From the IMG/VR virus record IMGVR_UViG_3300039367_000033, positions 1 to 9,220 of that record: a DNA stretch of 9,220 bases. One strand, given 5' to 3'. The notes beneath the pieces were generated by a model. It had not been told where the DNA came from and did not search any database. It worked only from the letters and a program-made list of their open reading frames with translations. Shown one piece after another: positions 1 through 9,220 of the stretch. Each line of letters starts with the position of its first letter. Positions within the stretch are counted from its first letter, which is position 1. Position numbers and translations under genes: made by a program. The stretch comes from a virus. Taxonomy: Duplodnaviria; Heunggongvirae; Uroviricota; Caudoviricetes.

Positions 1-186
1 CAAATTGGAACTTCTCAATGGCTTAACACCCATCAACAAGAAGCCTTCATATCCCACACTTTTAGAACCCAGTTTTTTAACACTGCTCAATTCATGTGGC
101 AACAGCAAACCTTGTCACGTCCAATTAGCCGGAAGGACTGTGCTCAATTTGTCACAGTTCGCTTTCTTAATTCTGGAGGTCAATGA
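1..186 (+). CDS. 3' end of an upstream gene running in from the left edge (partial, product unknown)
   Basis: Frame 1 is open from nt 1 to a TGA at 184-186 that overlaps the ATG at 186-188 of the ABC ATPase gene (TGATG). A second frame (5..199) is also open, so the frame choice is uncertain. AT-rich like the 5' part of the following gene. Confidence 0.3.
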   Translation, partial: QIGTSQWLNTHQQEAFISHTFRTQFFNTAQFMWQQQTLSRPISRKDCAQFVTVRFLNSGGQ

Positions 187-1094
187 TGACACTACTTGAC
201 ATAAATCATGTGGACTACTGTTACAACGAAGGAACGTCACCTACTATTCATAACATTAGTCTAACTGTCTGTCCGAATTCAACAACTGTCATTATAGGTC
301 CTTCAGGCATTGGCAAGACCACATTATTAAACTTGATCGCCGGTTATCTAAAACCCAGTCAAGGAACTTTAACCATGAACGGCAAATCAATAACAGGGCC
401 ATCTTGGAAGCGCGGCGTTGTTTTTCAAACAATGGCTCTTTATCCTTGGTTAAATGTCCGTGATAACATTTTGTTTGGTCCAAAAATGCGTCATCAATCT
501 TCAGACGATTTTACCATGCTATTAGAAAAAGCTGGATTAACTCATTATGTTAATCGCCCAATTTATACACTCTCAGGTGGTCTGAAACAACGCGTTGCCC
601 TTGTTCGCGCGTTCATCAACCATCCTCCGTTACTCATGTTAGATGAATCGTTTGGAGCTCTAGATAACCATACACGGGCAGAGATGCATACACTATTGTT
701 TGATCTCTGGCGTGCTACTCAAAATGCTATGATTATCATCACTCATGATATTGATGAGGCGCTACGGCTGGCAGAACATCTGGTATTGATGGATCACGGT
801 GAAGTGGTGCAGCAGGGCAATCCGCTGACGATGCTGACTCGTCCGGCGAATGATTTTGTTCGCCAGTTTTTTGGACGTAGTGAACTGGGTGTGCGCCTGC
901 TTTCGTTACGTAGTGTGGCGGATTACGTGCGTCGCGAAGAACGTGCAGAAGGTGAGGCACTGGCAGAAGAGATGACGCTACGCGATGCGCTCTCCCTGTT
1001 TGTCGCGCGGGGATGCGAGGTGCTGCCGGTGATGAACACGCAGGGCCAGCCTTGCGGCACGCTGCATTTTCAGGATCTGCTGGTGGAGGCGTAA
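186..1094 (+). CDS. yehX: ABC transporter ATP-binding protein: C-terminal ~115 aa look like the YehX/OpuCA-type tail ([11 protein letters not shown] plus a CBS-like region); N-terminal nucleotide-binding domain is AT-rich and looks TauB/SsuB-like
   Basis: ORF 183..1094. GGAGG at 175-179 sits 6 nt before the ATG at 186, so 186 is preferred over 183. Walker [11 protein letters not shown]-loop VVFQ, signature LSGGLKQR, Walker [14 protein letters not shown]-loop ITHD. Followed 4 nt later by a permease gene. Symbol applies to the 3' portion only; the gene appears mosaic. Confidence 0.8.
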
Positions 1095-1098
1095 ACGT

Positions 1099-1830
1099 AT
1101 GAAGATGTTGCGCGATCCGCTGTTCTGGCTCATTGCTCTGTTTGTGGCACTGATTTTCTGGCTGCCTTACAGCCAGCCGCTGTTTGCTGCCTTGTTCCCA
1201 CAACTGCCACGCCCCGTTTATCAGCAAGAGAGTTTTGCAGCTCTGGCACTGGCTCATTTCTGGCTGGTGGGAATTTCGAGTTTGTTTGCGGTGATCATTG
1301 GTACTGGTGCCGGAATTGCTGTCACTCGCCCTTGGGGCGCGGAATTTCGTCCACTGGTGGAAACTATTGCCGCCGTTGGACAGACTTTTCCGCCCGTTGC
1401 AGTGCTGGCGATTGCCGTTCCGGTGATCGGCTTTGGCCTGCAACCGGCGATTATCGCCTTGATCCTTTACGGTGTGCTACCCGTCCTGCAGGCGACACTT
1501 GCCGGGCTGGGATCGATTGATGCCAGCGTGACCGAAGTTGCCAAAGGCATGGGAATGAGTCGTGGTCAGCGACTGCGTAAGGTCGAGCTACCGCTGGCGG
1601 CTCCGGTGATTCTGGCGGGCGTGCGAACTTCGGTGATTATCAACATTGGTACGGCGACGATCGCCTCAACGGTAGGGGCCAGCACGCTGGGTACGCCCAT
1701 CATCATCGGGCTTAGCGGATTTAATACCGCGTATGTGATCCAGGGGGCGTTACTGGTGGCACTGGCGGCGATCATCGCAGACCGCCTGTTTGAAAGGCTG
1801 GTGCAGGCGTTCAGCCAGCACGCAAAATAA
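1099..1830 (+). CDS. yehW: ABC transporter permease of the osmoprotectant (OsmF-YehYXW) system
   Basis: 243-aa strongly hydrophobic protein with multiple predicted membrane spans, directly downstream of the ATPase gene; GGAGG upstream of the ATG; GC-rich enterobacterial codon usage. Confidence 0.88.
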
Positions 1831-1918
1831 AGGTATAACCTGCGAGCATGACGCCACCAATTCCGCCTAACGCCATAAACAGGAACAGGGCGATGACTCC
1901 AATTTTAGCTATGCGCAT
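1811..1918 (-). CDS. yohO: small membrane protein, 35 aa ([35 protein letters not shown]), YohO-like
   Basis: ATG at 1916-1918 (minus) preceded by AAGGAG with 7-nt spacing; single hydrophobic helix; TGA at 1811-1813; overlaps the yehW 3' end by 20 nt on the opposite strand. Not in the ORF track because it is short. Name is from memory of the K-12 locus. Confidence 0.55.
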
Positions 1919-1977
1919 AATGCACTCCTTATGTTAACGAAAGGATTGTACAGTAAAGCGCATTTGTTAACGAATCA

Positions 1978-2664
1978 TTAAATGCCGAGTGGGAAAATAT
2001 CATGGCCTTGTTCCTGCCAACTGGTGAGTTGCTGCTGTTGGGCGGAGGTTCGATTTTCACCGCACCACACCAGCAATGTACGGCCTTCGAACAGTTCAGG
2101 GCGTAGTTGATTGAGCGAGTGGGCGAGGACATCAATGCGCCATCCTTGTTGACTGGCAATCCAGCCCTCCAGCCACAGACGGGTGGTATCCTGAATATTC
2201 CAGCCAACCACCAGCGCATCTTTACCCTGTTTTTTACGTGCCGAAGCCAGACAAATGGCAATGTAGTTGATCAGTACGCCGTCGAGGATCGCCAGCAGCG
2301 CCTGGAGAGTCGGTTGTTGGCACTGAAGCCGTCGGCGCAGTGGAATGAACAGATGTGTGGTGAGTGTCTGGGCGGGGTAATCCTGACCGCGCTCTTTGAT
2401 CCACGTTCGCAGGCTATGCAGATTGCCGCTTTGCAGGTAAGTCAGTAATGTTTCTTGCTGATCGCGCCAGCCGTTCTGCACATCAACATTTTCATTACTG
2501 AGCAGCATTTTTACTTTGCTGACCTGCACGCCATTGTCGATCCAGCGTTTGATCTCGCGGATCCGGTCAATATCGGCATCGTTGAACAGCCGATGACCGC
2601 CGTCTGTCCGTTGCGGTTTCAGCAATCCGTAACGCCTCTGCCACGCGCGTAACGTGACAGGGAT
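1978..2664 (-). pseudogene. mlrA: mlrA (yehV) MerR-family regulator of csgD/curli, 5'-truncated by prophage insertion
   Basis: Minus-strand frame encodes ...PVTLRAWQRRYGLLKPQRTDGGHRLFNDADIDRIREIKRWIDNGVQ... through to TAA at 1978-1980. Upstream of about nt 2664 the frame reads SVSLPLI and hits a stop at 2695-2697 with no ATG or GTG; the only start in frame is an internal TTG at 2623-2625. From memory, intact MlrA begins MALYTIGEVALLCDINPVTLRAW, so the first HTH helix is missing. Confidence 0.8.
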
Positions 2665-2699
2665 TAAGGGTAAACTAACTGATTTTACAAGTTTTTATT

Positions 2700-3986
2700 T
2701 TACCCCACTTTCTTATGGGGCATACATGGGACACTTTCAGATAGTCTTTTGTTAAGGAGTTCTATCTGTTCGTGATTGTTGTCTTTCATCCATGCTCCGT
2801 AAACATTGAATACCATTTGTGCGTTTGTGTGGCCCATCTGGCTTGCGATAAAACTAGGATTAGCTCCAGCGGCAAGTGACCAGCATGCATAAGTATGCCT
2901 GGATTGGTACGATTTTCTGTGTCTCAGACCTGCGCGTTTTAAGATACTTGTCCATGACTCCCTGATGGAGTCAACCTTATAGTGCGGTCCGGAAAACTGC
3001 CGCTGTTTTATTACCTGAGGACTAAAAACAAAAGTGCATTTATGCACAGTACTTCTCCCATATTCCCTCTGCTTTACCTCTACAGAATGTTGCTTTCCAA
3101 GCATGGTCATTTCCGCCTGACTTTTAAGAGCATCAATAGCTGGTTGAACCAGATGAATTGTCCTTCCGGTGCCAGCATCGGTTTTTGGTGGAGTGAATTC
3201 GCCAAGTTTTGTATAATTCCTACGGATGGTTATAGTCCTTGCTTTAAGATCTATATCTTCCCATGCCAGCGATACCAGCTCCCCGTGACGAATACCCGTG
3301 TATACAGCGAGAATCCACAGGTTTTTTGTTTGTTGATGACGGCAAGCCTCAATAAAACGAATAAATTCGTCACGGGTGAGAGGATCTGGTTTTACCTTGG
3401 ACTTTTTTAAGGGTGCCAGACCGTTAAATGGGTTTCCTGAGGTATAACCATTATCTGTTGCAAATTGAAACATTCCAGCTATGGTTGTCATATAGTAGTT
3501 TACTGTGACCACTGAGCGCCCTTTTATGGAAGAAATCTTTCCATTAGAAAGCTTTTGGTAACCGGTCAACAAATCTCTCCTTGCGAAAAGTAAATCCTCT
3601 TTTGTTATGGATGAAACCAGTTTTTTCTCACCCAACATAGGCAACATGTTTTTAATTACTGACTGGTAACGATTAAGTGCATTCGCACAAATCTCAATTT
3701 TCTTAAGGTCCAACCATTTTTCCGAAAGTGCCTTAACGGTTATCTCTCTTTTTCCCAGACCAAAGTGTTTCAGGTTAGGGGAATTAGGGAACTGTGTGGC
3801 GTAGTCGAAACTCCCCATTCTGATTGCAAAACAAACGGAAGTGCGAAGTTCACCTGCGATCTTCCGGTTTTTGGCGGTGTCAGGAACACCGAGGTTTTCT
3901 CTGACACGTTTGCCATTATAGTGAAACCATATACGGAGTGATCCTCCATGGTTTTCAACGCCTGTCGGGTATGATACGTTACTCAT
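2700..3986 (-). CDS. int: phage integrase, tyrosine recombinase family (428 aa)
   Basis: ORF 2700..3986 with ATG at 3984-3986 and GGGAGG upstream. C-terminal catalytic-type motifs (LRHRKSYQSRHTY ... MGHTNAQMVFNVYGAW with a candidate active-site Tyr). Position next to the chromosome junction is typical of int next to attL. Confidence 0.93.
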   Translation of the reverse strand: MSNVSYPTGVENHGGSLRIWFHYNGKRVRENLGVPDTAKNRKIAGELRTSVCFAIRMGSFDYATQFPNSPNLKHFGLGKREITVKALSEKWLDLKKIEICANALNRYQSVIKNMLPMLGEKKLVSSITKEDLLFARRDLLTGYQKLSNGKISSIKGRSVVTVNYYMTTIAGMFQFATDNGYTSGNPFNGLAPLKKSKVKPDPLTRDEFIRFIEACRHQQTKNLWILAVYTGIRHGELVSLAWEDIDLKARTITIRRNYTKLGEFTPPKTDAGTGRTIHLVQPAIDALKSQAEMTMLGKQHSVEVKQREYGRSTVHKCTFVFSPQVIKQRQFSGPHYKVDSIRESWTSILKRAGLRHRKSYQSRHTYACWSLAAGANPSFIASQMGHTNAQMVFNVYGAWMKDNNHEQIELLNKRLSESVPCMPHKKVG

Positions 3987-4019
3987 TAAACCTCCCAGAC
4001 GTCCAGGAGCATTAACAGG

Positions 4020-4274
4020 TTAACCGGAACTTGCATTTTTGGCACCTGGTTGTTTCTGGTTTTCGATCCATCGCATAATTTCTTCGATGTTGTACAGGCA
4101 TTCACTGTAATGCCCAGGATCACCTTCTACAGCGTAATGGCGGTATTCTTTTCCCTGCATCCATGACTTTCTCCTGGCCCGCTCGATGGTGCCGGGCTTT
4201 AGCCCTGTTGATGCAATAAGGACTCTCTCCGTACACCATTTGCTGGGGGTTATCTGATAGATGATTGTCTGCAT
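4020..4274 (-). CDS. excisionase-like / small DNA-binding protein (84 aa)
   Basis: Immediately upstream of int in the same orientation (33-nt gap); ATG at 4272-4274 with GAGG 5 nt upstream; small basic protein with a W...R...G..EY pattern loosely resembling lambda Xis. Function inferred mostly from position. Confidence 0.55.
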   Translation of the reverse strand: MQTIIYQITPSKWCTERVLIASTGLKPGTIERARRKSWMQGKEYRHYAVEGDPGHYSECLYNIEEIMRWIENQKQPGAKNASSG

Positions 4275-4292
4275 GCCAACCTCATAAAACTT

Positions 4293-4427
4293 TCATCCAC
4301 GGCAGTGGCACCACACGTCAAACATTCGCTTCACAACTTCACGACAGTAGAAACCGTCACCATCTTGCGTCAGGTCATAGCGATTGCCGTAACGCTGGTG
4401 GACCCATCGTTCAAATGCTTTATTCAT
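4293..4427 (-). CDS. hypothetical small protein, 44 aa (MNKAFERWVHQRYGNRYDLTQDGDGFYCREVVKRMFDVWCHCRG)
   Basis: Not in the ORF track. ATG at 4425-4427 preceded by AAGGAAG, 3 nt after the TAA of the upstream gene; fills the gap between the 80-aa gene and the xis-like gene; ends TGA at 4293-4295. Confidence 0.45.
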   Translation of the reverse strand: MNKAFERWVHQRYGNRYDLTQDGDGFYCREVVKRMFDVWCHCRG

Positions 4428-4430
4428 TCT

Positions 4431-4673
4431 TTACTTCCTTTTTATGGCTCGTAATTTTTTCAGGTGCTTTTCCTGCTCAGTATCCGCGAGAATTTTGCGG
4501 TACTCCTGGTGGTCAATATGTTCGAACAGGCTGTTGAACTCAGTGATGCGTACCCGCCCGGAGCGCCCGTCCATCCTCCGAAAGAATACCGAGTGAACAG
4601 TACTGCGAGTAATTTTTACCGGGTAGCCAGCACTATCGGTGTATATCTGCCCGCGTTGAATCAAAGCGAACAT
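4431..4673 (-). CDS. hypothetical phage protein (80 aa)
   Basis: ORF 4431..4709 begins with TTG; the internal ATG at 4671-4673 (MFALIQRG...) is preferred because the TTG extension would overlap the coupled 27-aa ORF upstream. Basic C-terminus (KHLKKLRAIKRK). Confidence 0.6.
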   Translation of the reverse strand: MFALIQRGQIYTDSAGYPVKITRSTVHSVFFRRMDGRSGRVRITEFNSLFEHIDHQEYRKILADTEQEKHLKKLRAIKRK

Positions 4674-4677
4674 GTGG

Positions 4678-4761
4678 TTATCCCCATCGACAAATCGAGA
4701 ACACAACAAACGCTGCTGCGAATACCACCCCCAGAGTTACGATTGCATCAGGCCAGCTCAT
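4678..4761 (-). CDS. small hydrophobic peptide, 27 aa (MSWPDAIVTLGVVFAAAFVVFSICRWG), probable single-pass membrane peptide
   Basis: Not in the ORF track. ATG at 4759-4761 overlaps the TGA of the DUF551-like gene (ATGA); strong AGGAGG 7 nt upstream; TAA at 4678-4680 is 4 nt before the ATG of the next gene. Confidence 0.4.
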   Translation of the reverse strand: MSWPDAIVTLGVVFAAAFVVFSICRWG

Positions 4762-5303
4762 TGATTCACCTCCTGCGGCGGTTCTGGCAGCGGCATCCAG
4801 TGGGTTACCTCCTTGAGATACAGGTCTTCGCCATCACCGTCATCCCAAGTGGGCTTGCCATCATTAAACCAGTCGCCATATACGCCGACCTGAGTGTTGG
4901 GGATGTTTGGTGGGTAGTTGTTTTTAAAGTCAGCAGCTAACACATAGCATTGTCGCTCTCCCATTTCTGGCATTCGCTCACTACAGCTTATCCAACTCTC
5001 CGGAGTTACCGGAGAGTTGCCAGCCTCATACGCCACACGCATCCAGTGCATAAGCGTTTCAGTGCTCACACAGCCGCAATCAACATCAATTTTGCCGTGC
5101 TGCTGTTCCAGCCATTGCTCAAAAGTTAACTTGTAAGTTTGGCTTACAGGTTCTGCACTATCAGCTTCGCGCCGCTTCTGTAGCTCTGCTGCCATCGCTC
5201 TCACGACTTCAACTGGTGCCCTTGCCGCAAACTCTATGTTGGTGATCAGCTCATTAAGATATTGCTCGCCTGGATACTGTTTCTTATCGGTTATAGTGGT
5301 CAT
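4758..5303 (-). CDS. DUF551-domain phage protein (181 aa)
   Basis: C-terminal region WISCSERMPEMGERQCYVL...VTHWMPLPEPP matches the DUF551 pattern as I recall it (W-I-S-x-x-D/E-R-L-P ... T-H-W-M-P-L-P-E-P-P). ATG at 5301-5303 overlaps the upstream TGA (ATGA); GAAGGA upstream. Confidence 0.75.
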   Translation of the reverse strand: MTTITDKKQYPGEQYLNELITNIEFAARAPVEVVRAMAAELQKRREADSAEPVSQTYKLTFEQWLEQQHGKIDVDCGCVSTETLMHWMRVAYEAGNSPVTPESWISCSERMPEMGERQCYVLAADFKNNYPPNIPNTQVGVYGDWFNDGKPTWDDGDGEDLYLKEVTHWMPLPEPPQEVNQ

Positions 5304-5815
5304 GCTGCGTTTCCTTCTTTCTTATTAACAATTACACCGTCATATATTTCATTAAGGTGTCCTCTTAGCTCCATGCGCCTTAATGCAGATAACATGTAAT
5401 CGCATTCAACCTGCTTATTCCCAGTAAATGGCTTATCGTCAGAATTACCCCAACAGCAATTACCCCTGGGCCATCCATGTACTTTCCGTACTCTTCCGTT
5501 AACAACGTGAAGTAATCCCCAGCCGGGAGGTAAATCCTCAACTGAAATAATTTCCGGCTCACTAATAAAGAATCGCCAGTCGCCCATGCCAAGTGAGGGA
5601 TTTTTACGGAAACGCTTTTTTCTATCTGCCAACAAGTCAGCACGAGAACACTTCGCCTCTATCAGGCATGATGCTGAATTTCTGAATCCCATAGCATCTG
5701 GCTGTTCTCCGGTACTGGTTACAGCAACAAAGCGGTCATGAAAGCAAACCTTGAACCCGTTGCGCTTAAGGAACTTGTACGCAATCTGACAGAGTTCGTG
5801 GTGTGTTAACGCCAT
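5300..5815 (-). CDS. putative PD-(D/E)xK nuclease-like phage protein (171 aa)
   Basis: ATG at 5813-5815 preceded by AAGGAGAG (junction motif copy 1). Motif GEQPDAMGF...CLIEAKCSRADLL fits the PD...E-x-K signature of restriction-endonuclease-like / VRR-NUC folds. The TTG-extended ORF 5300..5875 is rejected. Family assignment is by eye. Confidence 0.7.
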   Translation of the reverse strand: MALTHHELCQIAYKFLKRNGFKVCFHDRFVAVTSTGEQPDAMGFRNSASCLIEAKCSRADLLADRKKRFRKNPSLGMGDWRFFISEPEIISVEDLPPGWGLLHVVNGRVRKVHGWPRGNCCWGNSDDKPFTGNKQVECDYMLSALRRMELRGHLNEIYDGVIVNKKEGNAA

Positions 5816-5816
5816 A

Positions 5817-6257
5817 TCACTCTCCTTTCCCATGAAGCATGGCGGCGCGGCAGGCGTTCCATATTTCGGCAGCAATATCGCGCTCGCTATCGGTTAATTT
5901 GTACGTGGAAACATAGCCAGAGAGCATTTCTACGTTTTCCGGAGTTGCTTCTTCCGGCACTACCGGCGCTGGCAAGGCAGCGTGATAGTAGAGTGGCATA
6001 GTTTTGTACAGTGGTTCGCCAGGACTTCCGTCAACCTGATTCCATTCTTCAACCCAGGCATCAACAACCGCTTTGCTGGTTGATACATGTTCTTCTGAAT
6101 CTACATTTTGTCCTGATATACAGAACATAACTGCTTCTGCTTCCAGCGATGCCAGTGCGATTTCATAAGCCCGACGCTCAATATTGTCTCGGACGTCCAG
6201 GCTGCCTATACGCTCTTTGATTTCTTTAATCAGTTCTTTGTCGGTTAAAGTGGTCAT
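5817..6257 (-). CDS. hypothetical phage protein (146 aa, acidic, ends KGE)
   Basis: ATG at 6255-6257 with GAGGA upstream, overlapping the TGA of the upstream gene (ATGA). N-terminus MTTLTDK resembles that of the DUF551-like protein (MTTITDK). Confidence 0.75.
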   Translation of the reverse strand: MTTLTDKELIKEIKERIGSLDVRDNIERRAYEIALASLEAEAVMFCISGQNVDSEEHVSTSKAVVDAWVEEWNQVDGSPGEPLYKTMPLYYHAALPAPVVPEEATPENVEMLSGYVSTYKLTDSERDIAAEIWNACRAAMLHGKGE

Positions 6258-6463
6258 TTGTTAATCCTCAAAACTTTATGCCCGGGCGCAAAAGCACGCG
6301 TTTTGTCTTTGCTTATTCGCCAGCCATCCTTGCGCGCCTCTTTTGCACAACCAGACCATGACGTACCGATATACTCACCGAAGTCTGGCGACTTATATTT
6401 GCCATCTGTACACTGGAGGCAGTCACAATAGAGATGCATGGTGTAACTTGCGGCAATAGCCAT
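6254..6463 (-). CDS. small Cys-rich protein (69 aa; CDCLQC...C...H, possible zinc-binding)
   Basis: ATG at 6461-6463 preceded by the exact junction motif AAAGGAGAGTGATATGGC (copy 2). The TTG-extended ORF 6254..6535 is rejected. Confidence 0.7.
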   Translation of the reverse strand: MAIAASYTMHLYCDCLQCTDGKYKSPDFGEYIGTSWSGCAKEARKDGWRISKDKTRAFAPGHKVLRINK

Positions 6464-6464
6464 A

Positions 6465-6659
6465 TCACTCTCCTTTAGTGCGCAAATGGTTTTTCCAGCG
6501 GTTTTGCGCCGCGCTGGGCTTTTTGCAAAAACCACAATCCATCATCCCGTAATATTTCATCAACCCCATCCGTCGGTTGCTGAGTCTCACCCACTGCCAG
6601 ACGCCAGGAGCGTTTCTACGAACTAACAGAATCTTTGCTTTACGGTTGTTGGTTGCCAT
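6465..6659 (-). CDS. small basic protein (64 aa, ends KGE)
   Basis: ATG at 6657-6659 preceded by the exact junction motif (copy 3); TGA at 6465-6467. Confidence 0.7.
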   Translation of the reverse strand: MATNNRKAKILLVRRNAPGVWQWVRLSNRRMGLMKYYGMMDCGFCKKPSAAQNRWKNHLRTKGE

Positions 6660-6660
6660 A

Positions 6661-7260
6661 TCACTCTCCTTTGATGCGAATGCCAGCGACGCGTAATGCG
6701 TGTTCTAGGTCAATCAGGTAAAGCCAACTGCCATTTTCTTTAGGTATCATGACATGTCGCTCATCTGCATTTATCGGGTGTCCATATCGAAGGTCGTAGC
6801 GAGTCGGTAATTGAACTTCCCGCGCTTCCAGTTCAGCAATACGCTTGCACCCATCAGAGATAACTCCCTCGTAATACTCGCGCTGCTCGTTGAGTTTTGA
6901 TTTTGCTGCTTCAAGCTCAACGAGCAGCTTCCCAACCGTAAGCGCAATATCCTCGTTCTCCTGGTCGCGGCGTTTGATGTATTGCTGGTTTCTTTCCTGT
7001 TCATCCAGCAGTGCCAGCACGGTAGCCGGGTTAGCCTCTGCTATGAATTCAGCGTTTGCATAAGCCTGAGCATCTGATTCAATCAGGCAGTTAACATGAC
7101 ATTCCGCAATCACGCCACCGGGTTCTCCTTTCCATTTTTGACAAACAAAAACTCCTGTTAAATTGCCGTGCTGGTTAACAGATGTATGCCCTACGATGTA
7201 GCTTCCTTTAGTTGCTTTCTCTGCCTTTTCACGCAGTGCCTGATAGTTAATCTCGCTCAC
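6661..7260 (-). CDS. Ea22-like early phage protein, paralog 1 (199 aa)
   Basis: GTG start at 7258-7260 overlapping the upstream TGA (GTGA), GGAGGA upstream. N-terminal MSEINYQALREKAEKAT... and ANAEFIAEANPATVLALLDE resemble ead/Ea22-like proteins as I recall them; central region has coiled-coil character; ends KGE. Confidence 0.75.
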   Translation of the reverse strand: MSEINYQALREKAEKATKGSYIVGHTSVNQHGNLTGVFVCQKWKGEPGGVIAECHVNCLIESDAQAYANAEFIAEANPATVLALLDEQERNQQYIKRRDQENEDIALTVGKLLVELEAAKSKLNEQREYYEGVISDGCKRIAELEAREVQLPTRYDLRYGHPINADERHVMIPKENGSWLYLIDLEHALRVAGIRIKGE

Positions 7261-7481
7261 TCTTCATCCTCCAAGTCGGCAACGGCGTCCATCACATCAG
7301 AACCGCGAATAACCTCAAAAGCACGGCAGGCCATTTGAAATACCAGTTGCTCTTGCGGGTGAGGAGACTCCCAATATTTGAAGCCTGGGCGATGCGTGTA
7401 CCCCATCATTGAATAAAAATCACCAGCAAGCTTAATCGCGGCATCGACAAGCTCTCTGTTAGTCATTCTTTTTCCGCTCAC
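7257..7481 (-). CDS. hypothetical small acidic protein (74 aa; 69 aa if the internal ATG at 7464-7466 is used)
   Basis: GTG at 7479-7481 overlaps the upstream TGA (GTGA), with AAGGAGG 6 nt upstream; same junction architecture as at 8702-8720. Confidence 0.65.
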   Translation of the reverse strand: MSGKRMTNRELVDAAIKLAGDFYSMMGYTHRPGFKYWESPHPQEQLVFQMACRAFEVIRGSDVMDAVADLEDEE

Positions 7482-8065
7482 TGGTTGCCTCCTTTGCGAA
7501 GCTGGGCGGCTAACTCATCACATATGTGCGTCAAAGAACAAAGTTTGATTGATGGATGTTCGCGCATCATCTCTACCCCCTGCGCCCGCACTTCAGACAG
7601 GAAAGCATCGGTGGCTGGCATATTTCCTGTTGCCTTCATTGCTTCCAAAATAACCAGAACGCCATCTCGCCCAATCTCCTCGCAGATAACCTCGGTGCTG
7701 TCGCCAACAACATCGCAAAATGCCTGAACTGCTTTACGAGCCAGCGCATTCTCCGCCACCAGCGCCGCGAGATTAGTCTCAAGCTCTGCAATTCGACACA
7801 TAGCATCAATATTTGTGTCCTCCAGGCGCTTAATTTCACCAAGCAGCTCCAGTGCAACCTTTGGGTTGAACGCGGCAACATGACGAGCGTTGTTCTCTGC
7901 ATTTTTCTGTCCATCAAAGCCGGTCCATTTGATAACGTCTTCACATCGTTCATCACCGGGCGTGTGCACCGCATAAGTACCAGTATCCGTCGAAATAAAT
8001 GCGACCCATTCGTCTGGTGTTGCCTTTTCTGCCGCCTCACGCAGTACCTGATAGTCAATTGTCAT
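7478..8065 (-). CDS. Ea22-like early phage protein, paralog 2 (195 aa; 198 aa if the ATG at 8072-8074 is used)
   Basis: N-terminus MTIDYQVLREAAEKAT and NARHVAAFNPKVALELLGE align with paralog 1. ATG at 8063-8065 overlaps the upstream TGA (ATGA), with AAGGA 8 nt upstream. Confidence 0.75.
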   Translation of the reverse strand: MTIDYQVLREAAEKATPDEWVAFISTDTGTYAVHTPGDERCEDVIKWTGFDGQKNAENNARHVAAFNPKVALELLGEIKRLEDTNIDAMCRIAELETNLAALVAENALARKAVQAFCDVVGDSTEVICEEIGRDGVLVILEAMKATGNMPATDAFLSEVRAQGVEMMREHPSIKLCSLTHICDELAAQLRKGGNQ

Positions 8066-8706
8066 TCTCGCCATCCTTCACAGTTGTAATCACTACAGCC
8101 TTCAAAATCATATGGGCTGTACTGCCAGGTTATTTTTCCGCAATGCGGACAATTCCAACGCACCTTCCCGCTTCGCGACTTCTTTCTTCTGTTCTGCTCT
8201 TTCAACCAGTCAGGCATGACCAAACCTGCGCCCTGAACCATTGTTCTGCGGTTAAAGTTATTGATATTGAACGTCCGGCGCTTTGCTGCATCAGCAATGG
8301 AAAATGGCAACCAAACTATTCCTGGTTCGTTTTTGTTGGCGACGCTAAAGATGGTCGCTTTACTGAAGTCATCTGTTGGCAATCCACCGTGTTGAAGCCA
8401 GTAAACATCATTGCCGTTCCAGCTACCTTTTTTGTAGGCCACATACGCAGTGCAATCTGACTCAATCAGGCTTTCTGTAGGGATGTACTGGCAATCAACG
8501 TGCCACACTGCCATTGCATCCACGCTATCCGCGCAAACAGGCTGATCGATATCTCGCCCACAATTCCAGGCTTTTTGGGCTTCTTCCAGCGTGTAAACAT
8601 GAGCGCGATCGATATCAGAACTGTAACCATTGCCGTTATGGCAATGGAATGAGGCGTTATTACCCACAGTTTCACGCAAGCACATCATGTAAAAACGGTT
8701 ACTCAC
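8062..8706 (-). CDS. hypothetical Cys/His-rich phage protein with C-terminal zinc-ribbon-like motif (214 aa)
   Basis: GTG at 8704-8706 overlaps the upstream TGA (GTGA), AAGGAGG 6 nt upstream; C-terminal CPHC-(x16)-CSDYNC; the longer TTG-initiated ORF 8062..8742 is rejected. No family recognised. Confidence 0.7.
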   Translation of the reverse strand: MSNRFYMMCLRETVGNNASFHCHNGNGYSSDIDRAHVYTLEEAQKAWNCGRDIDQPVCADSVDAMAVWHVDCQYIPTESLIESDCTAYVAYKKGSWNGNDVYWLQHGGLPTDDFSKATIFSVANKNEPGIVWLPFSIADAAKRRTFNINNFNRRTMVQGAGLVMPDWLKEQNRRKKSRSGKVRWNCPHCGKITWQYSPYDFEGCSDYNCEGWRE

Positions 8707-8942
8707 TGGATGCCTCCTTGGTGGAGTTGCGCTGCGATGCACGAAAAAAAAGACTCCCGTGTATGACTGTTAAGAGCTGGTGCGAACGCCTCGTTAAGAA
8801 CGGCGGCATCACAGCCGTCATCAATATAGAGCGCAATTTTTTTCTCCAGGCGCGCTTTGGCTTCCTGCAACTGCATACCCCGGCACGCACGCGGGATATA
8901 ATCAGCAATTTGAGCGATAGCTTTTTCGTTCTGTTTAAACAT
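8703..8942 (-). CDS. hypothetical phage protein (79 aa)
   Basis: ATG at 8940-8942 with GAGGTG upstream; overlaps the upstream gene end by 8 nt (ATGTTTAA). Confidence 0.65.
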   Translation of the reverse strand: MFKQNEKAIAQIADYIPRACRGMQLQEAKARLEKKIALYIDDGCDAAVLNEAFAPALNSHTRESFFSCIAAQLHQGGIQ

Positions 8943-9138
8943 GCTTCACCTCGATAGGCTTGATGGTGTCTAACAGCAGTCGGCGGCGCGTATTTTCTGC
9001 AAAATGGCGGCGTCCAGTTTCTTTGTGGTAAAACTCGTTTTTGCCAACGACCCACATCCGCTTTGTCTGGTGCAGTTTTTTTACCTGCGGACCGTCTCGG
9101 GTGATAACAATTCCTGTATGAGTTTTTATCACGCTCAT
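8935..9138 (-). CDS. hypothetical basic phage protein (67 aa)
   Basis: ATG at 9136-9138 overlaps a TGA that closes an open frame entering from the right window edge (ATGA); no clear SD, so expression probably depends on coupling. Confidence 0.6.
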   Translation of the reverse strand: MSVIKTHTGIVITRDGPQVKKLHQTKRMWVVGKNEFYHKETGRRHFAENTRRRLLLDTIKPIEVKHV

Positions 9139-9220
9139 TTTTTATTCTTCGGTGCTTTCGGCATTACTGCCCAGTGAGTGATATTGACGTTTTCAAGGTC
9201 CCCGACCTGAAATGTCCACA
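9135..9220 (-). CDS. 3' end of a further phage gene entering from the right edge (partial)
   Basis: A minus-strand frame is open from the window edge to TGA at 9135-9137 (...VGDLENVNITHWAVMPKAPKNKK*). A second frame is open to a TAA at 9164-9166, so the frame choice is uncertain. Confidence 0.3.
   Translation of the reverse strand, partial: WTFQVGDLENVNITHWAVMPKAPKNKK

Follow-up and report, generated by a model that had tools for sequence, protein, structure and literature searches.

A VT1-Sakai-type lambda-like prophage in mlrA (yehV) severs the gene from its promoter and first 16 codons

Introduction

What becomes of a host regulatory gene when its reading frame runs, in the upstream direction, into an integrase gene? 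The question is raised by mlrA (yehV), which lies on the minus strand of the 9,220-nucleotide stretch of DNA analyzed here (referred to throughout, at its full length, as the window). From left to right, positions 1-9220 hold an ABC-ATPase gene, yehW, yohO, the mlrA frame, a 428-aa open reading frame (ORF), an 84-aa ORF, and a series of minus-strand phage-type ORFs (Table 1). The original prediction was that a prophage sits in the 5' end of mlrA and has removed the start of the regulator.

[quoted passage not shown] The phenotype that the original prediction gave for such insertions is indeed in the literature: a prophage in mlrA breaks the DNA-binding motif and lowers curli production, biofilm formation, and Congo-red binding, and excision of the prophage restores the native gene (PMC5931665). 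The same mlrA insertion occurs in some non-O157 STEC, and an mlrA plasmid gave back Congo-red binding and curli to two of the four such strains (PMC3874044).

Results

An attachment-site core within mlrA

To define the att core, as had been proposed along with the original prediction, we aligned three sequences: the window, the uninterrupted mlrA of Combat13F7, and the far prophage end in AF3 (NZ_OZ547117.1), a related genome that is 100% identical to window positions 1900-3000. The core common to the attB, attL, attR, and attP alignments is CCTGTCACGTTACGCGCGTG, at window positions 2642-2661. In these alignments attB runs through ...GATATTAATCCTGTCACGTTACGCGCGTG followed by GCAGAGG, the attL of the window through ...ACCCTTAATCCCTGTCACGTTACGCGCGTG followed by the same GCAGAGG, and the attR of AF3 through ...GATATTAACCCTGTCACGTTACGCGCGTG followed by ACGCAAC. 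The 20 nucleotides at 2642-2661 are identical to the feature annotated as the "attachment site" in the VT1-Sakai record (AP000400), and 2642-2662 coincides with the 21-nt attL annotated in phage JLK-2012 (JQ347801); the core extends to 21 nt, through 2662, where the codon for Asn16 is AAC and not AAT. A T-to-C difference at Asn16 in attR was considered as a marker of the crossover point and rejected, because uninterrupted attB sites with AAC are common, which makes AAT/AAC an ordinary synonymous polymorphism. DNA identity to uninterrupted mlrA stops at 2661/2662, and the next 5 nt (TTAAT) match only if a 1-nt gap is allowed.

Beyond the core, the spacer at 2663-2699 has identical or nearly identical counterparts in VT1-Sakai, JLK-2012, and phi330, and is unrelated to attB. 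The integrase gene had been described as ending 36 nt away, which is about right, as 37 nt (2663-2699) separate the int stop from the core and 35 nt separate it from an annotated start at 2664 (discussed below). The encoded integrase matches VT1-Sakai Int at 418 of 428 residues (98%), and the homologue of the adjacent 84-aa ORF carries the label xis in the annotations of VT1-Sakai, JLK-2012, and AF3. These features bear on the reading in which the sequence above residue 17 diverges through strain polymorphism or a small rearrangement within mlrA, for which the sole point is the synonymous Asn16 difference at the core edge. What lies upstream bears no relation to mlrA, is identical to the phage P arm, and leads on into int and xis; the alignments refute that reading and identify the divergence as a recombination junction.

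Table 1. Features of the window, with positions counted from its first nucleotide.
Feature	Position	Strand	Remarks
ABC-ATPase gene	183-1094	+	
yehW	1099-1830	+	
yohO	1811-1918	-	
mlrA 3' fragment	1978..2661	-	Codons 17-243 and stop; without promoter and without canonical start
attL core copy	2642..2662	.	Plus strand CACGCGCGTAACGTGACAGG(G); mlrA orientation CCCTGTCACGTTACGCGCGTG; from the third base of mlrA codon 16 to codon 23
Phage P-arm spacer, core to int stop	2663..2699	-	Replaces mlrA codons 1-16; holds TAA 2697-2695 and ATC 2664-2662
Tyrosine integrase, 428 aa	2700..3986	-	Pfam Arm-DNA-bind_2 and Phage_integrase; stop codon 2702-2700
Two ATGGGRCA repeats, 11 nt apart	2715..2733	+	Candidate arm-type Int-binding sites, inside int 3' end
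Excisionase, 84 aa	4020..4274	-	Pfam DUF1233, putative excisionase, E 2e-29
Prophage early-left region	4275..9220	-	Pfam DUF4222, DUF551, Ead/Ea22-like, and unnamed genes; runs past window end

Using the phi330 phage genome, which provides both phage arms flanking the core, attP is seen to have dyad symmetry with its center, CGCGCG, inside the core. The two ATGGGRCA repeats in the 3' end of int are the only matches to that motif in the 9.2-kb window; a further three, likewise spaced and oriented, occur on the other arm, at the attR of AF3 (L004, 1109-1138), and the repeat family is also present in the phi330 attP. From this arrangement we infer that the repeats are arm-type Int sites and that the core dyad provides core-type Int sites.

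Our overall reading, to which we give a probability of about 95%, is that 2642-2662 is an attL formed by site-specific recombination within mlrA, and that the lambdoid prophage it bounds belongs to the integrase family of VT1-Sakai (Sp15), BP-4795, and JLK-2012. The original prediction of a prophage in the 5' end of the gene thus holds: int, xis, and an att core are all in the window, no canonical start is left, and the promoter has been separated from the fragment.

What is left of mlrA

The mlrA fragment comprises codons 17-243 at window positions 2661-1981, with the stop codon at 1980-1978, and its residues 17-243 are identical at all 227 of 227 positions (100%) to intact MlrA from a strain with an uninterrupted gene. 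The frame is accordingly native to its stop, as had been claimed; native sequence resumes at Pro17, however, and not at about residue 20.

Reading the minus strand in the mlrA frame through the junction gives ...K, a stop, and then KLVKSVSLPLIPVTLRAWQRRYG... (also given as KLVKSVSLPLIPVTLRAWQRRYGLLKPQ...). The stop is the TAA at 2697-2695 that had been noted earlier, and another in-frame stop lies at 2715-2713. From that TAA onward no ATG, GTG, or TTG is found in the mlrA frame before the TTG at 2625-2623, in agreement with the earlier description of a divergent stretch without a start codon. TTG 2625, the first canonical start in the fragment, is preceded by AGAGG 9 nt upstream. Upstream of the fragment, where the DNA is int, there is no canonical start with a ribosome-binding site, and the mlrA promoter is absent as well. 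A translational fusion of int to the mlrA fragment was also considered and rejected, as stops intervene and the int frame differs from that of mlrA, which makes a fusion protein impossible.

At the protein level, the Pfam MlrA_helical and MlrA_C domains are matched over their full length, and both the helical and the C-terminal domains of MlrA are intact in the fragment. The match to MerR_1, by comparison, covers only profile positions 16-68 of 69. When MlrA is aligned with solved structures of the MerR family and of CarH, its MerR-type helix-turn-helix (HTH) is seen to begin at residues 3-4; together with the truncated MerR_1 match, this means that the insertion removes helix 1. Native residues 1-16 are absent, and with them a complete N-terminal MerR-type HTH; besides HTH helix 1, mlrA has lost its start codon, its promoter, and the residue with which the recognition helix begins.

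Prevalence of the junction and provenance of the window

We used 1.1 kb across the junction as a query against 5,426 complete E. coli genomes, and obtained matches in 5,424. The match continues through into the integrase, and thus across the same junction, in 458 of the 5,426 genomes (approximately 8%). In nearly all of the others it ends at about position 2667, with a 1-nt gap allowed, and 4,944 of the 5,426 have an uninterrupted mlrA site. Carriers of the junction are found both among STEC and among isolates from human blood. Its recurrence in 458 complete genomes and in published prophage records indicates that the divergence is neither a chance event nor a polymorphism.

The window does contain one join that calls for caution. 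Metagenome contigs from an organism of 40% GC match positions 1-763 at 99.9% identity. This segment has no counterpart in any complete E. coli genome, and it is joined in frame to E. coli yehX through a 25-nt identical stretch at 739-763, within the H-loop motif. The resulting chimeric protein is not on record, and a 55-mer spanning this left junction is absent from JGI metagenome contigs and from GTDB representative genomes. Among the GTDB representatives there is no close homologue of 1-738 (the best is 35% identical), and the closest named relatives of this segment are Lactobacillaceae, at no more than 57% amino acid identity. An assembly chimera from a mixed sample is the most likely origin of the join between 1-763 and yehX, and it stands as a warning about the provenance of the window.

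One might ask, given a segment from a different, 40% GC organism attached through a 25-nt shared stretch, whether the mlrA–int junction is an assembly artefact as well. That reading is effectively refuted, as the junction is matched base for base in 458 complete genomes and in the VT1-Sakai and JLK-2012 records with their annotated att sites, and as positions 739-9220 are 100% identical to E. coli loci in three independent assemblies (L012, L014, and L015). The chimeric left end is without effect on the mlrA junction, which is independently attested. An exact match on an E. coli chromosome is OZ039802; no record in the complete-genome set covers at least 80% of the window.

Relatives, the far prophage end, and cargo

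Across the junction, int, and xis (window 2600-4300), DNA identity is 97.5-98.9% to JLK-2012, VT1-Sakai, YYZ-2008, BP-4795, Stx2a_1447/WGPS2, phi330, and PhiR5_1. For the remainder, 4300-9220, no phage record covers at least 80%. Only 6.5 kb of the prophage lies in the window; in the three identical assemblies, the window-equivalent part is followed by cI/cro-type, Rha, and replication genes. A protein search meant to extend the sequence beyond L012 recovered only cluster representatives of a multi-copy Rha family, none of them identical.

A second copy of the core, at the far prophage end, is seen in the related genome AF3. There attR lies about 49 kb away, adjoining btsS; in it the promoter region upstream of mlrA runs into codons 1-22, after which TGA follows directly. 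The immunity region of the AF3 prophage is 99.8% identical to that of L012; the prophages are otherwise mosaic, and several segments differ. The place of an stxAB operon, downstream of Q and the tRNA cluster, falls outside the window. In the AF3 prophage only about 490 bp separate the tRNAs from the SASA-family esterase, and no stx gene is annotated there. Elsewhere in this Int family stx1a or stx2a is present, and since the VT1-Sakai-like Int/att family also includes stx-less prophages, a link of the window's prophage to Stx is possible but not implied.

The AF3 prophage also brings up a variant of our main explanation, in which the element is a defective or cryptic remnant and the interruption of mlrA is effectively permanent. 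The large terminase of AF3 is interrupted by an internal stop, its S49 protease carries a frameshift, and pseudogenes stand in for several of its early genes; truncated prophages at yehV were reportedly described by Shaikh and Tarr in 2003. Yet int, xis, and every early-left ORF are open in the window, and the AF3 defects are not transferable to the window's prophage because AF3 is mosaic and differs in several segments. We regard a cryptic remnant as a real but minority prospect, less probable than an inducible phage.

Annotation and possible expression of the fragment

Public annotation gives a different impression of the interrupted gene. In AF3, RefSeq/PGAP calls a non-pseudogene, 228-aa "HTH-type transcriptional regulator MlrA" that starts at ATC 2664, and in ERL06-2497 it calls the interrupted mlrA as 233 aa with an ATT start; other gene callers give 215 aa from TTG 2625. 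As RefSeq/PGAP names the interrupted gene as a normal MlrA, surveys of gene presence and absence will miss the interruption. No purine-rich Shine-Dalgarno sequence is seen upstream of ATC 2664, nor before the ATT of ERL06-2497, and we treat the two PGAP starts as homology-driven choices and not as evidence of a functional protein. As to whether phage DNA restores a start, the non-canonical ATC and ATT of PGAP are the only such codons, and neither is credible.

These gene calls nevertheless lend some substance to a reading in which mlrA still functions, with an N-terminally altered product of 228 aa (from ATC 2664) or 215 aa (from TTG 2625) expressed by read-through from int and regulating curli. 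Besides the non-pseudogene calls in both genomes and the 215-aa calls, the AGAGG ahead of TTG 2625 would suit such a product. A consensus scan of the minus strand between int and the mlrA fragment predicted no terminator. A 5-8-bp hairpin over the int stop was rejected as a terminator; it folds but has no U-tract, and neither VT1-Sakai nor JLK-2012 conserves the stem. With no terminator-like site dividing int from the fragment, read-through into the latter is plausible. Experimentally, qRT-PCR showed a rise of about 62-fold in run-off transcript of distal mlrA with SMX-TM at 30 degrees C, and recombinant truncated forms of MlrA regained some Congo-red binding (PMC5931665). The same study also weighs on the other side, as the truncated forms did not regain biofilm formation, csgD did not rise on induction of the fragment, and DNA binding by the fragment was judged unlikely (PMC5931665). 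Moreover, ATC and ATT are rare initiators that here lack a Shine-Dalgarno sequence, and both the 228- and the 215-aa products are without HTH helix 1, the 215-aa form also being without most of the recognition helix. We consider a functional, curli-regulating product improbable.

Discussion

The loss of the mlrA start can be accounted for as follows. The tyrosine recombinase integrated the phage at its usual target, a 20-21-bp core spanning mlrA codons 16/17-23. Phage DNA, in which the mlrA frame meets a stop and finds no canonical start, now stands in place of the 16 N-terminal codons, and mlrA from Pro17 to its stop is untouched. From published work and knowledge of the phage family, loss of HTH helix 1, the start of helix 2, and the promoter would be expected to abolish MlrA-dependent activation of csgD, and curli, cellulose, and biofilm would presumably be reduced as a consequence. 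Precise excision by Int and Xis should rebuild mlrA, and in the integrated state read-through from int/pL may transcribe the distal fragment.

The helical and C-terminal domains of MlrA, which the fragment retains, contact the DgcM/PdeR c-di-GMP module. It is thus conceivable, though we think it a long shot, that the promoterless fragment is not inert, and that induction-driven int/pL read-through yields an MlrA without the HTH, translated for instance from TTG 2625, which modulates curli and biofilm signalling. Were this so, the choice of att site would act as a two-state switch on host biofilm behavior, not as a simple knockout, for a phage family that includes stx-less members and is found in about 8% of E. 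coli. The junction is common outside classic STEC, and biofilm-negative phenotypes in such strains may stem from interruption of mlrA.

Among known systems, the nearest are VT1-Sakai (Sp15) and CP-933V, the Stx1 prophages of O157:H7 in yehV/mlrA, which share the target position, the 20-nt core, the int-xis-attL layout, and the P arm. VT1-Sakai differs in its early-left mosaic, where identity is about 89% over about 35% of window positions 4300-9220. JLK-2012 (from O55:H7 DEC5E), BP-4795, YYZ-2008, Stx2a_1447/WGPS2, phi330, and PhiR5_1 are alike in the module of int, xis, and junction, whereas their cargo and other modules differ, as is usual in lambdoid mosaicism. The mlrA prophage of AF3, a human blood isolate, has the advantage that both att junctions are visible, but its early-left genes are unlike those of the window. 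The likeness to phage lambda itself lies in the architecture: the tyrosine integrase has its arm-binding domain at the N terminus, xis lies next to int, the short core shows dyad symmetry, and candidate arm-type repeats occur in both arms. The core and arm sequences of lambda are unrelated to those of the window's prophage, and lambda integrates between gal and bio, where no gene is broken, whereas the phage in the window strikes a coding sequence.

Annotation of the interrupted mlrA gene

RefSeq/PGAP presents the prophage-interrupted mlrA gene as intact, under the product name 'HTH-type transcriptional regulator MlrA', and uses either an ATC start, yielding a 228-aa product (WP_042101647.1), or an ATT start, yielding 233 aa (WP_027868261.1); other gene callers give a 215-aa product with a TTG start. 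Interruption of mlrA would escape surveys based on gene presence or absence.

Coordinates of the features discussed in this section
Feature	Location	Remarks
Interrupted mlrA CDS	Window 1978-2664; L001 (AF3 locus) 3079-3765; L077 (ERL06-2497 locus) 379-1080	RefSeq/PGAP
Taurine-type ABC ATPase, N-terminal 185 aa	Encoded within window 1-763	
AF3 mlrA prophage	L003; NZ_OZ547117.1 168.7-218.0 kb	
ATGGGRCA repeats, two copies	Window 2715-2733	Inside int 3' end
ATGGGRCA repeats, three copies	L004 (AF3 attR) 1109-1138	DinI side

Architecture of the attachment site

At mlrA codon 16 (window 2662), bordering the att core, Asn16 is encoded by either AAT or AAC, and both alleles of this synonymous polymorphism are common among uninterrupted mlrA genes; because of it, the length of identity between attB and attP varies with the host strain, at 20 or 21 bp. 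attP has dyad symmetry centered on CGCGCG in its core. Both att arms carry ATGGGRCA repeats with 11-nt spacing, which are candidate arm-type Int-binding sites. In the record of phage vB_EcoS_phi330 (PV189401.1; L006), deposited as a 'complete genome', the 20-nt core occurs twice in tandem (L006 381-420), an arrangement that looks like a prophage-derived join of attL and attR rather than a true attP.

The related prophage of E. coli AF3 has a large terminase gene with an internal stop, a frameshifted S49 protease gene, and several early pseudogenes, and is thus probably defective. Its gene content includes three tRNAs and SASA-family esterase, Lom, DinI-like, PerC-family, and WYL-domain genes, with no stx among its annotated genes.

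Flanking and early-left sequences

The left end of the window (1-763) is non-E. coli sequence with a GC content of 40%, and matches the metagenome contigs Logan SRR13259373_24111 and ENA ERZ1742327 NODE_2596 at 99.9% identity. The nearest named relatives of its partial ABC ATPase are from Lactobacillaceae, at no more than 57% identity. A 25-nt identical stretch, TCACTCATGATATTGATGAGGCGCT (window 739-763), joins this segment to E. coli yehX with the reading frame preserved. A 55-mer across the junction did not occur in JGI metagenome contigs or GTDB representative genomes, and no record matched the chimeric ABC ATPase-YehX protein. The left end is most likely an assembly chimera.

Within the prophage itself, no single phage record was found to span at least 80% of window 4300-9220, and the early-left arm is therefore highly mosaic. 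At approximately 96.6% identity, parts of window 4965-8720, comprising Ead/Ea22-like and adjoining unnamed ORFs, match stretches of both Stx2c phages and P1/P7-type plasmid-prophage genomes.

Follow-up and report, generated by a model that had tools for sequence, protein, structure and literature searches.

The locus raises two linked questions: whether the 84 nucleotides lying between a DUF551 gene and a DUF4222 gene in a lambdoid prophage encode a protein and, if so, what that protein might do. The DNA analysed (hereafter the window) is a stretch of 9,220 nucleotides, positions 1 to 9,220 of the virus record IMGVR_UViG_3300039367_000033. It starts with host genes (an ABC-transporter ATPase, a permease and mlrA without its 5' end) and continues as a lambdoid prophage whose genes are all on the minus strand. 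In reading order, several PHROG families of unknown function are followed by two Ead/Ea22 genes, further genes of unknown function, the DUF551 gene, the candidate microprotein gene, the DUF4222 gene, a 44-aa gene, an excisionase of the DUF1233 family and the integrase. The relevant features are as follows.

2700 to 3986, minus strand: integrase, at the end of the prophage gene order
4431 to 4673, minus strand: downstream 80-aa DUF4222 gene (Pfam DUF4222, E=1e-14), with its ATG at 4673
4678 to 4761, minus strand: microprotein gene, 27 codons plus TAA, translation MSWPDAIVTLGVVFAAAFVVFSICRWG
4758 to 4761, minus strand: ATGA, in which the microprotein start codon overlaps the upstream stop codon, a signal for coupling by termination-reinitiation
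4758 to 5303, minus strand: upstream 181-aa gene with a C-terminal DUF551 domain (Pfam DUF551, E=3.1e-20)
4774 to 4768, minus strand: Shine-Dalgarno sequence AGGAGGT, 6 nt 5' of the microprotein ATG

The start codon of the microprotein gene occupies 4761-4759 and its stop codon 4680-4678. The Shine-Dalgarno sequence is embedded in the last codons (Q-E-V) of the upstream gene, whose TGA (4760-4758) shares bases with the microprotein ATG, and four nucleotides (CCAC, 4677-4674) separate the microprotein TAA from the DUF4222 ATG. The local features on which the ORF was originally proposed, namely a 27-aa hydrophobic peptide, a strong AGGAGG ribosome-binding site, a start codon overlapping the upstream stop as ATGA and a stop codon 4 nt before the next gene, were all recovered at these positions. 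The upstream protein is an Ea22-like mosaic, the last five codons of which hold the microprotein ribosome-binding site; it resembles Ea22 variant V2, a mosaic with a DUF551 C-terminal domain (PMC10834534). Relatives carry the DUF4222 gene as an annotated CDS of 243 nt. No promoter-like or terminator-like site was detected in 4000-5800, nor any promoter-like site on either strand in 3900-6000. Since the genes lie on one strand with no promoter-like or terminator-like site between them, we infer that the microprotein gene is one cistron of a leftward, integrase-proximal early operon (Ead/Ea22, DUF551, microprotein, DUF4222, xis, int), in agreement with the early-operon location suggested by the initial annotation.

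A 27-codon ORF is by itself weak evidence for a gene, since the surrounding 1.5 kb (4000-5500) contains 27 ORFs of at least 20 aa; it is conservation that lifts this ORF above chance. Scans of IMG/VR and of one genome per species yielded 283 copies encoding 45 peptide variants, from lambdoid and Stx prophages, non-mobilizable plasmids of roughly 100 kb and virulent rV5-like phages. The length is 27 aa in 43 of the 45 variants, the other two having 25 aa (an in-frame deletion of two codons) and 29 aa. The ATGA overlap is retained in all 189 first-pass copies. The sequences immediately upstream of the ATG belong to two unrelated types, CAGGAGGTGAATCAATGA and GTGGAGGATATTTTACGATGA, which have only GGAGG and ATGA in common, the GGAGG being rarely replaced by a one-base variant. 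When IMG/VR was searched with an 18-nt junction motif, blind to the downstream sequence, an intact 27-aa ORF followed the motif in 202 of 203 places, a set that overlaps the loci first retrieved by peptide match and is therefore not fully unbiased.

The pattern of nucleotide change is that of a coding sequence. Among 57 distinct nucleotide versions, entropy at codon positions 1, 2 and 3 is 0.25, 0.20 and 0.64, so that the third position is about three times more variable than the first two. Pooled pN/pS is 0.28 in the ORF frame versus 1.26 and 1.53 in the shifted frames, and pairwise dN/dS between six lineage representatives ranges from 0.08 to 0.61, with dS up to 1.85. For example, the ArgO145 and Av-05 copies differ at 17 nucleotides, 12 of which are third positions. 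When the window is compared with YYZ-2008, divergence is greatest in the ORF (66.7% nucleotide identity, compared with 82-84% for the flanking genes), which is nonetheless intact in both. The antisense frame that shares the wobble positions gives a pN/pS of 0.31, and this ratio alone was for that reason not accepted as proof of strand. That frame contains no ORF of at least 20 aa in the window, and the coding strand is fixed by this absence together with the conserved start codon, Shine-Dalgarno sequence and stop codon. An RNA element is unlikely, since a scan of the whole window against Rfam gave no family at its gathering score and the local RNA folds no more stably than shuffled versions of it (z=0.14). 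The comparisons show purifying selection on the frame, length, start, stop, Shine-Dalgarno sequence and ATGA overlap across phage and plasmid types.

It could be argued that the ORF has no function and has been kept by recent spread of the DNA, hitch-hiking with its neighbours. Most IMG/VR copies are indeed identical or nearly identical to one of two alleles, and few hosts are represented (Escherichia and Shigella, plus some plasmids of Salmonella and one of Klebsiella). Against this, the frame, the length and both the start and the stop codon are retained in lineages that differ at 20-33% of their nucleotides and whose synonymous sites are close to saturation; every length change seen preserves the frame; and the neighbours differ from copy to copy. 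Passive carriage therefore appears very improbable. Conservation in related prophages, and whether frameshifts or stops are tolerated there, had been put forward at the outset as the check on this ORF, and the outcome clearly favours a gene.

Such a gene has been overlooked by curated annotation. It is unannotated in all seven RefSeq records inspected, and close relatives (a RefSeq E. coli chromosome, PhiR5_1 and YYZ-2008) show an unannotated gap of 84-87 nt at its position. The omission extends to RefSeq chromosomes, one plasmid and phages PhiR5_1, YYZ-2008, 933W, ArgO145, Av-05 and vB_EcoS-613R10. The suggestion that gene callers miss the ORF is accordingly correct for every annotated relative inspected; it is not absolute. 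One variant has been deposited as a 27-aa 'bacteriophage protein' or 'hypothetical protein', and a 40-aa upstream-extended call of the window's own allele appears as a 'hypothetical protein' in 427 contigs. A 41-aa query consisting of the peptide and 14 out-of-frame upstream codons matched only extended calls of the same peptide.

Searches of family and structure databases with the microprotein returned no family in Pfam (E<=0.1), none above cut-off in NCBIfam, no match in PADLOC, nothing significant in PHROGs (only E=0.019 and E=0.1) and nothing at E<=10 in a PDB profile search. One variant gave a sub-threshold NCBIfam match to KdpF (E=0.024, 14.7 bits versus a cut-off of 26.85), which is probably an effect of composition. 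A phmmer search with a 31-aa version against 1.84 billion representative proteins gave eight matches, all of them close relatives or mis-extended calls, with no distant homologue or domain fusion among them. No description of the microprotein was found in the literature, including work on DUF551, DUF4222 and the exo-xis region. Text matching did not find it in the part of the supplementary files covered for a Sakai Ribo-seq study, an absence of limited weight because prophage early genes are repressed in uninduced lysogens, or in the part covered for a survey of small ORFs (smORFs) in Enterobacteriaceae (PMC11188072). Taken together with the conservation data, these results confirm that the microprotein gene is real, widespread and overlooked by curated annotation.

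The contexts in which the gene occurs are diverse. When 50,697 phage records were searched by tblastn with the peptide, full-length matches with 52-63% identity turned up in differing contexts; representative copies of the family, including the syntenic one of YYZ-2008, are listed below.

933W variant: MTWPEAFANVGTVMAVVLVVYSICRWR, just upstream of sokW/hokW
ArgO145 variant: MTWPEAFTTVGIAMAVALVVYSICRWG, adjoining a toxin-antitoxin pair on the other strand
Av-05 variant: MTWPEAFTTVGVVMAVAFAVYSVCRWG, in a virulent Vequintavirinae phage
YYZ-2008 variant: MNWPEAFTAVGVAIAVAFILYSLFRWG, with synteny as in the window
vB_EcoS-613R10 copy: in the nin region

Homology between copies runs from the Shine-Dalgarno sequence to the stop codon, and many unrelated flanks are found on either side. 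Downstream of the stop there are at least 12 unrelated contexts, several of which are G+C-rich terminator hairpins with T-runs; other downstream neighbours include the DUF4222 gene, hok/sok (directly downstream in about a fifth of copies) and other genes. The DUF4222 gene is thus a neighbour in the window and not a constant partner. Several classes of upstream protein occur, and one peptide allele can stand behind different upstream genes, the tail ...QEVNQ*, which encodes the ribosome-binding site, being the sole part common to otherwise different proteins. These comparisons show that the unit moved by recombination is exactly the segment from the Shine-Dalgarno sequence to the stop codon. 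With upstream and downstream genes both varying, the microprotein gene behaves as a self-contained module, and since neither neighbour is constant, the context gives no clue to its target.

This modularity modifies the view that the gene is coupled to a DUF551 gene. Overlap of the start codon with the stop of an upstream gene on the same strand, found in the window and in all 189 relatives, favours translational coupling, and this part of the proposal stands. The same arrangement is seen in the unrelated phages 933W, ArgO145, Av-05 and vB_EcoS-613R10, where locus base 1504 is the last of the annotated upstream CDS and 1501 the first of the peptide match. In the window and in many relatives the upstream gene does carry DUF551, but it is not always a DUF551 gene, so that a dedicated partnership with DUF551 proteins is not observed: no DUF551 match was found in the upstream genes of these four phages, and in the commonest relative the upstream gene keeps only the first 16 positions of the domain. 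The strong Shine-Dalgarno sequence of its own suggests that translation of the microprotein may not depend on the upstream gene.

The close packing of the locus admits an explanation in which translation alone matters, ribosomes being handed from DUF551 to DUF4222 through a functionless peptide. In the window the ORF overlaps the gene before it by 4 nt and is separated from the gene after it by 4 nt, and its last sense codons, TGG GGA, could act as a weak ribosome-binding site for DUF4222. Such a spacer role is contradicted by purifying selection on the amino-acid sequence. In addition, most other contexts offer no downstream gene to couple (a terminator hairpin, hok/sok or a gene on the opposite strand comes next), and the C-terminal R-W-G is conserved in these contexts also. 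We regard a pure spacer as highly unlikely.

The overlap could also be read as the site of a -1 frameshift that would make the peptide a C-terminal membrane anchor of the upstream Ea22/DUF551-type protein. In the window, 14 or more codons 5' of the ATG are free of stops in the peptide frame, some gene calls begin the peptide further upstream, and a 27-aa variant falls in one 90% cluster with 121-aa DUF551 proteins. The last observation, a candidate fusion, was discarded as a linkage artefact of clustering, the members ending in ...QEVNQ without the peptide. No slippery heptamer is present, the two junction types sharing only the Shine-Dalgarno core and the overlap; the ATG and the Shine-Dalgarno sequence, both needless at a frameshift site, are conserved in every copy; and the upstream extensions differ between contexts. 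A frameshifted anchor is accordingly extremely improbable.

Phages of Escherichia, Shigella and Salmonella carry the microprotein gene as part of their accessory gene pool. A blastn search of 5426 complete E. coli genomes with 101 nt located it in at least 1012 of them (at least 19%); its 1360 occurrences include 150 on plasmids. Carriers include the Shiga-toxin phages 933W, VT1-Sakai and VT2-Sakai. Among plasmids (tblastn), 181 records have a copy, of which 174 are non-mobilizable; the hosts are Escherichia (155), Salmonella (25) and Klebsiella (1), and nearly all of the examples listed measure 86-111 kb. One plasmid copy lies about 2.5 kb from a homologue of DNA polymerase III theta and two ead/Ea22-like genes, which fits a plasmid prophage. 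In species-representative genomes the gene was found in Escherichia and Shigella only. Matches in Acinetobacter, Segatella and Xanthomonas are on contigs of 369-1780 bp and look like contamination, and a match labelled 'Actinobacillus phage' has a lambdoid Ead/Ea22-hok context and probably does not indicate a wider host range. The E. coli K-12 cryptic prophage CPS-53, whose yfdS is a DUF551 gene, has no copy.

The product consists of an acidic N-terminus (MSWPD), a hydrophobic core of 19 residues from A6 to C24 and a basic cap, R25-W26-G27. The core contains no charged residue; its Kyte-Doolittle mean is 2.63 in the window and 2.1-2.6 in four variants, and its hydrophobic moment (0.06 in the window, 0.06-0.11 across variants) implies almost no amphipathicity. 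The helix ends are marked by D/E5 on one side and R25 on the other, with W3 and W26 at the two ends. With an uncharged stretch of about 19 or more residues between interfacial or charged flanks, the microprotein is predicted to be a single-pass membrane protein. A lipobox at Cys24 was considered and dropped: the N-terminus is acidic and not basic, position -1 is Ile, and the Cys is replaced by Phe in the YYZ-2008 lineage.

Little or no variation is seen at M1, W3, P4, A6, G11, A15, A17, S22, R25 and W26. On a helical projection P4, G11, A15 and S22 share one face (280-320 degrees) and A6, A13, A17 and C24 lie on the opposite face. Stripes of small residues are typical of tight helix-helix packing; here the packing proposal derives from the conservation pattern of a small, closely related family. 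The reading that we favour, with a probability of roughly 0.55, is that this is a genuine gene, expressed early, for a 27-residue inner-membrane microprotein that packs against another membrane helix. The gene would be transcribed with the leftward early operon in this window; its own strong ribosome-binding site would direct translation, with assistance from ribosomes that terminate on the upstream gene. The peptide would then insert in the inner membrane N-out/C-in, so that MSWPD faces the periplasm and R25-W26-G27 the cytoplasm, an orientation suggested by the charge difference between D/E5 and R25 under the positive-inside rule. As the least certain step, the face formed by G11, A(S)15 and S(A)22 might pack against a host or phage inner-membrane protein or against a second copy of the peptide. 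Its role would be that of a modulator of a membrane protein in early infection or induction and not that of a free-standing pore-former.

The main rival is a small membrane-damaging toxin, type I-like or a mini-holin, which would depolarise or permeabilise the inner membrane and cause growth arrest or host takeover. Many short hydrophobic peptides are toxic when overproduced, and the microprotein is short and very hydrophobic. Toxicity would be tolerable, as the operons are silent in the lysogen. It resembles Hok/Gef, TisB, Ibs and DinQ in being a small hydrophobic membrane peptide of similar size, these toxins also being often found on prophages, and the setting is reminiscent of type I toxins in that many copies, about a fifth, adjoin hok/sok directly upstream. 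The second stripe, A6, A13, A17 and C24, could permit self-assembly into a ring. In contrast to these toxins, the microprotein shows no homology (the lack of a Pfam match leaves no link to Hok/Gef or other toxin families), no antisense RNA (no Rfam antisense-RNA family reaches threshold in the window) and no independent promoter, and it lacks the long 5' leader typical of type I toxins. Translation of type I toxins is blocked by mRNA folding, whereas that of the microprotein is linked to the upstream gene, to the end of which it is joined in all 189 copies. Polar and charged residues are absent from the core, and its hydrophobic moment of 0.06-0.11 contrasts with 0.32 for TisB, a comparison that serves as a lead only. 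Nor does the gene occur in a lysis cassette beside an endolysin and spanins: each context seen is an early or accessory region, whether int-xis proximal, in the nin region or beside hok/sok. On overexpression the peptide may be toxic; as the primary function, toxicity seems unlikely.

The initial annotation had also pointed to division inhibitors. The genes kil and dicB sit in prophage early operons, and like lambda Kil, Rac KilR and Qin DicB, which act on the host, the microprotein is a small protein of such an operon; it might on this analogy block FtsZ ring assembly and cause filamentation, and some action on a division protein in the membrane is conceivable. However, lambda Kil and DicB are soluble cytoplasmic proteins, and Kil, KilR and DicB are unrelated in sequence to the microprotein, nearly the whole of which is a predicted transmembrane segment and which matches no Pfam family at E<=0.1 and nothing above the NCBIfam cut-off. 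Moreover, copies in the nin region, on large plasmids and in virulent rV5-like phages show that the gene is not confined to kil or dicB neighbourhoods or tied to the gam-kil-cIII region. A Kil/DicB-like function is consequently very unlikely. DicB is also reported to protect against phage via inner-membrane proteins (PMC6832061).

The nearest parallels to the favoured reading, a microprotein that packs against another membrane helix, are regulators of the MgtR, KdpF, AcrZ, MgtS and CydX type. These have 25-50 residues and one uncharged transmembrane helix, and MgtR/KdpF-type regulators pack against a larger membrane protein via small-residue motifs. Hydrophobicity and hydrophobic moment of the microprotein are similar to those of MgtR and KdpF, a comparison that serves as a lead only. 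Unlike these five, the microprotein gene is phage-borne and mobile and its product has no significant sequence similarity to them; the genes of MgtR/KdpF-type regulators are chromosomal and linked to the operon of their target.

A broader frame is provided by the Entero67K set of 67,297 clusters of intergenic ORFs of 15-70 codons under purifying selection in Enterobacteriaceae (PMC11188072). These smORF clusters are mostly hydrophobic and potentially transmembrane, and about 13% start within 10 nt of an upstream stop, about a third of those overlapping it. The microprotein matches them in size, hydrophobicity and overlap with the upstream stop; its family stands out by its wide spread across phage types. 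It also shares its genomic neighbourhood with genes of the exo-xis or ea region (ea22, ea8.5, orf60a, orf61, orf63, orf73). In contrast to the microprotein, none of the exo-xis proteins described is a transmembrane peptide, and no mention of any membrane peptide was found in the literature consulted on this region. The microprotein thus joins a well-populated class of phage and enterobacterial small membrane proteins.

A more specific and more tentative proposal is that the microprotein is a phage 'plug-in' that binds one particular host inner-membrane protein via the G11/A15/S22 face, and that the gene is retained for this purpose by temperate lambdoid phages, large plasmid prophages and virulent rV5-like phages alike. 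Candidate targets would be a DNA-entry transporter or FtsH/HflKC. If the target were the transporter through which phage DNA enters, the outcome would be superinfection exclusion, as for DicB via ManYZ. If it were FtsH/HflKC, the lysis-lysogeny decision would be shifted, matching the pro-lysogenic role reported for the neighbouring Ea22. A single dedicated host target of this kind seems doubtful.

The microprotein gene exemplifies cleanly, and in a form that is simple to test, the small proteins that escape notice in phage genomes when length thresholds are applied, and annotating it would close a recurrent 'intergenic' gap in maps of Stx prophages. That an 84-nt module with its own ribosome-binding site is found behind many different genes and in three very different phage lifestyles points to an activity that is self-sufficient and of general use. 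Knowing the target of its product could bring to light a further route by which phages manipulate the host inner membrane.

One short gene of the operon lies between the DUF4222 gene and the excisionase gene:

4293-4427, minus strand, 44-aa gene

RefSeq relatives carry an annotation for this gene, and a PHROG of its own exists (phrog_3871, E=6e-31), whereas the slightly shorter 27-aa peptide gene nearby has neither a RefSeq-relative annotation nor a PHROG. That the 44-aa gene is annotated and the peptide gene missed shows a length cut-off at work.

On the opposite strand, a longer open reading frame runs antisense to the DUF4222, peptide and DUF551 genes:

4464-4940, plus strand, 158-aa ORF

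It was rejected as a gene: pN/pS in this frame is 2.06 over the peptide segment, and stop codons interrupt it in 40 of the 57 relatives. The frame is a by-product of the sense genes.

Further upstream, the operon contains an ORF directly preceding the DUF551 gene, together with two separate Ead/Ea22-like genes:

5300-5875, minus strand, 191-aa ORF
6661-7260, minus strand, Ead/Ea22-like gene
7478-8074, minus strand, Ead/Ea22-like gene

The matches of the two Ead/Ea22-like genes have E-values of 4e-40 and 9e-20. Between these two genes and on either side of them lie several short, tightly spaced genes of unknown function that overlap by 4 nt. The 191-aa ORF has no Pfam match and strong PHROG matches to families of unknown function (phrog_9263, E=8e-120). 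Its segment ...PDAMGF...LIEAKCS... looks like a PD-(D/E)xK nuclease motif. The top-scoring matches from phages and from E. coli span only 76% of the query and leave 5300-5875 uncovered; compared with its closest relatives, the window thus has a mosaic insertion here.

Many Stx and lambdoid phages have a hok/sok toxin-antitoxin locus directly downstream of the peptide gene and on the same strand, as in the following records:

L004, 1501-1950, phage 933W, peptide gene with hok/sok
L306, 2135-2601, O157:H7 strain 86-24, peptide gene with hok/sok
L304, 2501-2951, PP818812.1, peptide gene with hok/sok

The downstream sequence TAAAAACGGTTTGCGGGAAAAGG... is common to about 40 of the 189 copies of the peptide gene. 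The last of these records, 'Actinobacillus phage vB_Apl-pPE4', is labelled as a phage of Actinobacillus pleuropneumoniae. Its Ead/Ea22 gene, peptide ORF and Hok/Gef gene are arranged as is typical for lambdoid phages of E. coli, and the assignment to an Actinobacillus host may be worth re-examining. The genome contig scan also returned contigs of 369-1780 bp (L094, L092 and L095) with E. coli-phage-like sequence and the peptide gene. The assemblies they belong to bear the names Segatella copri (this one a metagenome-assembled genome), Acinetobacter idrijaensis and Xanthomonas pisi. The contigs probably represent contamination or mis-binning; the Segatella copy of the peptide gene has a 1-nt deletion just past the ATG.

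At the prophage end, the integrase gene adjoins the host gene mlrA (yehV):

2700-3986, minus strand, integrase gene
1978-2700, mlrA without its 5' end, abutting the integrase gene

The longest ORF of the mlrA remnant starts at a TTG and encodes 215 aa; it matches the MerR HTH profile only from position 26 of 69 onwards. The integrase is likewise directly beside mlrA in a related E. coli genome (L001). Given the truncation and this shared adjacency, the prophage appears to have inserted into mlrA. The yehV locus is a known integration site of Stx1-type prophages, and a prophage inserted at this site would inactivate mlrA, a curli regulator.

Follow-up and report, generated by a model that had tools for sequence, protein, structure and literature searches.

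In a stretch of viral DNA of 9,220 nucleotides, here called the window, a gene for a 171-aa protein with a nuclease-like motif runs into a gene for a DUF551-domain protein, which in turn runs into an open reading frame (ORF) for a 27-aa peptide. This arrangement raises two questions: what kind of protein the first gene encodes, and whether the three genes work together. As detailed below, the 171-aa protein is very probably a DNA-cutting enzyme of a well-known fold, and comparison with related loci bears directly on whether its neighbours belong to it.

Layout of the locus

All genes in this part of the window lie on the minus strand. The nuclease-like gene occupies 5300..5815, stop codon included (ATG at 5815, TGA at 5302-5300). 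The DUF551 gene, at 4758..5303 (ATG at 5303), encodes a modular protein of 181 aa with a probably helical N-terminal part and a C-terminal DUF551 domain, and the 27-aa ORF, at 4678..4761, encodes a small hydrophobic (membrane-like) peptide, MSWPDAIVTLGVVFAAAFVVFSICRWG. On the plus strand, 'tcat' stands at both 5300-5303 and 4758-4761, which makes both junctions ATGA stop/start overlaps, one between the nuclease and DUF551 genes and the other between the DUF551 gene and the 27-aa ORF. A preliminary description had read the stop of the 171-aa gene as overlapping the start of a DUF551 gene, and this reading is correct: the overlap is the ATGA at 5300-5303, and Pfam model PF04448 matches the downstream protein at E 3.1e-20 (73.2 bits, cut-off 22; residues 103-177, profile positions 1-68 of 68). 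The mechanically called ORF of the 171-aa protein reaches further upstream, as far as a TTG (5875); of the two, the ATG at 5815 is judged to be the right start because it is preceded by AAAGGAGAG and because homologues begin at the same methionine, which is also the start of the proteins in a 171-aa cluster of 1,363 members (P0004). The ATG is part of a 16-nt junction, AAAGGAGAGTGATATG, at 5813..5828 on the minus strand, which combines the start of the nuclease gene with its ribosome-binding site and the upstream gene's stop. This 16-mer is found also at 6461-6476 and 6657-6672, giving three exact matches where 0.06 would be expected, and the proteins encoded upstream in related loci have ...KGE as their C-terminus, the nuclease ATG coming 1 nt after their stop.

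The rest of the window holds an ABC transporter pair, mlrA (yehV) with its first ~16 codons replaced, a tyrosine integrase (2700-3986), a DUF1233 excisionase, a DUF4222 protein, proteins of 146 aa (phrog_5117), 69 aa (phrog_926) and 226 aa (phrog_2457), a 64-aa ORF, and two Ead/Ea22-like genes with a 74-aa ORF between them. The nuclease/DUF551 region belongs to the early leftward operon of a lambdoid prophage, of which it forms the integrase-proximal end. From 7481 to 4758, one gene follows the next with a 4-nt overlap or a 1-nt spacer at no fewer than eight successive junctions, and a scan of 4000-9220 found no promoter-like or terminator-like sites above chance, which is compatible with one long transcript without proving it. 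The ATGA overlaps that suggested a tightly coupled block of nuclease, DUF551 protein and 27-aa peptide are real, but the tight coupling is not distinctive because at least eight consecutive operon junctions are equally tight. The hydrophobic character of the 27-aa peptide is conserved, and even its diverged variants (MxWP[DE]A...ICRWG) retain W3-P4, the hydrophobic core and the C-terminal CRWG; two copies of the ORF have a stop at codon 3. It is part of a conserved integrase-proximal block and is not tied to the nuclease.

Fold and active site of the 171-aa protein

The PD...(I)EAK arrangement noticed at the outset can be read directly from the codons, with P39-D40 at 5701-5696 and I52-E53-A54-K55 at 5662-5651, so that the candidate active-site segment spans 5651..5701 on the minus strand. 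An alignment-based AlphaFold2 (AF2) model of the protein (pLDDT 86, pTM 0.80) predicts the order helix, strand, strand, strand, helix, strand, which is the alpha-beta-beta-beta-alpha-beta core of the PD-(D/E)xK superfamily. In the model, D40 stands directly before strand 2 (residues 41-45) and E53-A-K55 closes strand 3 (48-54), in agreement with the acidic residue at the start of strand 2 and the (D/E)-x-K in strand 3 that mark the superfamily. The restriction-endonuclease-like core proposed in the preliminary description is thus borne out by the AF2 model as well as by the profile matches to 3dnx and Hjc described below, and the PD-(D/E)xK fold can be assigned to the protein with high confidence.

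Conservation of the candidate catalytic residues had been set as a test beforehand, and D40, E53 and K55 proved invariant in all 37 homologues of an alignment at 59-96% identity (A1). When 50%-cluster representatives at 35-50% identity were added (A2), D40 was still invariant and E53 and K55 were each kept in at least 90% of sequences; among 39 sampled sequences, only one (P0152) has lost both E53 and K55. Because the three residues are invariant in A1 and nearly so in A2, the PD...EAK motif is evidently not a chance match, and the protein is likely to be catalytically active. In helix 1 (residues 5-18), H5, L8, C9 and L16 are conserved and neither alignment has a conserved acidic residue; D/E27 and E37 are conserved outside this helix. 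The archaeal resolvase Hjc has an acidic residue in helix 1, E12, and the active site of the 171-aa protein, with H5 conserved in that helix and no acidic residue, may therefore differ in detail from that of Hjc.

An unnamed sister of the MmcB-like nucleases

Searches of the PDB with the single sequence or with the A1 profile returned insignificant matches only. With the more diverse A2 profile, the structure 3dnx is matched at E 7.6e-5 over 107 positions, a link that is significant with this profile only, and Sulfolobus Hjc (1hh1) at E 0.07 with the catalytic segment aligned. In these alignments, the PD...IE(C/A)K segment of the family falls on IPDIIAL...ILIEMK of 1hh1 and on VDVMGL...VIECK of 3dnx, and the Hjc segment contains the catalytic residues D42, E55 and K57. 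The predicted structure is closest to 3dnx, and the likeness extends beyond the catalytic triad to K-SR-xDF-xD after strand 3, a G-x-G-D-W-R strand and W-G-L-L, while the phage family has its own signatures G-M-G-D-W-R, P-x-G-W-G-L-L and K-P-F-x-x-N-K-Q-x-E. 3dnx (SPO1766) is the structure of the family DUF1052/PF06319/COG5321 (PMC3424549), which profile analysis has linked to the archaeal Holliday junction resolvases, or AHJRs (PMC1189080). MmcB of Caulobacter is described as a PD-(D/E)xK endonuclease that is induced by the SOS response and gives protection from mitomycin C and cisplatin; a role in crosslink repair has been hypothesized for it (PMC9578287).

Family models, in contrast, do not detect the 171-aa protein. 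No Pfam model matches it at E<=0.1, PF06319 and PF01870 included, and neither does any NCBIfam model, so that by these models it is not a member of the MmcB-like family. Among 39 relatives, weak sub-threshold Pfam matches point in the same direction as the profile searches: 24 match Hjc (E<=1, best 1.3e-4), eight match PF06319 (MmcB-like; best E 2.9e-4), and weak matches to AHJR-like and UPF0102 occur as well, while the Hjc model PF01870, with a cut-off of 21.1 bits, gives two longer relatives 16.9 and 17.7 bits. In PHROGs, the matches are to families without a function and, weakly, to phrog_5429, a 'DNA repair protein'. In a fold search of BFVD, those significant viral matches whose names carry a function are called either 'MmcB-like/MmcB family DNA repair protein' or 'DNA repair protein', and no other function is named. 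In PADLOC-DB v2, no model reached E<=0.1 with any of the proteins searched, namely the nuclease, its DUF551 neighbour, the 27-aa peptide and three further neighbours.

The family is accordingly filed as an unnamed sister of the MmcB-like/DUF1052 nucleases within the archaeal-Holliday-junction-resolvase-like branch. It differs from its closest relatives in setting: PF06319 is mostly alpha-proteobacterial and chromosomal (PMC3424549), whereas the 171-aa family occurs mainly in phages and prophages whose hosts are Enterobacterales, Vibrio and others, and mmcB is SOS-regulated (PMC9578287), whereas the 171-aa gene lies in a phage early operon. The likeness to Hjc (PF01870; 1hh1, 1ob8) and to AHJR-like nucleases is far weaker than that to 3dnx. 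Compared with Hjc, the 171-aa protein is predicted to carry an extra C-terminal beta-hairpin and helices (residues ~100-160) and lacks a conserved acidic residue in helix 1. RusA and Rap (NinG) are also small phage nucleases for branched DNA from the same kinds of prophage early regions, but they belong to unrelated folds and families with no sequence or structural match to the 171-aa protein, and in most lambdoid phages they lie in the nin region, whereas the gene studied here lies between ea22 and xis. Some longer relatives are fused to TniB, Ea22 or a dATP/dGTP pyrophosphohydrolase; these domains look like read-through or mis-called neighbours and offered no consistent hint of the function. 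The literature on DUF551, MmcB, DUF1052 and the exo-xis region yielded no study of the 171-aa family. The function, described at the outset as not known, is indeed 'hypothetical' in every source, but the closest relatives can now be named.

Distribution and genomic context

Members of the family are numerous. A word-seeded search found 308 homologue clusters, every one annotated 'hypothetical', and an exhaustive HMM search found 3,291 representatives of 50%-identity clusters at E<=1e-3. By tblastn, 642 phage records carry a homologue. The family is present in 910 of 5,426 complete E. coli genomes (~17%), including many Shiga-toxin prophages, and 248 of its 1,297 placements in E. coli genomes are on plasmids; its other carriers include P7-type phage-plasmids as well as lytic phages of Vibrio and of the Ackermannviridae. 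The closest E. coli copies lie on plasmids of ~60 kb, and the one examined, a frameshifted pseudogene adjoining HicAB, is uninformative.

Across unrelated phages, the nuclease gene is located in replication or recombination modules. It follows the genes for DNA polymerase, primase-helicase and SNF2 helicase in Vibrio phage MAR10, precedes the primase gene in Klebsiella phage FKP10, and lies between the replication genes and NinB/NinE/NinG in Klebsiella phage 2 LV-2017. In Vibrio phage D273, NinB/Orf and a methylase are upstream, and an HNH endonuclease and, further on, a recombination exonuclease are downstream. No DUF551 is annotated near the gene in lytic Vibrio phages or Ackermannviridae.

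A close counterpart is Upf89.0 of P7 (YP_009914570.1), 96.5% identical to the window's nuclease over all 171 residues. The local order in P7 is the same: the nuclease gene follows an Ead/Ea22-like gene after a spacer of 1 nt and overlaps by ATGA with the gene for a modular protein. That protein, Upf89.5 (432 aa), has only its middle module in common with the DUF551 protein of the window and no match to DUF551. Upf89.0 follows the Ea22-like gene in a co-directional operon, and this implies expression in lytic growth and not in the lysogen, because the operon lies behind a predicted C1 operator. RefSeq names Upf89.0 a 'minor tail protein', while the note in the same record gives its function as unknown; the label finds no support in this analysis.

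The downstream gene is hypervariable

Whether the nuclease and DUF551 genes form a module can be judged from what stands downstream of the nuclease gene elsewhere. Two samples were compared. The first consists of 80 viral contigs plus P7, 81 loci whose nuclease proteins are 98-100% identical; the 80 viral loci were collected with A1, are nearly all close E. coli-type relatives and do not form an independent sample. The second consists of 31 genomes of other species with nucleases at 43-90% identity, and four annotated phages add diversity. The ATGA start of the downstream gene is kept in 77 of the 81 E. coli-type loci, yet the proteins encoded there vary in length between 61 and 432 aa, begin with one of two or three N-termini and have shuffled middle modules. 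By simple motifs, which define the classes, the downstream protein has an intact DUF551 in 22 of the 81 loci, a stub only (~20 residues, ending ...WISCSERMPDDRQEVNQ and a stop) in 35 and no DUF551 in 20; the other four belong to none of these classes or have no downstream ORF. Pfam scores DUF551 in 27 of the 39 distinct downstream proteins of this sample, a count that probably includes stubs.

The diverse genomes differ further. DUF551 was found there in two of 25 distinct partners by Pfam and in three of 28 loci by motif, and the other partners are two N6/N4 DNA methylases, RusA, an Ea22-like protein, TraC and unknowns. Among 148 neighbouring ORFs in the 31 loci, the most frequent families were Ead/Ea22, counted seven times, DNA methylases of three types, seven times in total, and DUF551, four times; NinB, NinG, RusA, Q, integrase, excisionase, DNA polymerase III theta, RdgC and exonuclease were also present. 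DUF551 does not co-occur with the nuclease across the family. Thus, the nuclease gene has no fixed partner, because the downstream gene is hypervariable and DUF551 is rare in the diverse genomes, and its pairing with DUF551 is a product of module shuffling. The specific combination of nuclease, DUF551 protein and 27-aa ORF suggested by the preliminary description does not hold up against this variation, in which an intact DUF551 is often missing.

The DUF551 protein itself fits this picture of one among many interchangeable downstream neighbours of the nuclease gene. More than 7,500 relatives were found, the best full-length match is 77% identical, and the alignment displays block-wise mosaicism; the window's version is apparently an uncommon combination. 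The DUF551 domain has been described as portable, being attached to numerous proteins that are otherwise unrelated (PMC10834534; PMC4776307). Structure prediction from a 25-sequence alignment was poor (pLDDT 49, pTM 0.29), and in this low-confidence model the N-terminal half looks helical and the DUF551 part rich in strands.

Proposed role and alternative readings

The explanation that we favour, with moderate confidence, is that the 171-aa protein is a stand-alone, metal-dependent PD-(D/E)xK DNA endonuclease and that neither the DUF551 protein nor the 27-aa peptide is a required partner. The nuclease would be made early in lytic growth, as one cistron of a long operon that extends leftward from the ea22 genes as far as xis and int. 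Small and probably oligomeric, it would use metal ions to cleave DNA that is branched or damaged, for instance at a junction, fork, flap or lesion, and would thereby help phage replication, recombination or repair, as is thought for Hjc, RusA, Rap and MmcB. The DUF551 protein and the 27-aa peptide would have been brought beside it by module shuffling at conserved junction sequences, and the translational coupling of their genes would be common to every gene of the operon. This substrate class and role are put forward more tentatively than the enzyme type, as quite possible but short of probable; they are suggested because of the fold relatives and because the gene's neighbourhood is in DNA-metabolism modules. 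PD-(D/E)xK folds also serve in restriction, as defence effectors, in RNA cleavage and in non-catalytic roles. Lambdoid phages already have other junction nucleases (Rap/NinG, RusA), and a redundant resolvase is not obviously needed there, while the frequent methylase neighbours (seven in 31 loci) could instead indicate a role related to modification.

The reading that the locus itself invites is a two-component system in which the nuclease acts together with a DUF551-type protein that might target, regulate or inhibit it, the 27-aa peptide being a third component. The ATGA overlaps at both junctions, the constant ATGA start in 77 of 81 E. coli-type loci and the scoring of DUF551 in 27 of 39 downstream proteins speak for it, and a hypervariable partner could mirror an arms race. 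But at least eight successive junctions of the operon are equally tight, and a nuclease that is 98-100% identical stands beside a partner of 61-432 aa with DUF551 intact in 22 loci, reduced to a stub in 35 and absent in 20. In the diverse genomes, DUF551 is seen in only two or three of 25 partners, the others being a methylase, RusA, Ea22, TraC or unknowns, and lytic Vibrio phages and Ackermannviridae keep the nuclease gene with no DUF551 annotated nearby. Together with the portability of DUF551 (PMC10834534), these observations make such a system very unlikely. A variant, rated highly improbable, takes the variability itself as the point: an exchangeable adaptor, with a constant N-terminal segment and shuffled modules often ending in DUF551, might direct or restrain an invariant nuclease. 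If true, this would be a hitherto undescribed kind of diversifying nuclease-plus-specificity cassette, used in conflict between phage and host or between phages.

Other readings concern the nuclease alone. It might degrade host DNA, competing phage DNA or the nucleic acid of a defence system, and so act in host takeover or superinfection exclusion. Such a part would suit a gene that sits in a non-essential, highly mosaic accessory region, moves among lambdoid prophages, P7-type phage-plasmids and plasmids (248 of 1,297 E. coli placements), often has DNA methylases as neighbours and has fold relatives among restriction enzymes and the CRISPR ancillary nuclease Can2. However, no PADLOC model matched, the protein is a single domain of 171 aa without a sensor or specificity domain, the P7 copy lies behind a repressor operator and so is probably silent in the lysogen, and in lytic phages the gene lies within replication modules; a defence, anti-defence or exclusion nuclease is thus unlikely. 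A restriction enzyme or defence effector was likewise set aside as the best reading, since the similarity is far below that to 3dnx and PADLOC gave no match. That the protein has kept the fold without being a nuclease, and binds DNA or regulates the lysis-lysogeny decision as exo-xis/ea products do, is quite unlikely: other genes of the region, such as ea22, do affect developmental decisions and not DNA chemistry (PMC10834534), but the D...ExK triad and its surrounding motifs are kept across thousands of diverged sequences, as selection on catalysis would give, and E53 and K55 are lost in only one of the 39 sampled sequences (P0152). An extremely unlikely reading is a homing-type selfish endonuclease that cuts at or near the conserved gene junctions and so drives its own spread and the shuffling of modules. 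Some homing endonucleases have a PD-(D/E)xK fold, the nuclease gene is 98-100% invariant between hypervariable flanks, and the identical 16-nt junction occurs three times in the window. Yet conserved junctions are ordinary in lambdoid mosaics, and they are conserved because they contain the ribosome-binding site; the family occurs at 35-60% identity in many genera in ordinary syntenic positions, and the protein has no separate DNA-recognition domain.

Significance

The tidy gene pair in the window should not be taken for a system: the region from ea22 to xis is a chain of translationally coupled, freely shuffled modules. What is new is an unnamed family of a well-known enzyme kind that is common and un- or mis-annotated. 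Despite its presence in ~17% of complete E. coli genomes, it is annotated only as 'hypothetical protein' or, implausibly, as the 'minor tail protein' of the P7 RefSeq record. Its kinship with MmcB-like/DUF1052 proteins and Hjc offers a concrete hypothesis, namely that the protein is a structure-specific DNA endonuclease dependent on metal ions, with three candidate residues for mutation, and its placement would justify a family model for annotation pipelines, of which Pfam and NCBIfam at present have none.

Prophage insertion site

The mlrA (yehV) gene lies at 1978-2700 on the minus strand, with an unbroken reading frame starting at ...PVTLRAWQRRYGLL. In place of the first ~16 codons there is unrelated sequence with stop codons ahead of it, and this replaced start directly adjoins the integrase gene, an arrangement that places the prophage insertion in the 5' end of mlrA. 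This is the yehV/mlrA site at which Stx1-type prophages are known to integrate. Prophage insertion at yehV/mlrA affects curli regulation.

Relatives of the nuclease gene and the downstream 27-aa ORF

The copies closest to the gene for the 171-aa PD-(D/E)xK nuclease-like protein (99.8% nucleotide identity) are carried by ~60-kb plasmids. The one examined, on E. coli plasmid pEc42_3 (NZ_CP059122.1; 5338-5516 of collected locus L117), is annotated as a frameshifted pseudogene and adjoins a HicAB toxin-antitoxin pair. The orthologue in P7, Upf89.0, occupies 4001-4516 of locus L001 (NC_050152.1, 89016-89531). Its RefSeq product name is 'minor tail protein', yet the note in the same record gives its function as unknown; since this name is at odds with a nuclease fold, it is probably an annotation error.

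Next to the DUF551 gene is a 27-aa ORF (4678-4761, minus strand) encoding a conserved small hydrophobic peptide, MSWPDAIVTLGVVFAAAFVVFSICRWG, and 54 further copies were found across loci L002-L112. In two copies, codon 3 is a stop codon. Because diverged variants retain W3-P4, the hydrophobic core and C-R-W-G, the ORF is probably a real gene for a small membrane protein.

Module exchange around the nuclease gene

Directly downstream of the nuclease gene, DUF551 is cut down in many E. coli-type phages to a few of its first and last residues (...PVTPDGWISCSERMPDDRQEVNQ*). Such a stub is present in 35 of the 81 E. coli-type loci (L007, L008, L015, L021, L028, L038, L041, L058, L062, L063, L065 and others), and the DUF551 core appears to have been lost through recurrent internal deletion. 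Some downstream partners combine DUF551 with a dATP/dGTP pyrophosphohydrolase module (PF04447, MazZ-like), as in L011 and L014; in one database protein, P0224, the nuclease domain itself is fused to PF04447, a fusion that probably arose by read-through.

Upstream of the nuclease gene, a 146-aa protein is encoded at 5817-6257 on the minus strand. It is made up of modules, an N-terminal one (MTTLTDKELIKEI...) and a C-terminal one (...YKLTDSERDIAAEIWNACRAAMLHGKGE), that other phages (L011, L012, L014, L017, L022 and L070) carry on the downstream side of the nuclease gene, where the MTTLTDKELIKEI N-terminus is sometimes joined to DUF551. Either side of the nuclease gene can host these modules. Farther upstream on the minus strand, two closely spaced Ead/Ea22-like paralogues (6661-7260 and 7478-8074; PF13935, E 4e-40 and 9e-20) are separated solely by a 74-aa ORF and differ in their C-terminal parts.

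Three successive genes begin at identical minus-strand copies of a 16-mer, AAAGGAGAGTGATATG (5813-5828, 6461-6476 and 6657-6672), which consists of a ribosome-binding site, a TGA stop, 1 nt and an ATG; the chance expectation for exact matches in the window is 0.06. Across related loci, almost all proteins encoded upstream of the nuclease gene end in ...KGE*, the terminus encoded by this junction. AAAGGAGAGTGATATG has the look of a conserved sequence marking module boundaries, where exchange of lambdoid genes would take place.

What the first reader, a model, noticed from the sequence alone, without database searches (positions are those of the whole stretch)
5811..6672. Exact 18-bp gene-junction motif present three times within 860 bp
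GCCATATCACTCTCCTTT (plus strand; coding sense AAAGGAGAGTGATATGGC) occurs identically at 5811-5828, 6459-6476 and 6655-6672. Each copy encodes the last three codons of one gene (K-G-E, stop TGA), one spacer base, and ATG-GC of the next gene, with the SD inside the upstream codons. The flanking genes are otherwise unrelated. Three exact 18-mers are not expected by chance. This looks like a shared linker at gene boundaries that standardises translational coupling and could act as a short homology patch for swapping gene cassettes between lambdoid phages.
Basis: seen in the sequence. Interest (0 to 1): 0.6.

Follow-up and report, generated by a model that had tools for sequence, protein, structure and literature searches.

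The report
Shared gene-junction linker in lambdoid prophages
An 18-base stop/ribosome-site/start sequence joins unrelated small genes three times in this E. coli prophage. The same sequence joins many different gene pairs in thousands of related phages, so it is a clear example of the already-proposed "boundary sequences" at which phage genes are shuffled.

Summary
GCCATATCACTCTCCTTT occurs exactly three times, at 5811-5828, 6459-6476 and 6655-6672. Each copy is a minus-strand gene junction: ...K-G-E-TGA, one base, ATG-GC, with AAGGAG six bases before the ATG.

The window is the exo-xis (early-left) accessory region of a lambdoid prophage inserted beside mlrA/yehW in E. coli.

- **Same junction, different genes.** The 18-mer joins at least 5 upstream and 14 downstream protein families in 24 pairings.
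- **Top of an unbiased scan.** Among prophages chosen only by their integrase, it is the short sequence with the most varied contexts.
- **Homology stops at its edges.** In 5,426 complete E. coli genomes, matches to the window's junctions usually end exactly at the motif.
- **Indels bounded by it.** The window's nearest relatives differ from it by 844-bp or 648-bp indels bounded by motif copies.
- **Wide distribution.** Lambda ea22, HK022, HK620, P27, P22-like Salmonella phages and P1-like P7 carry the motif or close variants.

Both mechanisms are inferred, not tested. The idea is old (Susskind and Botstein 1978; Clark et al. 2001). Many breakpoints in this region lack the motif, so the interest is modest.

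The parts
5811..5828 (-). Linker copy L1. It holds the last three codons of gene D (K-G-E), TGA (5817-5819), one T, then ATG-GC of gene E (ATG 5813-5815), with AAGGAG as the SD.
   Evidence: It is a breakpoint in related loci.
6459..6476 (-). Linker copy L2. It holds the end of gene B (…LRTKGE*), TGA 6465-6467, and ATG 6461-6463 of gene C.
   Evidence: PGAP calls the same junction in NZ_CP027309. It is re-assorted in 372 of 633 matching E. coli genomes but is not a breakpoint in the integrase-matched set.
6655..6672 (-). Linker copy L3. It holds the end of Ea22-like gene A (…AGIRIKGE*), TGA 6661-6663, and ATG 6657-6659 of gene B.
   Evidence: It is a breakpoint.
6655..6687 (-). Extended Ea22-type linker GCTGGCATTCGCATC + 18-mer (33 nt). 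The same stretch ends lambda ea22, HK022 gp37, HK620 hkaG, P22-like EaA and P7 upf88.3.
6661..7260 (-). Gene A, an Ead/Ea22-like protein (199 aa from GTG). Its variable C-terminal part ends in the conserved tail.
   Evidence: Pfam PF13935, E=4e-40; translation.
6465..6659 (-). Gene B, 64 aa, function unknown (phrog_1380). It is a one-gene cassette between L3 and L2.
6254..6463 (-). Gene C, 69 aa, Cys-rich, function unknown (phrog_926).
5817..6257 (-). Gene D, 146 aa, function unknown (phrog_5117). It ends …WNACRAAMLHGKGE*, and its start overlaps the stop of C (ATGA).
5300..5815 (-). Gene E, 171 aa, with a predicted PD-(D/E)xK nuclease fold. It is the commonest downstream partner of the linker.
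5829..6672 (-). An 844-bp segment (genes B, C and D plus one linker copy) that is present in the window and absent from 13 otherwise 95-99% identical loci. It is bounded by L3 and L1. The nested 648-bp segment 5829-6476 (C and D) is absent from 8 loci.
   Evidence: the HSPs end at 5828 and begin at 6655 or 6459, and overlap by 18 nt in the subject.

Best explanation
The 18-mer is the core of a conserved gene-boundary (linker) sequence in the exo-xis / early-left accessory region of enterobacterial temperate phages. It does two things.

(1) On the mRNA it is a compact termination-reinitiation junction. A strong SD (AAGGAG) is built from the last codons of the upstream ORF, the TGA stop lies one base before the ATG, and the next small ORF is translated in step with the previous one. 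This is inferred from the anatomy.

(2) On the DNA, the same 18 to about 40 nt sits at many junctions. Recombination between copies, in one genome or between co-resident phages and prophages, yields products in which both ORFs stay intact and coupled. Such recombinants survive, and the patch spreads with them. The likely routes are annealing by phage Rad52-like recombinases, or slippage between direct repeats. The result is a cassette-like array in which single genes or gene pairs are inserted, deleted or swapped at the linker.

Shown here: sequence identity, position at junctions, re-assortment of flanks, and breakpoints and indels exactly at the motif edges. Inferred: the recombination pathway, the direction of events, and the translational coupling.
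For: - **Anatomy.** Searches give the structure, and annotations agree.
- **Not convergence.** Among one genome per bacterial species (596 Gb), the 18-mer occurs only 58 times, mostly in unrelated MAGs, and only 21 of those have open frames on both sides. By contrast, 41 of 78 prophages chosen only by their integrase carry it, always on the sense strand a few kb upstream of int.
- **Re-assortment.** The first clustering gave 29 by 16 flank clusters in 52 combinations. Protein-level clustering gave at least 5 upstream and 14 downstream families in 24 pairings.
- **Unbiased k-mer scan.** AAAGGAGAGTGATATG is the top-ranked sequence by diversity of both flanks (10 by 9 contexts).
- **Breakpoints.** 48 of 312 internal HSP ends fall within 8 nt of the three copies, which cover 2% of the query.
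- **Exact indels.** A-[one linker]-E occurs in 13 loci and B-[one linker]-E in 8 loci, with flanks 95-100% identical to the window.
- **E. coli genomes.** For junction A/B, 1,917 genomes match and only 24 have the same pairing. For D/E, 1,203 match and 18 have the same pairing. For B/C, 633 match and 261 have the same pairing. Sampled partial matches mostly end at query positions 32 or 47-50, the motif edges.
- **Distribution.** Lambda ea22, HK022, HK620, P27, P22-like Salmonella phages and P7 carry it.
- **No protein-level constraint evident.** The tail shows both synonymous and non-synonymous variants.
- **Literature.** Recombination at short conserved sequences at gene borders is a recognised model for lambdoid mosaicism (PMC2327257, PMC3528268, PMC3029335, PMC3945230). 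Rad52-like phage recombinases drive exchanges on short, diverged homology (PMC3945230).
Against: - **Short patch.** The three copies in the window share only 18 nt. From established knowledge, this is below the roughly 23-27 bp minimal efficient segment for RecA and below the 30-50 nt usually needed for efficient Red recombination. Exchange at the bare core would therefore be rare. Only about 19% of junction pairs with unrelated flanks share 12 or more extra nt.
- **Other hotspots.** Equally strong breakpoint hotspots exist without the motif, at 4770-4810, 4960-5030, 5280-5289, 6900-6909, 7020-7029 and 7260-7269. The linker is therefore not required for mosaicism here.
- **L2 inconsistent.** L2 shows no breakpoints in the integrase-matched set.
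- **Non-independent counts.** Counts of loci and HSP ends are not independent evolutionary events.
- **No direct test.** No experiment or direct test of coupling or recombination was possible.
Confidence: 0.75

Rival explanations
1. Passive marker. Mosaic joints arise by random illegitimate recombination, and selection keeps only those at gene boundaries (the Hendrix model). On this view the shared patch is the inherited 3' tail and RBS of a few ancestral genes, and it is not itself used for recombination.
For: Many breakpoints in the same region lie at motif-free positions, including inside genes. 18 nt is short for homologous recombination. The upstream side is dominated by one mosaic superfamily, Ea22-like.
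Against: The identical patch sits between pairs in which both flanks are unrelated. It is attached to at least 5 upstream and 14 downstream families. Random joints would not repeatedly regenerate the same 18 nt. Indels are bounded by direct copies with exactly one copy left, and homology ends exactly at the patch edges in E. coli genome matches.
Confidence: 0.15
2. Convergent evolution. Selection for an optimal SD-stop-start arrangement produced the same 18 nt independently at the three junctions.
For: Every position except the spacer and a few others has a translational role. The same 18-mer turns up sporadically in unrelated bacteria, often in front of an ORF.
Against: There are only 58 occurrences in 596 Gb of species representatives, against about half of integrase-matched prophages. 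Other junctions in the same operon are coupled with quite different sequences, such as ATGA and GTGA overlaps. In a subset of junctions identity extends 12-22 nt further into coding sequence.
Confidence: 0.04
3. Dedicated site. The linker is the target of a specific enzyme, giving a homing-like or integron-like cassette system. Candidates are the PD-(D/E)xK nuclease-fold protein E encoded just downstream, or an HNH endonuclease.
For: E has a nuclease fold with invariant D39, E52 and K54. It is the commonest downstream partner, at 39 of 114 distinct junctions. One downstream partner looks like an HNH endonuclease from its N-terminal sequence, and one E. coli genome hit is annotated as HNH endonuclease.
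Against: Thirteen other downstream families use the linker. E homologues in Providencia and Lonsdalea prophages sit in the nin region without the linker. The motif has no dyad symmetry or hairpin. No IntI-type recombinase is present.
Confidence: 0.03
4. Protein-level motif or local duplication. Either the conserved C-terminal K-G-E (…AGIRIKGE) peptide is what is selected, or the three copies are remnants of a local duplication.
For: The tail …AGIRIKGE ends many Ea22-like proteins, including lambda Ea22.
Against: Conservation continues past the stop codon into the next gene's start. The tail shows both non-synonymous (G>D, R>C, R>G, K>E) and synonymous changes. B and D carry only K-G-E. The flanking genes are unrelated, which excludes duplication.
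Confidence: 0.03

Closest known systems
Boundary / linker sequences of lambdoid phages (modular theory of Susskind and Botstein 1978; Clark, Inwood, Cloutier and Dhillon 2001, J Mol Biol 311:657, phage HK620)
   Same: Both are short conserved sequences at gene borders, shared by phages whose flanking genes differ, and proposed as sites of homologous exchange. The HK620 hkaG/hkaF junction carries a variant of this motif: cgcgccgctggcattcgcatcAAAGGAGAGTGAgATGga, which differs at 2 of the 18 positions, the spacer (g for T) and the last base (a for C).
   Different: The 2001 paper could not be read here, so I cannot say whether this exact sequence was listed. The scale seen here was not found in the searchable literature. 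That scale is three copies in 860 bp, about a third of complete E. coli genomes, and P1-like plasmids.
Translationally coupled gene junctions (termination-reinitiation, e.g. trp operon UGAUG-type overlaps). This comparison rests on established knowledge.
   Same: The SD lies inside the upstream ORF, and the stop codon is within a few nt of the next start.
   Different: Ordinary coupled junctions are idiosyncratic in sequence. Here one exact sequence is reused at many unrelated junctions. Coupling was not tested.
Relaxed homologous recombination by phage Rad52-like recombinases (Martinsohn et al. 2008, PMC2327257; De Paepe et al. 2014, PMC3945230)
   Same: It provides a plausible enzymology for exchange between temperate phages and prophages at short or diverged homology.
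   Different: As far as I read those experiments (and the abstract), the substrates were diverged homology regions of 88-95% identity, the largest 3,353 bp. Exchange at an 18-40 nt patch is an extrapolation.
Integron gene cassettes (attC sites with IntI)
   Same: Both are arrays of small, promoterless, same-orientation genes separated by a recurring short element. Single-gene units are gained and lost at that element.
   Different: There is no hairpin-forming imperfect palindrome and no IntI. The element here is a translation signal, and the exchange is presumably by general rather than site-specific recombination.
Mosaic ea22 genes of lambda and Stx phages (PMC10834534)
   Same: It is the same genomic region (exo-xis). 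Ea22 homologues share N-terminal and coiled-coil parts and have swapped C-terminal domains.
   Different: In the passages I retrieved, that work describes protein-domain mosaicism and does not mention the shared stop/SD/start junction.

Membership tests
Lambdoid boundary/linker sequence (Susskind-Botstein / Clark) | A short conserved sequence located at gene or module borders | tested here: met
   All three copies span a stop and the next start. 124 of 127 IMG/VR occurrences have open frames on both sides. Annotations agree.
Lambdoid boundary/linker sequence (Susskind-Botstein / Clark) | Shared between phages, or junctions, whose flanking sequences are not homologous | tested here: met
   At least 5 upstream and 14 downstream protein families in 24 pairings. 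The window's flanks are unrelated. It ranks top in the unbiased context-diversity scan.
Lambdoid boundary/linker sequence (Susskind-Botstein / Clark) | Homology breakpoints between genomes coincide with the sequence | tested here: met
   HSPs end at 5828, 6459 or 6655 with an 18-nt overlap. Breakpoints are enriched about 8-fold. Partial matches in E. coli genomes end at the motif edges. L2 is weaker.
Lambdoid boundary/linker sequence (Susskind-Botstein / Clark) | Recombination actually occurs within the sequence | not testable with these tools
   This needs crosses or deletion assays with intact and scrambled linkers.
Translational-coupling junction | An SD at a functional distance from the start, lying inside the upstream ORF | tested here: met
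   AAGGAG lies 6 nt before the ATG, within codons K-G-E. A ribosome-binding site is annotated there in P27.
Translational-coupling junction | The upstream stop lies within a few nt of the downstream start | tested here: met
   TGA, one nt, then ATG in all three copies.
Translational-coupling junction | Downstream translation depends on upstream translation | not testable with these tools
   This needs reporter fusions with upstream nonsense mutations. No inhibitory RNA structure is predicted (z-scores about 0).
Integron attC cassette array | Recombination sites are imperfect inverted repeats that fold into a hairpin | tested here: not met
   No inverted repeat lies at or around the linkers. 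Folding is no better than for shuffled sequences.
Integron attC cassette array | An adjacent IntI-type integrase and a Pc promoter | tested here: not met
   The only recombinase in the window is the prophage integrase at 2700-3986. It is near-identical (98-100%) in prophages with zero, one, two or three linker copies.
Local tandem or segmental duplication | Copies share homologous flanks | tested here: not met
   Identity stops at exactly 18 nt, and the flanking proteins are unrelated.
Known structured RNA element | A match to an Rfam family | tested here: not met
   No match at gathering threshold anywhere in the window.

The most novel reading that the evidence does not exclude
The exo-xis region may be a true cassette array in which this linker is a dedicated exchange site. 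It would be preferentially processed by a phage function, such as the Red/Erf-type annealing proteins or the PD-(D/E)xK nuclease-fold protein E encoded immediately downstream in about a third of junctions. Accessory genes would then be traded between lambdoid and P1-like phages at rates far above background. That would make it a recombinase-independent analogue of an integron, built from a translation signal.
Probability: 0.05. Interest if true: 0.75.

Novelty: new member of a known kind. Interest (0 to 1): 0.3.

Why it matters
How temperate-phage genomes become mosaic has been argued for decades. One view is homologous exchange at short shared linkers. The other is random illegitimate joining followed by selection.

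This locus is an unusually clean natural example for the linker view:
- One exact 18-mer occurs three times in 860 bp.
- It flanks one-gene and two-gene cassettes.
- The predicted recombination products are present in sequenced relatives.
- The same joint is spread through about a third of complete E. coli genomes and into P1-like plasmids.

It offers a simple, testable substrate: compare intact with synonymously scrambled linkers, with and without the phage recombinase. It does not overturn anything. The concept is established, and many neighbouring breakpoints do not use the motif.

Tried and rejected
- **Clark et al. 2001** is not held in the library, and neither is Brussow et al. 2004. I therefore could not check whether this exact motif was published.
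- **Full-text search** for GGAGAGTGATATG returned only two unrelated papers.
- **Family searches.** NCBIfam gave no hits for any of the nine proteins. Pfam gave none for B, C, D or E even at E=10. PDB sequence searches for E gave nothing significant.
- **Single-sequence AlphaFold of E** was unusable (pLDDT 44). It was redone with an alignment.
- **The GTDB scan** gave mostly chance-level hits in unrelated MAGs. It served only as a background rate.
- **Rfam** gave nothing. There is no RNA or DNA structure at the linkers.
- **Apparent B+E fusion proteins.** The phrog_9263 profile and the long proteins P0001 and P0005 (235 and 200 aa) initially looked like fusions. Their N-terminal parts do not match B and read through the linker in E's frame. 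I judge P0001 and P0005 to be over-extended ORF calls, not frameshift products.
- **A prfB-like +1 frameshift reading** was rejected. No slippery codon precedes the TGA, and the SD overlaps the P-site codon.
- **Ascertainment bias.** The first breakpoint histogram used loci selected for the motif and was therefore biased. It was repeated on integrase-selected loci.
Full report
**1. Observation**

GCCATATCACTCTCCTTT occurs exactly three times, at 5811-5828, 6459-6476 and 6655-6672. No further copies appear with up to three mismatches. Chance expectation is 0.02, and 0 of 200 shuffles reached three. It is the only three-copy direct repeat in 4000-9220.

Read on the minus strand, each copy is AAA GGA GAG TGA-T-ATG GC. 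That is the last three codons (K-G-E) and stop of one ORF, one spacer base, and the start of the next ORF. AAGGAG lies six bases before the ATG. Identity among the three copies ends at exactly 18 nt on both sides.

**2. Context**

The window is an E. coli chromosome segment (yehX, yehW, mlrA) followed by a prophage. Integrase is at 2700-3986 and excisionase at 4020-4274. A leftward string of small accessory genes follows: the exo-xis or early-left region of a lambdoid phage.

The minus-strand order is:
- A, Ead/Ea22-like, 6661-7260
- L3
- B, 64 aa, 6465-6659
- L2
- C, 69 aa, 6254-6463, with an ATGA overlap onto D
- D, 146 aa, 5817-6257
- L1
- E, 171 aa, 5300-5815, with an ATGA overlap onto F
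- F, DUF551, 4758-5303

A, B and D (upstream partners) and B, C and E (downstream partners) are unrelated to one another. Independent annotations of identical junctions give the same gene calls. These are PGAP on plasmid NZ_CP027309, P7, and P27, which also marks a ribosome-binding site in the motif.

**3. Recurrence elsewhere**

Of 127 occurrences, 124 have open frames on both sides.

Clustering the flanks gave 29 upstream and 16 downstream nucleotide clusters in 52 combinations. At protein level, with the shared tail removed and conservative single linkage, there are at least 5 upstream and 14 downstream families in 24 pairings among 114 distinct junctions.

A 39-nt extended version matches 176 phage records. 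These include Stx phages, HK022, BP-4795, P27, phiV10, P22-like Salmonella phages (at the end of EaA), P1-like phage P7, and lambda itself. Lambda ea22 ends ...DAGIRIKGE* with gctggcattcgcatcaaaggagagTGA. HK620, the phage in which boundary sequences were described, has a variant that differs at 2 of the 18 positions at hkaG/hkaF.

Across one genome per bacterial species (596 Gb) there are only 58 exact hits. My own calculation for a random 18-mer on both strands gives about 17. Most hits are in unrelated MAGs and are not two-sided junctions. The motif is therefore specific to enterobacterial temperate phages, and convergence cannot explain three copies in 860 bp.

**4. An unbiased test**

The first set of loci was selected for the motif. 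I therefore fetched 78 new loci chosen only by similarity to the window's integrase.
- 41 carry at least one copy, always on the sense strand a few kb upstream of int. Three have the window's three-copy layout.
- Among all 14-mers in these loci, those with the most diverse contexts on both sides are the ones tiling AAAGGAGAGTGATATG: 10 left and 9 right contexts, 16 combinations.
- In blastn of the window against these loci, counting one locus per architecture, 48 of 312 internal HSP ends lie within 8 nt of the three copies. Those copies cover 2% of the query.

**5. Exact products**

In 13 loci, including the best-matching complete E. coli genome (NZ_OZ547117), one HSP ends at 5828 and the next begins at 6655. 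The two overlap by exactly 18 nt in the subject. These relatives have A-[one linker]-E, so the window differs from them by an 844-bp indel (B, C, D) bounded by direct linker copies. Eight further loci have B-[one linker]-E, a 648-bp indel of C and D. Flanks are 95-100% identical.

In 5,426 complete E. coli genomes, I queried 80 nt spanning each junction (31 + 18 + 31):

| Junction | Genomes matching | Same pairing as window |
|---|---|---|
| A/B | 1,917 | 24 |
| D/E | 1,203 | 18 |
| B/C | 633 | 261 |

In the sampled rows, the partial matches mostly begin at query position 32 or end at 47-50, which are the edges of the motif. For A/B, many stop at position 40, just after the TGA, as in lambda. 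About 180-200 of these places are on plasmids (the sampled ones are about 65-145 kb), consistent with P1-like phage-plasmids.

**6. Extent and variants**

Between junctions with unrelated distal flanks, exact identity stops immediately upstream of the 18-mer in 57% of pairs. It extends 12 or more nt in 19% of pairs, through the ...GIRI tail, giving 30-40 nt patches. Downstream it never extends more than 7 nt.

Relaxing the search shows variants. These include TGAgATG, TGAgaATG, GTG starts, and second codons other than GCN. The tail carries both synonymous and non-synonymous substitutions, which argues against selection on the peptide.

No Rfam family, RNA structure or inverted repeat is associated with the motif.

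**7. Mechanism**

The anatomy is that of a termination-reinitiation junction, so translational coupling of these promoterless small ORFs is the likely RNA-level role. This is inferred.

The comparative pattern is what recombination between copies of a short shared sequence predicts: the same patch between many unrelated gene pairs, homology ending at its edges, and indels bounded by direct copies with one copy left. Such recombinants are favoured because both ORFs remain intact and expressed.

Phage Rad52-like recombinases are documented to drive exchange between temperate phages and prophages on limited, diverged homology (PMC3945230, PMC2327257). Slippage between close direct repeats is an alternative route for the deletions.

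Points against a strong version of this explanation:
- 18 nt is short for efficient RecA- or Red-mediated exchange (established knowledge).
- Equally strong breakpoints occur at motif-free sites, inside the DUF551 and Ea22-like genes and at other junctions.
- L2 is not a breakpoint in the integrase-matched set.
- Locus counts are not independent events.

**8. Comparison with what is known**

Recombination at short conserved sequences at gene borders in lambdoid phages is an established proposal. It is credited to Susskind and Botstein (1978) and Clark et al. (2001) by several papers (PMC3029335, PMC2327257, PMC3528268, PMC3945230). The mosaic nature of ea22 is also published (PMC10834534).

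I could not read Clark et al.. The motif string is absent from the searchable literature.

I therefore file this as a well-supported member of a known kind, not a new kind of element. It meets the three testable defining features of a boundary sequence. It fails those of integron attC sites, local duplications and known RNA families.

**9. Side result**

In Providencia and Lonsdalea prophages its homologue sits in the nin region, next to RusA or NinG, without the linker. It is therefore not tied to the motif, which weakens a homing-type explanation.

**10. Verdict**

The phenomenon is real, widespread and tidy, but conceptually known. Interest is 0.3.

Noticed in passing
window 7476-7498 (minus strand): A second recurring junction type, cgcAAAGGAGGCAACCAGTGAGC. 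The upstream ORF ends ...RKGGNQ*, and its TGA overlaps the GTG start of the next gene. It links the Ea22-like gene 7478-8074 to gene 7257-7481. The same junction appears in Salmonella phage SF3 and HK620 (hkaH/hkaG), with a shorter related form (…aggcaaccaGTGa) in P7.
   Followed up: partly
window 4971-4993 (minus strand), inside DUF551 gene F (4758-5303): GGATAAGCTGTAGTGAGCGAATG is the second most context-diverse short sequence in integrase-matched prophages (about 12 left and 7 right contexts). It lies at a strong intragenic breakpoint cluster (4960-5030). This suggests a domain-boundary linker inside DUF551 genes.
   Followed up: partly
window 6234-6257 and 5280-5303 (minus strand): Genes D and F both begin ATGACCACT(T/A)T(A)ACCGACAAA (MTT[L/I]TDK), as do HK022 gp36, P27 gp10 and others. 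In HK022 and P27 this start is fused directly to the KGE linker. This is a shared 5' gene-start patch, and 5280-5289 is also a breakpoint hotspot.
   Followed up: partly
[not shown]
   Followed up: yes
L262 (phage P7, NC_050152 88328-89531) and L267 (E. coli plasmid NZ_CP027309): P1-like phage P7 and about 90-100 kb E. coli plasmids carry the same Ea22-like-[linker]-E or A-L-B-L-C modules. In P7 these lie in the C1-controlled hea operon. These cassettes therefore move between lambdoid and P1-like phages.
   Followed up: partly
protein P0009: A 245-aa protein joins an Ea22-like N-terminal and coiled-coil part in frame to protein E from about residue 11. This is an intragenic chimera, not a junction at the linker.
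   Followed up: no
window 1-2700: The host flank is yehX/yehW and mlrA (yehV), with the prophage integrase abutting mlrA. From my own knowledge, this is the integration site used by Stx1-type prophages of E. coli O157. No complete E. coli genome covers 80% or more of the window, because of the B-C-D cassette and other mosaic differences.
   Followed up: partly
window 6661-7260 and 7478-8074 (minus strand): Two Ead/Ea22-like genes lie in tandem. They share only the N-terminal domain (29% identity) and have different C-terminal parts. Breakpoint clusters at 6900-6909 and 7020-7029 lie inside gene A.
   Followed up: no

Follow-up and report, generated by a model that had tools for sequence, protein, structure and literature searches.

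The region at positions 6254-8706 of the window, the whole 9,220-nucleotide stretch analysed here (positions 1 to 9,220 of IMG/VR virus record IMGVR_UViG_3300039367_000033), belongs to the variable accessory part of the early leftward operon of a lambdoid prophage, which is integrated next to mlrA. The P22 'ea' genes and the lambda exo-xis region correspond to this region, which is composed of six independent gene modules, not of one system. We have high confidence in this identity and in the anatomy of the region as described here. All six genes are on the minus strand:

6254..6463, minus strand: p69, a 69-aa basic protein (pI 9.2) of PHROG 926 with a putative C3H zinc site
6465..6659, minus strand: p64, a 64-aa very basic protein (pI 11.3) of PHROG 1380 (phrog_1380, E=1.6e-39)
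6661..7260, minus strand: p199, an Ead/Ea22-like protein (Pfam PF13935 Ead_Ea22, E=4.2e-40, 138 bits, residues 2-145)
7257..7481, minus strand: p74, a 74-aa acidic protein (pI 4.9) with one Cys (phrog_4132, E=8.7e-43)
7478..8074, minus strand: p198, a second, divergent Ead/Ea22-like protein (Pfam PF13935, E=9.4e-20, 72 bits)
8062..8706, minus strand: p214, a 214-aa protein with a GTG start, of PHROG 2457 (E=3.5e-119), equivalent to Upf87.6 of phage P7

The limits that the earlier note had given for the region are exact, as the p69 stop codon ends at position 6254 and the GTG start of p214 is at position 8706. The two genes of ~200 aa inside these limits, p199 and p198, were not mentioned in it. 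A Shine-Dalgarno sequence precedes each of the six genes, and neighbouring stops and starts overlap or are 1 nt apart. Full-length homologs reaching down to 31-57% identity indicate that p69, p64, p74, and p214 are real genes. The placement of the region in an int-proximal early region was also right: an int gene, identified by Pfam Arm-DNA-bind_2 and Phage_integrase, and a xis gene, identified by DUF1233, are located downstream on the same strand. In the syntenic E. coli prophage L001, the genes run on via yfdS/R/Q/P-like genes to a divergent XRE/HTH repressor pair. Since the early promoter lies outside the window, we infer early expression from this synteny. A scan of the region gave no promoter or terminator matches above the shuffled expectation and no Rfam families. 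In parts, the stretch shares 95-98% identity with 933W, VT2-Sakai, and further Stx phages, the exact protein sequences of the region have already been deposited many hundreds of times, and 2,888 of 5,426 complete E. coli genomes match part of the region. It is routine and very common 'dark matter', present in over half of these genomes.

The lambda and Stx-phage exo-xis region and the P22 'ea' genes occupy the same position, on the int/xis side of the early left operon and on the same strand, and there, as here, small non-essential ORFs are interleaved with Ead/Ea22-like genes. Transcripts of the exo-xis genes are the earliest made from pL; the genes are non-essential and tip the balance of lysis and lysogeny (PMC8614690, PMC7093339, PMC10834534). 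The gene content differs, however. The conserved lambda block orf60a, orf63, orf61, orf73 is absent from the window, the characterised exo-xis proteins show no homology to p69, p64, p74, or p214, and the upstream genes in the syntenic prophage are yfdP-S-like and not exo/bet/gam.

p199 and p198 share the Ead_Ea22 N-terminal domain with lambda Ea22 and P22 Ead. Both proteins score above the Pfam cut-off of 27 bits, they are 29% identical to each other across the N-terminal 149 residues, and the homologous genes are labelled 'ead/Ea22-like family protein' in RefSeq. Neither matched a PDB sequence at E<=1. In particular, their C-terminal parts match no PDB chain, including the solved C-terminal domain of lambda Ea22 (PMC10834534) if it is in the library, in agreement with the published variation of the C-terminal domains of Ea22-like proteins among phages (PMC7093339, PMC10834534). 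Lambda Ea22 itself is pro-lysogenic and forms a tetramer through a coiled coil (PMC7093339, PMC10834534).

The independence of the modules was indicated by the gene neighbourhoods. The earlier note had called the genes a cluster, which they are not in a functional sense. A rival reading makes p69, p64, p74, and p214, with or without the Ead-like proteins, one co-functioning multi-gene zinc-protein system. The genes are adjacent and translationally coupled in the window, and one IMG/VR prophage has the identical arrangement at 99.97% identity. However, the neighbours are reassorted around 80 near-identical copies of p214 (>=97% identity), among which p69 was found in 22, p64 in 29, and p74 in 3, in many gene orders. 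At least 80% coverage of the region was reached by none of the complete E. coli genomes or phage records, p69 occurs on its own in virulent phages, and distant p214 homologs lie beside unrelated neighbours. A single co-functioning system is already contradicted by these data, and we consider it very improbable. An Ead-like gene follows p214 in 51 of the 80 loci. The same modules were found in varied combinations and positions across lambdoid, P22-like, epsilon15-like, and P1-like phages: they are in a nin-like position, after the replication genes, in HK225 and phiV10, and they are also present in the plasmid prophages P7, SJ46, and D6.

The boundaries of some modules are marked by an 18-nt junction repeat, which contains the Shine-Dalgarno sequence, a stop, and a start. 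Three exact copies are present in the window, against 0.01 expected:

6655..6672, minus strand: AAAGGAGAGTGATATGGC, exact copy at the p199/p64 boundary
6459..6476, minus strand: AAAGGAGAGTGATATGGC, exact copy at the p64/p69 boundary
5811..5828, minus strand: AAAGGAGAGTGATATGGC, exact copy between p146 and the p171 form of a 191-aa ORF, outside 6254-8706

The exact 18-mer was found in 53 of 113 related loci. In TL-2011b, a p64 homolog is joined directly to a p171 homolog via the same junction. Its distribution suggests that the junction probably provides the short homology for module swaps between phages. The copy at 5811..5828 marks the other end of the p69+p146 insert.

The description of the cluster as Cys/His-rich was found to apply to p69 and p214 and not to p64 and p74. 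The Cys and His contents of p69 and p214 are 8.7% and 7.5%, with P=0.009 and P=0.0002 for Cys alone, against an E. coli background composition. The contents of p64 (4.7%, P=0.38) and p74 (4.1%, P=0.47) are no higher than that of the integrase (4.7%). Outside the region, p44 (11.4%) and p191 (7.3%) show an equal or higher enrichment.

In p69, the previously quoted CDCLQC is present at residues 13-18, together with H62, and these positions correspond to the following features:

6410..6427, minus strand: CxCxxC motif (C13, C15, C18) of p69, with all three Cys invariant in alignments A2 and A3
6278..6280, minus strand: H62 of p69 within 'APGH', the proposed fourth ligand, invariant in alignment A3

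The family match is strong (PHROG 926 profile, E=1.7e-36). C13, C15, C18, and H62, and also P60, are invariant in 16 sequences from five phage lineages at identities down to 31%, so the zinc-binding look that had been noted for p69 is borne out by conservation. At position 57, p69 has an Ala, whereas 9 of the 16 sequences have a Cys, among them all six from the divergent phage copies. The pattern is therefore CxCxxC … (C)xxPxH, with ~40 residues separating the two halves, which is unlike the CxC…CxH spacing of SWIM. The SWIM zinc finger (CxCxnCxH) was rejected as a candidate, as none of the 16 members gave a Pfam match at E<=1. As judged from sequence, p69 looks like a genuine zinc-binding module with a putative C3H site.

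The same conservation check failed for p64: at the positions of C42 and C45, homologs carry E, G, V, H, or I. Its invariant positions are N5-K9, S27-R30, and Q52-R54/K56, and it was found in 144 phage records. p74 aligns to the C-terminal half of the PHROG 4132 profile. Its full-length matches are in HK629, D6, and Klebsiella phages, and in Acinetobacter phage BS46 at 36% identity, and phiV10 carries a homolog as a stand-alone 74-aa gene (PhiV10p47). On the sequence evidence, metal binding via conserved Cys/His is predicted for neither p64 nor p74.

In p214, an α/β module of ~75 residues is duplicated in tandem and followed by a linker rich in Lys and Arg and by a putative C4 zinc ribbon:

8470..8703, minus strand: p214 module A, residues 2-79 (hhalign against module B)
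8242..8454, minus strand: p214 module B, residues 85-155, a duplicate of module A (hhalign against module A)
8158..8211, minus strand: p214 basic linker DWLKEQNRRKKSRSGKVR, residues 166-183 (pI 11.6, charge +5.8)
8065..8157, minus strand: p214 C-terminal putative C4 zinc ribbon (C186, C189, C204, C209; conservation in 121 relatives)

The duplication was detected by hhalign of the first against the second half of the 121-sequence family alignment (probability 97.7%, E=1.5e-12, 71 columns), and it can be seen directly in the sequences of distant homologs, for example P0315, with '…IPWPKAYVD' and '…IPWPKAEID'. The AF2 pLDDT of p214 is 93.6. The linker consensus KxxRRKxxxK is maintained family-wide. 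The C-terminal motif quoted earlier is present at residues 186-209, with the spacing CPHC-x14-C-x4-C, so that the 'x16' given for it was slightly off. Its conservation is high: C186, C189, and C204 are retained in 98% of the 121 relatives, and the motif with a fourth ligand, CxxC-x(12-18)-C-x(1-6)-[C/H], occurs in 115 of them. By contrast, the N-terminal Cys and His, which had also been counted toward zinc binding, are each retained in 2-45% only. Pfam gave only sub-threshold matches for p214, all of them generic zinc-ribbon models on residues 178-212. The C-terminus thus looks like a genuine zinc-binding module, a putative ribbon.

The p214 family profile gave 16 weak matches in the PDB, 9 of which are eL43, an rRNA-binding zinc-ribbon protein that was picked up from many species and aligned to the linker and ribbon (E=0.04-0.4). 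eL43/L37a and p214 residues 155-208 have in common a CxxC-x14-C-xn-C layout behind a Lys/Arg-rich segment, while the remainder of p214 has no counterpart there. Because these E-values are not significant, the likeness is one of layout and not of homology, and it may reflect only a generic 'basic tail plus C4 ribbon' composition. P7 Upf87.6, SJ46, IME10, Vibrio H20-like 'putative zinc finger protein', and F116 gp06 are true members of PHROG 2457 with p214 and show no difference in kind from it. Upf87.6 is 99% identical to p214, and for the Vibrio and Pseudomonas phage proteins the full-length identity is 27-46%.

The GenBank note on P7 Upf87.6 names a 'putative tyrosine protein phosphatase', and the local sequence FHCHNGNGYS of p214 has a superficial likeness to the HCxxGxxR signature. 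An enzyme of this kind is nevertheless extremely improbable, and it was refuted at the sequence level since the HC-x5-R(S/T) catalytic loop is unconserved. C22 is retained in 28 of the 121 relatives (23%), the position of the catalytic Arg is Tyr in 119 of them, and C-x5-R-[ST] occurs anywhere in the N-domain of only one. In addition, no phosphatase was found among the Pfam or fold matches of p214. This result removes the misleading note on the P7 record.

The earlier statement that none of the proteins could be assigned to a known family was too strong for the region as a whole, as two of the six genes belong to Pfam Ead_Ea22 and the four small proteins fall in PHROG families 926, 1380, 4132, and 2457 (p69, p64, p74, and p214, respectively). 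All four families are catalogued as 'unknown function', and in agreement with the same note, no confident homology to well-characterised proteins was found in Pfam, NCBIfam, PADLOC, PDB sequences, PDB folds, or BFVD. Specifically, the four proteins had no sequence match to PDB chains even at E<=10, and NCBIfam gave no matches whatsoever for the ten proteins scanned. The sole PADLOC match, p199 as CorA-like (E=0.005, 14 bits), was taken as spurious, with none for the other proteins.

Zinc proteins of comparable phage regions were compared as well. Lambda Ea8.5 is a small hybrid homeodomain/zinc-finger protein encoded between ea22 and xis, according to Kwan et al. (2013) as cited in PMC10789677. 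It is, like the putative zinc proteins p69 and p214, a product of the same region, but the region's four proteins do not match it in sequence, and no sequence or fold likeness to the solved Ea8.5 homologues was detected in the region proteins. Lambda Orf73, TraR, and DksA-type C4 zinc-finger proteins bind in the secondary channel of RNA polymerase (PMC9239242). They are C4 zinc proteins of a comparable phage region, and Stx phages have an annotated 'DksA-like zinc-finger protein' near homologous modules. In p214, however, the ribbon is at the C-terminus of an unrelated 180-residue body, not behind a coiled coil, and no DksA/TraR zinc-finger Pfam match was obtained for the region proteins or, at E<=1, for 37 p214-family and 16 p69-family members.

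A function in anti-defence, in which one or more of p69, p214, p64, and p74 inhibit host immunity such as restriction-modification by binding a defence protein or masking DNA, is in our view rather unlikely. The genes are in an early, non-essential, fast-shuffling accessory region, although position alone cannot separate anti-defence from other early functions. p69 was found in 430 records of both virulent and temperate Enterobacterales phages, as a counter-defence factor would be, p214 homologs adjoin DNA methyltransferases in F116 and Vibrio phage D96a, and p74 is small and acidic. On the other hand, a signature-peptide search found the region proteins absent from the supplements of two accessory-gene functional screens and of a machine-learning anti-defence catalogue. 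The proteins also show no likeness to Lar/Ral, Ocr, or Ard-type proteins in NCBIfam, Pfam, or the PDB. For Lar/Ral-type restriction alleviation, the region gave no match in NCBIfam, which holds a Lar-family model, and no relevant match in Pfam.

Tuning of the lysis-lysogeny decision was also considered, with the proteins shifting the developmental decision or the timing of induction via host transcription or physiology, like lambda Ea22, Orf60a, Orf61, Orf63, Orf73, and Ea8.5. The operon position equals that of the exo-xis region, whose genes change lysogenisation and induction in published data (PMC3824215, PMC7093339, PMC8614690), and two Ead/Ea22-like genes lie among the modules. Members of the p214 family occur only in temperate phages and prophages, beside genes in the cro/cII position or recombination genes; distant p214 homologs lie in early operons and adjoin cro/replication, Gam/exonuclease, or DNA methyltransferase genes. 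p69, in contrast, is conserved in Ackermannviridae and Rogunavirus phages as well, which are strictly virulent and face no lysogeny decision, and none of p69, p64, p74, and p214 is homologous to a characterised exo-xis protein. Such tuning is likewise rather unlikely in our view.

The best explanation overall, which we hold with moderate confidence, is that these are independent, shuffling early accessory modules, each probably acting alone. The separation of the proteins with conserved putative metal sites (p69 and p214) from those without (p64 and p74), the domain architecture of p214, and the recognition of the genes as independent shuffling modules are the gains of this analysis, and together they allow a rational choice of candidates for functional screens. 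One attractive candidate is p69, which virulent and temperate phages have in common, and another is p214, whose family is large (866 clusters at 50% identity) and has no Pfam model or structural neighbour.

For the independent modules we tentatively propose a binding mechanism, possible rather than probable. Following infection or induction, transcription from the early promoter probably runs through the genes, and each product probably acts singly, by binding to a macromolecule of the host or the phage at an early stage of infection. As p69 is retained by virulent and temperate phages alike, it would be a zinc-stabilised binder of a target shared by enterobacterial hosts. In p214, the basic linker and ribbon may serve as a nucleic-acid tether, and the duplicated module may offer a surface for specific recognition or effector action. 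The conserved polar residues in the mildly acidic N-domain of p214 (Y28, D71, Q73, N99, D100, and R143) might just as well be those of an enzyme active site.

The region at window 6254–8706, for which the coordinates in the earlier note proved exact, contains six genes on the minus strand, and we consider its identity and anatomy as described here to be highly probable. The products are designated by their length in amino acids.

Genes of the region
6254–6463, minus strand, p69
6465–6659, minus strand, p64
6661–7260, minus strand, p199
7257–7481, minus strand, p74
7478–8074, minus strand, p198
8062–8706, minus strand, p214 (GTG start)

A Shine-Dalgarno sequence is present at all six starts, and between neighboring genes the stop codon either overlaps the following start or is separated from it by 1 nt. 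Promoter-like and terminator-like sites did not exceed the shuffled expectation, and Rfam families, tRNAs, and tandem repeats were not found. Two genes of approximately 200 aa (p199 and p198), which were absent from the earlier note, fill a third of the region. The other four proteins had been described as Cys/His-rich; this applies to p69 and p214 but not to p64 and p74. The quoted motifs are all present in the sequence. P values were calculated with background frequencies of 1.16% (Cys) and 2.27% (His), and the integrase, with a Cys+His content of 4.7%, serves as a comparison.

Cysteine and histidine content of the four small proteins (Cys+His; P for Cys alone; P for Cys+His)
p69: 8.7%; 0.009; 0.03
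p214: 7.5%; 0.0002; 0.003
p64: 4.7%; 0.17; 0.38
p74: 4.1%; 0.58; 0.47

Window bases ~739–2650 match the E. coli chromosome with ~98% identity, covering the 3' part of yehX, yehW, yohO, and mlrA (yehV), the last of which is a known attachment site of Stx phages. From window 2700 onwards, all genes are on the minus strand, including the following.

Prophage part of the window, minus strand, tyrosine integrase (Pfam Arm-DNA-bind_2 and Phage_integrase)
Prophage part of the window, minus strand, excisionase (DUF1233)
Prophage part of the window, minus strand, DUF4222 and DUF551 proteins

After these genes, small genes run on to the window end. Among complete E. coli genomes that carry a prophage at the same site, L001 is the closest; its operon extends upstream via yfdS/R/Q/P-like genes and reaches a divergent XRE/HTH repressor pair. 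Since int and xis lie on the same strand and the L001 operon reaches the repressor pair, the region is placed in the int-proximal part of a lambdoid early leftward operon, in agreement with the location suggested previously.

Both p199 and p198 belong to the Ead/Ea22-like family (Pfam PF13935; 138 and 72 bits, respectively, with a cut-off of 27) and share 29% identity across the N-terminal domain. A PDB sequence relative was not found for either protein, which agrees with the published variation of Ea22 C-terminal domains from phage to phage (PMC7093339, PMC10834534). The Ea22 proteins of lambda and Stx phages are pro-lysogeny factors whose mechanism is unknown (PMC7093339).

The p69 protein matches PHROG 926 ("unknown function") over its full length. 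Homologs were detected by tblastn in 430 phage records, which include lambdoid and Stx phages, a Rogunavirus, a Klebsiella siphovirus, and four virulent members of the Ackermannviridae, namely Det7 (gp132), PhaxI, Menlow, and Dickeya phage Coodle. A lysis–lysogeny role for the genes of the region would be compatible with the macromolecule binding proposed below and is plausible, though less likely than not; for p69 itself, its occurrence in strictly virulent phages counts against a purely lysogeny-related role. In an alignment of 16 sequences with identities down to 31%, Y7, Y12, C13, C15, C18, G33, G47, W48, P60, and H62 are invariant, C39 is partly conserved, and H10 is variable. Position 57 is Ala in the window and Cys in 9 of the 16 sequences, including all six divergent phage copies. 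The proposal of a zinc-binding module thus withstood the conservation test for p69, since C13, C15, C18, and H62 do not vary, and the CxCxxC…PxH pattern behaves like a putative structural C3H zinc site. This pattern, and the absence of Pfam matches (E ≤ 1) for the 16 members scanned singly, led us to reject a SWIM finger; kinship to the p214 module was likewise rejected (hhalign probability ≤2%). Because divergent homologs start with MI(A/V/T)…, the 69-aa form is favored as the true product, and the 93–95-aa form of RefSeq 933W is not supported by the family alignment. In 933W (L004, 3546–3945), RefSeq uses an upstream start for the p69 homolog (ST933Wp08, 95 aa) and leaves the overlapping p64 homolog (3766–3945) without annotation; the family alignments favor separate 69-aa and 64-aa genes. 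In three annotated Ackermannviridae loci (L007, L008, and L011), the p69 homolog ends a conserved string (hypothetical protein, dCMP deaminase, 135-aa hypothetical protein, p69-like protein) and faces a head-completion gene. The layout is the same in Det7 with the genes unnamed, and the p69-like gene of Coodle is without annotation.

The p214 protein matches PHROG 2457 and is 99% identical to Upf87.6 of phage P7. Its family comprises 149 clusters in a 90%-identity collection; when 1.84 billion representatives at 50% identity were searched, 866 clusters reached E ≤ 1e-3. The members originate from Enterobacterales, Vibrio, Acinetobacter, Pseudomonas phage F116, Burkholderia phage phiE058, and a Methyloprofundus genome, and are named only "hypothetical" or "putative zinc finger protein". 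AF2 modeled p214 with confidence (pLDDT 93.6). Compared as profiles in a 121-sequence alignment, the N-terminal halves matched with an hhalign probability of 97.7% (E = 1.5e-12, 71 columns); therefore, residues 2–79 and 85–155 are tandem duplicates of one α/β module. A shallow repeat test on 37 close sequences (P = 0.002) was only suggestive, and the deeper alignment settled the duplication, which can be recognized on plain inspection of distant relatives, P0315 among them. The modules are followed by a Lys/Arg-rich linker (residues 166–183, pI 11.6) and a C-terminal ribbon. C186, C189, and C204 of the ribbon are kept in 98% of the alignment, and CxxC-x(12–18)-C-x(1–6)-[C/H] occurs in 115 of the 121 relatives with a shifting fourth ligand position. 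The Cys/His reading of p214 thus stands for the ribbon only, as all other Cys and His residues are kept in just 2–45% of the relatives, and judging from the alignment those in the body are incidental. Scanned singly against Pfam (E ≤ 1), 37 family members gave only generic zinc-ribbon noise. The longer relatives P0238, P0244, P0255, P0315, and P0247 had no Pfam match, and their only additional PHROG is another unknown. The sole recurring sequence resemblance was of the linker and ribbon to the rRNA-binding ribosomal protein eL43 (9 of 16 profile matches), at a sub-significant E = 0.04–0.4. In P7 (L003, 3181–3825), Upf87.6 is labeled "putative tyrosine protein phosphatase". This reading was rejected: C22 is present in 23% of the relatives, 119 of the 121 have Tyr where the catalytic Arg would be expected, and a single one carries C-x5-R-[ST]. 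The motif is variable across the family, so the label is misleading.

Neither p64 nor p74 is, from its sequence, a candidate for metal binding. In p64 (PHROG 1380, pI 11.3), both cysteines are replaced in homologs at 51–60% identity and the basic motifs NRKAK, SNRR, and QNR.K are invariant. The acidic p74 (pI 4.9) has a single cysteine, and its match to the PHROG 4132 profile covers the C-terminal half of that profile. It is annotated in phiV10 as a stand-alone 74-aa gene and has full-length matches in HK629, D6, Klebsiella phages, and Acinetobacter phage BS46 (36% identity). The possibility that p64 and p74 are gene fragments was rejected, as both are full-length stand-alone genes in other phages.

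The six genes do not travel as the cluster proposed in the earlier note. At least 80% of the region was covered by none of the complete E. coli genomes or GenBank phages, and partial matches were found in 2,888 of the 5,426 E. coli genomes as well as in 469 phage records. In 80 IMG/VR loci with a p214 at least 97% identical to that of the window, its neighbors included p199-like genes (34), p64 (29), p69 (22), and p74 (3) in dozens of orders, and an Ead-like gene follows p214 in 51. In HK225 and phiV10, the modules occupy a nin-like position behind the replication genes; they are also carried by the P1-like plasmid prophages P7, SJ46, and D6. Distant p214 homologs likewise reside in early operons but with different neighbors. 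In an Acinetobacter prophage, these are cro, a cII-position gene, and DUF1376 replication genes; Vibrio phage D96a has Gam, an exonuclease, and a DNA methyltransferase at this place, and F116 has two methyltransferases. In F116, D96a, an Acinetobacter prophage (L108), and the fetched locus L002, no more than a few genes separate the p214 homolog from a gene of the DNA methyltransferase or PAPS-reductase family, a weak and unquantified hint of a link to DNA-modification genes in four unrelated phages. The gene arrangement is not unique, as L029 (IMG/VR UViG_2541047739_000008), the only record found with the same arrangement, matches window 3065–9220 at its positions 4487–10642 in one block with 99.97% identity. 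The region combines known, catalogued modules of the exo-xis/"ea" type in a new way; mildly new are the architecture assigned to PHROG 2457 and the wide distribution of the p69 family.

An exact 18-nt junction, AAAGGAGAGTGATATGGC, comprising a Shine-Dalgarno sequence, a stop, 1 nt, and a start, occurs three times in the window against an expectation of 0.01.

5811–5828, junction at the p146/p171 boundary
6459–6476, junction at the p64/p69 boundary
6655–6672, junction at the p199/p64 boundary

The p69 and p146 pair is thereby flanked by two copies. Of 113 fetched loci, 53 contain the exact 18-mer, among them 933W, P7, and TL-2011b; in the last, it links the p64 homolog straight to the p171 homolog, and PHROG 9263 merges the two. 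Such short conserved boundaries probably provide the homology for module exchange, in agreement with the classical picture of lambdoid mosaicism. The 191-aa ORF at window 5300–5875, compared with the fetched locus L018 (1195–1903), appears to be an approximately 171-aa gene starting at the junction ATG, and its true start is probably the ATG at 5815. The p171 product contains a D…ExK-like stretch (…DAMGF…IEAKC…) and weakly matches a PHROG labeled "DNA repair protein" (E = 0.006), which makes it a possible PD-(D/E)xK nuclease.

Scans with Pfam, NCBIfam, and PADLOC gave no matches for p69, p64, p74, and p214, and neither the single proteins nor the family profiles had a significant match among PDB sequences. 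Tests for membership placed none of the proteins in the Ea8.5, Orf73/TraR/DksA, Lar/Ral, SWIM, or phosphatase family. Every exact protein sequence is already public on ~400 to >1000 contigs, labeled "hypothetical" or "prophage protein". The PHROG numbers, Upf87.6, and the hea operon were not mentioned in the searched literature, and no relevant related work was retrieved by keyword. An anti-defense role for these genes, which would also be compatible with macromolecule binding, is in our view as plausible as the lysis–lysogeny role and likewise less likely than not; the signature peptides were not found in the supplements of two accessory-gene screens and one anti-defense machine-learning study.

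The data support co-oriented, stop-to-start genes whose internal promoter and terminator signals do not rise above chance, as well as metal-ligand motifs that are conserved in p69 and p214, a duplicated-module architecture of p214, and independent gene assortment. Expression probably proceeds by read-through from the early promoter, and the overlap of stops and starts suggests translational coupling. Tentatively, and with low confidence, we propose that each product alone would bind some macromolecule early in infection. Specifically, the basic linker and ribbon of p214 would tether the protein to nucleic acid and the duplicated module would confer specificity, p69 would be a zinc-stabilized binder of a target common to the enterobacterial hosts of virulent and temperate phages, and p64 may be a basic nucleic-acid binder.

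Two further features lie outside the region. Window 183–1094 encodes an in-frame hybrid ABC ATPase that switches near window 738 at the conserved "ITHDIDEAL" H-loop. Residues ~1–185 (GC 0.40) are nearest to Firmicutes proteins (Enterococcus dongliensis, 59%; Clostridium, 41–45%), and residues ~186–303 are identical to E. coli YehX. Window bases 1–760 matched none of the 5,426 complete genomes of E. coli, and a 38-mer was not found in GTDB representative genomes; the hybrid is due either to genuine horizontal replacement or to chimeric assembly. Within the prophage, the ORF richest in Cys+His (11.4%) encodes 44 aa with the C-terminus …WCHCRG and lies between xis and the DUF4222 gene (window 4293–4427), and L001 has an annotated 135-nt (44-aa) "hypothetical protein" CDS at the matching position.
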